From Anaerolinea thermophila (lineage in GTDB: Bacteria; Chloroflexota; Anaerolineae; Anaerolineales; UBA4823): a DNA stretch of 62,973 nucleotides. The translations under genes were made by a program, and so were the position numbers. Shown here one piece after another: positions 1-62,973 of the stretch (positions are counted from its first letter, which is position 1; the number at the start of each line of letters is the position of its first letter). The stretch covers positions 1 through 62,973 of the forward strand of contig DYGV01000003.1 in NCBI GenBank assembly GCA_020724505.1. Direction: 5' to 3'. The notes under the pieces are model-generated. The model was given only the letters and a program-made list of their open reading frames with translations. It was not told where the DNA came from and did no database searches.

Positions 1-830
1 GCCTCCACATACTCGGTGGCGCCGCCGATGCCGAGGGCAAGGTAAACTTTGGGTTTCACCCGTTTGCCAGATTTGCCAACCAAACGAGTCGCCGGCAACC
101 AGCCCTGGTCAACCACCGGGCGCGAGGCGCATATCACGCCGCCCAGGGCATCTGCCAGCTCCTGAACGATTTCCAGGTTGTCCTGGCTTTGGATACCGCG
201 TCCGACGGAGATGAGCAACGCCTCCTTCGTGATGTCCACATCGCCGGTTTCTGGCTCAATGTATTGAAGAAACCGCACCGGAAGTTTATTCAGTTGAGGA
301 ACAGATGCCTGCACCACCACGCCCGGCGTAACGCTTCGACCTTGCTCGGCTTTATAGCCGCCTGGAATCATGGTCGCCAGAGCAGTTGGGGGAGGCAACT
401 CGCCTTCAGCCATTAATTTCCCGCCGCAAATCTGGCTGGTGAATTCAATGGCGTTATTCTCCACCCGTAGGCTCTTGCAATAACTGACCAGGGGCAGGTT
501 GAGGCGCGCGGACAAGGGGCCCGCCACTTCAACGCCAATGGAGGTATCTCCAAACAACGCCAGGCGCGGCTTGTTTTCTTCGATCAACTCGCCGATCACG
601 CGCTGATAGGCGTTGGGGGTGAAATGGGCCAGATCCGGATGGTCGAAATACAGAATTCGATCCGCAGCCAGATCGTTTGTCAAGGCGCGTTGATTGTGCC
701 CCAGCACCAATGCGACAACATTGCCATCTATTTTTTCGGCAACTCCCCGCGCGGCTGCCAGCATGAGATACGAGATGTCTGCTACCCGCCCTTGCAGATG
801 TTCGATCAAGACGAAGATTTCTTGCTTCAT
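1..830 (-). CDS. etfA: Electron transfer flavoprotein alpha subunit (start at 830; 3' end runs off the window)
   Basis: Own minus-strand translation from ATG 830: MKQEIFVLIEHLQGRVADIS...ASRPVVDQGWLPATRLVGKSGKRVKPKVYLALGIGGATEYVE. GAGG lies about 9 nt upstream. It is absent from the ORF track because there is no stop inside the window. It lies directly downstream of etfB. Confidence 0.85.
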   Translation of the reverse strand, partial: MKQEIFVLIEHLQGRVADISYLMLAAARGVAEKIDGNVVALVLGHNQRALTNDLAADRILYFDHPDLAHFTPNAYQRVIGELIEENKPRLALFGDTSIGVEVAGPLSARLNLPLVSYCKSLRVENNAIEFTSQICGGKLMAEGELPPPTALATMIPGGYKAEQGRSVTPGVVVQASVPQLNKLPVRFLQYIEPETGDVDITKEALLISVGRGIQSQDNLEIVQELADALGGVICASRPVVDQGWLPATRLVGKSGKRVKPKVYLALGIGGATEYVE

Positions 831-854
831 ATGAAAACCTCGCTACAGGCTTTC

Positions 855-1619
855 TCAAAGGAGATCCAACTCCGCGAAAATCTCAACCAGTCTGGCAGCA
901 ATTTCATCCACATCGCCTGCGATGATCGCTGCCCTCTCGCCAATCTCCGGCTGAAACAGGCGAGCGACGGTGATTTGCTCTTCAGCGAATAGATCTGGAA
1001 TCCGCCTCCCTTCGAGTTGAACCGTCTTCATCGCCTGACGGATTCTGCTAAAGGCGACGTAGCGAGGAGGCTGCTCTGCCGCCTGGACGCCCAATACCGC
1101 CGGCAAATCAACTTCCATTTCTGCCGCCAAACCGCCGGGGTACTCCTTGCGGATTTCGACTTCGCCGTCTTTCACCGCCGCTTTCGCCACATACCCCACA
1201 TAAGGAAGATCGAGATATTCCGCCAATAACGGACCCAACGGGCCATCCAAATCGTTGTGAGCCTGCACACCAGTCAGCACCAAGCCCGGTTGGAGACTCT
1301 TAATCACGGGAGCTAACCACCGCGCCAATGTGTGATTGCTTACCAGCGGCGCAGGGTTGCCGGTCAGTTTTATAATCTGGTCTGCGCCTTTCGCCGCCGC
1401 GGTAAACAGCGCATCTTCTGCGCCATCGCCATCCAGGGCGATCACAATCACCCGCCCAGCGCCGCGCTCTTTCAATAGAATGGCCTGTTCAAGAGCATGT
1501 TCGTCGAACTCATTCACTCTCAAGCGCAGGCTCTCAAGATCGAGAGAATTTCCTTCTTCGCTGATCTTCAGCTCTTCGACCAGATCTGGAACAAGCTTGA
1601 TTGCGACAATAATATTCAT
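855..1619 (-). CDS. etfB: Electron transfer flavoprotein beta subunit
   Basis: ORF 855..1811 trimmed to the internal ATG at 1619 (MNIIVAIKLVPDLVEEL...), the canonical EtfB N-terminus. The longer N-terminal extension overlaps the upstream gene. Confidence 0.9.
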   Translation of the reverse strand: MNIIVAIKLVPDLVEELKISEEGNSLDLESLRLRVNEFDEHALEQAILLKERGAGRVIVIALDGDGAEDALFTAAAKGADQIIKLTGNPAPLVSNHTLARWLAPVIKSLQPGLVLTGVQAHNDLDGPLGPLLAEYLDLPYVGYVAKAAVKDGEVEIRKEYPGGLAAEMEVDLPAVLGVQAAEQPPRYVAFSRIRQAMKTVQLEGRRIPDLFAEEQITVARLFQPEIGERAAIIAGDVDEIAARLVEIFAELDLL

Positions 1620-1632
1620 AAGATTACCCTCT

Positions 1633-2838
1633 TTACTCGCCAATCGACTCGAGCAACAATTCAGAAATATCCCGGATGACCAAACGGCTGGCCTTTTGAA
1701 CCATTTTGACCGCATCTTCGAAACGGGGTATCTCGTAGGTGCAGGCGACAGCCAGTATATCCGCGCCGATTGCAACCGCTTCGCGCACACGCCATTCAGA
1801 CAACCTGGCATGAGCTTGCTCCCATTGATAACCTTCTAACCACATTCCGCCGCCTCCGCCGCCGCAACATAAACTGTTGGCAGCAGAATGCGGCATTTCC
1901 ACCAGTTCAACGCCGGGAATAGCTTGCAGCAACTGGCGGGGAGGCTGGTAAATTCCATTGGCGCGCCCCAGATAACATGGATCATGATAAGCGACACGCG
2001 CTTTAATTTCATGCCTCAACAAAGGTCGTAGAAGATCGAGTTTCGCACACAGGTATTGGGTGTAGTGTTGAACCGGATAGTTCACTCCCAGTTTGGGGTA
2101 TTCATTTTTTAGCGCATTAAAGGCATGTGGATCAGCAGTGACGATCTGGTTGAACTGATATTTCTGAAAAACCTTGCCGTTCTTATCCACCAGCAATTCG
2201 AACAATCCGCGCTCGCCCGCCAGGCGTTGCGAATCGCCGTCGCTGTTTTCCTCGTGTCCGAGAATCCCGAAATCCACTTTCAGAAGGTTGAAAATCCTGG
2301 CTAAAGCCCGGCTGGATAGTTGAACGCGGGGGTGAAAAGAAGCATAATCGCCGACAAACCACAAGACATCCACCGGTCGGTTGATTTGGCTCATAATTTT
2401 CACCGGCGGTTCGATGCCCCTTGCCCAGGCGGCGCGTTTGCGCGGCGATTCGCCCATCGGATTGCCATAACGTTGAGTATTTTCCAACGCGTCTTGTAGT
2501 TCAATCGGCACATTGCCGGCCAGGAGCAGCTCCTCTTTGGTGCGCGTCATCAAGCCAGCGGTCAGCGGAATTTGCGCCGGGCAGGAGCTCGTGCAGGCAT
2601 AGCAAGATACACACATCCAGACATTATCCGTCTTCAAAACCCTATCAAACATTCCAGCACGCAATGCGGCGATCATCTTACTGGGTGGATAATCCATCAG
2701 ATAGCCAAAGGGACAAACGCCGCTGCACGTACCGCATTGCAAACACGCCCGCACTCGCTCACCGTCAGGCAGCTTCTGCAAACTGGTATAGAAAATCTCA
2801 CTAAATGTAGGTCTTTGAGTAACAGCGCTGACTGCCAT
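1633..2838 (-). CDS. ETF-associated Fe-S oxidoreductase (HdrD/GlpC-like, 2x[4Fe-4S] plus CCG domains)
   Basis: Two ferredoxin-type motifs (CLQCGTCSGVCP, CVSCYACTSSCP) and CCG-domain motifs (HDPCYLGR, LCCGGGGG). GGAGG lies upstream of ATG 2838. The gene is the first of an operon with etfB and etfA. Confidence 0.85.
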   Translation of the reverse strand: MAVSAVTQRPTFSEIFYTSLQKLPDGERVRACLQCGTCSGVCPFGYLMDYPPSKMIAALRAGMFDRVLKTDNVWMCVSCYACTSSCPAQIPLTAGLMTRTKEELLLAGNVPIELQDALENTQRYGNPMGESPRKRAAWARGIEPPVKIMSQINRPVDVLWFVGDYASFHPRVQLSSRALARIFNLLKVDFGILGHEENSDGDSQRLAGERGLFELLVDKNGKVFQKYQFNQIVTADPHAFNALKNEYPKLGVNYPVQHYTQYLCAKLDLLRPLLRHEIKARVAYHDPCYLGRANGIYQPPRQLLQAIPGVELVEMPHSAANSLCCGGGGGGMWLEGYQWEQAHARLSEWRVREAVAIGADILAVACTYEIPRFEDAVKMVQKASRLVIRDISELLLESIGE

Positions 2839-3138
2839 TCATCCACCTCCTGAAACGAGCCATACACTTGCACGTAACCCGTATGCGACAGCCGTGCTCA
2901 GGGTGTGTCTCGTACCGGCAGCCGTTGCAATTCGTTGGTACCCATTGTGTTCCGTCAAGACGGAAGCGCATCGTCCGCTTTGTTAAATGGCGTCATAACT
3001 CCCCCATGCAGCTTCACACCCTGAGGCAGGGGCGCTTAAATTGACTATACAACATTCGAAGGCGACTGTCTGTCAGGAGGATTACGCGATTTATGTAATG
3101 AAATTTCTTACAGAGCGGGGCAATCGTGGGCAGTGATT

Positions 3139-3789
3139 CTAGCGGATGATATGGTGACGCAGGGCATACTCGACGAGTTCATGCCTGGTGGATAAGCCGA
3201 GCTTCACCATAACACGAGTGCGGTAGGTATCCACCGTGCGCGGGCTGATATTGAGCTGCTCCCCAATCTCGCGACTGGTATATCCCCGAACAGTTTTTTC
3301 CAACACCAATCGTTCTCTATCCGAAAGCACTTCCGGCCCGGGCGGTTGCGCGCGATCCGCCGCGTAAGCCCGGTGTTGACGCAAAAGCGTTTCTAACCCC
3401 TGAGGGCTGATAAATGACTCGCCGGCCATGACGGTTTTGATGGCATCCAGCACGTCTCGATCGGCAGCGGATTTTCGCACATAACCTGCGCCCCCTGCTT
3501 CGAGAAATGGAACCAAATAAACATCCTCGCTATGCATGGTGAGAGCGAGGACTTTGGCATCTGGCCAGGCGTTGTAAATTTGCCGGGTCGCTTCAATGCC
3601 ATCCATATCTGGCAAACTGAGGTCCATGAGAATAATATCCGGTCGCAGCTCAAGCGCCTTGCTGATTGCGCACCTACCATCCGAAGCCTCACCGACGATT
3701 TCTCCCCCATGTGATTTGAGAAGCATTCCCAGGCTGCTTCGCACAACCGTATGATCTTCAACAAGGAGAATGCGCACGCCGTTGATCAT
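3139..3789 (-). CDS. Two-component response regulator, NarL/LuxR family
   Basis: Receiver domain (ILLVEDH...DIILMDLSLPDMDG) plus a C-terminal LuxR-type HTH (LSDRERLVLEKTVRGYTSREIGEQLNISPRTVDTYRTRVMVKLG). Confidence 0.9.
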   Translation of the reverse strand: MINGVRILLVEDHTVVRSSLGMLLKSHGGEIVGEASDGRCAISKALELRPDIILMDLSLPDMDGIEATRQIYNAWPDAKVLALTMHSEDVYLVPFLEAGGAGYVRKSAADRDVLDAIKTVMAGESFISPQGLETLLRQHRAYAADRAQPPGPEVLSDRERLVLEKTVRGYTSREIGEQLNISPRTVDTYRTRVMVKLGLSTRHELVEYALRHHIIR

Positions 3790-3795
3790 TTTCCT

Positions 3796-5004
3796 CTACC
3801 TCTTCAGTGGAATCTCAACGCTGAGCTGTGTGCCTGCACCAGGCGCAGCTTCGATCTGCAAACTTCCCCTCAACAATTCCACCCGTTCTCGAATCCCTAC
3901 CAGACCCAAGCCGCGATCCAGGGCGGCGGCATCGAAACCCACCCCATTATCGCTGATGGTTAACCTCACCAGCCCCGAATGCAGATCCCGCTCCAGAAGC
4001 ACCACAACCTTCTGCGCTTTGCCATGCCGGATAGCGTTGTTCACCCCCTCCTGGGCAACTCGATACAGGGTCAGTTCAATCTCCGGGGAGAGGCGCTCCT
4101 GCCTTTCTGGCGCCAGGAATTGGATGTCAAGGCCAGTGCGCTCGGCGCATTGTTTGACATACCAATGCAGAGCGGGAACAATTCCCAGGTTATCTAACGC
4201 AGCGGGACGTAAATCCATCGCCAATCGGCGCAATTCTTCAATGGTCTGAGAAGTCAAAGCGCGCAGATCGTTGATGCGCTCGCTGAGAGAAGGGACGCTG
4301 GTTTCCTCTGATAGGGATTTAAGTTGAATCAAGAGAGAAGTTAGAGCCTGTCCGATTTCATCATGCAACTCACGCGCCAGGCGCTTACGCTCTTCTTCCT
4401 GAAGTTCAACCGCTCTGCGCAGGGCGCGGCGAAGTTCAGCCTCTTTATGCCGCAGTTCAACCAGCAACCGGGCGTTCGATAGGCTGGTGCCAACCACGTT
4501 CCCGATCACTTCTAACAACACCAAATCGTGAGAGCTGTACTCGCGCGCCTTAAATGCGCCAAGATGATAAACTCCGATAACTTCGCCCTCCATTTTCAGA
4601 GGCGCGCAAGCCCAGGAGATAATCCCCGCCTGCAATAGAAGGGGCGCGAATTCAGCCAGCGCCTGAGGCGATTTCTGTATATCTTCGATCGCAACGGCGC
4701 GACCGGTTTCAAGCACACATTGCAATGAACTGCCTGGCGCGCTTAGATTGGCTATGACTGTTTCCAAATCTGGCGAAAAAATTCCCTGGGAGGCTTTCAA
4801 TTTGAGAGAGCGGTCATCCCCGTCCAGGAGGTAGATGAACCCCACCTCGGCGTCCATAAGCGCCGTGATGCGCGCCAAGGCGGTTGCCACCACCGCCTCG
4901 ACGCCCTTGCCCAGGGTGAGAGCTTCGGCCAGTTCATTTACCGCCCGCAGCTCACGGTTATGGCGCATCCAAGCGTCCTGAGAATATTCCAGGGAAGCGG
5001 CCAT
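3796..5004 (-). CDS. GAF-domain sensor histidine kinase (HisKA_3/NarX-type)
   Basis: N-terminal GAF-like region, H-box LARELHDEIGQAL and a C-terminal HATPase region (NNAIRHG...DNGVGF...GLGLVGIRERV). The gene is 6 nt upstream of the regulator gene. Confidence 0.85.
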   Translation of the reverse strand: MAASLEYSQDAWMRHNRELRAVNELAEALTLGKGVEAVVATALARITALMDAEVGFIYLLDGDDRSLKLKASQGIFSPDLETVIANLSAPGSSLQCVLETGRAVAIEDIQKSPQALAEFAPLLLQAGIISWACAPLKMEGEVIGVYHLGAFKAREYSSHDLVLLEVIGNVVGTSLSNARLLVELRHKEAELRRALRRAVELQEEERKRLARELHDEIGQALTSLLIQLKSLSEETSVPSLSERINDLRALTSQTIEELRRLAMDLRPAALDNLGIVPALHWYVKQCAERTGLDIQFLAPERQERLSPEIELTLYRVAQEGVNNAIRHGKAQKVVVLLERDLHSGLVRLTISDNGVGFDAAALDRGLGLVGIRERVELLRGSLQIEAAPGAGTQLSVEIPLKR

Positions 5005-5288
5005 AGGTTTTTGCCGAATACAACGTCTTTCGTTCCTCTATCAATTGATTTTACCTGATATTTTTTAACGCGGATTTCACCGAGATTACCGAATTTTGAA
5101 CGCCCCGGGCTTCGAACATGTTGGGTTTTGTTTGAATCTAGATTTCACAAGCACTCAGCCTTATTCCGCTTGCGCAAATCCTTGCATTCGAAATATCCCC
5201 CTCCGCGTTACCGTAGATATCTGTGTTATCCGAGTTAAAATCCGTTGCTGAACTCCACTGCCTCCCTCCGTGCAATCTGTGTTAATAA

Positions 5289-6809
5289 TCAGTGGTCCGT
5301 CCACCTCGGCCGATACTGCAACGCTTCCGCCAGGTGGTTTGGCCCGATCTGCGCTGCGCCGGCCAAATCGGCGATGGTGCGCGCTAGCTTCAAAATGCGG
5401 TGATAGGCGCGGGCGGTAAGCTGTAATTGGCTCATGGCTGTTTTCATCAAAGCGCGCCCGGTTTCGTCCAACACGCAGTATTTACGCACCTCGGCGGGCT
5501 GCATATCCGCGTTGCAGACCAATCCCGTGCCAGCAAAACGTTCCCGCTGAACCTGGCGGGCAACTTCCACACGCTGACGGATGACCTCCGATGGTTCACC
5601 CAAACGGTGATCGCTCAGCTTTTCGTATTCCACGCGAGGCACTTCGACGTGAATATCAATGCGATCCAGCAGCGGCCCAGAGATACGCTTTTGATACTTG
5701 GTCACGACCACGTTTGAACAGGTGCAAGGCTTCACCGGGTCGCCATAGTATCCGCACGGGCAGGGGTTCATCGCCCCTACAAGTTGAAAATTGGCGGGAA
5801 AGGTCAGCGTGCCCTGGGCGCGGCTGATGGTTACCACCTTATCTTCAATGGGTTGGCGCAACACCTCCAGGACGCGCATCCCAAACTCCGGCAGTTCATC
5901 CAAGAAAAGCACGCCGCGATGCGCCAGGGAGATTTCACCGGGGTGCGGCACATTGCCGCCGCCCACCAACCCAGCATGAGAGATGGTGTGATGCGGAGCA
6001 CGAAAAGGCCGATTGCGGATCAACGGCACATCTGGCGGAAGCTGGTCAGCCACGGAGTAGATGCGGGTTACATCTAACGCTTCGTCAATGGTCATGCGCG
6101 GCAGGATGCCCGGCAACGCCCGTGCCAGCAGGGTCTTCCCTGAGCCTGGCGGGCCAACCATCAACAGGTTGTGAGAACCCGCTGCCGCCACTTCCAGAGC
6201 GCGCTTGACATGTTCTTGACCCTTGATCTCGGCAAAGTCTGTGGTCGGCGGGATGGGCGCTTCGTCGGGAGAAATTGTCGGGTATGGAGCAATAGGGATA
6301 GCGCCTTCCAGGTGCGCTACCAGCGCGGTCAACGAAGCCACCGGATAGACCTCCAAGCCTGGAACCAGCGCGGCCTCGGCGGCGTCCGCCTCAGGTGTGA
6401 AAATGCGGCGGAAGCCCTGCTGACGCGCCAGGGCCGCCATGGGCAGGACGCCGCGCACATGGCGAACAGCGCCATCCAGCGACAACTCACCGACCACCAG
6501 GCTACCTTCCAGCGCGTCGCAGGAGATTTGCCCGCTGGCCATCAACGCGCCAAGCGCGATGGGCAAATCGTAGGCTGGGCCTTCCTTGCGCACCGCGGCC
6601 GGCGCTAAGTTGACAATCATACGTTTACGGGGGAAATACAATCCCGCATTGCGGATGGCTGCCTGGACACGCTCGCGGCTTTCCTGGACGGCTGCGTCGG
6701 GCAGTCCGACGATGGCTACCGCTGGCAACCCATCTCCGGTATCCACCTCAACTTCGACGATGACCCCTTCTAATCCAACGACGGCGCAAGAGAAGACCCG
6801 GGCAAGCAT
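5289..6809 (-). CDS. comM: Mg-chelatase-like ATPase, YifB/ComM family
   Basis: 506 aa. Lon-protease-like N-terminal domain, Walker A MVGPPGSGKT and a C-terminal ChlI-type domain. Confidence 0.9.
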   Translation of the reverse strand: MLARVFSCAVVGLEGVIVEVEVDTGDGLPAVAIVGLPDAAVQESRERVQAAIRNAGLYFPRKRMIVNLAPAAVRKEGPAYDLPIALGALMASGQISCDALEGSLVVGELSLDGAVRHVRGVLPMAALARQQGFRRIFTPEADAAEAALVPGLEVYPVASLTALVAHLEGAIPIAPYPTISPDEAPIPPTTDFAEIKGQEHVKRALEVAAAGSHNLLMVGPPGSGKTLLARALPGILPRMTIDEALDVTRIYSVADQLPPDVPLIRNRPFRAPHHTISHAGLVGGGNVPHPGEISLAHRGVLFLDELPEFGMRVLEVLRQPIEDKVVTISRAQGTLTFPANFQLVGAMNPCPCGYYGDPVKPCTCSNVVVTKYQKRISGPLLDRIDIHVEVPRVEYEKLSDHRLGEPSEVIRQRVEVARQVQRERFAGTGLVCNADMQPAEVRKYCVLDETGRALMKTAMSQLQLTARAYHRILKLARTIADLAGAAQIGPNHLAEALQYRPRWTDH

Positions 6810-6896
6810 GGCAGAATGATTTTACAACAACCCTTGAGAAAAACACAGGTGGACTTGCGGGATTGACAGGCACATAGCTCAACCGATGACCTCGCG

Positions 6897-8600
6897 CTAT
6901 ATTCTCTCCATCAAACGATAAGTGGTCAGAATTTGTTCGTAAGGGTAGTCGAATTCAATGGTGCAAAAATAGCCCGGCGGACGTTCGTCCATCAGGTCTA
7001 ACGGAATTAACCCGTCCCAGGAATAGGCCAGTTGCGGAAATGCCCCGCGCCCCACCGTGCGAATAGCGGTCACGCCGCATGCGCCACATTCCGCTGCGAA
7101 CTGCAAAAACTCATCCCCCAACGCTTGCCCTGGCTCTCCCATCGCTACGCTCAGAGATTGCAAATTCTCTTTGGGGATCAAACGTAGATACCTGCGTGGG
7201 ATATCCATCCGGTGCGCCACAGGGCGGACGACGATGACACGCCCCTGGCAATCATTGACCTGTTGACGGAAGGCGGCTGCATCCAGCGGACGGCGATCCA
7301 GGATGACCAGAAATTCATCATCGTAATCCGAAAACACCTTGGTCAGGCCGACGCGCTCCAGGTTTTTGTAACGGTCGAAACGCTCATGTAACAGCCGGCG
7401 CGGCCAGCCGCCCAACGGCAACCAGGCGGAGAGATGATGCAACTGACCCAGCAAGCAGTGGGCGTAATCCTCGGCGTTTGCATCTTGCCCAGCGCGTTCC
7501 TCAACAAAATGCACCCGCGCAGATAGACAACCGTTTTGGTCCCAAAGGATTGAATCCAACGCAGCCAGGCGGGCGGCAATCTCCATGCTCGATTTACCGC
7601 TGTCTGGGTCGCCCTCTGCGCTGGTTAGCATTTCGGCGCCTATAGCCGAGAAACTTACCTTATGACCATGGGCATGAAAACGAAGGGGGTGCTTCGCGGG
7701 CGGGCGAGCGCGCCGGGCAGCGTCAAATTGCCGACGCAGGTTGACAATGGTCTCATCACTGGCCGCGGCAATGACCAGGTCGGCGCGGCTCAATAGGTCT
7801 CTTTGCAGCGCCTGATCCTCAAAATCCCAGACCAACAGCGCGGTGGTACACAGCAAGTCAGGGTCTGCTTCCTCCATCGCTTGCAACACGAGCGGACTGA
7901 AGATTGGTTCATGCCGCGAATTACGCACGATGATGACTGGCATGGCAGCAGATAAAGCAATCGCCTGCGCCAGCAGCGCAATCAACAGCGCCGCCCCAGG
8001 CACATTGCCCGCGCCATAACCGATCACTACTTGGGGAGGTGCAGAACGCTCGTAAATGGGGCGTTGTGACAGAATCGGCGACCGGCTATAAATCTCACGC
8101 CAGGGTTGTTGCGAGAAAAAACGCGCTCGGCCAGGAAGGCCTGACATCGGCTGCCACTTCTCGATTGCCTGCCAGGTGGGAGTAAATGAAAACGTTGCAG
8201 GCAATTGATCCAGAGAGAACAAATCCAAAGCTCGCAGCGCCAGGTGGATCATGGCCGGCGAGTAGCCGGTATAGCCCGGCAAAGTCTGGATTGCCCGCTG
8301 GTGGAGGGGATTAGATGGGTCAGCCAGGCGGCGGCCGGCATGATTGATCGCCGCCTGGAAACGCCGCCAGAAGTCGCCACCCTTCGGCGGTAGAGAACAA
8401 TTACGCTCCAAAGATTGCAAAAGCGCAGCCCATTGCCGGCTGTCCAGGCGCGGCCAGCGAGCGGTCACCGCGCCAGGAGCTTGCACTGAAGCCGGCTGCC
8501 CATTGACGAAGGTTCGTTCCTCGAATTCGGTTTCGGGCGTCAATATGGCGTCACGAACCTGCCGCGGCAACCAGAAACCTTCTATAGGGGGAACAGTCAT
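6897..8600 (-). CDS. LuxC-like acyl-CoA (acyl-enzyme) reductase, aldehyde-forming, with a long N-terminal extension
   Basis: ALDH-like GYGAGNVPGAALL motif and a candidate nucleophile in WDQNGCLSARVHFVE. The start is placed at ATG 8600 (MTVPPIEG...), 16 nt after the LuxE-like stop. The track start at 8645 would overlap the upstream gene by 29 nt. Confidence 0.65.
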   Translation of the reverse strand: MTVPPIEGFWLPRQVRDAILTPETEFEERTFVNGQPASVQAPGAVTARWPRLDSRQWAALLQSLERNCSLPPKGGDFWRRFQAAINHAGRRLADPSNPLHQRAIQTLPGYTGYSPAMIHLALRALDLFSLDQLPATFSFTPTWQAIEKWQPMSGLPGRARFFSQQPWREIYSRSPILSQRPIYERSAPPQVVIGYGAGNVPGAALLIALLAQAIALSAAMPVIIVRNSRHEPIFSPLVLQAMEEADPDLLCTTALLVWDFEDQALQRDLLSRADLVIAAASDETIVNLRRQFDAARRARPPAKHPLRFHAHGHKVSFSAIGAEMLTSAEGDPDSGKSSMEIAARLAALDSILWDQNGCLSARVHFVEERAGQDANAEDYAHCLLGQLHHLSAWLPLGGWPRRLLHERFDRYKNLERVGLTKVFSDYDDEFLVILDRRPLDAAAFRQQVNDCQGRVIVVRPVAHRMDIPRRYLRLIPKENLQSLSVAMGEPGQALGDEFLQFAAECGACGVTAIRTVGRGAFPQLAYSWDGLIPLDLMDERPPGYFCTIEFDYPYEQILTTYRLMERI

Positions 8601-8616
8601 CTTGCACCCATTTGGC

Positions 8617-10050
8617 TCAAATTTGGGCGGCGCATCCCGCCTCATCCAACAAATCTACGCGTTGGATAGAACCTTGGGCGATGTATGCCCCGGCTTCCCC
8701 GCAGGGGCAATCCAACGCCGGATCATAAGCGGTTGACCCATTCACCAGGCGCATTTGGTCAGCCGTCTTAAAAAAGGCAGGGATAAGATCGCCGCCGCCT
8801 TGTGGGTCAAAGAAAGCCAGTATGCCGGTCGCATCAGGGGCAATCTGAAAGCGGTCATCTGCATCTAATACCGCTACATAGACCCAGGGCGGAATGTGAT
8901 AATTGCCCGCTGCGCATTGCATGGCAGCCCAGTTGGCCTCCGCCATGCCATATACATCTCGCACCGGCGCCGGCTGTCCATCCGTCGTGCGCACGCTCTG
9001 CGCCAGATCGTGACGGATCTGTTCGGGAACAGAAGGATAAAACTCTTTGAAACCGCCTCCGGTACCCAACAAGCTGCCGGGTGGCAGTTGCAAAACCCTC
9101 TTCTGATCGCGCAGCGTCAAAGCGACAGCATGCAAATGCACCCACGAGGCAAAGAGCAAAATCTTTGCCCCATCAGCCTCTGCCTGCAGCAATAAATCCA
9201 CCGCCCGGCGAACCGCCTGTGGAGATACTGTATGCTCATTCATCCAATTCATGAAAGGGTTGAGCACGCGGCGCTCCAGCCAACCTTGCCAGCCAGGGCG
9301 GTAAGCGCGCCCGCTGCGAATACGCACCTGGTCTGGATAAGCCGGGAAAGGGATGGTAAAGAAGGTATTTTCCGGCGGCACGCCAACCTGCCGCAGGCTA
9401 AAACCGACCATGCGCGCCATGGCAATGCGCGTTTGGCGGGGCATGATAAAGATCGCCCGATGATCCAGTTGCATCCCAAAATAACGCTGAAAGCACAGAT
9501 AAAAACTCTCGACCGTGCGCTCGATCGCCCGTTGATCGCGCGCCAGGATTGTCGAGCGGCCAGAGGTGCCGCTGGAGGTGAGGATCTCGATGCCCAAGTC
9601 GGCATAGAGGCGTTCGATGTCTTGTAGCAACGCTTCTAAAGACGGATACCGATCTTTCAATTGTCCAATCCGCTCGGCTGGCGCGCGATCGGCCATCGGA
9701 TGAATCGAGAGATGATCTAACAACCAGGCCATGAAACGACGCGGCTGATCTTGCGGGAAGGGCGTCCCCAGAATGTCTATATACGATTTGAAAGTCTGAG
9801 AGGTGGGGCGTAAAAGACGCGGTAAATCTTGCAGGCTGATTTCTGCGCCAATCTTGCGCGCCGCAAGGGCGTCGTGATAAGCCGGGTTATGCATGAAATG
9901 CCAAGCATGCGAAGCCTGAATAGCCTGGAACAGGATTTCTGGCCGAGATGGGGGTGGAATTTGCCAAAAATCCGCTAATTGAAGCTGCTTGCCGGAACCG
10001 CGCAACCGCCGTTCAACAGTTTCTTCTACTCTAATCATCGCCTCACCCAT
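8617..10050 (-). CDS. LuxE-like acyl-protein synthetase (adenylate-forming, PaaK/LuxE superfamily)
   Basis: P-loop-like LTSSGTSGRST motif typical of LuxE/PaaK-type adenylating enzymes. A cysteine lies 6 residues from the C-terminus (GCAAQI). The gene is immediately upstream of the LuxC-like gene. Confidence 0.65.
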   Translation of the reverse strand: MGEAMIRVEETVERRLRGSGKQLQLADFWQIPPPSRPEILFQAIQASHAWHFMHNPAYHDALAARKIGAEISLQDLPRLLRPTSQTFKSYIDILGTPFPQDQPRRFMAWLLDHLSIHPMADRAPAERIGQLKDRYPSLEALLQDIERLYADLGIEILTSSGTSGRSTILARDQRAIERTVESFYLCFQRYFGMQLDHRAIFIMPRQTRIAMARMVGFSLRQVGVPPENTFFTIPFPAYPDQVRIRSGRAYRPGWQGWLERRVLNPFMNWMNEHTVSPQAVRRAVDLLLQAEADGAKILLFASWVHLHAVALTLRDQKRVLQLPPGSLLGTGGGFKEFYPSVPEQIRHDLAQSVRTTDGQPAPVRDVYGMAEANWAAMQCAAGNYHIPPWVYVAVLDADDRFQIAPDATGILAFFDPQGGGDLIPAFFKTADQMRLVNGSTAYDPALDCPCGEAGAYIAQGSIQRVDLLDEAGCAAQI

Positions 10051-10088
10051 TACTGTTCATGTACTTTAGTGGTTCTCTCGGTAAATTC

Positions 10089-10149
10089 GTAGTATTTCGC
10101 CCTCACCTCTTCCCCGAACCCCTGCCCCTTTCCCAACGTTGGGAGAGGG
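10089..10149. repeat. REP-like palindromic element, copy 1 (long left arm, truncated right arm)
   Basis: Sequence gtagtatttcgccctcacctcttccccgaacccctgcccctttcccaacgttgggagaggg. It shares the leader gtagtatttc and the core tcccaacgttgggagagg with the copy at 62062-62128. Confidence 0.6.
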
Positions 10150-11146
10150 CGCGGCGCAGGCTGGCTTCCGCCTGGCTGATGGGATGCTCCTCAAGGATCA
10201 TGCCTTGCGCTTGAGAGAGCATCGGATAACCGGCCTGACGCTCAGCCTGAAAGCGGCGCGCAAATTGGCCGCTGCGAATTTCATCGAAGATCTGCCGGAA
10301 CTTCACCGGCAGGTCCGAGTTGAGAAATTGCATGGTGTAGATGAAACCACCGAAGAGCGCGGTGGGGCCATGAGCATTGGAGGCGCGCAAAAACCCTTCT
10401 TGCCGAAACGAACGCCACACGGTTTCCATCTCCTCAGACATATACATCTCAAACACCATCGCTTCCGCCGGGATGCCAGCTTCCACGCCTAAAGCAAAGA
10501 CATTCATAATCGCCGCCCCCAACGCCGCGCCCAGGGTTTGCTCAACCAGCAAATCCAGATCGGCCTCTTTGCGGGCGTCCAATTCGAGCGCGCCGGCGCG
10601 CAGCACTCCCACGCCCTCTGCCAGACCCAGCAGGCGCTGCATCGCCTTGCCGCTGGCGTCTTGCTCCACCGAAATATAAGCGTAAAAACCGCGGCCATCC
10701 AGATAACGCTGACGGGCATTTTCGCCAGCCATACGCGGCGCCAGCAACAGCACATCTACCTCGGGCGGTGGGGCAATAAGACCATAAGCCAGGGTATATC
10801 CCGAACCGAAAACAATGGCGGAGCCGGCTGCCAGATTCGGAGCAATCCTGTCCTTGAACACTTCCGGTATGACTTCATCTGGCAATAGAACTAAAACAAT
10901 ATCCGCGCTTTGCACAGCCTGTTCGGGTGGCATGACGAGAAAGCCATCCTGGTGCGCAGTTTGGGCGTAAGCATCAGCGATGTTGCCAACGACTAAGGGT
11001 GCAATGCCAGAATCGCGCAGATTTAGCGCAAATGGACGTCCCAAATGACCATATCCAACCACGGCAATACGCTCCCCGTTCAGGGCATCGGGAATGGCAT
11101 CTTTTATAGTAAAACACCGCATAGCGGCTGGGGTGAAGCCTGCCAT
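10103..11146 (-). CDS. Divergent ketol-acid reductoisomerase-like oxidoreductase (class I KARI fold)
   Basis: Rossmann motif IAVVGYGHLGRPFALNLRDSG and a KARI-like knotted-domain signature (DLLVEQTLGAALG...FEMYMSEEME). The last ~14 codons (LSQRWERGRGSGKR) are encoded by the palindromic repeat at 10089-10149. Confidence 0.7.
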   Translation of the reverse strand: MAGFTPAAMRCFTIKDAIPDALNGERIAVVGYGHLGRPFALNLRDSGIAPLVVGNIADAYAQTAHQDGFLVMPPEQAVQSADIVLVLLPDEVIPEVFKDRIAPNLAAGSAIVFGSGYTLAYGLIAPPPEVDVLLLAPRMAGENARQRYLDGRGFYAYISVEQDASGKAMQRLLGLAEGVGVLRAGALELDARKEADLDLLVEQTLGAALGAAIMNVFALGVEAGIPAEAMVFEMYMSEEMETVWRSFRQEGFLRASNAHGPTALFGGFIYTMQFLNSDLPVKFRQIFDEIRSGQFARRFQAERQAGYPMLSQAQGMILEEHPISQAEASLRRALSQRWERGRGSGKR

Positions 11147-11371
11147 TGAAAATTCTCCTCTCTAATTAGGTTGGAAAAAGCTGGAGACTCTGGGTAAAGA
11201 TCGAACAACAGACCAGGATCATAACCAACTTGCAATAATTTGAGCGCAGTATACCAAATAATATGGGGTAAAATAGGTCAAGGGTGGAAGGTTTTCGGTA
11301 ATCCGGCGAGCTGCGCTGAGATTATCGCAAAAACGACATTCCCATCAATCTTTCTCCAAGGAGCGTTTGTT

Positions 11372-11926
11372 ATGGGCGACCTGCATCCTGATTTGGCGCG
11401 CGTATTGATCTCAAAAGATGCAATCGAAAAACGAGTCAAAGAGATGGCCGAACAGATCCGCAACGATTTTAAAGACACGCAGCGACTGTACATCGTGGGC
11501 ATCCTCAAAGGCGCGTTCATCTTCCTGGCGGATCTCACTCGTGAGTTGTCCGAACTTTCGATGCCGCACGTGGTGGATTTCATGGCTCTTTCCAGCTATG
11601 GCAAGACCACCGAGTCCGGCGCAGTGCGCATCTTGATGGACCTGCGTGAGCCGATCGAAAACCAACATGTCTTGATCGTCGAAGACATTGTGGACACCGG
11701 GCACACACTCAGCTACCTGTATCACATCCTCGAGGGGCGTAAACCCGCCTCTTTGCACACTTGCGCCCTGGTGCGCAAGCAGCGCGAACGCCTGAACGTA
11801 CCCCTTGACTACATCGGCTTCGATATCCCAGATGTCTGGGTGGTGGGCTATGGCTTGGATTTTGCCGATCAATTCCGCACTCTCCCCTATGTCGCCGAAT
11901 TGAAGCGCGAGGCGTACACCCGCTAA
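11372..11926 (+). CDS. hpt: Hypoxanthine-guanine phosphoribosyltransferase
   Basis: Trimmed to ATG 11372, preceded by AAGGAG. Contains the PRPP-binding loop VLIVEDIVDTGHTLSYL and the typical Hpt length and sequence (MGDLHPDLARVLISKDAIEKRVKEMA...). Confidence 0.9.
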   Translation: MGDLHPDLARVLISKDAIEKRVKEMAEQIRNDFKDTQRLYIVGILKGAFIFLADLTRELSELSMPHVVDFMALSSYGKTTESGAVRILMDLREPIENQHVLIVEDIVDTGHTLSYLYHILEGRKPASLHTCALVRKQRERLNVPLDYIGFDIPDVWVVGYGLDFADQFRTLPYVAELKREAYTR

Positions 11927-11953
11927 GCTCAAACCATGCTAAAATAAGCTGCA

Positions 11954-12391
11954 ATGAAGAGTCAGAGTCCAGCCATACAGCCGCCGCGCAACCCGATCAC
12001 CCATCAGCGCCATCGCCGGGAGGTGTTTTGGCAGATTACCATCCCAACCCTTGCGGCTGCTCTGCTGCTTCTGATTCTTGCTATCCTGGCGACCGGCCTG
12101 GCCGGGACGCCCATGCGCAAATGGGCAGATATTTCATTAATCTCACTAATCATCCCAACCGGGTTGTTTTCGCTGCTGAGCATGGTCTTTCTTGCAGCGA
12201 GCGTCTATGCAATAACGCAGCTCATCCAGGTTTTGCCTGGTCTGTTCTATCGCCTGCATGGCTTGCTGATCTTGATCGGCGCGCGCCTGGGCCGGCTGGG
12301 AGATGGATTGGTGGAACCGGTTTTGCGCATCCAATCCTGGAACGCCTCTCTGCGGGTGTTGTGGAAATCCGTCAAACGGAAAAAGCAATAA
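11954..12391 (+). CDS. Hypothetical membrane protein (3-4 predicted TM helices)
   Basis: 145-aa ORF with hydrophobic segments (ITIPTLAAALLLLILAILATGLAG, LISLIIPTGLFSLLSMVFLAASVYAI). No recognisable family. Confidence 0.5.
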   Translation: MKSQSPAIQPPRNPITHQRHRREVFWQITIPTLAAALLLLILAILATGLAGTPMRKWADISLISLIIPTGLFSLLSMVFLAASVYAITQLIQVLPGLFYRLHGLLILIGARLGRLGDGLVEPVLRIQSWNASLRVLWKSVKRKKQ

Positions 12392-12412
12392 TATCTGTGT
12401 GGAGAAACATCC

Positions 12413-12628
12413 ATGAGCGAAGAAAGCAAAGCTTTGGCGGCAACCGATAATTGGAAATCTCGCGCCCTGATCATCGGCGGCGTGCTGGGCGCACTGGTGG
12501 GCGTCGCAGCAGCCTATCTATATATACAGCGGGCGCAGGACGAGGAAAAACTGGAGATTTCCGCAGGCGAAGGCGTAAAGATCGGCGTGCTGGTGTTGGG
12601 GCTATTGCGCAGCATCGCCACGCTTTAG
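12413..12628 (+). CDS. Small hypothetical membrane protein
   Basis: 71 aa with one clear TM segment (ALIIGGVLGALVGVAAAYLYI). The coding call is supported only by ORF context. Confidence 0.45.
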   Translation: MSEESKALAATDNWKSRALIIGGVLGALVGVAAAYLYIQRAQDEEKLEISAGEGVKIGVLVLGLLRSIATL

Positions 12629-12646
12629 CCCTGGGAGTGAGCAGCG

Positions 12647-12994
12647 ATGTCTGAATTAAGCAAGTTCCGGTGCGTCCCCTGCCGCGGCGACGAACCGCCA
12701 CTCAGCGAAACGGAAACCGCCGAGCTGAGACCCGAAGCGCCGGAGTGGAATGTGGTTGACGTGGATGGAATCTTGCGTTTGGAACGGCGCTTCAAATTCA
12801 AGAACTTTGCAGAGGCGCTGAAGTTCACCAACCAGGTGGGGCAAATCGCCGAAGAGGAGGGCCATCATCCGGCAATTCTGACCGAATGGGGCAAAGTAAC
12901 CGTCACCTGGTGGACGCACAAAATCCGCGGCTTGCACCGCAACGACTTCATCATGGCAGCCAAAACCGACCAGCTCTATACCTCATCTATCTAA
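12647..12994 (+). CDS. phhB: Pterin-4-alpha-carbinolamine dehydratase
   Basis: Hallmark [23 protein letters not shown] motif of the PCD/DCoH family, about 115 aa. Confidence 0.85.
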
Positions 12995-13018
12995 TCCATT
13001 GGGTAAAGGGGTCTTGCT

Positions 13019-13056
13019 AAGAACGCCTCGCGCCGCAACTGGGCCGGGGCGTTCTT
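13019..13056 (+). terminator. Weak candidate terminator hairpin after phhB
   Basis: 9-bp stem aagaacgcc/ggcgttctt with a 20-nt loop, followed by a T-poor tract (ctatctt). Confidence 0.35.
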
Positions 13057-13061
13057 CTATC

Positions 13062-13110
13062 TTGACAAAATCCGCTTCATATGTAACAATATGAACGAAC
13101 GTTCGTTCAT
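13062..13110 (+). promoter_or_regulatory. Sigma70-like promoter plus a perfect 20-bp palindromic operator (presumed TetR site)
   Basis: TTGACA (13062-13067), 17 nt, AACAAT (TAACAAT at 13084-13090), then the perfect palindrome atgaacgaacgttcgttcat (13091-13110). This directly abuts the RBS GAAGGAG and ATG 13127 of the TetR gene. Confidence 0.55.
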
Positions 13111-13126
13111 GAAGGAGATCTGAATC

Positions 13127-13738
13127 ATGACGCAAGAAACGCTCACCCGTGGGGAAAGCACCCGCATGGAGATCATCCAGGCGGCTCATAGTTTATTCGT
13201 ACAGCAAGGGTATCACGGCACTTCAATGCGCCAGATCGCCCAACGAGCCGGGATCGCCCTGGGAGGTCTGTATAATCACTTCAGCAGCAAAGAAGAAGTC
13301 TTCCGTCAGGTATTTATTGCCTATCATCCCTATCATCAGGTGATTCCCGCGCTGCTGGAAAGCTCTGGAACAACGGTCGAGGGGTTTGTCCGCGGCGCAG
13401 TTTTTCGCATTTGGGAGTCCATGAAAGACCAGCCGGGTTTTCTCAACCTGATGTTTATCGAGATAGTGGAGTTCAAAAGCGCCCACATCGGCGAGCTATA
13501 TGAGACCCTTATGCCACAGGTGATGCAGATTATCCAGCGTTTGGTGCAATCCGGCAGCGATCAGTTACGCCCCATTCACCCCCTCATGTTGATCCGCCTC
13601 TTCATTGGGTCATTTCTGGGCTACTACCTGACAGAAGCAGCTTTTGCGTCCGTCGCGCCGCCGGAATTTAGCGAAGGCGCGCTAGATCAATATATTGACG
13701 TCTTATTGCACGGAATCTTGAAACCCGAAACCGATTAA
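13127..13738 (+). CDS. TetR/AcrR family transcriptional regulator
   Basis: N-terminal TetR HTH (RMEIIQAAHSLFVQQGYHGTSMRQIAQRAGIALGGLYNHFSSKEEVF). Confidence 0.9.
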   Translation: MTQETLTRGESTRMEIIQAAHSLFVQQGYHGTSMRQIAQRAGIALGGLYNHFSSKEEVFRQVFIAYHPYHQVIPALLESSGTTVEGFVRGAVFRIWESMKDQPGFLNLMFIEIVEFKSAHIGELYETLMPQVMQIIQRLVQSGSDQLRPIHPLMLIRLFIGSFLGYYLTEAAFASVAPPEFSEGALDQYIDVLLHGILKPETD

Positions 13739-13757
13739 TAGACTCGGCGGAGCAGCC

Positions 13758-14888
13758 ATGTTCAACTCCAGATTATCTTCTCTCATCCGAAAAGAGTTTA
13801 TCCAAATCCTGCGCGACCCGCGCACCCTGGTTTTGGTGTTGGTCATCCCCGTAATGCAGTTATTCCTGCTGGGCTATGCAGCCACGAACGATGTGCGTAA
13901 TGTACCGCTGGCGGTGTATGACCAGGATCGCGGCTCTGCTGCGCGTGAATTGTTGGACGCTTATCGCGCGGCGGATTATTTTCGCCTCGCTTTCGATGTC
14001 GATTCTGAGGAGCAGTTACGCAAACTGATCGACTCTGGCAAGGCGCGTGTGGGGTTGATTATCCCGCCAGATTACACTCGTAAAGTCAAGGGAGGGGGCG
14101 AGGCCTCGGTGATGTTCATTCTGGATGGCAGCGACCCCACGGTTGCTTCCACTGCGCTTTCGGCGGCGCAGTTGATCGGTCAGCAACATGCCACGCGCAT
14201 CCAGGCTGAGCGCATCGGCGGCCGCGCGCAAACAGCGCTCCGCTTGCCGGTGGAAGTTCACACCCAGGTTTGGTACAACCCCGACCTCATCAGCGCCTAC
14301 TATATGATCCCCGGCGTGATCGGGATGATCCTGTTTGCACTGACCTCAATCCTCACCGCGACGGCGGTGGTGCGCGAGCGGGAGCGCGGCACCATCGAGC
14401 AATTGATTGTTACCCCTATCCGGCCTTGGGAACTGGTGATCGGCAAGATCTTGCCCTATGTGATCCTGGCTTTTTTGAATACGTTAGAAGTGCTGGCGAT
14501 CGGCCACTGGTGGTTCGGGGTGCCGGTGCGGGGCAGCCTGGTTCTCATTTTGGCGCTGTCCGGCTTGTTCCTGCTCACCAGCCTGGGTATTGGTCTGCTG
14601 GCCTCAACCTTCGCTAATACGCAGCAGGAAGCCATGCTGGTGGTCTGGATGACGCTGCTGCCGGCGCTGTTTTTATCCGGTTTCTTTTTTCCGTTGGAAG
14701 CGATGCCTAAAGTCTTGCAGTGGGCATCGTTGTTCTTGCCCCTGCGCTATTACCTGGTCATCATCCGCTCTCTCTTGCTTAAAGATATCGGTGTCGCCGA
14801 ACTCCAGACAGAGATCATCGCCTTGGCGATCTTCGGACTGGCGCTGATGACGATCGCTTCTTTGCGCTTTCGCAAACGATTGGATTAA
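13758..14888 (+). CDS. ABC-2 type transporter permease
   Basis: 376 aa. One N-terminal TM helix, a large extracytoplasmic loop and 5 C-terminal TM helices, the typical ABC-2 (YhhJ/YbhR-like) architecture. Confidence 0.85.
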   Translation: MFNSRLSSLIRKEFIQILRDPRTLVLVLVIPVMQLFLLGYAATNDVRNVPLAVYDQDRGSAARELLDAYRAADYFRLAFDVDSEEQLRKLIDSGKARVGLIIPPDYTRKVKGGGEASVMFILDGSDPTVASTALSAAQLIGQQHATRIQAERIGGRAQTALRLPVEVHTQVWYNPDLISAYYMIPGVIGMILFALTSILTATAVVRERERGTIEQLIVTPIRPWELVIGKILPYVILAFLNTLEVLAIGHWWFGVPVRGSLVLILALSGLFLLTSLGIGLLASTFANTQQEAMLVVWMTLLPALFLSGFFFPLEAMPKVLQWASLFLPLRYYLVIIRSLLLKDIGVAELQTEIIALAIFGLALMTIASLRFRKRLD

Positions 14889-14915
14889 TGTCCATCCTAT
14901 ATCGGGAGGTCCCTC

Positions 14916-16265
14916 ATGCACAATCGCAAACGCATCCTAATCCCTGTAATTGTCCTGCTTCTGTTGAGCAGCCTGGCAGGGTGGTACTTCACCCGCAACG
15001 GCTCATCGGTGCTGGGCGGCTCGCTAGAAGCCTCAGGCACAGTCGAAGCAGTGGAGGTGGCCATCGCCGCGGAGCTCTCCGGGCGCGTGGTGGAGGTGCT
15101 GGTAGAAGAAGGCCAGCCGATAAACGCTGGAGACGCCCTGCTGCGGTTGGACGACGCCTTGCTGGTCTCTCAGCGTCAGCGGGCCGAAGCTGCGCTGCGC
15201 GCGGCGCAGGAAAACTTTGCCGCGGCGAAAGTGGGAGAAGAGATGGCGAGCGCTGCTCTAACACAGGCAGAAGCTGCCCTGGAAACAGCCAACGCCCAGG
15301 CTGAGGCCGAGCTGCTAACCGCCCAACAGGCGCTGGATCAACTCTATGAAAATGCAGCCGTGGCGCGTGCTGAAGCCGAGCGCAATGTTGCGGTCGCCAA
15401 CCGTTTGTTGCGCGACGCGCAATATTTGTGGGACAACTTCACCGTCCCTTCATCTCAGAAAAACCTGACCGCCATGGAAGCCATTTCCATGACCCAGCAA
15501 AAGCTGGCGCAAGCGCGTGCAGCGTTCGAACCCTATAAGAACGAAAGCAGCGGTAACCCGACGCGCGAAACGCTCAAAGATAGGCTGGATGAAGCCCAAA
15601 GCGATTACGACACGGCTGTTCGCCGTATGGAGCTGGAGACAGGGGTGCTGCAAGCAAGAGAGCGCCTGGAAAAGGCGTTGCGCGATTTGGAAAAGTTGAA
15701 AGACGGCCCCGACCCAGATGAGGTCGCAAAACTGGAGGCGCGCATCGCAGCGATTCAGGCGGCGCCCAAACAGGCGCAGGCTGCCGTGGAGCAAGCGCGG
15801 GTGGCTGTGGAGCAGGCACAAGTTAAAGTCAGCCAGGCGGAAGCCGCCCTGGCGCAGGCGCAGGCCGAGCTAAACTGGATCAACGTTCAAATCGAAAAAC
15901 TGACGGTTTACGCCTCTGTCGCCGGGGTGCTACTTTCGCGCAACGTGGAGCCGGGCGAGGTGATTCAGGCTGGCGCCGCAGTCATGACCCTGGGCCAGCT
16001 CGACCAACTGAAAATCACTGTCTATATCCCCGAAGACCGGTATGGGCAAATCAAGCTGGGCCAAAAAGCGCAGGTTTCGGTTGATTCTTTCCCCGGCAAA
16101 ACTTTCCAGGCGGAAGTCGTCCGCATTGCGGATAAAGCTGAATTCACCCCGCGCAACGTGCAAACTGCCGAAGGGCGCAAAACCACCGTATTCGCCGTTC
16201 AGCTATCCATCAGCAACCCGGATGGACAGTTAAAACCCGGCATGCCAGCGGATGTACGCTTTTAG
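14916..16265 (+). CDS. HlyD-family membrane fusion (periplasmic adaptor) protein
   Basis: N-terminal anchor, lipoyl-like halves (LEASGTVEAVEV...GQPINAGDALLRLDD and ...ASVAGVLLSRNVEPGEVIQAG) and a very long Ala/Glu-rich coiled coil. Confidence 0.85.
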   Translation: MHNRKRILIPVIVLLLLSSLAGWYFTRNGSSVLGGSLEASGTVEAVEVAIAAELSGRVVEVLVEEGQPINAGDALLRLDDALLVSQRQRAEAALRAAQENFAAAKVGEEMASAALTQAEAALETANAQAEAELLTAQQALDQLYENAAVARAEAERNVAVANRLLRDAQYLWDNFTVPSSQKNLTAMEAISMTQQKLAQARAAFEPYKNESSGNPTRETLKDRLDEAQSDYDTAVRRMELETGVLQARERLEKALRDLEKLKDGPDPDEVAKLEARIAAIQAAPKQAQAAVEQARVAVEQAQVKVSQAEAALAQAQAELNWINVQIEKLTVYASVAGVLLSRNVEPGEVIQAGAAVMTLGQLDQLKITVYIPEDRYGQIKLGQKAQVSVDSFPGKTFQAEVVRIADKAEFTPRNVQTAEGRKTTVFAVQLSISNPDGQLKPGMPADVRF

Positions 16266-16273
16266 AGTAAAAA

Positions 16274-17230
16274 ATGGATCTGATTTCAGCCAAGAAATTA
16301 CGCCGTACCTTTGGCGCCACAGTGGCGGTTGAAGAGGTCAATTTGAGGGTGGGCGCGGGAGAAATCTTCGGCCTGGTTGGCCCAGACGGCGCCGGCAAGA
16401 CCACCACCCTGCGCATGTTATGCGGGGCGTATCGGCCAACGCCGTTTGATGATGGCTCATCGGCGGAAATCAGCATCGCCGGTTTTAATCTGCTGACCCA
16501 GACCGAAGAGGCGCGCGCCGTTCTGGGTTATCTGCCGCAGCGCTTTTCGCTCTACGAAGACCTGACCGTCCTGGAAAATATTCGCTTCTTTGCCGAGGTG
16601 CGCGGTCTTTCGCCTTCAGAATGGCTGCCTCGCTGCATGGAAATCCTGGCTTTTGTTGGATTGGACGCCTATATTCACCGACGCGCCGGCCATCTATCCG
16701 GCGGAATGAAACAGAAATTAGGGTTGGCGGCGGCGCTGGTTCACCGTCCAAGGGTCTTGCTGCTGGACGAACCTACCACCGGCGTTGACCCGGTGACCCG
16801 GCAAGACTTCTGGCAATTGCTCATCCGCCTGGTGGGAAAAGACCACCAGCGCGGCGTCGCCGTGCTGGTCAGCACCCCCTACATGGACGAAGCGGCTCGC
16901 TGCACCCGCATCGGCTTCATGAGCGGGGGACGGCTGGTCCTTGAAGGCGCGCCAGCGCAACTCTGCGCCCGCCTGGAAGGCCGTGTGGCGGAATTGGTCG
17001 GGCAACCGTTGCCTGCATTGCGCCATGTTGTGGAAAACGATCCAGGCGTCAGTGGGGTGCAGATGTTCGGCGATCGGTTGCATTTACGCGCCCAGCCGGG
17101 TCAGCTCGCTTCGATCTTGGAGCGCCTGGCGCAAAGCCTGCCCACGCAAGGATATGAGATAAAACAATTGCGCCCTATTGCCCCTCAATTAGAGGATGTG
17201 TTTATGGATTTGCTGGAGGCAGGGCAATGA
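16274..17230 (+). CDS. ABC transporter ATP-binding protein
   Basis: Walker A GPDGAGKTT, signature LSGGMKQKL and Walker B LLLDEPTTG. Confidence 0.9.
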   Translation: MDLISAKKLRRTFGATVAVEEVNLRVGAGEIFGLVGPDGAGKTTTLRMLCGAYRPTPFDDGSSAEISIAGFNLLTQTEEARAVLGYLPQRFSLYEDLTVLENIRFFAEVRGLSPSEWLPRCMEILAFVGLDAYIHRRAGHLSGGMKQKLGLAAALVHRPRVLLLDEPTTGVDPVTRQDFWQLLIRLVGKDHQRGVAVLVSTPYMDEAARCTRIGFMSGGRLVLEGAPAQLCARLEGRVAELVGQPLPALRHVVENDPGVSGVQMFGDRLHLRAQPGQLASILERLAQSLPTQGYEIKQLRPIAPQLEDVFMDLLEAGQ

Positions 17231-18186
17231 ACCAGACAGTCATCCAGGCGGAAGGTCTGACGCGTTATTTTGGCGACTTTCTAGCGGTGGATCACGTCTC
17301 CTTCACCGTTCACGCTGGCGAAGTGGTGGGCTACCTGGGACCTAACGGCTCAGGAAAGACGACCACCATCCGCATGTTGCTGGGATTGTTGCGCCCTTCT
17401 GAAGGCAGCGCCCGCGTTCTGGATTACGATGTCGTGCGTCAGGCCGAACCTTTGCGCTCACAGGTGGGGTATATGTCGCAGAGGTTCGCCCTCTATCACG
17501 ATCTGACCGTTGGCGAAAACCTGGCATTCTATGCCGGCGTGTATGGCATCCACGATCGTTCCCGGCTAGAAGAAGTGCTCCAGTTGGTGGGGCTGAAAGG
17601 CGCAGAACGACAGATGGTGAGCGAGCTTTCCACCGGTTGGCGGCAAAGGCTGGCTCTGGCGACCGCCATTGTCCACCGTCCGCGCTTGCTGTTTCTGGAT
17701 GAACCGACCAGCGGCGTGGATCCGCGGGCGCGGCGCGCCTTCTGGGATCTGATCTACACCCTTGTGGAGGACGGCGTGACCGCGCTGGTGACCACGCACT
17801 ATATGGACGAGGCTGAATACTGTGGACGAGTAGGCATTATGCGCGACGGGCGGTTACTGGCCATGGACACGCCAACGGCTTTAAAGTCCCAGGCTTTGCC
17901 CGGCCTGGCCTGGGACGTGATTTTAGATCAGCCGCTGGGCGTTGTCGCCTCAGAAAACGGTCAGGCGCAGGAAGACGCCCCATTGCTCCATGCCCTGAAT
18001 GCGTTGGAACAATGTCCCTGTGTGCTGCGCGCCGGCCTGGTCAGCGATCACCTGCGCGCCATCACCCCGCTCGAGGTTGACGCTTCAACATTGCGCGCCC
18101 AGTTGGAAGCGTTAGGGGTACGGGACTTTCGCCTGGAGCAGGTGGAGCCAACCCTGGAAGATGTCTTCTTGGCGCTGGCGATTTGA
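17227..18186 (+). CDS. ABC transporter ATP-binding protein (second, paralogous)
   Basis: Walker A GPNGSGKTT, signature LSTGWRQRL and Walker B LFLDEPTSG. There is a 4-nt ATGA overlap with the preceding ATPase gene. Confidence 0.9.
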   Translation: MNQTVIQAEGLTRYFGDFLAVDHVSFTVHAGEVVGYLGPNGSGKTTTIRMLLGLLRPSEGSARVLDYDVVRQAEPLRSQVGYMSQRFALYHDLTVGENLAFYAGVYGIHDRSRLEEVLQLVGLKGAERQMVSELSTGWRQRLALATAIVHRPRLLFLDEPTSGVDPRARRAFWDLIYTLVEDGVTALVTTHYMDEAEYCGRVGIMRDGRLLAMDTPTALKSQALPGLAWDVILDQPLGVVASENGQAQEDAPLLHALNALEQCPCVLRAGLVSDHLRAITPLEVDASTLRAQLEALGVRDFRLEQVEPTLEDVFLALAI

Positions 18187-19220
18187 GTATAATGGGAGGG
18201 ATGGAACACACCGTCCCTCGATTTCTTCTGGCTGGCAAGCTCACCCGCGATTATATCGTTTTCCCATCCCACGAACCATTGATCGACGCGCCCGGCGGCA
18301 ACGTCCTGTACGCCGCGGTTGGCCTGGCGGTTTGGGAACGCAACCCCCCGCCGGCCATCCTGGCACGCGTGGGGGAGGATTACCCCCAGGATTGGCTGGA
18401 TGATCTCACCCGCAAGGGTATCAACGCGCGCGGCGTGCGCATCTTGCCCGAGGCGATTGACCTGCGCTTCTTTGCAGCCATCGTAGATCACAATCAGCCT
18501 TCTTTAGATGATCCAGTGGCTCACTTTGCCCGCTTGGGGCTGCCCTTCCCGAAAGCGCTGCTGGGGTATCGCCCCGCGCCGACCGCCGTGGATAGCCGCA
18601 CCCGATTGCTGCCCACTTCCTTGCGCCAGAGCGACATTCCGCCGGAATTTATGGATGCCAGCGCCATTCATCTATGTCCTTTAGATTACATGACCCACAG
18701 TCTGTTGCCGGCTGTGCTGCGCCAGGCCGAATTCACCACGGTCACCCTTGACCCCTCGCCGGGTTACATGAATCCCAGCTATTGGGCAGAGACGCCGGCG
18801 CTCTTAACTGGCCTGACTGCATTCCTGCCTGATGAGGCGAGTTTGCGTTCCCTGTTTCAGGGGCGCGCCTCCGACCTTTGGGAAATGGCCGAAGCGGTGG
18901 CAGCCTATGGATGTGAGATTGTGGTCATTAAGTCGCGTGAGCGCGGTCAATTGCTCTACGATGCCGCCGCCAAACGGCGCTGGGAAGTGCCGGCCTATCC
19001 GGCGCGAGTGGTGAATCCCATCGGCGCCGGCAGCGCCTTTTGCGGCGGATTTCTAGCTGGCTACCATCGCGCCTATGATCCGCTTGAAGCGACGCTACAC
19101 GGCAATATTTCCGCTTCCTTAGTGGTGGAAGGCTATCAAGCCACCTACGCCCTGGACACGCTGCCCGGTTTGCCGGAAGCGCGCCTGGAAGCATTGCGCC
19201 AGAATGTACGTAGAGTTTAG
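18183..19220 (+). CDS. PfkB-family carbohydrate/nucleoside kinase
   Basis: Ribokinase-fold C-terminal motif VVNPIGAGSAFCGGFLAG. The start is uncertain (TTG 18183, ATG 18192 or ATG 18201). Confidence 0.75.
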   Translation: MSIMGGMEHTVPRFLLAGKLTRDYIVFPSHEPLIDAPGGNVLYAAVGLAVWERNPPPAILARVGEDYPQDWLDDLTRKGINARGVRILPEAIDLRFFAAIVDHNQPSLDDPVAHFARLGLPFPKALLGYRPAPTAVDSRTRLLPTSLRQSDIPPEFMDASAIHLCPLDYMTHSLLPAVLRQAEFTTVTLDPSPGYMNPSYWAETPALLTGLTAFLPDEASLRSLFQGRASDLWEMAEAVAAYGCEIVVIKSRERGQLLYDAAAKRRWEVPAYPARVVNPIGAGSAFCGGFLAGYHRAYDPLEATLHGNISASLVVEGYQATYALDTLPGLPEARLEALRQNVRRV

Positions 19221-19242
19221 ACAAAAAATCAAAGGATAAGGT

Positions 19243-20382
19243 ATGGATGCTGCTTTGGTTGCCCGTGTGCTCGATCTGGCGGTTGCCATTCAACAAATAC
19301 CCGCGCCTCCCTTTGGCGAAGCGCAACGTTCGGCTTTTATACGCGAGCGCTTCCAGGTTGAAGGCTTACAGGATGTCAGCGTAGATGAGCTGGGCAACGT
19401 CTATGGGCGTCTTCCAGGAGCAGAAAACGCTCGCCCATTGGTGATCTCTGCGCATTTGGATACGGTGTTCCCCTATGACGTTGATTTGCAAGTGCGCCGC
19501 GAAGCGGAGAAGATCTTTGGCCCCGGCATTGGGGATAATTCGCTCGGCCTGGCGGGACTGTTCGGCGTCTTATGGGCGCTGCGCCAAAAGGCAAACGATC
19601 AGCCAGCGGCCCTGCCGGGCGATCTCTGGTTGGTTGCCAACGTAGGCGAAGAGGGTCTGGGCGATCTGCGCGGTATGCGCGCTGTGGTGGAACGCTTCGG
19701 CGACGAGCCATGCGCCTATCTGATCCTGGAAGGCATGGCGCTGGGTCAGGTGTATCACCGCGCCCTGGGGGTGCAGCGCTATCGCATTACGGTGCGCACC
19801 AGCGGCGGCCACTCTTGGGTGGACTACGGCAAACCCTCTGCCATTCACGAATTGGCAATGTTGATCACCCAAATCGTAGCCCTGCCCACGCCATCCCAGC
19901 CGCGCACCTCGCTCAATGTAGGGGTCATCTCCGGCGGCACCAGCGTAAACACCATCGCTGCCGAAGCGCACCTGGAACTGGATCTGCGCTCTGAAAGCTC
20001 CACGACCTTGCAAACCCTGGTCTCTCAGGTTGAGAGCCTGGCGCAAGCCGCCATCCGTCAGGATGTCTCCGTATCGTTGGAATTGATCGGTCAGCGGCCG
20101 GCGGGCAAGCTGCCCAGCGCCCATCCATTGGTACGCCTGGCAAAGCGCGCCCTGCAAGAACAAGGCTTACAGGCCAATCTATCAATTGGTTCAACCGATG
20201 CCAACGTACGTCTCAGCCATGGACTGCCAGCCATTTGCATTGGTCTGACCACCGGCTATGGAGCGCACACCACCAACGAGTACATCAACACCGCGCCGCT
20301 GGCGCAGGGCCTGGCGCAGGTCATGACCGTGGTGGAGGGGATCTTTACCGAATTCGGCGCAACGCCGCCTGCTCACACATGA
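19243..20382 (+). CDS. M20-family metallopeptidase (ArgE/DapE/PepT-like)
   Basis: Metal-binding motifs SAHLDTVFP and GIGDNSLG, plus ...NVGEEGLGDLRG, typical of M20 peptidases. Confidence 0.85.
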   Translation: MDAALVARVLDLAVAIQQIPAPPFGEAQRSAFIRERFQVEGLQDVSVDELGNVYGRLPGAENARPLVISAHLDTVFPYDVDLQVRREAEKIFGPGIGDNSLGLAGLFGVLWALRQKANDQPAALPGDLWLVANVGEEGLGDLRGMRAVVERFGDEPCAYLILEGMALGQVYHRALGVQRYRITVRTSGGHSWVDYGKPSAIHELAMLITQIVALPTPSQPRTSLNVGVISGGTSVNTIAAEAHLELDLRSESSTTLQTLVSQVESLAQAAIRQDVSVSLELIGQRPAGKLPSAHPLVRLAKRALQEQGLQANLSIGSTDANVRLSHGLPAICIGLTTGYGAHTTNEYINTAPLAQGLAQVMTVVEGIFTEFGATPPAHT

Positions 20383-21620
20383 AATCTTCCGCTCTGCAGC
20401 GGACAAAAGTCGCCCTGCAACGCCGCTCCTGGGATTTAACGCTGTTCAGCCTCCACCTGGCGCTGGGGTTGATCTTTTGCTTCGTCGTCTTCCCGCGAAT
20501 CGGCGAAGCCACTTCGGGCATAGATCCTGACGGCTATGGGCATTTGGGTCAGTTATGGTACACAAGCGGTCGCTTCGACTCGATTGAGAAGGCGCCGCTC
20601 TATCCAGCGTTCATCGCCTTCATCGCCTGGCTTTCGGGCGGCTATTCTCTATGGACGATCCAGGCAGCGCAATGCCTGCTTTCTTCAGCGATGATCCTCT
20701 TACTCCTGTCCATATTTCGACAAGTTCTGAACGCGGACGGTTTCCTGGCACAGATCGCCGGACTGGCCTGCGCCGTATATCCGCTCACCTTGTGGTACAT
20801 TCCACGCTTATGGACCGAAACGTTTTTAACTTTTGGCCTGACTCTGTACACCTGGACGACTCTCCGTTTGATTGAGCAACCCACCTCTATAAACGCAGCC
20901 CTTTGCGGCCTGGCAGCCGGCTTTCTTGCGTTGAGCAAGGGCATGGCGCTGGTTTTCATCCCCCTGACAATCGTTCTGATTCTGGCGCGTTTTCACCGCG
21001 CAGGGATGGGCATCGCGTTTTTGTTCACCGTCGCGGCGTTGCTCTGGGTGGCCCCCTGGACATGGCGGAATTATCGGCTTACCGGCGCGTTGCTGCCAAT
21101 CCATACCGGCGGCGGCTATAACTTCTATTTGGGAAATGGCTTTGCACGCCATTGGCAACAAGCGCCGTTGTCCTACACACAATTGAAGGTTTTGACCGAG
21201 CAAGACCTGCAATCTATAACTTTCGCCGTCTCGCCGACGCGCCCGCTGGAGCACGACCGCACCTTGCTGAGCCTCGCCTGGCAAGAAATCGCCGCCCAAC
21301 CCTGGCTTCTGGTCAAGAAAATCCTCATCCAAAGCATCACCTTTTGGTACCTGGCGGCAGACCGAGCGAAAAGCCTGGCGACCGCTGCCTTGCAATTTCC
21401 AATCCTGCTGCTGGCTATTTTCGGCGTCTGGCGCGTGATCCACTCGTCGGGGAGAGCTTGGATTTTGGGGATTCCAATTGGGGGGATTATGGGGGTGAGC
21501 GTGCTGATTTTTGCCTTCGCCCGTCTGTCGGCGCCGATCTTCCCCTACGTGATTGGGCTGGCTGCGTATGGCATAGAACCACACATCACTTTGCCTTTAA
21601 AGCGCCTGATCTCAGAGTGA
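20379..21620 (+). CDS. Polytopic membrane glycosyltransferase, GT39/ArnT (PMT_2)-like
   Basis: Trimmed to ATG 20379 (MKSSALQRT...), which overlaps the M20 stop as ATGA. About 10 TM helices with the loop pattern typical of ArnT/PMT-like transferases. Confidence 0.7.
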   Translation: MKSSALQRTKVALQRRSWDLTLFSLHLALGLIFCFVVFPRIGEATSGIDPDGYGHLGQLWYTSGRFDSIEKAPLYPAFIAFIAWLSGGYSLWTIQAAQCLLSSAMILLLLSIFRQVLNADGFLAQIAGLACAVYPLTLWYIPRLWTETFLTFGLTLYTWTTLRLIEQPTSINAALCGLAAGFLALSKGMALVFIPLTIVLILARFHRAGMGIAFLFTVAALLWVAPWTWRNYRLTGALLPIHTGGGYNFYLGNGFARHWQQAPLSYTQLKVLTEQDLQSITFAVSPTRPLEHDRTLLSLAWQEIAAQPWLLVKKILIQSITFWYLAADRAKSLATAALQFPILLLAIFGVWRVIHSSGRAWILGIPIGGIMGVSVLIFAFARLSAPIFPYVIGLAAYGIEPHITLPLKRLISE

Positions 21621-21760
21621 GGGGGGCACCCTGAGATCAAGCTTGCTAGATTGTACTACAAATTCCAATTATTGCAAGGGCTATTCGGAAAAGTTAACAA
21701 ACTTTTTATGTAAAACCGGCAAAGATTTTCCTCTTTGTTGGATGTTTTGGCACAAAGGAG

Positions 21761-21833
21761 CGCCCCAGGCGGGAGTCGAACCCACAACCTCGGCCTTAGG
21801 AGAGCCTCGCTCTATCCTTTGAGCTACTGGGGC
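21761..21833 (-). tRNA. tRNA-Arg (anticodon CCU)
   Basis: Hand-folded cloverleaf. Acceptor stem GCCCCAG/CUGGGGC, D arm GCUC-AAAGGAUA-GAGC, anticodon loop CU-CCU-AA, T arm GUGGG-UUCGACU-CCCGC and discriminator G. CCA is not encoded. There is one A-G mismatch at the top of the anticodon stem. Confidence 0.85.
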
Positions 21834-21847
21834 GTACGAAAATTATA

Positions 21848-22621
21848 TCACGCGCCAGCGCGCTGACGGGCGACTTCAAATAGCAAGATGCTGGCCGCAA
21901 CCGCCGCATTCAGCGATTCGCCGCCGCCCGGCATGGGAATGTGCACCACCTCCGTCGCCAGGCGGCGTGCTTCCCGGCTTGCGCCTTGCGCTTCCCCACC
22001 CACGATGATGGCCAACGGCTGGCGAAAATTCGCCTGATAGATAGACACGCCTTCGCCCGCCGCCGCCAGATACACCTGTAAAGTCTGCAAACGGGCGGCG
22101 ATCTCATCCCAACGCAAAACGCAAATCGGCAAACGAAAATGAGCGCCCATGCCGGCACGCACCACCTTCGGCGCAAAGGCGTCCACCGTCTCTGGCGGGC
22201 AGAAAACCGCCTGCGCTCCGGCGGCGGCGGCGCTGCGCAGCATCGTCCCCAGGTTCCCCGGGTCGCGCACCCCGTCCGGGATCAACACAAAATCCGGCTC
22301 CCGCGGCGCGGGCAGGGGCTTCAACGTCAGGATCACCAGCAAACCTTGTGGAGTCTCGGTGTCGCTGGCGGCGCGCAAGACCTGGGGCGTCGCCGCTTCG
22401 ACCGGCACGCCGCGCGCGGCAAAGGCTTCCACCAATGCGCGGCCGCGTTCGCTCAGCTCGTCGCTGTATAGCACCAGAAGCGCCTCCCAGCCGGCAGCCA
22501 GGGCCTCCTCCGCAAGGCGCACCCCCTCGATGACAAACGCGCCTGCTTCCCGGCGTTTGCGGCTCTGCGCTTGCAAGGCGCGCGCCCATTTGATCTTCGG
22601 GTTTTGCGCCGATGTAATCAT
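21848..22621 (-). CDS. TrmH/SpoU-family RNA 2'-O-methyltransferase (RlmB-like)
   Basis: SpoU motifs (LIPDGVRDPGNLGTMLRSA, IIVGGEAQG, HIPMPGGGESLNAAVAASILLFE). Confidence 0.85.
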   Translation of the reverse strand: MITSAQNPKIKWARALQAQSRKRREAGAFVIEGVRLAEEALAAGWEALLVLYSDELSERGRALVEAFAARGVPVEAATPQVLRAASDTETPQGLLVILTLKPLPAPREPDFVLIPDGVRDPGNLGTMLRSAAAAGAQAVFCPPETVDAFAPKVVRAGMGAHFRLPICVLRWDEIAARLQTLQVYLAAAGEGVSIYQANFRQPLAIIVGGEAQGASREARRLATEVVHIPMPGGGESLNAAVAASILLFEVARQRAGA

Positions 22622-23223
22622 CCTCCAGGCTCTTCGCTCTGACCAGATTGCCCCTTGGGTTGCTCCAGACGCGCTTTCCAGATGTTCACGAACACATCTA
22701 CTGCGGATTGATCCAGCAATACCAAGCGCGCTTCCTGTAGGCCAGAAGCGCGGTTTTGGGCAAAGTAATTCACCACCGCGGTAAGGATAATCTCCGCCGC
22801 GCGCGGCATGGGAAAACCGAAGATGCCGGTGGAAATCGCCGGCAAAGCGATATTGCTCAATCCCAGCTCATCTGCGCGTTGTAAAGCGCCGGCGATAGCC
22901 GCAGCCAGCTTGGCGTCCTCATCGCCCTCGCCCCACACCGGGCCCACCGCGTGGATGACATATCGGCAAGCGAGGTTACCGGCGTGGGTGTACGCTGGCG
23001 CATGATGAGGCACTGGCCCATATTTGCGCACCCAGGCGTCGCTTTCCGCCTGGATCTGCGCCCCACCGCGGCGAACAATCGCTCCGGCAACGCCGCCTCC
23101 ATGCTTCAAATAGGAGTTGGCAGCGTTGACGATGGCGTCCACGCGCTCATCCGTCAGATCGCCATGCACAATTCGCAGCATCTGTCCGGTAGAAAGGGTG
23201 GTTTCCCACACGATCCGATTCAT
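22618..23223 (-). CDS. Macro-domain protein (ADP-ribose / O-acetyl-ADP-ribose binding or hydrolase)
   Basis: Macro-domain motifs (IVHGDLTDERVDAIVNAANSYLKHGGGVAGAI, ALPAISTGIFGFP). ATGA overlap with trmH. Confidence 0.85.
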   Translation of the reverse strand: MNRIVWETTLSTGQMLRIVHGDLTDERVDAIVNAANSYLKHGGGVAGAIVRRGGAQIQAESDAWVRKYGPVPHHAPAYTHAGNLACRYVIHAVGPVWGEGDEDAKLAAAIAGALQRADELGLSNIALPAISTGIFGFPMPRAAEIILTAVVNYFAQNRASGLQEARLVLLDQSAVDVFVNIWKARLEQPKGQSGQSEEPGG

Positions 23224-23225
23224 TC

Positions 23226-23570
23226 TTACCCCATGGGAAAGCGCATCCGCTGTCCGCCGATCAGGTGCATGTGCAAGTGAAAGATGGTTTGTCCACCATG
23301 TACGCCGGTATTCACGATCAGCCGATAGCCGCTTTGGTCAATCCCTTCCTGGCGAGCCAACAGACGCGCCACGGTGAACAGATGACCCATCAGAAGCTCA
23401 TCTTCGACAGTCAGATCATTCACCGATGCGATATGCCGATTGGGCGCCAGCAGAATATGTGTGGGCGCTACTGGATGGATGTCGCGAAAAGCAGACACCT
23501 GCTCATCTTGATAAAGCATCTGGCTGGGGCTTTTTCCAGCGATAATCTGGCAAAAGATACAGTTCGACAT
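23226..23570 (-). CDS. HIT-family (histidine triad) nucleotide hydrolase
   Basis: HxHxHxx motif HLHMHLIGG. 114 aa. Confidence 0.9.
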   Translation of the reverse strand: MSNCIFCQIIAGKSPSQMLYQDEQVSAFRDIHPVAPTHILLAPNRHIASVNDLTVEDELLMGHLFTVARLLARQEGIDQSGYRLIVNTGVHGGQTIFHLHMHLIGGQRMRFPMG

Positions 23571-23598
23571 AGGAGTTATCTCTGGATAGGCGCGATGG

Positions 23599-24873
23599 TC
23601 AATCAGAAAGAATGCTGCCTTGTAAATGTTGCTCAGCCAGGCCAGTCAGCCGCACCAGGGTAATTTGATTCCATAAAGAGAGTGGCGCAGCGGCGTTGAC
23701 GCGCAGATAATTTCCCGTCAGACCGCTCATCTCCCAACCGTTTGGACCTAATCTGGCGGCGCTTTCCCACAAGACAGGCAACACCGCTCCGATAAAGCCC
23801 GACCGGTAAACGCGCTCCGCTTCGGCTAGCGCATGGCGCATCCGAGCGGTACGTTCCTTACGCGTCTCGAAAGGGATCTGATCCGGCATACGCGCTGCGG
23901 CGGTTCCCGGCCGAGGCGAATAGGTGAAGACATGCCCGCCGGCAAAGTGCATCGAACGCACAAATTCCAGGCTTTCCTGGAACTCACCCTCGCTCTCGCC
24001 AGGGAAGCCTGTGATAATATCGGTGGTGATGGCAACATCTGGCATGACCTGACGCGCCGCAGCCACCAGGGCAGCAAAAGACTTCGGGGTAGTTTTGCGC
24101 GCCATGCGCCGCAATGTGGCCGCGCAGCCGGATTGCAGCGGCAAATGTAAGTGCCGACACAAACGCGGATTCTCCCACAACCGAAAGAATTCGGCGTCCA
24201 GATCCCACGGTTCAAGCGATGAGAGCCGCAGGCGCGGCGTATCCGTATGCTCCAGAATGGCTTTCACCAGGTGGCTCAGATGCAAGCGCGGCGATAGGTC
24301 ATGACCCCAGGAGCCCAGGTGAACGCCGGTCAGCACGATCTCTTTCGCCTCCGCAGCCGCCTGAATATCTGCCAGAATTTCCCTAATTGAGCGGCTACGT
24401 CCCGCGCCACGTGCCAGAGTGGTCACGCAGAATGTGCAGCGATTGTTGCAACCATCCTGCACCTTGATAAACGCCCGTGTGCGCAGGCGCGCCCCGGGCA
24501 ATGGCGTGCGTTCGATCGGCTCCAAGTCGAAGCTCTCCAACGGCAAATCCAATGCTTCCGCCGCCAGGCGATCTTTGTCGGCGTTGGGGATCACCTTCCC
24601 CACACCTGGCAGCCTCGCCGCCTCCTGCGGCCTCAAGGTCGCCCAACAACCGGTAACAATGATCTCCGCCGCGCCAGCCCGGTTAACCTGCCGCACTTTA
24701 TGGCGCGAATCCGATACCGCTGCGGCGGTTACGGCGCAGGTGTTGATCACCGCCAGATCCGCTTCTTCGGCGCTGGCAGCCAGCTCGTGTCCCGCGGCGC
24801 GGAACTGGCGTGCATAGTGCTCGATTTCCGCTTGGTTCAGTCGGCAGCCCACACTATCCAGATAGATTTTCAT
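23599..24873 (-). CDS. mtaB: MiaB-like radical-SAM methylthiotransferase (MtaB type)
   Basis: UPF0004 N-terminal Cys triad (GCRLN..., NTCAV, TGCW), radical-SAM motif CNNRCTFCVT and a C-terminal TRAM-like region. Confidence 0.8.
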   Translation of the reverse strand: MKIYLDSVGCRLNQAEIEHYARQFRAAGHELAASAEEADLAVINTCAVTAAAVSDSRHKVRQVNRAGAAEIIVTGCWATLRPQEAARLPGVGKVIPNADKDRLAAEALDLPLESFDLEPIERTPLPGARLRTRAFIKVQDGCNNRCTFCVTTLARGAGRSRSIREILADIQAAAEAKEIVLTGVHLGSWGHDLSPRLHLSHLVKAILEHTDTPRLRLSSLEPWDLDAEFFRLWENPRLCRHLHLPLQSGCAATLRRMARKTTPKSFAALVAAARQVMPDVAITTDIITGFPGESEGEFQESLEFVRSMHFAGGHVFTYSPRPGTAAARMPDQIPFETRKERTARMRHALAEAERVYRSGFIGAVLPVLWESAARLGPNGWEMSGLTGNYLRVNAAAPLSLWNQITLVRLTGLAEQHLQGSILSD

Positions 24874-25547
24874 GGCTGATAAACAATGAAGTTATCAAAG
24901 CGGATATCGGTGCCGGGGACATCATATGTCCCGGCAATCAAACCCACATCGCCGGTGGGAAAACTGGCGTCATGCACCTGCGCCGCCTGGACGCCGTTGA
25001 TATACAAGGTGAGTGTATCGCCAATACAATCGGCGCGGATGTGGTTCAACGCCGATCCCAGATGAATCGCATCCGTCGGCTGTAACGCATCCATTCCCAA
25101 CAATTGATACTGATCGTCATGAATCATACCAATCCCATAATATCCATCGCTACTGATAATAAAGGTGTAAAAACTGTTTTCGTCTATTGCCCGGCAGATG
25201 ACGCCGAAGCGATTATCCCGATCGCCGCCGACTTTAAAAGCATCCACTTCCACGCGCACATCGTCGAAGTTCAAGCCGAGCTTGCTCCATACATCCACAT
25301 TGGGCGCATTGACAAAGATGCGATAGACGCCATCCTGGTAATCGGTCTCGCCGCTGGCCGCGGTTACCCGATTCCAGCCGCTGGAGGTGTCCGAAAAATC
25401 GTCCTGAAACAAGACTCTTCCAGCCCTATCTGCAGGTTCTGGGTACACCAACAGTTTACAAGCCAACGAAGCCAGGCTGAATATCAGCACAATCGCCAGC
25501 CTTCCAACTACGGAACGAGGATTTATCCGCCGCATTGCGGTAAACAC
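24870..25547 (-). CDS. Hypothetical membrane-anchored/secreted beta-rich protein
   Basis: N-terminal hydrophobic anchor (LAIVLIFSLASLACKLL) followed by a beta-rich domain with a lectin/jelly-roll-like feel. ATGA overlap with mtaB implies co-translation. Confidence 0.55.
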   Translation of the reverse strand: MFTAMRRINPRSVVGRLAIVLIFSLASLACKLLVYPEPADRAGRVLFQDDFSDTSSGWNRVTAASGETDYQDGVYRIFVNAPNVDVWSKLGLNFDDVRVEVDAFKVGGDRDNRFGVICRAIDENSFYTFIISSDGYYGIGMIHDDQYQLLGMDALQPTDAIHLGSALNHIRADCIGDTLTLYINGVQAAQVHDASFPTGDVGLIAGTYDVPGTDIRFDNFIVYQP

Positions 25548-25606
25548 TCCCTCTCAGGTGTAAAAGCCCATTTTAGCATATCCATGCCACTCGCCCCCTT
25601 GTTTTT

Positions 25607-27070
25607 TTACGGGAAATATGTCTCGATCAAGCGCTGCGCCTGCGCAGCGGTGGGCGTCCCAGAAGCCAGAGAGATCGCCATATCCAATTCATTCAGCGCC
25701 GCTTCGCGCTCACCGCGCAGCGCGTAGATCAAACCCAAATGCATATGAGCCGCGGCGTAGAGTGGGTCGAGTTCCAGGGCGCGCCGGAAAAAGCGCTCTG
25801 CGCTGATCAAATCGCCTTGCTTGAGCAGCAACCGCCCCAGCAAGTCCTGATTCTGTGGGTCCTTGGGAAAGCGAGCTGCAAGCTGTCGCGCCATTGGTAA
25901 AGCAATGGTCTCAATCTCGAAATCGTACTCGATGGCGAATTCGATTAAGCTGCGCCGGTACACCGGATCATACGGTGAAAGTTCGATCGCTTTGCGATAT
26001 GTCTCATAGGCGTCGTAGAGATCACCCGAAGCGGCCTGGATGCTGGCCAGTTGCACCAGTAAGGTTGGGTTCTTTGGATCCAGCGCCACAGCCCTTTGGA
26101 TAGTCTCCTTCGCCTGATCGAAACGCGATTGGCGCGTCCAATACAAGGCTAAAAACGTGTGCGCCGCCAATGAATTGGGGTCGAGCTGCAAGGCGGTCTG
26201 TAGCTCCTGCAACCCATCGCTGGCGGATAGAGAGGCAAGCTGCACCTCGCCCACACCATAATGCTGACGCGCCTCACCCAGATATGCCCAGGCTTCGGCG
26301 TAATCTGGGCGCATCTGAACCGCCTGGTGGAAAGCTTCGATTGCCAGATACCACTCATTGAGCGAGGCCAGGGCGCGCCCCACAGCCAGCAACCTGTAGG
26401 CGCGATCTTCGGCAAAGCGAGCGCTCAACAAGGCGCGACGGATTTCATCCGCCGCGGGCTTGTAACGAGCATTTAATTGAGCCGCTTGCTCTAGGTGTTT
26501 TCCGGCCTCTTCAGGCTGCCGCGCGGCAAGCAGCAGCCCCAATCGGTAGCGCGCCTGAGCGTCCTCCATATCCAGATCAGCCAGGAATTGCATAGTTGGC
26601 ACTGCAGAGGCATAATCACCCAGCGCCAGATAAGCCTGCGCCAGCCGTTGATAACCTTCTTTTGTTCGACCATAGCGCCCCATGCCGGCCTGCCAGGCGC
26701 GAATCGCCTCAGCCAAATCGCCCTTCAGGCGATGAGCGTCTCCCAACGCCATCCAGCCCGAAGCTGAAAGCCCCCTGACCGGATCTGCACGCCAGGCGCG
26801 GCGAAAATAATCAATCGCTGCTTGCGCTTCGCCCGCCTGCAAGGCGTAAGATCCAGCCTGCTCCCATAAATCTGCGCGCCAGGGCAATAGCTGAGCTGCC
26901 TGAGCCAACGCCTGGGAAGCCTGCGACGGCAGCCCTTCTTGCGTCATGTGGGCTGCCTGTTCGAGCGACTTGCTGAAAGCGTGTGGATGCGGCGATACAC
27001 CCAGCAAGGCGATGCAAATTCCCAACAAAATCAATCGCGGCCACAAGCCGATGGAGAAACGTTGGTTCAT
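25607..27070 (-). CDS. TPR-repeat protein with N-terminal signal/anchor
   Basis: Trimmed to ATG 27070 ([24 protein letters not shown]...). Multiple 34-aa TPR-like repeats (…AxxxYxxAlxlxP… pattern). The longer track ORF would overlap the divergent acd gene. Confidence 0.75.
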
Positions 27071-27140
27071 CTGCTTAATTATATCTTGCCCTGGAAAGGA
27101 TATGTATAGTAAACTGCGTGCAAAACACGGAGGCGCTTCG

Positions 27141-28352
27141 ATGGATTTCACCCTGACCGAAGAACAACGCATGGCGCAACAAATGGTGCGCGAGTTCGCC
27201 CAGAAAGAAGTGGCGACAATCATCAAGCAACAAGATCGTGAACAGCAAATGGCTTCTTTTATCCTCTCCCGCATGGGAGAGCTGGGTATATTGGGCATCT
27301 GCCTGCCAGTGCGCTATGGCGGACAGGGAATGGATTACATCGCCCTGGGTTTGGCTTGCGAAGAGTTGGAGGCGGTGGATTCGACCTTGCGGGTGGTCTT
27401 ATCGGTGCATATTGGTTTAAACAGCCTGGGGCTGTTTCAATGGGCAAACGAAGAACAAAAACGGCGCTTTCTGACGCCGCAGGCGCGCGGTGAAAAAATA
27501 GCCTGCTTCGGGCTTACCGAACCAGGCGCGGGTTCGGATGTGGCCGCGATTCGCAGCAGCGCCCGTCGCCATGGCGATGAATATGTGCTGAATGGCGAAA
27601 AGATGTGGATTTCATTGGCTACCAAAGCCGATCACTGTCTATGGGTGGCGCGCACCGACCCGGAGGCCGCCGATCCACACGATGGCCTTTCGGCGTTTAT
27701 CGTAGAGCTGGATCGCCCCGGCGTGCGGCGCGGTGACTTGCATGGCAAACTGGGCATGCGCGCCGGCTCCACCGGCTGGATCGCCTTGCAAGATGTGCGC
27801 ATTCCAGTTGAAAACCGCATCGGCATGGAGGGCGAAGGTTTCAAGATTGCCATGTCCTGCCTGGATAACGGTCGCTACACCGTGGCCGCCGGCGCAACCG
27901 GCTTGATCCGCGCCTGTTTAGAAGCTAGTGTGCGCTATGCAAACGAGCGACAGGCTTTTGGGCGACCCATCGGGCGCTTTCAGTTGATCCAACAAAAAAT
28001 TGCCTATATGGTACAATCCTATGACGCAGCGCGTCTTCTTTACTTGCGAGCTGGATGGATGAAAAACCAGGGCATACGCAACACACGAGAGACATCGCTG
28101 GCAAAGTGGTTTGCCACCGAAGCATCTTTCCAGGCAGCTTCCGAAGCCGTTCAAATCCATGGGGCGTATGGTTACAGCGATGAATACGATGTAGAGCGGT
28201 ATTTACGCAACTCTAAGGGCGCTGTGATCTACGAAGGAACCAGCGAAATCCATCAATTGATGCAGGCCGCTTACGCGTTGGGCTATCGCCAGGACGCGCC
28301 TCTGCGCTGCGAACTGCCCGCCTATGATCCACAGGTCTGGCAGAGCGAATGA
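27141..28352 (+). CDS. Acyl-CoA dehydrogenase (short/medium-chain type)
   Basis: Trimmed to ATG 27141, preceded by [29 protein letters not shown]..., [10 protein letters not shown], ...[13 protein letters not shown]. Confidence 0.9.
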
Positions 28353-28403
28353 GAATCCTCATCATATAGAGAAAACCATAAAAAAAACCAAAAGGAGGTC
28401 AAC

Positions 28404-29174
28404 TTGAACATCGTTGTCTGTGTCAAACAAGTTCCCGACAGCGCCGCCAAGGTGGTAGCCGAGGGCGGAAGAGTGACCTGGGGAGACGCGCCGCTGGTGC
28501 TAAACCCCTGGGATGAGTTTGCGGTGGAAGCCGCCTTGATACTCCAAGAGGCGACCGACGCGAACGTAACCGTCATCAGCGTAGGCGGCGAAAGCACCAA
28601 AGAGGCGCTCAAAACTGCCCTGGCTATGGGCTGCGGGCAGGCGATTCTAATTTCCGACCCCGCTCTGGAAGGGGCGGACAGCCGGGCAATTGCCCAGGTT
28701 TTATCTGCCGCGATCCAGAAAATCGGCGATGTTGACGTGGCGTTCTTTGGCAAACAGGCGATTGACGGCGATATGGGGGTGACCGCCGCTCAAACCGGGC
28801 GCTTCTTGGGCTGGCCAGTGCTCAGCCTGGCGTCCACCATCAAACTAGAAGGGGACAAGCTGGTGATCGAGCGCTCCATCGAAGAGGGGCGGCAAATTGT
28901 CGAAAGCAAGCTGCCGGCCGTCATCAGCGTTTCCAAAGACATTGGCGAACCCCGCTATCCCTCCTTCATGGGCATTCGCAAAGCCTCGCGGGCAAACATC
29001 CCGGTCTGGTCGCTGGCGGATCTGGGGATCCATGCTCCTACGCCGTTGGTTCGTTGGCCGGACGTGGTCAACCCGCCGGCGCGTGAAGTAAAAACAGAAA
29101 TCATCACCGGCGATTCTCCGCAACAAATCGCAGAGCAACTGGCAGACAAAATCATGGAAGAGAAGGTGCTGTGA
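28404..29174 (+). CDS. etfB: Electron transfer flavoprotein beta subunit (second copy)
   Basis: MNIVVCVKQVPD... N-terminus. TTG start 7 nt after AGGAGG. 256 aa. Confidence 0.9.
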   Translation: MNIVVCVKQVPDSAAKVVAEGGRVTWGDAPLVLNPWDEFAVEAALILQEATDANVTVISVGGESTKEALKTALAMGCGQAILISDPALEGADSRAIAQVLSAAIQKIGDVDVAFFGKQAIDGDMGVTAAQTGRFLGWPVLSLASTIKLEGDKLVIERSIEEGRQIVESKLPAVISVSKDIGEPRYPSFMGIRKASRANIPVWSLADLGIHAPTPLVRWPDVVNPPAREVKTEIITGDSPQQIAEQLADKIMEEKVL

Positions 29175-30217
29175 TGAGCGGCAATTTTCTGGTGTACATT
29201 GATCAATTCAAAGGGCAGGCGTTGCCCACTTCATGGGAAGTCTTAAGCGCAGCTCACTACCTGGCCGAAAAATTGGGCGGCAGCATTTACGCGCTGGCGC
29301 TCGGCGAGGCGTCTCAGGCAGTGGCTGAGATGGCTTATCAATACGGAGTCGAGCAAGCGTTATATTGCGACGACCCCAGCCTGGCAGATTATCGCCCTGA
29401 GCCATATACCGCCCTGGTCTCGAAGATCGCTCAGGAGAAGGGCGTCGGCGTGTTGCTCTTCCCCACCACCAGCCGCGGCCGCGAAGTGGCCGCCATGTGC
29501 GCAGTAGATCTGCAGGGGGGCGTGATGCCGGACGTTACCGAGTTGGAGGTGGTGGACGGCAAAATCATCGCTACCCGCCCTGTATATGCAGGCAAGCTGC
29601 TCGCCAAGGCAGTGTGCGATGTTGAACCAGCGATCATCACCACGCGAGTGCGCGCCTTCAAAAAACCACAGGGCGACGCTTCACGCGCTGGCGTCGCGCA
29701 ACGCGTGGATGCGGTCATGGCAGAGGGTGATATTCGCACAAAGGTCACAGGATATGCGCAAGCCGGCGGCGGGGTCAGCCTGACCGATGCCAATGTGATC
29801 GTCTCCGGCGGGCGCGGCGTTTCCAACAACCCCAACCTCACCCCGCCGGCAGACATGGACGAGAAGCAGGCGGAAATCTGGCGCGCCCAACAGGGCTTTA
29901 AGCTCGTCGGCGAGCTGGCGGCGGTGCTGGGAGGCGCTGTGGGCGCCAGCCGCGCTGCAGTGGACGCCGGCTACATCCCCTACGCCCATCAGGTTGGTCA
30001 AACCGGGAAAGTGGTTTCGCCGGACCTCTATATCGCCTGCGGCATCTCTGGGGCAATCCAGCATCAGGCGGGGATGCGTTCCAGTAAAATCATCGTTGCT
30101 ATTAACAAGGACCCCGACGCGCCGATCTTTAAGCTGGCGCGTTACGGCGTGGTCGGCGATTTATACGCCATCCTGCCGCCGCTCACAGAGGCGTTCCGTA
30201 AGCGATTAGGGAAATAA
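29171..30217 (+). CDS. etfA: Electron transfer flavoprotein alpha subunit (second copy)
   Basis: C-terminal FAD-binding signature (VSPDLYIACGISGAIQHQAGM). 4-nt overlap with etfB. Confidence 0.9.
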   Translation: MMSGNFLVYIDQFKGQALPTSWEVLSAAHYLAEKLGGSIYALALGEASQAVAEMAYQYGVEQALYCDDPSLADYRPEPYTALVSKIAQEKGVGVLLFPTTSRGREVAAMCAVDLQGGVMPDVTELEVVDGKIIATRPVYAGKLLAKAVCDVEPAIITTRVRAFKKPQGDASRAGVAQRVDAVMAEGDIRTKVTGYAQAGGGVSLTDANVIVSGGRGVSNNPNLTPPADMDEKQAEIWRAQQGFKLVGELAAVLGGAVGASRAAVDAGYIPYAHQVGQTGKVVSPDLYIACGISGAIQHQAGMRSSKIIVAINKDPDAPIFKLARYGVVGDLYAILPPLTEAFRKRLGK

Positions 30218-30266
30218 GCTCAAGACGCATCCGTTCCGACTATCTATTCACCTCGCACATGCGTTA

Positions 30267-30306
30267 GCGCCCCGGGAAATTTTAAACGCCGGGGCGCTGG
30301 TTTTAC
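30267..30306 (+). terminator. Rho-independent terminator after the acd-etfBA operon
   Basis: 10-bp GC-rich stem agcgccccgg/ccggggcgct with a 13-nt loop, followed by ggtttta. Confidence 0.65.
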
Positions 30307-30465
30307 CCCCGCGCCGCGCCTTCCGAGTCAGCAAGATGAACATCATCTTGACGTCGCTTTCGGATGAGCGGCGAGGTGATATTCGTCACTAGTTTTATGA
30401 CATTTGCCACTATGTAATCTCAGGCTTTATCAGGTAAATTTTTATCAACAATGGCAAGTGCATAA

Positions 30466-30963
30466 ATGAACTCTGATCCGTTTGACGCTCTCACCCTCTT
30501 TCAAGGTTTCAGTCCGCAGGAAATTGCATTTCTGAGACCTCTATTTCACCCTTATCACACGCCCGACGGCGAGATCCTGTTCAATCAGGGCGAACCCGCC
30601 AGGAATTTTTACATCATCGTTGACGGCGAGGTAGTCATTCGCTATAAACCAGAAGATGGTCCGGCGCTGATCCTGACACGGGTGCATAAAGAGGGCGTGG
30701 TAGGTTGGTCAGCCGCCATTGGCAGCCCAACCTACACTTCCAGCGCTGTGTGCGTGGAAAATTGCCAGCTTCTGCGCGTATGCAGCGAAGAGCTGCGCCA
30801 GTTCTATGAGGTTCACCCCGAAACCGCGCAAAAGCTCCTCGAACGGTTGGCGGCGGTCATCGCCGAGCGATTGCGACAGACCCATCCGCAGATCATGGCG
30901 CTGCTGGAACAAGGTTTGCATTCACAAACCGCTCAGACCGTCTCTGCGGAATGGGAGGATTGA
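30466..30963 (+). CDS. Cyclic-nucleotide-binding-domain protein (no DNA-binding domain)
   Basis: cNMP-binding beta-barrel pattern (LFQGFSPQEIAFL...GEILFNQGEPARNFYIIVDGEV...). 165 aa. Confidence 0.7.
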   Translation: MNSDPFDALTLFQGFSPQEIAFLRPLFHPYHTPDGEILFNQGEPARNFYIIVDGEVVIRYKPEDGPALILTRVHKEGVVGWSAAIGSPTYTSSAVCVENCQLLRVCSEELRQFYEVHPETAQKLLERLAAVIAERLRQTHPQIMALLEQGLHSQTAQTVSAEWED

Positions 30964-30997
30964 TTGAGCCGTTGTAATCTCCAGGAGGCAACCGATT

Positions 30998-31246
30998 ATG
31001 GCTGAGACGAATAACACAGAGTATTCTGAAGAAGAACGCATCCGCGCCCTGTTGGAAAACATCAACGCCTACATCGAGCACTTCCATGGCGGTTCGGTTG
31101 AAATGGTTGAATTGAAGGGGAAAAAGCTCAAAGTGCGCCTGGGCGGCGCGTGCCTGGGTTGTCCGCTCTCGCCCACCACACTGCATGGCTGGGTGGCAGG
31201 CACCATCCATCAATTCTTCCCGGATATCGAAGTGATTGCTGCATGA
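30998..31246 (+). CDS. NifU C-terminal-domain (Nfu-like) Fe-S scaffold protein
   Basis: GGSVEMVELKGKKLKVRLGGACLGCPLSPTTL with the CxxC motif typical of Nfu/NifU_C. Confidence 0.8.
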   Translation: MAETNNTEYSEEERIRALLENINAYIEHFHGGSVEMVELKGKKLKVRLGGACLGCPLSPTTLHGWVAGTIHQFFPDIEVIAA

Positions 31247-31342
31247 CCCGTCTGGGCGTCCCAAGCAGATTCGACCAGCAATTCTGCCCCATCTTGTGAA
31301 CATCCCCAAATAAATCTTCAACTGGACGCCCGTTCATCGAAG

Positions 31343-31376
31343 CCCCTCTTCTGCCCAGGAAGAGGGGTTTGTCTTT
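31343..31376 (+). terminator. Rho-independent terminator after the NifU-like gene
   Basis: 9-bp stem cccctcttc/gaagagggg, 7-nt loop, then tttgtcttt. Confidence 0.7.
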
Positions 31377-31403
31377 CAACACAATAATGAAGCTTCCTGA
31401 AGC

Positions 31404-31958
31404 TTAAATACTCCCTTTATTGGCGTCTGGCAAAGAGGGGGTTTGGTGATCGTTGAATATCTCTTGCGAGGGTTCTAAATCCACTGTAAGCGCATGGCTC
31501 TCATGCGGCCGACGACGGCGCAAACCGCTCCAGCGGCACTTTTCGTTAGCGCAACGATAACGGCGAGCAGACGGCAGCAAAGTCAACGCCAAGAAATGAT
31601 CCAGCCAATTGCGATGCACGCGGTGGATGTCATTGCCGCAACGCGGGCAGACCGTTGCTTTCCATGAAGCTGAGGTCAGAAACCGTAGCCGGATGCGCCA
31701 GGCGATAATTCCCAGCGCCAAAAGCACTGCCAGATATGCTAACAGGGTGGAGATGTTGAACCCTTGCCGCGCCTGAAGCAGCCACCCATCCAATATTTGG
31801 AGGATAACCCGCCCAAAAGCCGATATTTCATGGCCATTGCGCGCCAAAAATGCAACGACGACGCCCCTCAGGCCGAGGTACAAAACCCCCAACAAGGCAA
31901 AGAAGCCCGCCAGAATTTCTATCCGGTAGTTGTGTAGAAGTTTTCGCATCCTTTCCAC
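31404..31958 (-). CDS. Hypothetical membrane protein with a C-terminal Cys4 zinc-ribbon-like motif
   Basis: Three TM segments, then CPRCGNDIHRV...RYRCANEKCRWSG. No family recognised. Confidence 0.5.
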   Translation of the reverse strand: MERMRKLLHNYRIEILAGFFALLGVLYLGLRGVVVAFLARNGHEISAFGRVILQILDGWLLQARQGFNISTLLAYLAVLLALGIIAWRIRLRFLTSASWKATVCPRCGNDIHRVHRNWLDHFLALTLLPSARRYRCANEKCRWSGLRRRRPHESHALTVDLEPSQEIFNDHQTPSLPDANKGSI

Positions 31959-32014
31959 CCTCTCAACAAATCGGATTGGTTTTTTTCTTTTTTTACTCTA
32001 CATGAGATTTTCTG

Positions 32015-33655
32015 TCAATAGGTCATAGCGCAACCATCGGCGCGCGGATCGCTGCCGGCGCACAATACGCCGCTCTCCGGTTGGCGCAAGATAATCTGGC
32101 CGCGCCCAAAAACCGCCCGTCCTAGGCCGCTGACCGGGGTCACCGGATGTCCCATCTCCGCCAGGGCCGCCATCTCGCGCACCGGGATGCCTTCCTCCAG
32201 GGCAACATTGCTGCCAGCCTCCCCGCTCTGCAAACAGAAGCGCGGCCGATCCAACGCAGCCTGCGCATTCAATCCATCATCCACCAGGGCAATCACTACC
32301 TGTAGGTGACCCTGCGGCTGCATGAACCCTCCCATGACTCCAAAACAGGCATACAGCTCTTCCCTTTCGGGGTCTTGCGCCGCCGGGCGTGTGGCCAGCG
32401 CCGGGATGATGGTATGGTAGGGGCGTTTTCCCGGCGCCAGCGCATTGGGATGCGCCGCGTCCAGGCTGAAGTTATGGCCGCGGTTTTGCAGAGAGAAGCC
32501 CCAGCCGCGCGGCACAATGCCGGTGCCAAAGCCCATGTAGTTGCTGTTGATGAATGAGCAGGCGTTCCCCTGGCGGTCCACCACGCTGAGATAAACAGTA
32601 TCCGAAGCAGCGATCGGCGCGCCGCGCGCCTGGTCGAGCGTCGCCCGATCCATGTGGATCAAACCCCGGCGCTGCGCTGCATAAGCCTTGTCCAAAAGGG
32701 CTTCCACAGGCGGCTGGTTGAAAGCCGGATCCGCCACGTACCAGCGCGTGTCGGCGAAAGCCAGGCGCAATGCTTCAATCTCCAGATGCAGCCGTTGCGC
32801 CGAGAGCGGGGACAGCGCCGCCAGGTCGAACCCTTCCAGGATGTTCAACGCTAGCAACGTCGTCAATCCCTGGCCGTTGGGCGGGCACTCCCAAATGCGC
32901 ACGCCGCGATACTCGGTGTGGATAGGTTGTTCCCATGTGCTGTGGTGCTGAGCCAGATCTTCAACCGTCATGCACCCGCCCGCCTCTTGGATGGTGTGGG
33001 CAATGGCCTGGGCGATCTCGCCCTGGTAAAAGGCTGCCTTACCGCCCTCTGCAATCGCCTGCAGCGTGCGCGCCAATCCCGGGTTGCGGAAAATTTCGCC
33101 AGGGCGGGGGGCGCGCCCATCCAGGGTTAGTTCAATCCCTCCCAAGGCATGACGGAGCTGTTTCCGCACGCCGCTCTCCCAGGCATGTGCCGTAATGGGG
33201 GCAACCGGAAAGCCTTCCTGCGCCAGGGCAATCGCCGGCGTCAGGATGTCGCTCATCGGCAAGCGCCCAAATCGCTCCACCAGATCGCACCAAGCGGCGC
33301 ACGCCCCCGGTACGGTGATCGTATAGGGGTGATAGGGTGGGAGTTCTTTGCCATACCCTTCGCGCTGCAAGCGTTCCAACGTCAGAGCTGCCGGGGCGCG
33401 CCCGGAGCCGTTCAACGCGCTCACCTGACCGGTGACTGCATCATAAAAAAGAGCGAAACAATCCCCGCCTAGCCCTGTGGAGTTGGGTTCAGTGACGTTC
33501 AAGGCCGCGGCAGCTGCAACCGCCGCATCCGCTGCGTTTCCGCCTTGCGCCAAAATGCGTAAACCCGCTGCCACCGCCAAAGGCTGCGAAGCGGCCACGA
33601 CGCCATTGAGAGAATAAACCGGAGAACGATGCGAATTGAAGGTCAGTTCGTACAT
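32015..33655 (-). CDS. ggt: Gamma-glutamyltransferase
   Basis: Trimmed to ATG 33655 (MYELTFNSHRSPVYS...). GGT motifs (GLGGDCFALFYD, autoprocessing-site region ASDTVYLSVVD, GGFMQPQGH). Confidence 0.9.
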   Translation of the reverse strand: MYELTFNSHRSPVYSLNGVVAASQPLAVAAGLRILAQGGNAADAAVAAAAALNVTEPNSTGLGGDCFALFYDAVTGQVSALNGSGRAPAALTLERLQREGYGKELPPYHPYTITVPGACAAWCDLVERFGRLPMSDILTPAIALAQEGFPVAPITAHAWESGVRKQLRHALGGIELTLDGRAPRPGEIFRNPGLARTLQAIAEGGKAAFYQGEIAQAIAHTIQEAGGCMTVEDLAQHHSTWEQPIHTEYRGVRIWECPPNGQGLTTLLALNILEGFDLAALSPLSAQRLHLEIEALRLAFADTRWYVADPAFNQPPVEALLDKAYAAQRRGLIHMDRATLDQARGAPIAASDTVYLSVVDRQGNACSFINSNYMGFGTGIVPRGWGFSLQNRGHNFSLDAAHPNALAPGKRPYHTIIPALATRPAAQDPEREELYACFGVMGGFMQPQGHLQVVIALVDDGLNAQAALDRPRFCLQSGEAGSNVALEEGIPVREMAALAEMGHPVTPVSGLGRAVFGRGQIILRQPESGVLCAGSDPRADGCAMTY

Positions 33656-33663
33656 ATTCCCCT

Positions 33664-34332
33664 TTATGCAGATAGATCGTAGCCCAACTGCTGGATTGTC
33701 GCCGCCAGAAAATCCCAAGCGACATGCGCTGGGCTTTCCGCGGCGCGCAAACGACGCAAATCACCCGCCTCATACAGAGTTTGCCCCAGTCGGATGGACG
33801 CTGGTATGATTTGCTGCATCGCTTCGAACACCGGCAGGGCGCGATCGCCAAAATACGGAATAGCAAATTCGACGAATAGCGTCGCAATAGCCAATTCCAG
33901 GTCTAGCCGTTCCGGGCCAAACGCCCGCACCGGTTTACGGCTCAGATACGGTGTGCTTCCCAACATGTTGACGCTGCCAGCGTAGGGATCGCGTGAGGCG
34001 TAATAAACTTGACGCACACCCACCATGTACACTGCGCCCATGCAAAGCGGACACGGTTCAGTCGTCGTATATAAGATGCACCCATGCGCATCCACGGCGT
34101 TGGTATCTAGCGCGTTCAGAGCGTTCAATTCCGCGTGGGCGAGAAGCGTCCCGCTGATGTAACCATCTTGACTGCGCGGCTCAGCGCGTCGGTTTCTGCC
34201 ACGGGCTGCTACTGCGCCGTTGGCATCCATCACAACCGCCCCAATGGGTATAGAACCGCTGCAATATGCCAGCCAGGCTTCCTCCAGGCAAATCTGCCAG
34301 GGGAGCGGAAGACTATCCCAAAACTCAGCCAT
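33664..34332 (-). CDS. CMP/dCMP-type zinc deaminase-domain protein with a ~80-aa C-terminal extension
   Basis: HAELNAL and PCPLCMGA zinc-binding motifs. Confidence 0.75.
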   Translation of the reverse strand: MAEFWDSLPLPWQICLEEAWLAYCSGSIPIGAVVMDANGAVAARGRNRRAEPRSQDGYISGTLLAHAELNALNALDTNAVDAHGCILYTTTEPCPLCMGAVYMVGVRQVYYASRDPYAGSVNMLGSTPYLSRKPVRAFGPERLDLELAIATLFVEFAIPYFGDRALPVFEAMQQIIPASIRLGQTLYEAGDLRRLRAAESPAHVAWDFLAATIQQLGYDLSA

Positions 34333-34408
34333 CGTCTTGCCGATCAGACCCCTCGCTGATTGGAAAACGTCCCGCGGGTTCCCTCTAAATCAGAAACCTG
34401 CGAGACGT

Positions 34409-35485
34409 TCACAACTTCACCTCGATGCCCTCGCCATCAACTACTTCGCCGACCGCCCACAACGGTTGTCCCACTTGCGCTGCACGCTCCAGCAGCCCGG
34501 CCAATCGCTGCGGCGGGACGGCTAAAAGCAGCCCGCCGCTGGTCTGAGCGTCGAACAGCAGCATTTGAGAGGCTTCATCTATCCCCGGCGCAAAGCGCAC
34601 CCGCGAGCCATAGAACAATTTATTATCTGCCGAGCCGCCGGGAAAGATCCACTCCTGAGCGTAACGCTGCGCGCCGCGCGTGAATGGAATGCGCTCGAAG
34701 AAGAAGCGCAAGCCAACGCCCGAAGCCTCCGCCATTTCCAGGCCATGTCCCAGCAGGCTGAAACCGGTGACATCCGTCCCGCCGCGCAGCTCAAATTCTA
34801 CCGCCAATTCACTGGCCTGCCGGTTGAGCCGCTTCATCCATCCTACTGCTTCAGCTACATCGGACGGATCAGCCAGCTCGCGCTTTAACGCCGTCGTCAC
34901 TGTCCCAAAGCCTAACGGTTTGCTCAACACCAGCGCGTCGCCGGGCCGCGCGCCGTTCTTCGTTAAAATACGCTGCGGATGGACGAAGCCCAATACGATC
35001 AGACCGTATTTAGGCTCTTTATCCTGCACCGTATGCCCGCCGGCCAGCGCCACGCCCGCTTCGCGCGTCTTTTCCGCCCCGCCGCGTAGAATCTCGGCGC
35101 TGATTTCTGTAGGCAAATCGGGGGGCAGGGCGGCGATATTCAGCGCTAGGAACGGCCGTCCACCCATCGCGTACACATCCGAGAGCGCGTTGGCAGCAGC
35201 GATCGCCCCATAGTCATATGGATCATCCACAACCGGCGTGAAGAAATCGGTTGTGGCGATCAAGGCGCGCTCGTCGTCTAGCCGCCACACGGCGGCGTCA
35301 TCCGCCTCGCCCAGCCCCACCAACAGGTTGGGATAATCTTCGGAGCGGAATAGACCTTGTAGGGGGCGCAGCACCTGCGCCAGCGTCTCCGCGTTGAGCT
35401 TGGACGCTCAACCAGCGCAACTGGAGAGGCTGGTCAGGCGGATCTGTCTCCCTGAGGTGGCTCGGATCTGGCTCTCAGAATTCAT
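34409..35485 (-). CDS. selD: Selenide, water dikinase (selenophosphate synthetase), selenocysteine-containing form (TGA codon 26 at 35408-35410)
   Basis: The track ORF (34409..35374) starts at an internal GTG and lacks the catalytic N-terminus. The same frame read upstream through TGA gives MNSESQIRATSGRQIRLTSLSSCAG-U-ASKLNAETLAQVLRPLQ..., matching the SelD IRLT...GAG(C/U)..K motif. The rest is clearly SelD (AIR-synthase fold: DFFTPVVDDPYDYGAIAAANALSDVYAMGG). Confidence 0.85.
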
Positions 35486-35537
35486 CACAAAAACATTTCG
35501 TCAACGGTTTATAACTGTTGGTTGTCACCGCACTCGA

Positions 35538-36626
35538 TTACGGGGTGGGCGTCGGCAGCGGTGTGGGCGAAGGGAGCGGGGTGGGCAGCAATTCAAACGC
35601 GCTGGGGGCAGTCGAAGCACCGCTGGTGGGCAACGGGAATAAGTAGGGCACGTTGTTGGGCAGGAAGATGGTCTGGACACCTGGTCCCAGACGATTGATG
35701 AAAGTATATTGCAGCAGTTCTGGCTGTTCTTTCAGCGCCTGAGAGAGCCGCTCTAGCGCCTTGGCTTCTGCTTCCGCCTGGATCAACCGGGCGTCGGCCT
35801 CGCCCCGGGCGCGGATCACCGCCGCATCCGCCTGACCCTGAGCAACCTGACGCGCCTGCTCGGCTTCCTGCTTGCGCTGCTCAACCACAAAACGCGCCTG
35901 CTGCGCTTGCTGCTCGGCGATCTGCTTCTGCTCCACCGAAGCGGCGTATTCGGGCGAAAAAGTGATGTTGCGCAACACAAATTCAACCAACAGCAGGCCG
36001 TTTTCTTTTAGCTTTTGGCTCAACGCTTCTGTGATGTATTGCTTCATTTCATCCCGCTTGGTGCTATACACCTCTTCGACCCCGAATTGCGACACCGCGT
36101 CGCGGATGACGCCGCGCGCCAGCGGGCGCACCAGGCCATCCACGTAACGGTCTTGCCATTCAATATGCACTTTGATCACCTGCGCCGGGTCCACGGCAAA
36201 GATCACCGAAGAATCGACGAAAATCTCCTGCCCATCCGCGGTGCGGGCAGTGATCGAGTCATCGCCTTGAATTGCGCCTTCGCTTGGCGCAATAGACATG
36301 GTGTACGTCTGGCGCGAGATCGGATAAATCTTCACGCTTTCGAAGAAGGGAATGATCCAATTCAGCCCCGGCTGCAACGGCTGCTCGCGATAGCCATTGG
36401 GGGCGACCGCCGAAATTACCACACCGCGCTGCTCTGGCTGGATGAACACCAGCCCGGCGCTGATCGAACTCAAGACCACGGCGACGATGGCGGTGGCCAG
36501 CAGCGCCAGGCTCATCCCTTTGACCGGCTTGCCGCGCGTGGCGCGCGTCAATGCCAGGGCTAACAGACCGAAAAACAACAACCACAAGAAAATGACTACC
36601 GTATCCAGAACTGTGGTGACATTCAT
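35538..36626 (-). CDS. SPFH/Band-7 (prohibitin/HflC-like) membrane protein with a Pro-rich tail
   Basis: N-terminal TM helices, an SPFH core, a coiled coil (AEQQAQQARFVVEQRKQEAEQARQ) and a C-terminal PTPLPSPTPLPTPTP tail. Confidence 0.85.
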   Translation of the reverse strand: MNVTTVLDTVVIFLWLLFFGLLALALTRATRGKPVKGMSLALLATAIVAVVLSSISAGLVFIQPEQRGVVISAVAPNGYREQPLQPGLNWIIPFFESVKIYPISRQTYTMSIAPSEGAIQGDDSITARTADGQEIFVDSSVIFAVDPAQVIKVHIEWQDRYVDGLVRPLARGVIRDAVSQFGVEEVYSTKRDEMKQYITEALSQKLKENGLLLVEFVLRNITFSPEYAASVEQKQIAEQQAQQARFVVEQRKQEAEQARQVAQGQADAAVIRARGEADARLIQAEAEAKALERLSQALKEQPELLQYTFINRLGPGVQTIFLPNNVPYLFPLPTSGASTAPSAFELLPTPLPSPTPLPTPTP

Positions 36627-36748
36627 AAGCAGGCTCTCCTGATAAGACGAGGGCTAATTCAAATCTTTCGGCTTTATTATACCTTGCAGCCCCCTCTGTG
36701 GACTGTGAACATACCTGAAAGGCGAGGCGCTTTCAATGCCAACTGCTT

Positions 36749-37420
36749 CTATTTCGGATTCTTCAGCCCGGTGTTGAGCTTGTTCCTTACCTCTCGCTTT
36801 ACCCGCGCCGCCAGGGCTTCCTCGTGTCTCGCCAGGAAGTCTTGCACCGCTTCAGGATCGTGTACAACCAATTCTCGCAAAGCCCAAGATAAAGCCTTCA
36901 CTACCATGTCATCGTGATCGTCCACGAAAAGACTGCATATCTCAAGTGTGCGAGGGACATCTCCTTTGCCCCCTTGTGAACGCACGTTCAGCGCCACCGT
37001 GCTGACCAGCGCCGCTCGCCGCCGCCACCGATCCTCTGAGCGCGCCCATTGATGGATCAGCTCATCAGATGCCTGTCCACGCAGCCAGGCCGGGCCGGCC
37101 AACGTGCGAGCAAAAGAGTCGACCGACTCCCAACTATGAATACCCTGACTCAGTTCCTCCAGTTCCACATCCGTGAGGCTTCGAAAAGCAACTGTATGAA
37201 ATCGAATCAGTTCATAAGCCATCCAACGCAATCCATAATCTTTAAGGAGTTTCCTGGCCAACTCTAGGACAAATTCAGGAGACGCCTGCTGGAGCCTTTG
37301 GGAATATCGGCGGCGTACTTCTCGCGCGTTGGGCGTATTACGAAGCGGCAACGCCTGCAAATCTGCGGCGATACTCGACGCAAGCTCCCCCACTTCCTTC
37401 AAATCTAGCGTCTTATCCAT
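36749..37420 (-). CDS. DNA alkylation repair protein (AlkD-like HEAT-repeat family)
   Basis: 223 aa, helical-repeat protein with the family-typical ...RWRRRAALVSTV...DDHDDMVVKALSWALREL... region. Confidence 0.7.
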   Translation of the reverse strand: MDKTLDLKEVGELASSIAADLQALPLRNTPNAREVRRRYSQRLQQASPEFVLELARKLLKDYGLRWMAYELIRFHTVAFRSLTDVELEELSQGIHSWESVDSFARTLAGPAWLRGQASDELIHQWARSEDRWRRRAALVSTVALNVRSQGGKGDVPRTLEICSLFVDDHDDMVVKALSWALRELVVHDPEAVQDFLARHEEALAARVKREVRNKLNTGLKNPK

Positions 37421-37423
37421 GTC

Positions 37424-37954
37424 TCATGATAAAGCAGGGCCGAACTTCACCGCCAGTTCGTTCGCCCAGGCGTGGATGGCGTCCCAATCGCGGTGATCAC
37501 CCTCCGACCAAACGCCAAACAGGACGCTCAGGCGAAACTTCATTCGTTGGCTAAACGTGGGTACTTTGCGGATGTCCAGCGCGCCGGCGAACAGGCCTTC
37601 GCTGACCGGCCGCACCAGGGCGCGCACTGGCTCCAGCCAGGTCGCCACATGCTGGCGATACTTTTCAGCCCCCGGCATGGCCAAGGTCATACATACCAGA
37701 AAGGCGGCGAAGGGCTTCCGCCTCAGTTCCGTCTTGTGGGTCTGTACGAATTGTATGGCCTCTGGCAACCATTTCCCCTCGCGAATGGCGCTGCCAGCCA
37801 CTACCGCCTGATAGGGGGTAAGATCATTGACGTCTTGCATAGGGCGCACATCTACCTGCGCGCCGCTTGCAGACAAGGTTTTGCCTATGGCTTCCGCCAC
37901 GCCAGCAGTCGCGCCGGCGCGGCTGGCATAGGCTACAAGGATTTTATTCGACAT
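37424..37954 (-). CDS. Flavodoxin-domain protein (HemG-like flavodoxin family)
   Basis: Trimmed to ATG 37954 (MSNKILVAYASRAGATAGVAEAI...), a flavodoxin-type FMN-binding N-terminus. Confidence 0.7.
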   Translation of the reverse strand: MSNKILVAYASRAGATAGVAEAIGKTLSASGAQVDVRPMQDVNDLTPYQAVVAGSAIREGKWLPEAIQFVQTHKTELRRKPFAAFLVCMTLAMPGAEKYRQHVATWLEPVRALVRPVSEGLFAGALDIRKVPTFSQRMKFRLSVLFGVWSEGDHRDWDAIHAWANELAVKFGPALS

Positions 37955-37965
37955 CGTGATTTCTC

Positions 37966-38706
37966 CTAATCTTTTGTAACGTCTCGCCCAAGCTGGAGAT
38001 ACCTGCGTGCGACAAGGGCGAACCATGTCAGGGCGAGCAAGCCGCCGACCATTCCAAAGATATAAAATGCGATGAAGTATAACGTATGGAAGAATGTAGC
38101 CAGGATGGAGAACACAGTCAGGAATGTAAAACCTACAATGCCTATCCAGGCGTTCGCCTTACCGAAGACGCCTCCACGAAGCATGGCTACGGATAGTGTC
38201 ACTGCGGCGATACCGCTGAGCAACAATCCGGGGAAAGAACCCGGTGTGAAATCTTCGCCACGAACCAGCGCCGATTCGCCCGCGGCTGCAAACAACGCTC
38301 TTTGCGCCTCCGTTGTCGCAGTTGCATACTTGCCGGAGAGCACCAGCATTGGGATCGCTGCACTGTTTGACACATAGAGCGCCAAAGCAAGCAGGAAAAG
38401 TATCATTGCTAGGGCAGAGACGATGAAGTTCCTACGGTGTGCAATCAGCGCGGCAAAATACACGGGGATCATGCACAACATGTAAATGATATTCAGGATG
38501 CCAAGCGTGTACAGCCCCTTGAACCAGTTGACCTGAAAAAGCGAAAACCATTCGATCGCGCTCCTGGCGCCAGAGACGACGATCTCGGTCTCTCCGAAGC
38601 CCAGGATAACGTCGAACAGGTTTGCCGACATGGCGAGCAAGGCGGCAAATCCCGCCAGTTTGTAAAGTCCTGCGCTCTCTGCATCGCTGAATTGTTTTTC
38701 GTTCAT
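37966..38706 (-). CDS. Polytopic membrane protein (possibly DUF4386-like)
   Basis: 246 aa with about 6 TM helices. The family assignment is tentative. Confidence 0.5.
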   Translation of the reverse strand: MNEKQFSDAESAGLYKLAGFAALLAMSANLFDVILGFGETEIVVSGARSAIEWFSLFQVNWFKGLYTLGILNIIYMLCMIPVYFAALIAHRRNFIVSALAMILFLLALALYVSNSAAIPMLVLSGKYATATTEAQRALFAAAGESALVRGEDFTPGSFPGLLLSGIAAVTLSVAMLRGGVFGKANAWIGIVGFTFLTVFSILATFFHTLYFIAFYIFGMVGGLLALTWFALVARRYLQLGRDVTKD

Positions 38707-38802
38707 TGTTAACCTCTTTCCTCATCTTGCCCGGCATGGGCATCAGGCGCAGCATTTCGTGGAGCACCATCACCTGCTCTTAGTATCGGACGATTCATCT
38801 TG

Positions 38803-39426
38803 TCAGGCCTCGATGGGCTTAGTCATCTTTACGTCGTGCGCGTACCCCGTCAGAACAGAAAGTACAAGCAGCCCTAAGATCAAGATAGGTATGAGCGCCC
38901 CCGCCTTTTCCATCAAGAACTCGTTGAAGAAATAGCCGATCACGAATTGGCTGAACAGCCCCACAATGAAAATAATTAGCGTCCACGGCCACATCTTTGC
39001 CAGCATTCCACAAACGGGGCCAGGTTGCTTTTTCATCGGTTTGTTGATCCTGGTTCCCGCGACGCCGCCAACCATGCCAATCAGCGGCGGGAAAATGCCG
39101 CCTCCAAACAGCAGCAGTCCGGCTGACAGTAGAGTGAGAATCGCGCCGCCGCGCGGTCGTTGCACAAAGGCTGCCGACCATATCATTGTCACCAGTCCAA
39201 GCGACATGGACAGGATACCTGTGACCAAGAAGTTGGGGATGATCGTCATAGCCGGCTCGCAGAGGTGCCAGACCTCTTCCGGTACACAGGGCGTGCCCAT
39301 GGAGGCGATCATGATACTCTCCGGGCGCACGTTTCCCTGAAGAATTTCAAAATAGCCGTGCTCGAGGCCGCCAAAGCCAGCAAAGAGGCCCAATGACGCG
39401 GCGAGCACTCTGGTTGCTTTTCTCAT
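38803..39426 (-). CDS. Hypothetical polytopic membrane protein
   Basis: 207 aa with 5-6 hydrophobic segments. No motif recognised. Confidence 0.5.
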   Translation of the reverse strand: MRKATRVLAASLGLFAGFGGLEHGYFEILQGNVRPESIMIASMGTPCVPEEVWHLCEPAMTIIPNFLVTGILSMSLGLVTMIWSAAFVQRPRGGAILTLLSAGLLLFGGGIFPPLIGMVGGVAGTRINKPMKKQPGPVCGMLAKMWPWTLIIFIVGLFSQFVIGYFFNEFLMEKAGALIPILILGLLVLSVLTGYAHDVKMTKPIEA

Positions 39427-39428
39427 AT

Positions 39429-39827
39429 TTACCCCTTTTTCTTCTTTCCCCTTGCTTTAGCTTTTTCCAAATTCTCCTGTACTCTGAACTCCACAATCCG
39501 GCGTATCAGGTCGTAAGGAATTGGATGATCGAGCGGAAATCTTATCGAACCTTTGCCGCCCTTATATACGGATAACTCTTCCCGGAATCTCTCGGTCCCT
39601 GTCGGCGTAGGGTAAAACCCAATATGGTTCTTGAAAGCAGCAAAGTGAACCAAGTTACCCTTTAAAGTGAACGTAGGCATTCGATAGCTGATGGTCTCTT
39701 GCGCCTCCGGCGCCGCCCCCCGGATCGTCAGCCGGATTTTTTGAAGAATCTCCTGGATAGAGGGTGGAAATCCCGCAATATATTCATCAATGTCCTTTGG
39801 TGGCTCTGGGTTCATTTCAAATACCAC
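39429..39827 (-). CDS. DUF1801 (YdhG-like) domain protein
   Basis: IDEYIAGFPPSIQEILQKIRLTIRGAAPEAQETISYRMPTF...HFAAFKNHIGFYP, typical of the YdhG/DUF1801 family. Confidence 0.7.
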   Translation of the reverse strand: MVFEMNPEPPKDIDEYIAGFPPSIQEILQKIRLTIRGAAPEAQETISYRMPTFTLKGNLVHFAAFKNHIGFYPTPTGTERFREELSVYKGGKGSIRFPLDHPIPYDLIRRIVEFRVQENLEKAKARGKKKKG

Positions 39828-39850
39828 TCTTTCTGCTCATCCAACTATCT

Positions 39851-40360
39851 TTATGTGCCCTGTTCCAGCAGCCAATTGAGCAAAGACTCGAAATGTTCAT
39901 GGTGATGAACATAGGAACCTTCGAGAACGGCAAGGAGGGAATACCCCTTTAACCATGGGTATTTCTCCGTATCTAACAGATTGTCCTCAGAGATATCCTC
40001 CCCCAATCTCAGGAAACTGAGAAAGCCATCTCTCCAATCCTGATGAACATGCGCCCAAGGTCGACGGTGATGGGCTTTGAAAATTCTATCATTGAATTGC
40101 TCCCGATCCTTCTCCGATTCCGGATCTAACCCTCCAAGCCAATCAGGATATGCTGGCTCCCTGTTATATCGAGCGGCTCGCAGGCGTGCGATGGAAATCT
40201 GCTGCCAGGCCATCAAGTGGGCGATGACATCTCGAATACACCAACCAGAAGGAAGGTGCGGGGAAATGATTTGCTCTTCGCTCAGGCTGTTCAGCAATTC
40301 TTCCCAACGGTTGAATTCATCTCTGAGCATGGCAAGAATTCGGTCGCCATCTTTCATCAC
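39851..40360 (-). CDS. DinB-like four-helix-bundle protein (DinB_2/ClbS-like)
   Basis: Helical protein with the histidine pattern (DVIAHLMAW..., SYVHHHEHF) typical of the DinB superfamily. Confidence 0.6.
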   Translation of the reverse strand: MMKDGDRILAMLRDEFNRWEELLNSLSEEQIISPHLPSGWCIRDVIAHLMAWQQISIARLRAARYNREPAYPDWLGGLDPESEKDREQFNDRIFKAHHRRPWAHVHQDWRDGFLSFLRLGEDISEDNLLDTEKYPWLKGYSLLAVLEGSYVHHHEHFESLLNWLLEQGT

Positions 40361-40487
40361 ATCTTTCTCTACACAAGGATTATCAGGCGCTTTTCGGGCA
40401 ACGTTTACACTACAGACAATCTCCGCTCGGTTGATTATCAGTCATGCGCCCTCCCGGATGCAGGAAAACTGCCCATATTGGGTGATT

Positions 40488-41147
40488 TCACAGCTCTGAC
40501 ACCGCATACATCGGTCGCACCGGCCCGTGCCCCGGATAAATGCAAGTGGCGCCTTTTTCCCGCAACAGCCGCCAACTCGCCGCCGCTACACCGTGCTCAT
40601 CCTTTCCGAAGAGCGGCGTGAGGTCGCCGGTGAAGACCGAACCATCATCGAGCAAAAGCGAAACGCTATCCTCGGAGTGCCCCGGCGTGGCGACAATTTC
40701 ACCGGCAATCCCGATCCGCTCAAGCAGTGAGCGGCTTTCGTCAAACGAGATCGTCACGTTGTCATGCAATGTGATATCCACGTACCGATCCTGCGGCTTG
40801 GTCCATTGTTTCATCAGGGGAATTGCTGCGACCTGAGTTTCTAATACCAGCAGCGGAACGCCGATTTGTTTGAGCTCCTGAGCCAGCCCGGCGTGATCAA
40901 TATGATAATGAGTCGCCAGCCCATAGCGGATTTCCTGGAGCGGTATATCCATGCGCTTCAGGTTTGCCCGCATCATTCCCAACGTTCCCGGATAACCCAG
41001 GTCAACCAGCAAGCGCGACGTACCGGCGCTGATGACCCAATAGTTCGTGGAGAGATAGCCGACGTTGACAATGGTGACCTGTACGGGTTTTGCCCTGCTC
41101 ATCATTGCGCTGCCCTGACTATCCCTTGACATAGGACAACTTTTCAC
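40488..41147 (-). CDS. MBL-fold metallo-hydrolase
   Basis: HxHxDH motif (THYHIDHAG) and a downstream His (TPGHSEDS). The start is uncertain (41147 or 41105). Confidence 0.8.
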   Translation of the reverse strand: MKSCPMSRDSQGSAMMSRAKPVQVTIVNVGYLSTNYWVISAGTSRLLVDLGYPGTLGMMRANLKRMDIPLQEIRYGLATHYHIDHAGLAQELKQIGVPLLVLETQVAAIPLMKQWTKPQDRYVDITLHDNVTISFDESRSLLERIGIAGEIVATPGHSEDSVSLLLDDGSVFTGDLTPLFGKDEHGVAAASWRLLREKGATCIYPGHGPVRPMYAVSEL

Positions 41148-41215
41148 AGATTAAGCCATTCTTCGCTCATCAGCTTCATCATGTCGGCGAGACATCATGA
41201 CGGTTGAAAGCCTAC

Positions 41216-41653
41216 TCACCGTTCTATCCAGATCGTCACTGGGCCATCGTTGGCAATTTCCACCAGCATGTGCGCGCCAAACTCGCCGGTTTGCGTGGGC
41301 ACGCCCTGGGAGCGCAGCAAATCGGCAAAGCGCTCCACCAGCGGACGGGCAACCTCCGGCGGAGCGGCGTCGGTGAATGAAGGGCGGCGGCCCTTGCGCG
41401 TGTCGGCGTACAACGTAAACTGCGACACCACAATGGCCGCCCCGCCTACCTCCAGCAGCGAGCGGTTGATCTTGCCCTGCTCGTCCTCAAAGATGCGCAG
41501 GTTGGCGATCTTTTCCGCCAGATATTGCGCCTGTTCCTCACCATCCTGTGGCCCCACTCCCAGCAAAATCACCACGCCAGGCCCAATCTCTGCGATCACC
41601 CGCCCTGCAACGCTCACCCGCCCGCTGCGCACGCGCTGTAATACTACCCGCAT
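41216..41653 (-). CDS. dtd: D-aminoacyl-tRNA deacylase
   Basis: MRVVLQRV... N-terminus and the [17 protein letters not shown] motif. 145 aa. Confidence 0.9.
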
Positions 41654-41662
41654 CCTTGCAAC

Positions 41663-42664
41663 CTACATCAGAGGCAAACCAATGGCTTCTTTGACTTCGC
41701 GTATCGTCTGCCGGGCAATGGCGCTGGCGCGTCGCTGCCCATCGCGCAGCACATCCCATACATAATTGGGGTCTTTGCCCAACTCTGCCCGCTTCTGGCG
41801 GAAGGGTGCCAGGTGGGCGTTCAGGTTGCGGGCAAAGAGCTTCTTGCAGTCCACGCAGCCAATGCCTGCCCGCCGACATTCCACATCCACCATTGCAATT
41901 TCATCCGGCGAGGAAAACACCTTGTGCATGGTGAATACATTGCACACATCTGGGTTGCCGGGATCGCTGCGTTTGATGCGCGCCGGATCGGTGACCATCT
42001 GCATCACGCGCTGGGTGGTCTCCTCCGGCGTAGCAGCCAGCTCAATGTGGTTGTTCAGGCTTTTGCTCATCTTTTGCACGCCATCAATGCCCAGCACTTT
42101 TGGCGTCTCGGTAGCAATCATCTGCGGTTCGATGAGTACGTTGGTGTTATAGCGGTAGTTGAACGAACGCACCGTCTCGCGCGCAAACTCTATATGCGGT
42201 TGCTGATCCACGCCTACCGGCACCAAATCGCTCTTATACAGCACAATATCGGCGGTCATCAACACTGGGTAACCCACCAGCCCGTAATTGACATTGTGCG
42301 GCTGCTGGCGCGCCTTCTCTTTGAAGGTGGGCAGGTCGGTGAGCTTGCCCAACGGAGTGACCATCGAGAGATAGGTGTGCAACTCGGTCACCTCCGGTAC
42401 CTGCGATTGAACGAATAAGATCGTCTCGACGGGACGAATGCCAATCGCCAGCCAGTCGAGCGCCATCTCGTAAATATTCTGCCGCAGGTTCTCGGTGGTC
42501 TCCACTGTAGTCAAGGCGTGGATATCCACGATGCAGTACACGCACTCGTACTCATCCTGCAAAGCCACATAATTCTTGATAGCGCCCAGGTAGTTGCCCA
42601 AATGTTGGCGACCTGTTGGCCGCGCGCCGGAAAAGACGCGCCCTTTTTTCATCACCTCTGCCAT
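41663..42664 (-). CDS. trpS: Tryptophan--tRNA ligase
   Basis: Class I motifs (SGARPTGRQHLGNYLG as the HIGH-type region, KMSKS) and overall TrpRS sequence. 333 aa. Confidence 0.95.
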   Translation of the reverse strand: MAEVMKKGRVFSGARPTGRQHLGNYLGAIKNYVALQDEYECVYCIVDIHALTTVETTENLRQNIYEMALDWLAIGIRPVETILFVQSQVPEVTELHTYLSMVTPLGKLTDLPTFKEKARQQPHNVNYGLVGYPVLMTADIVLYKSDLVPVGVDQQPHIEFARETVRSFNYRYNTNVLIEPQMIATETPKVLGIDGVQKMSKSLNNHIELAATPEETTQRVMQMVTDPARIKRSDPGNPDVCNVFTMHKVFSSPDEIAMVDVECRRAGIGCVDCKKLFARNLNAHLAPFRQKRAELGKDPNYVWDVLRDGQRRASAIARQTIREVKEAIGLPLM

Positions 42665-42915
42665 TAACGACTCTCCTGAAGATACTGTTTCACCAGGGCG
42701 TTCACCTCGCCCGGCTCGGCGTGCCGCCCGGTGCGATGCTTCGAATAGACGAGCTTATCGTTGATGGAAAACTCGAAGCGCCCGCCGTGGGAGGGGATTA
42801 AGGTGAACGATTCGATCTCTGTTTCATATTCCTTGAGCAATTCAGCCACCAAACTGATGGCGCGGTCGGTGTAATGTCAAACCACGCAGTATTCCAAAGA
42901 TAACTTCATTTTCAT
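42664..42915 (-). CDS. SelW/Rdx-family selenoprotein, CxxU motif (TGA codon 13 at 42877-42879)
   Basis: AGGAGG-N5-ATG at 42915. Translation: MKMKLSLEYCVVUHYTDRAISLVAELLKEYETEIESFTLIPSHGGRFEFSINDKLVYSKHRTGRHAEPGEVNALVKQYLQESR. The track shows only the part after the TGA (42664..42852, TTG start). The stop TAA overlaps the trpS ATG (TAATG). Confidence 0.8.
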
Positions 42916-42965
42916 TTCGACCTCCTGCATTGTATAGAATTTCAGGTTTTGCCTGCTATGTCTTT

Positions 42966-42998
42966 AAAAAACCACCCCGCCGGTGATGCGACGGGGTG
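42966..42998 (-). terminator. Rho-independent terminator (expression platform of the T-box leader)
   Basis: Minus-strand RNA CACCCCGUC-GCAUCACC-GGCGGGGUG (9-bp stem including one G-U) followed by GUUUUUU. It ends about 50 nt upstream of ATG 42915. Confidence 0.75.
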
Positions 42999-43287
42999 AA
43001 TGAGCCAGCTCCACTCTCATCGAGTACGGGGATCTCCGCTCCAGCGCAACCCTGACAGCGGTTTCCCTTATACCCTTTGCCCAGATAACGGCGGCAACTC
43101 CGGCGCAGACTACTGGATCCTGGCATATCTCGAACCAGATCGTTCATCCTGCAGCTCCGAGGGCCATTCGGCGCCGGCGCGCGGGCGGGACTTTCACCTG
43201 AACCGCTCTCTGTGCCGCCGCTTCGACGCGTACTCGTCCTCTTCACAGCTTTTCACAATAAAGATGAGGCAGCGGAGAACTCCGCGC
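42966..43287 (-). promoter_or_regulatory. T-box riboswitch leader, Trp specifier (UGG at 43164-43166)
   Basis: Hand-folded Stem I (43153-43250, about 25 bp). GA/K-turn AGCU-GUGAA-GAGG paired with CCUC-GG-AGCU, S-turn GAGUA, AG bay ACAGAGA, distal loop UUCAGGUGAAAGUC and specifier loop GAA-UGG-C. The layout parallels the glyQS Stem I (GAAG-AAGAGUA ... GAA-GGC-A-CUUC-GA-GC). The terminator is at the 3' end and trpS is in the downstream operon. The canonical 14-nt T-box/antiterminator core was not mapped cleanly; the best candidate is AGAGUGGAGCUGG at 43005-43017. Confidence 0.7.
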
Positions 43288-43293
43288 CAGAAT

Positions 43294-43322
43294 AGTTTAG
43301 CCGAAAGCGGCTTGGGTGTCAA
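43294..43322 (-). promoter_or_regulatory. Candidate sigma70-type promoter for the T-box operon
   Basis: Minus-strand TTGACA (43317-43322), 17 nt, TAAACT (43294-43299). Confidence 0.45.
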
Positions 43323-43556
43323 TGATTTTGCTCTTTGTGAAATAAAGAACACAGCCTCTCTAGCACATCAAAGCTCGAGCGAAATCAATTCGGCGCAATC
43401 CGCTGGAGCACCGCTCATTCCCGATCCAGATTGTGCTAAAATCAATCTAGGCCGTTGATGAGGCGGGAATCGCCCGCTGTCACGCGGCATCCTGGAAAAC
43501 TGTGCTCAACATCCATTATCCGTGTTTCGCCTGTAATCAATGCAAGGAAGGGGAAG

Positions 43557-44429
43557 ATGCGTAACTCGCTCGACATCCGTCCCTCGCCCATTGCCGGGCA
43601 GTGGTACCCGGCGGACCCAAAACGTCTGGCTGCTCAAGTTGACCGCCATCTGGATGAAGCCCGCTTGCCGCCATTGCATGGCGAAGTAATCGCCGTTATG
43701 GCGCCCCACGCCGGGCACATCTACTCCGGACCAGTGGCAGGATACGCCTTTGCCGCACTGCGCGGCATGTCGCCGGAGATTGTGGCTGTAGTTTCGCCTA
43801 TGCATTATCCCTACGTCGAACGGTTGCTCACCACCGCTCACGATGCCTACGCCACCCCCTTGGGCGTGATCCCGGTGCATCGCGAGGCTTTGGAAACGCT
43901 GGACGATTACCTGCGCGACCTGCTCGGTTTTGGTTTGGCGGCTGTCAGCCACGACATGGAACATTCGCTGGAGATCGAACTGCCGTTCTTGCAACGCGCC
44001 CTGGCCGCGCCCTTCACCCTGTTGCCTGTAATGATGCGCGACCAGAGCGAAGCCACCGCCCGCGGCCTGGGAATCGCCCTGGCTCGTCTGGTCAACGAAA
44101 GCGACGCGTTGCGTGGACAAAAAATGATCCTCGTTGCCAGCACCGACCTTTCGCACTTCTACGATCAGGAAACAGCCCAGGCGCTGGACAGTGAAATGCT
44201 GCGCCGTGTGGAAGCCTTTGACCCCGCGGGGGTGATACGGGCGGAGGAAGAAGGCGAAGGGTTCGCATGTGGACGTAGCGCCCTGGCAGCAGTAATGTGG
44301 GCAGCGCGCGAGTTGGGCGCTAACCGGGCGTATGTGCTGCGCCACGCCACCTCCGGCGATGTCACAGGCGATTTTGATCGCGTCGTAGGATATGGCGCAG
44401 CAGTCTTCTTACGAGAAAGACAGACTTAA
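43557..44429 (+). CDS. MEMO1-family protein (AmmeMemoRadiSam system protein B-like)
   Basis: Trimmed to ATG 43557 after a GGAAGGGGA purine tract. IAGQWYP...VIAVMAPHAGHIYSGPVAGYAF, typical of the MEMO/AmmeMemoRadiSam B family. Confidence 0.8.
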   Translation: MRNSLDIRPSPIAGQWYPADPKRLAAQVDRHLDEARLPPLHGEVIAVMAPHAGHIYSGPVAGYAFAALRGMSPEIVAVVSPMHYPYVERLLTTAHDAYATPLGVIPVHREALETLDDYLRDLLGFGLAAVSHDMEHSLEIELPFLQRALAAPFTLLPVMMRDQSEATARGLGIALARLVNESDALRGQKMILVASTDLSHFYDQETAQALDSEMLRRVEAFDPAGVIRAEEEGEGFACGRSALAAVMWAARELGANRAYVLRHATSGDVTGDFDRVVGYGAAVFLRERQT

Positions 44430-44435
44430 ATAATT

Positions 44436-45803
44436 ATGGAAAATACGCTAACTTTGGATTTATTAGGTATTTTGGGGATCGGCTTATTCGTTCTGACCAA
44501 TGGCTTTTTCGTCGCGGCGGAGTTCTCGCTGGTCAGCGTGCGGCGCACGCGCATTGCTGAGCTGGCGGCGCGCGGCGAAGCCGGCGCAGAAGCGGTGCAA
44601 AAAGCCATCGAAAACCCCGACCGAGTGATCGCCGCTACGCAATTGGGCATCACCCTTTCCAGCCTGGCGCTGGGTTGGATTGGCGAGCCGGCGCTTGCTC
44701 ATCTGATCGCCCCTGTTGTATCCCTGTTCCCACAAGCCTTTCGTTCCGAGGTCTCGCACAGCATCTCGGCCATTGTAGCATTCATTATCATCACCTTCCT
44801 GCACGTGGTGATTGGCGAGCTGGCGCCTAAGTCCATCGCGCTGCAAAACCCCGAACGCACTTCCCTGATCGTCGCCCGGCCAACCCTATTCACCGAGCGT
44901 ATCTTCAAACCCGCCATCTGGGCTTTGAACGGCGCCGGCAACGGCTTGTTGCGCCTGGTGGGAATCCAGCCAGCCTCAGGACATCAGTTGGTCCACTCCG
45001 TGGAGGAGCTAAAAATGTTGGTGGATGCCAGCACCGAAAGCGGCGTGATGGAGCAGGATGAGGGAGAAATGCTGCAAGCGATCTTTGATCTGGGGGAGAT
45101 GATCGTGCGCCAGGTGATGGTGCCGCGCACCGAGGTCGTGGCGGTTGAAGCCGACACCCCGTTGGAGGAGATCATCCGCCTGGCTACCCAATCCACCTAC
45201 ACCAAATTTCCGGTGTACGAAGACAGCCTGGATCAAATTGTCGGCGTTGTGCACGTCAAAGATCTGCTCAAGGTGATGCAATCGCCGAACTGCAACGGCT
45301 GCCTGGCGCGCAGCATCGCTCGCGAGGCTTTGTTCGTCCCTGAGCCCCTGTCTGTCAACGCCCTGCTGCGCCTGTTCCGAGACAAACGTCAGCATATCGC
45401 CATTGTGCTGGATGAATACGGCGGCACCGGCGGCCTGGTCACTCTGGAAGATCTGCTGGAAGAGATCGTGGGCGAAGTAAGCGATCCCTTTGACTCGAGC
45501 GCGCCCGGTTTCCAGACGTTGCCGGACGGCTCGATCTTGATTGACGGACTGACGTTGATCGAAGATGTCAACCAGCAGCTTAATCTGAACCTGCATGATG
45601 AATATTATGACACCATCGCTGGCTACGTCATGGGACGTCTGGGACGCATCCCACGCCTGCACGATGTGGTTGAAGGAGATGGCGTGCGCCTGCAAGTAGA
45701 GGAGATGGACCGGCTGCGCGTGGCGCGGGTGAAACTTGCCCGCCTGGATGCCTCCCCATCGCGTTCACCCACAGAACCTACAACTCATGCTCCTGTGCAA
45801 TAG
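44436..45803 (+). CDS. Hemolysin-family / CorC-type protein (DUF21-CBS pair-CorC_HlyC)
   Basis: N-terminal 4-TM DUF21 (FFVAAEFSLVSVRRTRI), a CBS pair and a C-terminal CorC_HlyC domain. Confidence 0.85.
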   Translation: MENTLTLDLLGILGIGLFVLTNGFFVAAEFSLVSVRRTRIAELAARGEAGAEAVQKAIENPDRVIAATQLGITLSSLALGWIGEPALAHLIAPVVSLFPQAFRSEVSHSISAIVAFIIITFLHVVIGELAPKSIALQNPERTSLIVARPTLFTERIFKPAIWALNGAGNGLLRLVGIQPASGHQLVHSVEELKMLVDASTESGVMEQDEGEMLQAIFDLGEMIVRQVMVPRTEVVAVEADTPLEEIIRLATQSTYTKFPVYEDSLDQIVGVVHVKDLLKVMQSPNCNGCLARSIAREALFVPEPLSVNALLRLFRDKRQHIAIVLDEYGGTGGLVTLEDLLEEIVGEVSDPFDSSAPGFQTLPDGSILIDGLTLIEDVNQQLNLNLHDEYYDTIAGYVMGRLGRIPRLHDVVEGDGVRLQVEEMDRLRVARVKLARLDASPSRSPTEPTTHAPVQ

Positions 45804-45806
45804 ATC

Positions 45807-48344
45807 GTGAGCGTTTTTGTTGAAATAGTCGTCAACGTCCCCCAGGTCTCTGGAGTATATCACTACCATTTGCCGCCCGAGCTGGAAGGCGCGGTTCAGG
45901 TTGGCAGCCTGGTTTTGGTGCCTTTTGGTCGCCAGGCGGTGCAGGGCGTGGTGGTAGATTTTGTTGACCATCCTAGCGTCCGGGAAACCAAAGCCATCAT
46001 AGAAATTGTAGATGCGGCTGCGATTCTGACCCCGCAACAAATTGCTCTGGCGCGGCGCATGGCGCAAGACTATCTTGCGCCTCTGGCTGCGTGCATAGGC
46101 TTGATGTTGCCGCCGGGCGTGGAACAGCAAGCCGATTATCTCTACAGCGCGCAAAGCCCTCCCCTGGAAGGGTTGAGCCACACCCAGGCGCGCCTGCTGA
46201 GTCTGCTCAATCGGCGCGGCCCGTTGCGCGGCTCGCAAATTGACCGCGCCATGCCGCGTGTGGATTGGCGCGCCGCAGCGCGCGCCCTGGCGCGTCGCCG
46301 GCTAATTAAAACCGAACCAGCTCCGCCCACGCCACGCGTGCGCCCCAAATTGATCAAGACCGTCCAACTGGTCTGCGCCCCGGATGAAGCCGAAGCCGCC
46401 CTGCCCACATTGGGAAAAGCCGGCAGCAAAGCCCTGGAACGTCGTCAGTCTATCTTGCGTTTCCTGCTCAGGGAAAGCGAAGCCGTGGATGTTTCCTGGG
46501 TGTACGCCGAAAGCGGCGGCAGCCTGGCAGATTTACGCTACCTGGCCGAGCGCGGCCTGGTTCGCCTGGAGGATGACGAAGCCTGGCGCAACCCTCTGGC
46601 GCAATTAGAATTCCGCCCCTATCATGCGCCGCCGCTCACCCAGGATCAGCAGGAGGTCTGGGGGCAGGTGGAGCGCGCCCTGCAACAAGCAGCAAACGGT
46701 GAAGAAGTTCGCCCCATCCTGCTCAACGGTGTAACCGGTTCGGGCAAAACCGAGATATACCTGCACGCCGTACAACATGCGTTGGAAATGGGCAAACAGG
46801 CGATCGTGCTGGTGCCCGAAATCGCCCTCACCCCGCAGACGCTGCAACGTTTTGCCGGGCGTTTCCCCGGGCAGGTTGGCCTGGTGCATTCCGGCCTCTC
46901 GTCAGGCGAGCGCTACGACACCTGGCGGCGCGCCAGAGCAGGAGATTTGGGTGTGGTGGTTGGGCCGCGCAGCGCCTTGTTCACCCCTTTCAATCGGCTT
47001 GGGCTGATCGTGGTGGATGAGTGTCACGACGATTCCTATTATCAATCCGAGGCTGCGCCGCACTTCCACGCCCGCGAGGTCGCCGTTAGCTACGCCGCCC
47101 TTTGCGGCGCACTGTGCTTGCTCGGTTCGGCCACGCCGGATGTGGTCAGCGCGCATCGCGCCGAAATCGGCCTCTGGCAATCGCTCAGCCTGCCGGCGCG
47201 CATCCTGGCGCATCGCGACGCCGTTCAAGCGCAAGTCAAGCGTCTGGAGCTTCAGAAGCAGCGCATCGCTGCTCAACAAGCGCGCTACCGAACGCTGGAG
47301 GCGGAGGCTGAAACCGCAGATCTGCCGCCCGTGACTATCGTTGATATGCGCAACGAGCTGAAAGAGGGCAACCGTTCCATTTTCAGCCGCTTTTTGCAGG
47401 AATCGCTGAAACTGGCGCTAGAGCAAGGCTTGCAGGCGATCCTGTTTTTGAACCGACGCGGTTCCGCCACCTACGTTTTCTGTCGCGATTGCGGGCATAC
47501 GTTGAAATGCCCGCGCTGCGACATTCCTCTCACCTATCACGAAGACCGCGGCAAATTGATCTGCCACTATTGCAACTATCAGCGGCAGATGCCCGCCGTT
47601 TGTCCGGCTTGCGGCGGCGAACGCATCCGTCAGTTCGGCGCCGGCACTCAGCGGGTGGAAGCTGAAGTGCAATCCATGTTCCCAGGAGTGCGCACCCTGC
47701 GTTGGGACTGGGAGACCACTCGCCAGAAAGGCGCTCACCAGGCGATCCTGGATCGCTTCGCAGAACACCGCGCCGACGTCCTGATAGGGACGCAAATGCT
47801 GGCTAAAGGTCTGGATTTGCCGTTGGTCACCCTGGTGGGCGTGGTGCTGGCGGATGTGGGGCTGAACCACCCGGATTATCGCGCCGGCGAGCGCACTTTT
47901 CAGGTGTTGACCCAGGTGGCCGGGCGCGCCGGACGCAGTCCGCTGGGCGGGCAGGTGATCTTGCAAACCTTTCAGCCAGAGCATTACGTCATCCAGGCCG
48001 CCGCCCGACACGATTACCGCGGTTTTTATCGCCGCGAACTGGCTTTCCGCCGCCAGCAAGGATACCCCCCTTTTGCAAACGTGGCGCGCCTGGAATATCG
48101 CCATTATGATCCAGAACGCGCGGCTCAGGCGGCGCAGATCATGGCAGAGCGACTGCACACCTGGATCGAACAGGAGGGGGCGCGCCTGACCCGGTTGGTG
48201 GGCCCGGCGCCGTGTTTCTTTGCGCGCATCGCCGGCGCATATCGCTGGCAAATCGCTTTGATTGGCCCAGACCCCGCTGCATTGCTGCGGGGAAGAGATC
48301 TTGGAGAATGGAAAGTTGAAGTAAATCCGCCAAACTTGCTATAA
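45807..48344 (+). CDS. priA: Primosomal protein N' (replication restart helicase)
   Basis: GTG start. Walker A NGVTGSGKTE, DECH box VVDECHD and a Cys-rich zinc region (CRDCGHTLKCPRCD...CHYCNY...CPACG). Confidence 0.9.
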   Translation: MSVFVEIVVNVPQVSGVYHYHLPPELEGAVQVGSLVLVPFGRQAVQGVVVDFVDHPSVRETKAIIEIVDAAAILTPQQIALARRMAQDYLAPLAACIGLMLPPGVEQQADYLYSAQSPPLEGLSHTQARLLSLLNRRGPLRGSQIDRAMPRVDWRAAARALARRRLIKTEPAPPTPRVRPKLIKTVQLVCAPDEAEAALPTLGKAGSKALERRQSILRFLLRESEAVDVSWVYAESGGSLADLRYLAERGLVRLEDDEAWRNPLAQLEFRPYHAPPLTQDQQEVWGQVERALQQAANGEEVRPILLNGVTGSGKTEIYLHAVQHALEMGKQAIVLVPEIALTPQTLQRFAGRFPGQVGLVHSGLSSGERYDTWRRARAGDLGVVVGPRSALFTPFNRLGLIVVDECHDDSYYQSEAAPHFHAREVAVSYAALCGALCLLGSATPDVVSAHRAEIGLWQSLSLPARILAHRDAVQAQVKRLELQKQRIAAQQARYRTLEAEAETADLPPVTIVDMRNELKEGNRSIFSRFLQESLKLALEQGLQAILFLNRRGSATYVFCRDCGHTLKCPRCDIPLTYHEDRGKLICHYCNYQRQMPAVCPACGGERIRQFGAGTQRVEAEVQSMFPGVRTLRWDWETTRQKGAHQAILDRFAEHRADVLIGTQMLAKGLDLPLVTLVGVVLADVGLNHPDYRAGERTFQVLTQVAGRAGRSPLGGQVILQTFQPEHYVIQAAARHDYRGFYRRELAFRRQQGYPPFANVARLEYRHYDPERAAQAAQIMAERLHTWIEQEGARLTRLVGPAPCFFARIAGAYRWQIALIGPDPAALLRGRDLGEWKVEVNPPNLL

Positions 48345-48584
48345 TTAGCTCTGCCCATCTTCTTGGGATAGGCTTATATCATTCAGGCGGCGTTTGTGCC
48401 TGCGGCGGACTTCCGCCAAACCTATAACGAAGTTTTAAATAATTTCGGCTACCTGTAACGCGAGATTTATCTCGCAAGAACCGCTGGAATCACCAGATGC
48501 AGGGGAGGCGAAACAAATTTCGCGTTATGCAAGCCCATATTTGGGGTTGCGGAATTATTCTAACATCATACTCAGGAGAAAGAG

Positions 48585-49091
48585 ATGCAGCCGCTGCGTA
48601 AGGAAATATTGACTTGGGACGATGTAGATCGTTTGATTGACCACCTGCTGCCCCAATTCGAGGGCGAATTCGAAGCCATGGTGATGGTCACACGCGGCGG
48701 CATCATTCCAGGGGGCCTGTTAGCCGAAGCCATGGGAATCACCCATATCCTCACCGCGGCAGTGGACTTCCCCGCCCAAATGGAGATGGAAAAAGCCAAG
48801 CTCATGGCCTGGCCACAGTTCATCCAATTCCCAGACGACCGCGCACTGCGCGGACGGCGCACTTTGGTCGTGGATGACGTCTGGGGTTCTGGCCGCACTA
48901 TCACCGCGGTAAAAATCCGTGTATCTGCCTCCGGCGGCATTCCCAATACCTGTGTGTTGCATTTCAACCCCTATCGCAACCTGTTCGGTTCAGCCCGCCC
49001 AGATTATTACGCCGCTATCACCGACGCCCACATCATTTACCCCTGGGAAATTGACCGTCGGCCAGACCGCGTCCTCACCGGAGATTTATAA
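48585..49091 (+). CDS. Phosphoribosyltransferase (Gpt/XGPRT-like type I PRT)
   Basis: PRPP loop TLVVDDVWGSGRT. 168 aa. AGGAGAAAG lies upstream of the ATG. Confidence 0.75.
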   Translation: MQPLRKEILTWDDVDRLIDHLLPQFEGEFEAMVMVTRGGIIPGGLLAEAMGITHILTAAVDFPAQMEMEKAKLMAWPQFIQFPDDRALRGRRTLVVDDVWGSGRTITAVKIRVSASGGIPNTCVLHFNPYRNLFGSARPDYYAAITDAHIIYPWEIDRRPDRVLTGDL

Positions 49092-49129
49092 AGCTCTCGG
49101 ATACGCTCCGCCAAAATGGGAGGAGCTGC

Positions 49130-50779
49130 CTACAAAACAGACACCGCTTGCGCCAGGGCACGACGGAAACCAGCCCGTTCAAAATGCCGCCGCCAAGCAT
49201 CCCGAAACGAGGCCATCAAACGGTGGCGCTCGGCGTGGCAGAAAGCCAGATAATTCACCACTTCTTCGATATTCCGCCGCTCATGGATTGGCAAGGCGGC
49301 TTGTTGACTCTCCCACTGCTCAATAAACTGACCCAGAATTTGCGTTGCCACTTGAGCGTCGTTCAGGTCGCCCAGATGATCCTGAAGCAGTTTCAACTCA
49401 TTAATCACATACCTGGTTTGCTTACCTAAAACTTCCTCGAAGTATTCCAACGTATAGCGCAATTTCTTGAACTCGATGCGCAACATATGCAACAGTTCGA
49501 TCGGCGCGTCTTTCAAGAAAGGAGCAAAGGCGCGCGTTTCAGCCAGGCGAGAGTAGATTAAAACCGGCGCAATTTCAGCCACCGTTTGAGGGGTAGGCTG
49601 TCCAGCGGGGATCGGTCGCGCTCCGACACCAGGAGTATGCAAAAAGATATTAAACTTGCGTTTGAACTCCATGTAAGCCTTACTATCCAACACCTTCAAC
49701 ATCTCTGTCCGAGCTGCCTCGCGTTCGGCTTTCCAATGATCTAACAGAGGGTTCAGTCCGTCGCGGCGTTCCTCCGGCAACGACTGGGCGTAGCGTTGGG
49801 CTTTCTCCATAAAAACATCTAAATCGCGCACCGTCCCCAGGGCGCGGCCGACAGCCTGCAACCCGCGTCGAAAAGGCTTCAGCGCGCCGGGTTCAAAAGC
49901 CTCTGCGAAAACCTGCATTGCAGCTCGCAAACGGCGCGTGGCGACGCGCATATCATGCAAAGCTTCGATGTCCTCTCCCTGGCGTGTGCCCGCCTCATGG
50001 CTTAGCATACGGGCAAAGTGAAACAACATCACTTTGCGAGCCGCCTCCGCCACTGCGTCTTTGGATTGCAAACCCATTTCTTCTCTCGGCTCTGGGAAAG
50101 GTAGAAGTCGGAGTGCAGCCTCCTTCGATTCTAAGACCTCCACTGTGGGATAGCCGATTTTAACCCACAGGCGCGCGCTTTGCTGCGCGGCGACTGCATC
50201 CGCCGCGGCATTGGGTCCATCTACCACAATCCACAAACTGCTTTCATGAGGTTCAACTTTCTGGATTACCGTGCTTCCGTCGCCGGAATTGCTCAAACCC
50301 GCTGCAATGCGTAGCAAGGCGGCAATCGTCAGAACCTGCCGCGCTTGTTGGGGAGACAAATCCAGGCGTGGTATTTCCTTGCGTTTGAGCCTGCCTTGAT
50401 GATACGCCAGAACCACCGCCAGGGTATATTGATCCTGCTCCGAGAGTTGCTGCGCAGTTTTCGCGCGCGCGAATTCAAGCGCCGCACGCAGCGGGTGCCT
50501 CCTGGCATGGGGAAAGGTGTCGGCGTGAAATTGAGCCGCGAGGCTCAAGATCAAACGACTATCATTTTGCAAATCATGTAAAAAACGGGTGCCATCAAAG
50601 ATGGCCAGCGCCAGCTCGCGCAGGTAACGCGCCTGCTCCCCATCCGCCAACTCCATCTGCGCCTCAGTAGGGCTGCCGGGCAGCTCAGCCGCCAGACGCA
50701 GGCTATCATTGAGCGTTTCGGGCGAGGCGGCGTCGGTATTCTGCGGCGCCGATCCAACGGGCGCGCCATGCGAATTCAT
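49130..50779 (-). CDS. CHAD-domain protein with an N-terminal helical domain of unclear function
   Basis: The C-terminal half has CHAD-type His/Arg-rich helices (HDMRVATRRLRAAMQVF, LHMLRIEFKKLRYTLEYF, LQDHLGDLNDAQV). Trimmed to ATG 50779 to avoid overlap with the ppk1 stop. Confidence 0.75.
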   Translation of the reverse strand: MNSHGAPVGSAPQNTDAASPETLNDSLRLAAELPGSPTEAQMELADGEQARYLRELALAIFDGTRFLHDLQNDSRLILSLAAQFHADTFPHARRHPLRAALEFARAKTAQQLSEQDQYTLAVVLAYHQGRLKRKEIPRLDLSPQQARQVLTIAALLRIAAGLSNSGDGSTVIQKVEPHESSLWIVVDGPNAAADAVAAQQSARLWVKIGYPTVEVLESKEAALRLLPFPEPREEMGLQSKDAVAEAARKVMLFHFARMLSHEAGTRQGEDIEALHDMRVATRRLRAAMQVFAEAFEPGALKPFRRGLQAVGRALGTVRDLDVFMEKAQRYAQSLPEERRDGLNPLLDHWKAEREAARTEMLKVLDSKAYMEFKRKFNIFLHTPGVGARPIPAGQPTPQTVAEIAPVLIYSRLAETRAFAPFLKDAPIELLHMLRIEFKKLRYTLEYFEEVLGKQTRYVINELKLLQDHLGDLNDAQVATQILGQFIEQWESQQAALPIHERRNIEEVVNYLAFCHAERHRLMASFRDAWRRHFERAGFRRALAQAVSVL

Positions 50780-50814
50780 GATCGCTTTCTCCTTCGATAA
50801 ATCCAATGAGCAGA

Positions 50815-52974
50815 TTAGCCCTTCGAGCGCTGATGATATTGCAACAGCCACTCCTGGGGGTTCAGAGGCAGCTCGTCGGCTGCGGGTTCAAGGCGGCGGT
50901 AGGAGCCATCTTTTTGCATCAGGCGCACTTTCACATTTGCGTTCAGATAGGTTTGCAGCACATCATCGCGCAGATAGCGCACCAAACGAGGGTCTTGAAC
51001 CGGGAAGAGCACTTCTACGCGCCAGTTAATGTTGCGTGGCATCAGATCAGCGCTGCCCAGGTAAACTTCCTCCCTGCCGCCATTACAAAAATAGTAAATG
51101 CGGCTATGCTCCAAAAAACGCCCCACCACGCTGATCACGCGAATGTTCTCGCTCACGCCGGGAATGCCCGGACGCAGACAACACATCCCGCGCACAATCA
51201 AATCCACCCGCACCCCGGCTCGCGAGGCGCTATACAGTTTTCGAATCATACGCGGATCCACCAGAGCGTTCATCTTAAAAATCAGGTGTCCACAGCCGCC
51301 GTTTTTCTGTTGCTCGATCTCGCGATCAATTAGCTCGTCCATGCGGCTACGCAAGTTCACCGGAGCAACTAACAGTTTGCGATAATCTTTTTTGGCAGAA
51401 TAACCGGTGAGGTAATTGAACAGGTCGGTGGCGTCTGCGCCTATTTCCTCATCCGCAGTGAACATGCCGATATCTTCATAGAGCTGAGCGGTCACCACGT
51501 TATAGTTGCCGGTCGCCAGGTGAATGTAACGGCGAATATGCTCTCCCTCCTTGCGCACCACCAGGGCAATCTTCGAGTGCGTTTTCAGCCCAAGCAGTCC
51601 ATAGATGACATGCACCCCCTCTTTCTCCAACGTTTTCGCCCAACCAATGTTACTCTCCTCATCGAAGCGTGCTTTGAGTTCCACCAGCACAGCCACTTCT
51701 TTCCCGTTTTCGCGCGCTTCGAGCAGCGCATCTACGACGGGCGAGTTACGCCCCACGCGATACAGGGTCTGTTTGATCGCCAACACGTCTGGATCGCGGG
51801 CCGCCAGCTTGAGAAACTCCACCACCGGCTTAAAGGAGTCGTATGGATGATGAACCAATATATCTTCCTGACGGATGGTCGTAAACAAGCTGCTGTCGCG
51901 ATAATCGTGTCTCAAAGATATGGGAACGGTAGGTCGCAAAGGTGGATCTTTGAGATCCGGCCGATCAATGTTGTACAAAAGCATTAAATCGCTCAGCCCT
52001 AAGGGCCCATCCACGGTGTACACATCGCGACGATCCATTTCCAGATTGGCGATCAAGATTTCGCGCATGCGCGTGGGCATGGCATCATTCACTGTCAGGC
52101 GCATCACAGAGCCGAAACGGCGTTGCCGCACCACCTGCTCAATGGACTCGAGCAAGTCGCCAGCCTCCAACTCCTGGATCACCATGTCTGCATCGCGCGT
52201 CACTCGAAATGGATGCGCCTCGACGATCTCCATACCGGGGAAAAGCTTATCCAGGTTTGCTGCTACGACCTGCTCCAGCCAAACAAAATAATGATGCTGC
52301 GGCGGCGTGCCGTCTTTGCGCAAACCGCCGGAGGAGCGCTTGATGGGCAATAAACGCGGCAAGGTCTTGGGCACTTTGACGCGCGCAAAGCGTTCCTGCC
52401 CGTTCTCATCCCGAATCGCCACGGCCAGATTCAAGCTCAGGTTAGAGATGTGTGGAAAGGGGTGCCCAGGGTCGAAGGCTAACGGCGTGAGCACCTTAGA
52501 CACAACTTCTTCAAAGTACTGATCCACATTATCTTTCTGCCGTGGAGTGAGCTGCTCGTAGTTGAGCAGATGAATGCCGGCTTTATCCAATTGTGGCAAA
52601 AGTTCATCGCGCAGGCACTCGCGCGCCTGTGTCATGAGCTGCAAGGCGACTTTGCGGATTTCCGCCAGGGCGCGGGCTGGCGGCGTTCCATCGGCGGGTA
52701 AATCTATCACGCCGGCATCCACCTGTTTGCGGATGCCGGTGGCGCGCACCATGAAAAACTCATCCAGGTTCGAACCCACGATGGAGATGAATTTCACCCG
52801 TTCGAGCAGGGGGTTGCTTGGATCTTGCGCCTCTTCCAGCACGCGGCGATGGAATTCCAGCAGGCTCAGCTCACGGTTGATGTAAAGCTGCGGGTCTTGC
52901 AAATCTATGTCTAACTCAGAGGCCTCATCCAGGCTCTTTGTCGCTTCCTCCATAGCTATCTCCGCGCCGTTCAC
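50815..52974 (-). CDS. ppk: Polyphosphate kinase 1
   Basis: 719 aa with the PPK1 N, head and two PLD-like C domains (…LYINRELSLLEFHRRVLEEA…, …THSKIALVVRKE…). The start could also be the internal MEEATK. Confidence 0.9.
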   Translation of the reverse strand: MNGAEIAMEEATKSLDEASELDIDLQDPQLYINRELSLLEFHRRVLEEAQDPSNPLLERVKFISIVGSNLDEFFMVRATGIRKQVDAGVIDLPADGTPPARALAEIRKVALQLMTQARECLRDELLPQLDKAGIHLLNYEQLTPRQKDNVDQYFEEVVSKVLTPLAFDPGHPFPHISNLSLNLAVAIRDENGQERFARVKVPKTLPRLLPIKRSSGGLRKDGTPPQHHYFVWLEQVVAANLDKLFPGMEIVEAHPFRVTRDADMVIQELEAGDLLESIEQVVRQRRFGSVMRLTVNDAMPTRMREILIANLEMDRRDVYTVDGPLGLSDLMLLYNIDRPDLKDPPLRPTVPISLRHDYRDSSLFTTIRQEDILVHHPYDSFKPVVEFLKLAARDPDVLAIKQTLYRVGRNSPVVDALLEARENGKEVAVLVELKARFDEESNIGWAKTLEKEGVHVIYGLLGLKTHSKIALVVRKEGEHIRRYIHLATGNYNVVTAQLYEDIGMFTADEEIGADATDLFNYLTGYSAKKDYRKLLVAPVNLRSRMDELIDREIEQQKNGGCGHLIFKMNALVDPRMIRKLYSASRAGVRVDLIVRGMCCLRPGIPGVSENIRVISVVGRFLEHSRIYYFCNGGREEVYLGSADLMPRNINWRVEVLFPVQDPRLVRYLRDDVLQTYLNANVKVRLMQKDGSYRRLEPAADELPLNPQEWLLQYHQRSKG

Positions 52975-52995
52975 ATTCCTGGTTTGCCAAAGGAT

Positions 52996-53754
52996 TTATT
53001 TCTTCTTACCCTTCTTCTTGCGCCTCGCTTCATCGCCGAGGGGATCCACATTCAATTCTTGAGTAAGCTTCTCGACCACGGTGCGTAAGATTTTGACGCG
53101 CGCATACATTTTTGAATTTCCCTCGATCACCGTCCAGGGCGCTGAAATCGTGCTGGTTTTAAGCAACATATCATTCACCGCATCTTGGTAAACATCCCAT
53201 TTTTCTCGATTGCGCCAGTCTTCATCGGTCAATTTCCAATTGCGGCGTTGATCGTTCGCGCGCGACTCAAAGCGCCTGAGCTGTTCCTCTTTATCTATAT
53301 GCAACCAGAATTTGAACAGTATTGTACCAAAGTCCACCAATTGTCTCTCAAAATAATTAATCTCGCGATAGGCGCGCTTCCATTCCGCCTCGCTGCAAAA
53401 ACCTTCCACGCGCTCCACCAGCACCCGCCCATACCAGCTTCGATCAAAGATCGCAATCTGTCCTGTTTCAGGCAGCTTGCTCCAAAAGCGCCACAGATAG
53501 TGATGGGTAGCTTCATCGCCCTTGGGCGCGGCAATCGAATAAACCACAAAGCCACGTGGGTCCAGTTTTTCAGTCAGACGGCGGATAGCGCCGCCTTTGC
53601 CGGCGGCGTCCCAGCCCTCGAAGACAATAATCACCGGGCGCTGCTGCACATAAACCTGATAGGCTAATTGGTTGAGAGCGACCTGATACTGGATCAACGA
53701 CTTTTCATAAGTTTCTTGATCCATCGTCAGCGAAAGGTCCACCGAATTTAACAT
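52996..53754 (-). CDS. ppk2: Polyphosphate kinase 2 (single-domain)
   Basis: Walker-A-like VIIVFEGWDAAGKGG and the lid region FDRSWYGRVLVERVEGF. 252 aa with a Lys-rich tail. Confidence 0.9.
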   Translation of the reverse strand: MLNSVDLSLTMDQETYEKSLIQYQVALNQLAYQVYVQQRPVIIVFEGWDAAGKGGAIRRLTEKLDPRGFVVYSIAAPKGDEATHHYLWRFWSKLPETGQIAIFDRSWYGRVLVERVEGFCSEAEWKRAYREINYFERQLVDFGTILFKFWLHIDKEEQLRRFESRANDQRRNWKLTDEDWRNREKWDVYQDAVNDMLLKTSTISAPWTVIEGNSKMYARVKILRTVVEKLTQELNVDPLGDEARRKKKGKKK

Positions 53755-53777
53755 ACCGCCGTCTCCCTGCGCGAAAT

Positions 53778-54623
53778 TTACTCTTCGTCTAACGAGCCGA
53801 TTTCCACCGTTTCTTCAGGGGTTGATTCGCCCGTTTCATCGGAGGTCTCCCCTTCCTCGATGAAATCAGCCTCGGCTTCCATTTCTTCTTGATCTTCCGG
53901 CAACTCAACCGGCGGCCACCCCAATCGCCCCTCCAGCGCCCCGATGACGGTTTTGAAAATCTTTACCCAGGTGAAACGGCGATCGGTGGCTTCGACAATC
54001 GTCCAGGGCGCCCACTCCGTCTCAGTTCGTTCGAAGGCCTCTTCGTAAGCCACCAGCCAGTCGTTGTAGCGATAATGATGCTCCCAATCTTCGTCTGTGA
54101 CGTGCCAGGCGGTCAATGGATCCTTAGACAATTTATTAAAGCGGCGTTTCTGTTCTTGTTTGCTGATGTGCAAGAAAAACTTGAGAATCAGGTGGCCGTC
54201 GTCGGCAAGGGTGCGCTCGAAATCCACAATGTCGCGGTAGGCACGCCGCCATTCACTCTCCGGTATTAGATTTTCAACGCGTTCCACCAACACCCGCCCA
54301 TACCAGGAGCGGTCGAAGATTGCCCACTCGCCGCGCGCCGGTAGCTTAAGCCAGAAACGCCATAACCAGGGACGCTTTTTTTCGTAGGTGCGGGCAGCGC
54401 GGATGGGATAGAGTTTGTAGCCACGCGGATCCAACGGGCTGGTCATCTTTTGGATCGAGGTACCTTTCCCGGCGGCGTCCCAACCCTCAAAGAGAATGAT
54501 GACCGGCAAGCGCGCATCCCAGGAGGCTTTCTGCACCTCAAATAGACGGCTTTCCAGAATTGGCATGATGCGTTTGAACCTTCTTTTCGGCATCTTGCAG
54601 CTCAAGTCAACTTTATCGAGCAT
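53778..54623 (-). CDS. ppk2: Polyphosphate kinase 2 paralog with an acidic C-terminal tail
   Basis: VIILFEGWDAAGKGT and FDRSWYGRVLVERVENL. The last ~45 aa are strongly acidic (ELPEDQEEMEAEADFIEEGETSDE...). Confidence 0.85.
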   Translation of the reverse strand: MLDKVDLSCKMPKRRFKRIMPILESRLFEVQKASWDARLPVIILFEGWDAAGKGTSIQKMTSPLDPRGYKLYPIRAARTYEKKRPWLWRFWLKLPARGEWAIFDRSWYGRVLVERVENLIPESEWRRAYRDIVDFERTLADDGHLILKFFLHISKQEQKRRFNKLSKDPLTAWHVTDEDWEHHYRYNDWLVAYEEAFERTETEWAPWTIVEATDRRFTWVKIFKTVIGALEGRLGWPPVELPEDQEEMEAEADFIEEGETSDETGESTPEETVEIGSLDEE

Positions 54624-54700
54624 GGCAGCAGCTCCTCATAACAACTGACCGAGACCACATGACCGGCGCACACCCCCCAACTGCTATTATAATATCACGT

Positions 54701-55393
54701 ATGCAAAATATTATGGCGAACCGTGCGGATAAAGTCGCTGCGCTAAAGGGTAACGCTTATTTTTCGACCCTAAGCCCTGAAGTCCTGGATGATCTGGCGC
54801 GCGGCGTCAACCTTCATCAATATCAGCGCGGCGAAATCATCTGCTGGCAAGGCGACGCCTGCTCTGGCCTCTTTATCATTCGCAGCGGAAGCGTCAAATT
54901 ATTCAAGCTCTCTTCCAGAGGTCGCGAATTGATTATCCGCACCATTGCCGAGGGAGCCACCTTTAACGAAGTTCCGGTGTTCGACCACGGACCCAATCCA
55001 GTGAATGTCGCTGCGCTGGAAGAGAGCTACATTTGGGTTGTCAAGGCAGAAGTCATCCGCGACTGCATGGAAAAACATCCTGAAATGTCGCAGGCGGTAA
55101 TCCTGAATTTATCCAAGAACCTGCGCACCCTGGTGGGCATCGTAGAAGAACTTTCTTTCTATCAGGTAACGAATCGGTTGGCGCGGCTGATCGCCCGCCT
55201 GTCGCCAGAAGAATTGGAAGACAAACATCTGACTCAGGATCAGCTTGCAGCGCATCTGGGCACCGTGCGCGAGGTGGTGGCGCGCAGCCTGCGAGACTTA
55301 GAACGCAGCGGCGCCATCCGCGTGCAACGTCGAAAAATCCAAATCCTCGACGAGCGCACCCTGCGCGACTGGATAGACGAACCGTGTAACTGA
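54701..55393 (+). CDS. Crp/Fnr-family transcriptional regulator
   Basis: cNMP-type effector domain plus a C-terminal HTH (TQDQLAAHLGTVREVVARSLRDLERSGAI). The start is ambiguous (54659, 54701 or 54713). TATAAT at 54688-54693 would make an ATG-54701 transcript nearly leaderless. Confidence 0.8.
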   Translation: MQNIMANRADKVAALKGNAYFSTLSPEVLDDLARGVNLHQYQRGEIICWQGDACSGLFIIRSGSVKLFKLSSRGRELIIRTIAEGATFNEVPVFDHGPNPVNVAALEESYIWVVKAEVIRDCMEKHPEMSQAVILNLSKNLRTLVGIVEELSFYQVTNRLARLIARLSPEELEDKHLTQDQLAAHLGTVREVVARSLRDLERSGAIRVQRRKIQILDERTLRDWIDEPCN

Positions 55394-55436
55394 ACCTCGC
55401 TCGCCCAGCGGCTTGTCCCCAGCCTGGTAAAACAAA

Positions 55437-55466
55437 AGAGACCGGACGATTGCCTGCCCGGTCTCT
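55437..55466. terminator. Bidirectional terminator hairpin between the convergent crp/fnr and nrfA genes
   Basis: 9-bp stem agagaccgg/ccggtctct flanked by an A-rich tract on the left and TTT on the right. Confidence 0.55.
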
Positions 55467-55490
55467 TTACGTTATCAGTTCGAAGCGCGC

Positions 55491-56870
55491 TTACTGGCTG
55501 CCTTGAAGAATCTCCGCCGTTCCAGCCGCCTGGATGGCTTTCAATTGCGCCTGGCGCGCCAGATCGGTGGCTTGGGCCAGGATGCGCAACGCTTCCTCCG
55601 GGTTGTGGAAACCCATGCTGTTTTCGGCGGCGATGAAGTCCCACATCATCTGCGCCTGGCGATGCAAGCTGCGCGCCTCATTCAATAGCTCCTCATCCAC
55701 TCCAGAGACGGCGGAAGCCTTTTGGATAGCCTGAATGGCGGCGATCAGGGCGTCTTCCGTGGCGTCCATTGTGGCGCGCACGCCATCCTGGATGATTTTG
55801 ACCCGTTCTACCACATAGCCGGTATCGGTATGACAGGCTCCACAGGCTGTCTCTGGGTTGAGCAATGGGCTGTGGACATCATGGTTGGAAAACTTTGCTG
55901 CACCCTGGCGCACATAAGGCATGTGACAATCGGCGCAGGCCACACCAGCTTTGTAGTGTGTGCTGTCGGCTGTGTAGAACTCATATTCAGGATGCTGCGC
56001 CTTGAGCATTGAGGTCTTCGAATCGGGATGCTTCCAATCTTCGAATTTCGATTCCTCGTAGTAAGCCAGGATATTTTCGATCTTCGTGCCTTTCGCCCAC
56101 GGGAAGGTAAGGTATTTGCCCTCGCCCTGGAAGTAATATTCCACATGGCAATTCGCGCATACCACCGTGCGCATCTCCTGGCGGGTGAAGGTGCGCCAAT
56201 CCTTGCCTTGCGCTTTCAGCGCTTCCTCGAGCGCTGGGTTGGTCACCACCAGCTTCATTGTGCGTGCATCGTGACAGTTTGCGCAGCCAATGGGTTCGGT
56301 GATCTGCCGGCCAAGCTCCATGAAGGGCGTCTTGAAAAACTCGGCAGGTCCCATCTTTTTCCACAAGCTGGGGTTGTTAGCCGACTTGCACGAATAGCAC
56401 GTGCCGGGGGTAGTTTCATTGACGCGTTGGGTAGCGCGCACATCTTCCAGGCTCTTCAAATGGCCGCGCTCTTCGTTGTAATCTTTGCTAAAACCATAAC
56501 CGGCAAAAAGCTGCACCAGGCGCGGGTCTTGCTCCAGCTTGGAATATGGATCCGATCCGCCATAGGTGGTGCGAACGTTGTTGGTCTCGGTTTTTAACAA
56601 GGTGGTATATTGATTGGGAAAGTTGACTCCCCAATTGGCTGAGTTCGGGTCCATGTCGGCGATTTCCTGGATCGGGATGACGCCGCGCGTTGGCTGCGGC
56701 TGGCTTTTCATGAAAAGCAACACCCCAATCAGCGCTGCTGCGAGGACAACAATAATCCCACTAAGCACCCAAATCAGCTTCGAAACGCTCGTTTTCTTTT
56801 CCGGCTCAGGGGTCTTCATTGGTTTAACCGGCTCAATTGGCTGAATATCATCTTTCTCTTCTTCGCTCAT
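55491..56870 (-). CDS. nrfA: Pentaheme cytochrome c nitrite reductase (ammonia-forming), membrane-anchored
   Basis: Trimmed to ATG 56870 (ATGA overlap with the nrfH stop). Active-site CxxCK (CYSCK) plus four CxxCH motifs (CANCH, CANCH, CADCH, CGACH). Confidence 0.9.
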   Translation of the reverse strand: MSEEEKDDIQPIEPVKPMKTPEPEKKTSVSKLIWVLSGIIVVLAAALIGVLLFMKSQPQPTRGVIPIQEIADMDPNSANWGVNFPNQYTTLLKTETNNVRTTYGGSDPYSKLEQDPRLVQLFAGYGFSKDYNEERGHLKSLEDVRATQRVNETTPGTCYSCKSANNPSLWKKMGPAEFFKTPFMELGRQITEPIGCANCHDARTMKLVVTNPALEEALKAQGKDWRTFTRQEMRTVVCANCHVEYYFQGEGKYLTFPWAKGTKIENILAYYEESKFEDWKHPDSKTSMLKAQHPEYEFYTADSTHYKAGVACADCHMPYVRQGAAKFSNHDVHSPLLNPETACGACHTDTGYVVERVKIIQDGVRATMDATEDALIAAIQAIQKASAVSGVDEELLNEARSLHRQAQMMWDFIAAENSMGFHNPEEALRILAQATDLARQAQLKAIQAAGTAEILQGSQ

Positions 56871-57355
56871 TTGTATTCCTCCGAATGCTGGTAGGGTAAA
56901 ATCGAAAGACCGCGTTCGCCATGCGCCACGCTGCGATGGCACTCGAAACAATATCGTCCTGAATCCTGACGGGTATAGCCCATCTCCCAATCCAGATTGA
57001 CGATCGTGGAAGCATGGCAGCGAATACAATTCTCCTGAACGACTCTGCGGGAGGACTCCTTGGCGCGAATGGCGTCCGGTATATCCCCTAAGAGAAAGGC
57101 GCTAACGTGATGGTATCCAGATAGCGCTTTGACGTAATACTTCGGGATGAGGGCGTGCGGGGTATGGCAGTCGTTACAGTTTGCCCATTGCTTGTGCCCG
57201 CCGTGGTACCAACTCTCATACACATTGTCCATCACATGGCAGTTGTTACAGGTAGTGGGGTTATTGCCCAGGTAGGCGGTAAAGTCCGTAACATATAGCC
57301 CCACGCCAACCACCGCAAGCAGAGCCAGCCCAGCGATCAACAGTGCAATTTTCAT
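56867..57355 (-). CDS. nrfH: Tetraheme NapC/NirT-family quinol dehydrogenase
   Basis: N-terminal TM helix and four CxxCH motifs (CNNCH, CNDCH, CIRCH, CFECH). Confidence 0.9.
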   Translation of the reverse strand: MKIALLIAGLALLAVVGVGLYVTDFTAYLGNNPTTCNNCHVMDNVYESWYHGGHKQWANCNDCHTPHALIPKYYVKALSGYHHVSAFLLGDIPDAIRAKESSRRVVQENCIRCHASTIVNLDWEMGYTRQDSGRYCFECHRSVAHGERGLSILPYQHSEEYK

Positions 57356-57432
57356 CTGTACTCCTGTTTCACCTCACAACGTTGACGCAATATTAAACAT
57401 TTCGCGCCCACGGATGCTCATCAGGGGCTTAT

Positions 57433-57461
57433 GTCAATATTATACGGAGCTAATGTTACCA
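57433..57461 (-). promoter_or_regulatory. Candidate nrfHA promoter
   Basis: Minus-strand TTGTTA (57456-57461), 17 nt, TATAAT (57433-57438), about 78 nt upstream of the nrfH ATG. Confidence 0.4.
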
Positions 57462-57473
57462 TAACAAGTCCGT

Positions 57474-57489
57474 TTTCTATGTAACTTTC
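57474..57489. promoter_or_regulatory. CRP/FNR-type palindromic site upstream of the nrfHA promoter
   Basis: The sequence tgtaactttcgtcaca matches TGTGA-N6-TCACA with one mismatch. Its centre lies about 20 nt upstream of the putative -35 (Class I-like position). Confidence 0.45.
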
Positions 57490-57789
57490 GTCACAAACTC
57501 TGAGGTAGATCGTTGTTCGCATCTGCCCCTATCCAGCCGACGCCGCGACAATTGTCTACCAGATACCAAAGGTACTCGTAGTAAGCGGATGAAGCATGTA
57601 TAAACGCGTCACAAATTCACCCCTTTTCCGTCATATTTATCAGAGCGTCGAGGTGTATTTTCAACGCCTGGGGTGTCGTTGGAGATACATCAAGGACGAA
57701 GTTTGCCGGTCAGCGCAGCATGGTGGACCTGGTCTGTGCGAGAGACGAGAAACGTGTTTGAGGGGGCAACGCTGATCTGGCAACTCAAA

Positions 57790-57824
57790 AGGGGTCATCC
57801 TGGCAAACTGCCTGAATGACCCCT
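57790..57824 (-). terminator. Rho-independent terminator after moeZ (end of the cysM...moeZ operon)
   Basis: 9-bp stem aggggtcat/atgacccct. On the minus strand it is followed by UUUUGAGUU. Confidence 0.65.
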
Positions 57825-57849
57825 TCTGTTTCTCCCCAACAATACAGGA

Positions 57850-59004
57850 TCAATAAATGGGCTGACTCGGATCTACTTCCATCGCCCAGGCGTTGATTCC
57901 GCCTTGTAAATTCTTCACCTTGCGAAAACCAGCGCTCAGCAACAATTCCAGCGCCCGCGCCGAGCGAGTGCCCGCCTTACAAAACACCACCATCTCCTCG
58001 GCGCTATCCAGCTCCGAAAGGCGCGAGGCAAGCTGCCCCAGCGGGATAAGTGTGGCGCCTTCGATGCGCGAGATTTGCAATTCATGCGGCTCGCGCACAT
58101 CCAACAACCTCAGGTGATTGCCTCTTCTGAGGCGCTCCGCCAATTCGGTAGCCGTAATATCCCAGCCGCCGCCCACCGCGCCGCTGTCATGATCGTGACC
58201 TGGCACGCCACAGAAAGCCTCGTAGTCTATTAGCTCGGTGACCTCTGGGTTGGGGCCGCACACCTTACAATTGGGGTTCTTGCGCAACTTGACGAACTCG
58301 AAGGACATATCCAGGGCGTTATAGAGCAACAAACGCCCAATCAACGGCTCACCAATGCCCAACAGCACTTTGATCGCCTCGGTGGCCTGCAGTGTGCCGA
58401 TCGTGCCGGGCAGCACGCCCAGGACGCCACCCTCCGCGCAGGATGGCACCAGCCCTGGCGGCGGCGGCTCCGGGAACAGACAACGATAGCACGGGCCGCG
58501 GCGGGCATCAAAAACGCTCACCTGCCCATCGAACCGATAGATAGAGCCATACACATTGGGCTTGCCGGTCAAAACGCACAAATCGTTGGTCAGATAACGG
58601 GTGGGGAAGTTGTCCGTCCCATCAATAATCAGGTCGTAACTTTCGGCGATCTGCATGGCGTTTGCCGAGGTGAACGGCTCGTTGTATACTTCCACCTGAA
58701 TATCTGGATTCAGGTCCAGCATCCGGCGGCGCGCCGATTCGACCTTCAGCTCGCCGATACCAGAGGTGCCGTGAATGACCTGGCGCTGCAGATTGGAAAA
58801 ATCCACCACATCGTAATCCACCAGGCCAATGCGCCCAATGCCCGCAGCCGCCAGATACAACGCCACTGGCGACCCTAATCCGCCTGTGCCGATCACCAGC
58901 ACAGACGAGGCTTTGAGCTTTCGCTGCCCCTCCAGCCCCACCTCGGGGATGAGCAAATGGCGAGAGTAGCGCAGGATCTCCTGGCGCGATAGTTCCGGCA
59001 ACAT
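57850..59004 (-). CDS. moeZ: MoeB/ThiF-type adenylyltransferase fused to a rhodanese domain (MoeZ-like sulfur-carrier activating enzyme)
   Basis: Nucleotide loop GTGGLGSPVALYLAAAGIG, zinc motifs CYRC/CKVC and a C-terminal rhodanese active site FCKAGTRS. The start is placed at ATG 59004 (GGAGG 10-14 nt upstream), 1 nt after the cysO stop, rather than the track TTG at 59028. Confidence 0.85.
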   Translation of the reverse strand: MLPELSRQEILRYSRHLLIPEVGLEGQRKLKASSVLVIGTGGLGSPVALYLAAAGIGRIGLVDYDVVDFSNLQRQVIHGTSGIGELKVESARRRMLDLNPDIQVEVYNEPFTSANAMQIAESYDLIIDGTDNFPTRYLTNDLCVLTGKPNVYGSIYRFDGQVSVFDARRGPCYRCLFPEPPPPGLVPSCAEGGVLGVLPGTIGTLQATEAIKVLLGIGEPLIGRLLLYNALDMSFEFVKLRKNPNCKVCGPNPEVTELIDYEAFCGVPGHDHDSGAVGGGWDITATELAERLRRGNHLRLLDVREPHELQISRIEGATLIPLGQLASRLSELDSAEEMVVFCKAGTRSARALELLLSAGFRKVKNLQGGINAWAMEVDPSQPIY

Positions 59005-59005
59005 C

Positions 59006-59287
59006 TTAAGCCTCGCTTCCTCCGGCAATGCTTGGAATCAGCAACAAACGATCCTCTTCTTTCAAAGGGGTTCCCAGCCCTTGCAGGTCTTTGATGTTGT
59101 TTTCGCCCAAAAATAAATTGACAAACGGCCGTAAACCGCCGTTGCTATTATACAGATGCGGCTTCAAAGTTGGGTATTTCTTGAGCAGGTCCTGCAAGGC
59201 TTCTTCAACAGTCTGTCCATTGACAGTCACTTCGCTTTGACCATTGGTGTAAGACCTCAATGGCGCAGGGATTCGTAAAGTTGGCAT
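59006..59287 (-). CDS. cysO: MoaD/ThiS-family sulfur carrier protein (CysO-like) with a 3-residue extension after the GG motif
   Basis: 93 aa with a beta-grasp carrier pattern. The C-terminus is ...LLIPSIAGG-SEA. Confidence 0.8.
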   Translation of the reverse strand: MPTLRIPAPLRSYTNGQSEVTVNGQTVEEALQDLLKKYPTLKPHLYNSNGGLRPFVNLFLGENNIKDLQGLGTPLKEEDRLLLIPSIAGGSEA

Positions 59288-59311
59288 AACAAAAACTCCT
59301 CGTCCTACTGA

Positions 59312-59755
59312 TTATTGCTTCAACTCGTTGATTTGACGCAACAGTTTATCTAGCGTTGCCACGCCATGATTGACATAGCGCGGCGCCCCTTGCGCATCAA
59401 TGACAAAAGTCGTCGGGACGCTCATCACGCCCCATTGGTTCGCCATCTCCGGCTGAGCCGAAGCGTCAATTTCGATCACCTCTAAAGCGTCTCCCATTTG
59501 CTCCAGCAGGCGTTGAATGGCCGGGCGTTGCACCGTCTTGCACGGGACGCAGCCCGGTGCAGTGAAGTATAACAATGTCGCTGCGGCAGAGCGTTCTCCA
59601 GGCGTTAAAGATCTTCGGAAACGCAGCGCTGGATTGCGAGCGCGGCTCAGCGTTAGAAGACCAAACGCTCGAAAAAGCATCCATCCCAGAAAGATGATAC
59701 CTCCTGCGAAGAACAAACGCAAGATAACCCCATCGGTGAACAGATCAGGCTTCAT
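59312..59755 (-). CDS. Membrane-anchored thioredoxin-like protein
   Basis: N-terminal TM segment and the thioredoxin motif APGCVPCK. Confidence 0.75.
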   Translation of the reverse strand: MKPDLFTDGVILRLFFAGGIIFLGWMLFRAFGLLTLSRARNPALRFRRSLTPGERSAAATLLYFTAPGCVPCKTVQRPAIQRLLEQMGDALEVIEIDASAQPEMANQWGVMSVPTTFVIDAQGAPRYVNHGVATLDKLLRQINELKQ

Positions 59756-60242
59756 GGTCAGCGCGCCTCCGTGGTCGCATTCCGGGGAATACCCCTTCCG
59801 GGGGAGATTTGTAAAACCCCGGCACTTTCAATCGGCTCAGCCAATAGTACACCATGCAGCCAACGCAGAAACCGCCGAAGGCGTTCAGCGCCGCCAGCGC
59901 CGCCACCAACCATACCAGCCCCCAGCCTAACGCTGAAACGCCACTGAACAGAAAAAGCCAGCCCGCCAGCATAAATGCGCTGCCCAACCCTTGAGCAAAG
60001 CGATGCGGCTCCGCGTTATCCAGCAAGACATCTGGTTTGATCCACCCCAGAGGTCTCAGCGCGTAACGATATACGAAACCAAAGCCAGGTTGACCCAGCA
60101 GCGCGCCGATCAACATCACCACGCCCACCAACAATGCCAGCCAGGGCAGGTCAAAGATAAACGCCAGCACATTGAGCAGGATAATCACAACCTGGTTGGT
60201 CCTCAATGCAGAATGATCTATTTTCGTCAGTCTGTCTAACAT
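59745..60242 (-). CDS. DUF4395-like membrane protein
   Basis: Four hydrophobic segments and a C-terminal CVGC motif. The start is placed at ATG 60242 (AAGAGG upstream) instead of the track TTG at 60278. The family assignment is moderately confident. Confidence 0.6.
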   Translation of the reverse strand: MLDRLTKIDHSALRTNQVVIILLNVLAFIFDLPWLALLVGVVMLIGALLGQPGFGFVYRYALRPLGWIKPDVLLDNAEPHRFAQGLGSAFMLAGWLFLFSGVSALGWGLVWLVAALAALNAFGGFCVGCMVYYWLSRLKVPGFYKSPPEGVFPGMRPRRRADHEA

Positions 60243-60342
60243 GCTTGCCTCTTGATAACGTTTGACAGGATATTTCAAGAACGGTGGAGAGGGTTTTGCG
60301 TCTCACATGGGCATTGCCCCAAACCCGTGCTCTTTTCGAAAT

Positions 60343-60771
60343 TCACTCCATCGTCCGAATCATTTCTTCTAAGAATTGCGAGCGGTCTTCGCTAAGCTGC
60401 CAGGAGCGGCTCTCCACAGCTTTGCCGGACTGCACGCTGGTTATCACATATGACCAGCCGGGCATCGCCCATTCGCGATCGAACTCGGAGGGCCGGTTGG
60501 GATGGTCGGGGTGCGAGTGGAATACGCCAATCACCTCCAACCCCAGCCGCGCTGCCTCCTGTTCGCCGCGCAGATAATCTTGCGGGGTAAGCAAGTAGCG
60601 GTTGCGCCGGGCGGAGGGTTCGCGAGCGTTGGGGAAGGTGATCAACTGCGACACGCGCTTATCGCCGTTTTCGATTGCCCCTAAAAGCAAGCCCGCCCCT
60701 TCTTCGGGGTACGCCCTTTCGCCGTGAAGGTGGATCTGTTTAAGCAGTTCTTCGGCTATCTTCAACGCCAT
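60343..60771 (-). CDS. mec: JAMM/MPN+ metalloprotease (Mec-like)
   Basis: JAMM motif E...HSHPDHPNRPSEFD (HxHx7Sx2D). 142 aa. Confidence 0.85.
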   Translation of the reverse strand: MALKIAEELLKQIHLHGERAYPEEGAGLLLGAIENGDKRVSQLITFPNAREPSARRNRYLLTPQDYLRGEQEAARLGLEVIGVFHSHPDHPNRPSEFDREWAMPGWSYVITSVQSGKAVESRSWQLSEDRSQFLEEMIRTME

Positions 60772-60816
60772 TTTTTAGTTCACCTCATAAATTCCTCGCC
60801 ATGTTGGAAGATTGGC

Positions 60817-61761
60817 TTATTCCCATAACTCTTTATCGCTCAAATACTTATACCCCGCGTCGGGGAATATCGTCACCACAACCCCTTCGTCCAGTTCTTG
60901 CGCCACCTGAAGCGCAGCCGCAGCCGCCGCCCCGGACGAAATCCCGACAAACAGACCTTCCTCCCGCGCCAGACGGCGCGTCATTTCATACGCTGCTTCG
61001 GTGGATACCGCGATCGTGCGATCGGACAAATCAGGATCGAAAATGCCTGGTTGAATGGCCGACGGAATATGCTTCAAGCCCTCCAAGCCATGAAAGGGCG
61101 AATCGGGTTGCACAGCAATCAACTGGATGGATGGATGATATTGACGCAAGTAGCGTCCTACGCCAATCAACGTCCCGGATGTGCCCAATCCGGCGACGAA
61201 ATGGGTCACTTTGCCTTGCGTCTGTCCCACAATCTCAGGACCAGTGCCGAAATAATGCGCCTGCCAGTTGGCAGGGTTGTCATATTGATTGGCATAGAAA
61301 TATCGCTCCGGTTGCTCCTGCGCCATCCGCCGCGCCACGCGCAAAGCGCCATCCGAGCCTTCCGAAGGGTCGGTTAGCACGATCTCCGCCCCCAGGGCGC
61401 GCAAGATCGCAATGCGTTCTGGGCTGGCGTTGGCCGGCAGCGCCAGTGTGACCGGAATCCCCATGGCTGCGCCAAACGTGGCGTATGCAATACCCATATT
61501 GCCAGAGGTAGAGTCCAGCAAGCGCCGGCCCTGCGCGAGGCCACCATCGCAGATCGCTGCGCGCAAGATGTTGAGCGCCGGGCGATCTTTGACCGAGCCG
61601 CTGGGGTTAAACCATTCTGCCTTGGCAAGCACCTGCACTTTCGCGGAGAGGCGCGATGTCACGCGTTGTAGGCGCAGCAGCGGCGTATTGCCGACCGCGG
61701 CCTCCAGGCTGGCAGCAGCCGGGTTGGATAGCTGGAGTTGAGTTTCAACCACGGTTTGCAT
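60817..61761 (-). CDS. cysM: PLP-dependent cysteine synthase (CysM-type, presumably carrier-thiocarboxylate dependent)
   Basis: PLP-lysine motif NPSGSVKDRPAL and GTSGTLIGVG. Trimmed to ATG 61761 (GAGGAAG upstream). Confidence 0.85.
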   Translation of the reverse strand: MQTVVETQLQLSNPAAASLEAAVGNTPLLRLQRVTSRLSAKVQVLAKAEWFNPSGSVKDRPALNILRAAICDGGLAQGRRLLDSTSGNMGIAYATFGAAMGIPVTLALPANASPERIAILRALGAEIVLTDPSEGSDGALRVARRMAQEQPERYFYANQYDNPANWQAHYFGTGPEIVGQTQGKVTHFVAGLGTSGTLIGVGRYLRQYHPSIQLIAVQPDSPFHGLEGLKHIPSAIQPGIFDPDLSDRTIAVSTEAAYEMTRRLAREEGLFVGISSGAAAAAALQVAQELDEGVVVTIFPDAGYKYLSDKELWE

Positions 61762-61784
61762 TTTGATCTTCCTCGTTAAACATA

Positions 61785-61907
61785 GAACGGCCAAATAGAC
61801 TTAAACAAAAACGGGCGCTGCGTTGGCGCATCATGCGCTTTCACGCTCGACGAAACTTGTTTCGCAAGCGGGGCCGCAACCGCCCGAATTCAGTCTTTTG
61901 GCCGTTC
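61785..61907 (-). other. Highly structured ~123-nt element in the cysM 5' leader (riboswitch/attenuator-like or MITE-like)
   Basis: The terminal arms gaacggccaaa(t)agact (61785-61801) and agtcttttggccgttc (61892-61907) are complementary over 16 bp with one bulge. The inner helix is CGGGCG/CGCCCG. There are two small hairpins (cgaaac-aa-gtttcg, gcgcatgatgcgc) and a U-run GUUUUUGUUU on the minus strand. Confidence 0.4.
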
Positions 61908-62061
61908 CAAGCAGCAGACGCTGCTCTAAAGGCTACCGGATGACGAGGCGGTTATAGACCCCGCCTCAGACACATGCAAGTGTTCACAGACAGCAAACTC
62001 CCAAAGAATTTTTATGACAATCTTGATAATAATTGTATCCGAGAAATAAAATTTGTCAAGG

Positions 62062-62128
62062 GTAGTATTTCACCCCTTCCCCTCTCCCAACGTTGGGAGA
62101 GGGGAAGGGGCAGAGGTTGGGGTGAGGG
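62062..62128. repeat. REP-like palindromic element, copy 2 (38-bp perfect palindrome plus a long right arm)
   Basis: The sequence is gtagtatttc-a-ccccttcccctctcccaacgttgggagaggggaagggg-cagaggttggggtgaggg. Positions 62073-62110 are a perfect palindrome. It shares the leader and core with the copy at 10089-10149. Confidence 0.65.
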
Positions 62129-62343
62129 ACAGTTCAAAGACATAGTGAGAACACCACTTGGATATTAATTCCATTGGTTATCAACACTGAATAGGGAGAT
62201 GACCTGCTTTTGGGTTGGATCCAAATCGTTGCCCCCACCTGTGGCGGGTTGGAACTGGCGAATACCCGCCACAGGTGGAAGAGGCGAACTTCAAGAAAAG
62301 GTTAGAGAGGGATAAATCAAAGACACGATTGAGGAGGATACCA

Positions 62344-62973
62344 CTAGGCTGGGGATTCCGGCTCTTCACCGGCTCCAATTCCCAGGGGTACCCACTTTTT
62401 CGGGTCCTTCAGACGGTGTTCAATGCCGCTACGATCGTGCACCTGGTCAAAACCTTCCGGTTTAATAAACATCTGCTCGCCTTCCAACAACCCCAGCACG
62501 CCGCTCTGCCCCGGTTCAGGGCGTTTTTGTCCTTTAAACTTAGCTGCATGGCTGGGCAGATAGTCAACCGGCTCTTCATAGGTGGTGATGTAGCCTTCAT
62601 AGTTGCGCAACACCACCTTATGGTCAGACATCGAGATCAGATAGTTGGGCATCACCGGGATCTTGCCGCCGCCACCCGGAGCGTCAATGATGTATTGGTG
62701 GACGGCGTAACCGGAGGTATGCCCACGCAGACCCTCCATAATCTCCAGGCCTTTTGCCACCGGCGTGCGAAAATGCCCTGCCCCCTCCACCAGGTCGCAC
62801 TGATAGAGGTAGTAGGGTCGAACGCGGATGCGCACCAGTTTTTGCACCAGCTCGCGCTGAATGTGTACATTGTCATTCACGCCAGCTAATAACACCGCCT
62901 GGTTGCCCAAAGGAATGCCGGCGCGTGTCAGTCGGTCGCAGGCTTGCTCCAGCTCGGCGCTGATTTCATTAGG
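62344..62973 (-). CDS. kamA: Lysine 2,3-aminomutase (radical SAM, KamA family); the 5' end lies outside the window
   Basis: The C-terminal 200+ aa match KamA ([13 protein letters not shown]..., [42 protein letters not shown]). The frame stays open to the window edge. Confidence 0.8.

Follow-up and report, generated by a model that had tools for sequence, protein, structure and literature searches.

The locus comprises, all on the minus strand of the window (the whole stretch of 62,973 nucleotides that was analysed), a candidate selenoprotein gene of the SelW-like (Rdx) family at 42664..42915, the tryptophan--tRNA ligase gene trpS at 41663..42664 (TIGR00233, 295 bits), and dtd at 41216..41653 (TIGR00256, 174 bits), which encodes a D-aminoacyl-tRNA deacylase and is the third gene of the unit. 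A 540-nt spacer lies upstream of the SelW-like gene, and a sensitive Rfam scan located a T-box leader within it, from Stem I to part of Stem III (43070..43255). An intrinsic-terminator hairpin of 11 pairs followed by a U-run was observed at 42972..42999 by terminator scan and minimum free energy (MFE) folding, between the T-box and the Shine-Dalgarno sequence of the SelW-like gene. A promoter-like site, TTGACA-17-TAAACT, was found at 43294..43322, and this is a weak call (1 found against 1.2 expected in the consensus scan). The selD gene (selenide, water dikinase), at 34409..35485 of the same strand, also contains an in-frame UGA.

Direct reading places a Shine-Dalgarno sequence, AGGAGG, at 42921..42926, 5 nt from an ATG start codon at 42915..42913, and the frame continues to a TAA stop at 42666..42664. 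Translation of 42915..42664 gives MKMKLSLEYCVV, the in-frame TGA at 42877..42879 (codon 13), and then HYTDRAISLVAELLKEYETEIESFTLIPSHGGRFEFSINDKLVYSKHRTGRHAEPGEVNALVKQYLQESR followed by the terminal stop, with HYTDRA directly after the position of U. Counted with U at position 13, the predicted product has 83 residues, and the TGC codon of Cys10 (42886..42888) supplies the first residue of its proposed CxxU redox motif. The list of open reading frames for the window holds only a 62-aa fragment that starts at TTG (42664..42852). The sequence-only reading had extended this fragment upstream through the TGA to AGGAGG-N5-ATG at 42915, and on rereading the bases we obtained exactly the same frame. 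The same arrangement of Shine-Dalgarno sequence and ATG recurs in the relative loci L001, L006 and L009.

The SelW-like gene was shortened by gene callers because a Sec codon resembles a stop codon. In a collection of 5.8 billion proteins we found six homologs, all of them 60–65 aa long and starting past the TGA column, so that each is without the N-terminal 20-odd residues that bear the active site. Public pipelines name such truncated pieces 'selenoprotein W-related protein'. The gene had been described from the sequence as unannotated, which is correct for the N-terminus with its redox centre but not for the remainder; the family is already recognised by the pipelines, and only the N-terminal part is missing.

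Profile searches were run with the 83-residue protein after replacing U by C. The Pfam Rdx model (PF10262) matched residues 5–76 along positions 2–73 of its 74 with 65 bits (cut-off 22.6, E 7.4e-18), while the NCBIfam subfamily model TIGR02174 (CXXU_selWTH) gave 53.8 bits (cut-off 34.2). Both matches span the TGA, and the assignment to PF10262 proposed from the sequence is thus borne out with the CxxU region covered. The top-scoring NCBIfam model was NF041051 (SelTWH_Campy), with 73.2 bits over residues 6–75; as the equivalog cut-off stands at 88, the SelW-like protein is a relative of the Campylobacter-type (seleno)protein, aligned over its full length, and not a member of that equivalog. Sequence matches in the PDB (E 2e-9 to 4e-6) were 3DEX (SAV_2001), 2FA8 (Atu0228) and 2P0G (a Vibrio SelW-related protein). 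Homology to these three extends over nearly the full length, although they are about 105 aa long, come from Actinobacteria and Proteobacteria, and carry CxxC in place of CxxU. Residues C10-V-V-U13 align with C-T-Q-C in 3DEX and 2FA8 and with C-R-Q-C in 2P0G, such that C10 and U13 fall on the two cysteines of the CxxC motifs; U occupies the place of the second Cys, as had been predicted for the Rdx redox site. Homology to these solved structures suggests a thioredoxin-like fold for the SelW-like protein, a prediction that rests on sequence comparison. To our knowledge no function has been assigned to 3DEX, 2FA8 or 2P0G, and we know of none established for the Rdx family in any organism.

To describe the TGA column at the nucleotide level, we read the DNA of the six homologs from the protein collection, of four loci from reference metagenome-assembled genomes (MAGs; Anaerolineales and 'Chloroflexia'), and of four more distant loci. 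All 13 distinct relative loci, from Anaerolineales/Chloroflexia MAGs and metagenomes and with 52–95% protein identity, keep C-x-x-TGA in frame. The motif Tyr-Cys-x-(Val/Thr)-TGA-(His/Arg)-Tyr was present in every relative read, with a Shine-Dalgarno sequence and a start codon 9–13 codons upstream. The Cys codon itself was TGC or TGT in all relatives, and other synonymous changes before the TGA included TAC/TAT, GTT/GTC and TTG/CTG/CTT. Over all pairs, the six codons upstream of the TGA showed 68 synonymous and 79 non-synonymous codon differences, and the same pairwise count downstream of the TGA gave 230/173 and 545/437 (synonymous/non-synonymous). The upstream ratio is close to the downstream ones, which argues that the same kind of coding constraint acts upstream of the TGA. 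A lack of conservation upstream of the TGA column was among the outcomes that the sequence-only reading had named as able to refute it, and the relatives proved to be conserved there and to keep TGA, with Cys in the distant ones. The identical sequence, TGA included, also occurs in independently assembled metagenomic DNA from sludge, rock, the subsurface and bioreactors, and the TGA is retained in a metatranscriptome contig whose source is a relative about 90% identical. In the relative L007 a further in-frame stop, TAA, occurs at codon 3.

An exhaustive family-wide search, with exactly the 70 residues after U as query, returned 217 proteins at E<=1e-3. The best 150 of these 217 were mostly 57–66 aa long and started at query residue 7–13, the signature expected of truncated Sec forms. 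Among 31 longer hits that were fetched, about 17 distant homologs have CxxC at the CxxU column, while 9 have CxxW. One of the CxxW entries, L015, was checked in its DNA; a TGA is present there and the deposited protein is not obtained under translation table 11, and the deposited Trp thus stems from gene calling of the code-4 type and is an artefact. Two giant proteins stood at the top of the matches, P0007 (2371 aa, 23 stretches, no Pfam hit) and P0071 (1569 aa, an adhesin with Cna_B repeats). Neither is an Rdx protein, and we treat both matches as spurious because they come from repeats.

Downstream of the UGA we observed a hairpin, GCCAUCA-GUU-UGGUGGC (42845..42861, minus strand), with a 7-bp stem that begins 15 nt past the UGA and a GUU loop that begins after 22 nt. 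It was obtained by MFE folding, and RNAalifold recovered the same helix (42861..42845) from an ungapped alignment of nine distinct sequences, on which covariation was also scored. In this alignment 94.4% of the cells of the helix are paired, compared with 14–54% in slid controls, and four of the eight pairs show compensatory change (e.g. A-U to G-C, C-G to U-A). Column shuffling reached the observed covariation score once in 500 trials. Two of the covarying pairs link synonymous third positions, while some covarying codons also change the amino acid, and protein constraints therefore contribute to the signal. The codons of the GUU loop, AGU (Ser) and UUG/UUA (Leu), are fixed in 9 of 9 sequences. 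In the more distant relatives the hairpin has another sequence but retains a 7-bp stem and a triloop that begins with G, shifted by 4 nt, as in L013 (CCGGGCC-GUG-GGCCUGG). The folding energy of the hairpin in single sequences was unexceptional (z -0.17 to -0.69 in the window, -0.2 to -1.9 overall), and an Rfam search around the SelW-like gene gave no match to a SECIS family; its weak hits were chance matches that trace to the terminator.

The bSECISearch model expects a spacing of about 16–37 nt, with a G at the first or second position of the loop. Published accounts give a conserved G within a small apical loop, 3' of the UGA, as the hallmark of bacterial SECIS elements (PMC1088965; PMC1794560), and the hairpin at 42861..42845 shows this feature. 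Two pairings had been put forward from the sequence alone. The first choice, CACCGA-N13-UUGGUG, is present here but not conserved, being 68.5% paired in the nine-sequence alignment with 273 of 500 shuffles as good; the alternative GCCA/UGGC stem survived as a part of the covarying hairpin. As in E. coli fdhF-type SECIS elements, the hairpin stands immediately 3' of the UGA inside the reading frame and shows a conserved G(U) within a small apical loop. It differs from them in its unrelated sequence and in its GUU triloop on a stem of 7–8 bp, and SelB binding is putative here. The mechanism of bacterial SECIS elements and SelB is set out in the Background of PMC1794560. Mammalian selenoprotein W (SELENOW) belongs to the same Pfam family and shares the CxxU position and a presumed thioredoxin-like redox role. 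Its gene, however, has a eukaryotic SECIS, located in the 3' UTR and built differently (PMC1088965, legend of Fig. 7), whereas the SECIS-like element here is within the coding region.

The second UGA gene of the window, selD, has its in-frame UGA at 35410..35408 (residue 26, the catalytic Cys position), where it reads ...IRLTSLSSCAG-TGA-ASKLN... With U replaced by C the product scored 368.9 bits against TIGR00476 (cut-off 125), which bears out the sequence-only reading of selD as a UGA gene, and the TGA is kept in L001. MFE folding gave a SECIS-like hairpin here as well, GGCGCAG-GUG-CUGCGCC (35365..35381, minus strand), with a perfect 7-bp stem and a loop that starts 33 nt after the UGA; in L001 the loop is GUU. 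A hairpin of the same design as that of the SelW-like gene would be expected if one SelB serves both. Since selD itself would require Sec, a working Sec-decoding system is implied. Within the window, ARAGORN and Rfam gave only a tRNA-Arg and no tRNA-Sec, and a Pfam scan covering the ten largest unassigned reading frames of the window found neither selA nor selB.

The stop codon of the SelW-like gene overlaps the ATG of trpS (TAATG). In 10 distinct relative loci the SelW-like gene was found directly 5' of trpS, and the overlap of stop and start was observed in eight of the nine distinct junctions read (the window and eight relatives). The exception was L012, in which the next gene is dtd. The dtd gene is kept downstream in relatives.

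The T-box leader upstream of the unit scored 47.9 bits against RF00230 (E 1.9e-9), compared with a gathering score of 93, and was therefore missed by a default Rfam scan; relatives scored 47–52 bits. The specifier reads GAA-UGG-C in the window and in L001, L006 and L009, with UGG (Trp) cognate to the trpS gene downstream. The terminator is conserved in L001, L006 and L008, only the terminator part of the leader having been seen in L008. Just 5' of the terminator we observed a conserved CUGGCUCAU, whose UGGC could pair with a GCCA 3' end. Constrained folding and comparison with L001, L006 and L008 found no canonical UGGN-bulge antiterminator or competing helix, and the 3' part of the RF00230 model was unaligned in the match. 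As a canonical antiterminator could not be drawn, membership of the T-box class is only partly established. The leader thus resembles those of aminoacyl-tRNA synthetase genes in its Stem I motifs, its specifier cognate to trpS and its terminator before the first cistron, and departs from typical RF00230 leaders in having half the gathering score and a selenoprotein gene, rather than a synthetase gene, as first cistron. No T-box was detected in the more distant loci L010–L013, L016 and L017, some of which have a promoter-like sequence directly 5' of the SelW-like gene.

The metatranscriptome contig mentioned above, 1449 nt long, assembled from a relative about 90% identical and possibly containing DNA, corresponds to the span from 43248 through the leader and the SelW-like gene to 41790 in trpS. 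Its start at 43248 lies just downstream of the promoter-like site. These data are consistent with the leader, the SelW-like gene and trpS being carried on one transcript.

We consider it very probable that the gene encodes an 83-residue SelW-like (Rdx) selenoprotein with a Cys10-Val-Val-Sec13 motif, in which Sec insertion is directed by the hairpin, and that it forms the first cistron of a Trp-T-box/trpS/dtd transcript in this member of the Anaerolineales (Chloroflexota). The transcript would open with the Trp-specific T-box leader, followed by the SelW-like gene, trpS and dtd. Translation would begin at ATG 42915, and at UGA 42879..42877 the hairpin GCCAUCA-GUU-UGGUGGC would recruit SelB with Sec-tRNA(Sec), such that Sec is inserted and translation runs on to the TAA at 42666..42664. 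The product is most likely a small thiol/selenol oxidoreductase that would cycle through a Cys-Sec selenenylsulfide. The sequence-only reading, a SelW/Rdx selenoprotein hidden behind a TGA, is supported as a whole, and none of the tests that we ran among those it had named as able to refute it gave a contrary result.

Several other explanations of the TGA were weighed against this one. Mechanical calling of reading frames, together with all six database homologs of 60–65 aa, gives a picture in which the TGA is the true stop of a 12-codon upstream mini-ORF and translation of the true protein, 62 aa long, begins at TTG 42852; Sec insertion in the SelW-like gene is, for its part, a step that we infer. 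This explanation appears very improbable, as the truncated protein would have neither the first beta-strand nor any part of the family-defining CxxU/CxxC centre, whereas the HMM and PDB alignments continue across the TGA and distant homologs carry Cys at this column within one continuous reading frame. The conserved motif around the TGA, with synonymous changes at its Tyr, Cys and Val codons, also argues against a stop, and the strong Shine-Dalgarno sequence and ATG at 42926..42913 have no counterpart before the TTG. A decaying pseudogene, i.e. a former Cys-type Rdx gene hit by a nonsense mutation, is scarcely credible. The same TGA is shared by 13 distinct loci whose protein sequences diverge by as much as about 45%, with the remaining frame intact and the operon position constant, and the gene is present in RNA. 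The extra TAA at codon 3 of L007 would fit such decay, but that codon excepted, no frameshifts or relaxed constraint were seen in the relatives.

It is also conceivable that the UGA is read through without Sec, either because the code is reassigned (UGA as Trp or Gly) or because tRNA-Trp or tRNA-Cys decodes it as a near-cognate, to yield a CxxW or CxxC protein. TGA nevertheless terminates 16 of the 43 long reading frames in the window, including selD, and this use as a normal terminator indicates the standard genetic code. The deposited proteins of nine database relatives read CxxW, and the gene belongs to a trpS operon, both of which could be taken in favour of read-through; the CxxW entries, however, cannot be translated from their own DNA under table 11, L015 having TGA, and are best described as gene-calling artefacts. 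A Trp within the CxxC redox centre would be inactive, and plain read-through leaves unexplained both a covarying hairpin at SECIS distance and a Sec-type selD. We consequently see only a slight chance, of the same order as for a true stop, that read-through without Sec accounts for the locus, and retain Sec insertion as the preferred explanation.

Sec-aware pipelines already handle genes of this kind. Bacterial SelW-like selenoproteins have been known since 2004–2006, and the present gene is a genuine but ordinary one; with the family known for two decades, the result is therefore mainly a correction of annotation. The start of the SelW-like gene should be moved to 42915 and its codon 13 read as Sec, and selD needs an extension of the same kind; some relatives in the 50%-identity library have been deposited with a false Trp at the Sec column. 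The Anaerolineales, which are abundant in sludge, subsurface and bioreactor metagenomes, join the lineages in which SelW-like selenoproteins and Sec-type SelD are used. Among the selenoprotein families in the Sargasso Sea data the SelW-like one ranked first in abundance, with 48 genes, a CXXU motif and an unclear function (PMC1088965), and the family has very few Cys homologs among Sec-using organisms (PMC1794560). The protein described here resembles the bacterial SelW-like selenoproteins catalogued by Zhang, Gladyshev and co-workers in its length of about 80 aa, its CxxU near the N-terminus, its hairpin, placed in the coding region past the UGA and bearing a G in its small apical loop, and the excess of Sec over Cys forms among close relatives. 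It differs from them in its lineage, the Anaerolineales. A 2006 survey listed 3 selenoproteins in 3 families for the Chloroflexi (PMC1794560, Table 2), and our literature search on Anaerolineae selenoproteins returned nothing specific and no paper describing this SelW-like gene.

The less ordinary feature of the locus is that the SelW-like gene is the first gene of a Trp-sensing (T-box) trpS operon and that members of the clade keep it linked to trpS. Searches of the literature found nothing specific on trpS T-boxes of Chloroflexi and no published description of a gene of this type placed behind a Trp T-box and overlapping trpS. The linkage may be mere synteny within the Anaerolineae. A functional rather than incidental placement is, in our estimate, a rather unlikely but not negligible alternative, and could take several forms: synthesis of TrpRS and Dtd might be coupled to Sec decoding, TrpRS, whose tRNA-Trp is the chief near-cognate tRNA to misread UGA, might be linked to a UGA-recoding gene, or the Rdx protein might have TrpRS or aminoacyl-tRNA quality control as its target. 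If coupling to Sec decoding holds, about 210 nt of mRNA ahead of trpS would go untranslated whenever ribosomes stop at codon 13, and polarity or a loss of translational coupling could follow. Contextual clues to Rdx function are rare; the conserved trpS/dtd operon behind a Trp T-box is one, and we offer it as a lead and not as a result. One Cys-type homolog was observed in another context, beside genes for a DsbA-like protein and a thioredoxin.

The selenoprotein gene (42915..42664, minus strand), which encodes a SelW-like protein, is followed on the same strand by trpS and dtd, and this order was kept among relatives down to 52% identity. The stop codon of the selenoprotein gene overlapped the start of trpS (as TAATG or ATGA) in eight of nine distinct loci; this stop-start overlap lies at 42662..42666 in the window, and among the relatives' loci the junctions with trpS were listed for L005, L007, L008, L010 and L011. 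At the remaining locus (L012) trpS was absent from this position and dtd adjoined the selenoprotein gene.

Upstream of the selenoprotein gene, a probable T-box leader and a terminator were located at 43255..42966 (minus strand). The leader carries a UGG (Trp) specifier and matched Rfam RF00230 with 47.9 bits (E 1.9e-9), a value under the gathering score, and the default Rfam scan did not report it. A strong intrinsic terminator (42999..42972, minus strand) was observed 3' of the leader. Two listed ORFs overlap the leader, one of 96 aa (42956..43246, minus) and one of 152 aa (43000..43458, plus), as does a 38-aa gene called by JGI in the relative's locus L001 (5850..5966), and all three are probably spurious.

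The selD gene (35485..34409, minus strand) itself encodes a selenoprotein, with Sec26 (UGA 35410..35408) at the catalytic Cys position, and was shortened both in the ORF list (321 aa) and by JGI (313 aa). Its hairpin (35381..35365) has a 7-bp stem and a GUG triloop, the loop beginning 33 nt 3' of the UGA.

In public protein collections there are also SelW-like proteins that carry Trp in place of Sec (CxxW: P0018, P0019, P0020, P0022, P0039, P0105, P0107, P0111, P0118). The codon behind this Trp was TGA at locus L015, and this DNA indicates that the CxxW entries arose when genes were called under a UGA=Trp code and are not real Trp variants. Another relative, L007, showed an in-frame TAA at codon 3 (59..70, ATG CTT TAA ATC); in L010, the locus most closely related to it, this codon is GAG. 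The TAA may reflect an error of sequencing or assembly, the use of an alternative start, or a copy that is dead.

The divergent neighbour is a gene for AmmeMemoRadiSam system protein B (MEMO1 family; 43455..44429, plus strand), followed by CNNM/CorC and priA genes, an arrangement kept in L001-L003. Elsewhere in the window, two adjoining minus-strand genes (6897..10050) had LuxC-like acyl-CoA reductase and LuxE-like acyl-protein synthetase domain matches. Also on the minus strand were a polyphosphate kinase 1 gene with an adjoining CHAD-domain protein gene (49130..52974) and, at 55491..57029, a gene for cytochrome c552 (NrfA-type nitrite reductase).
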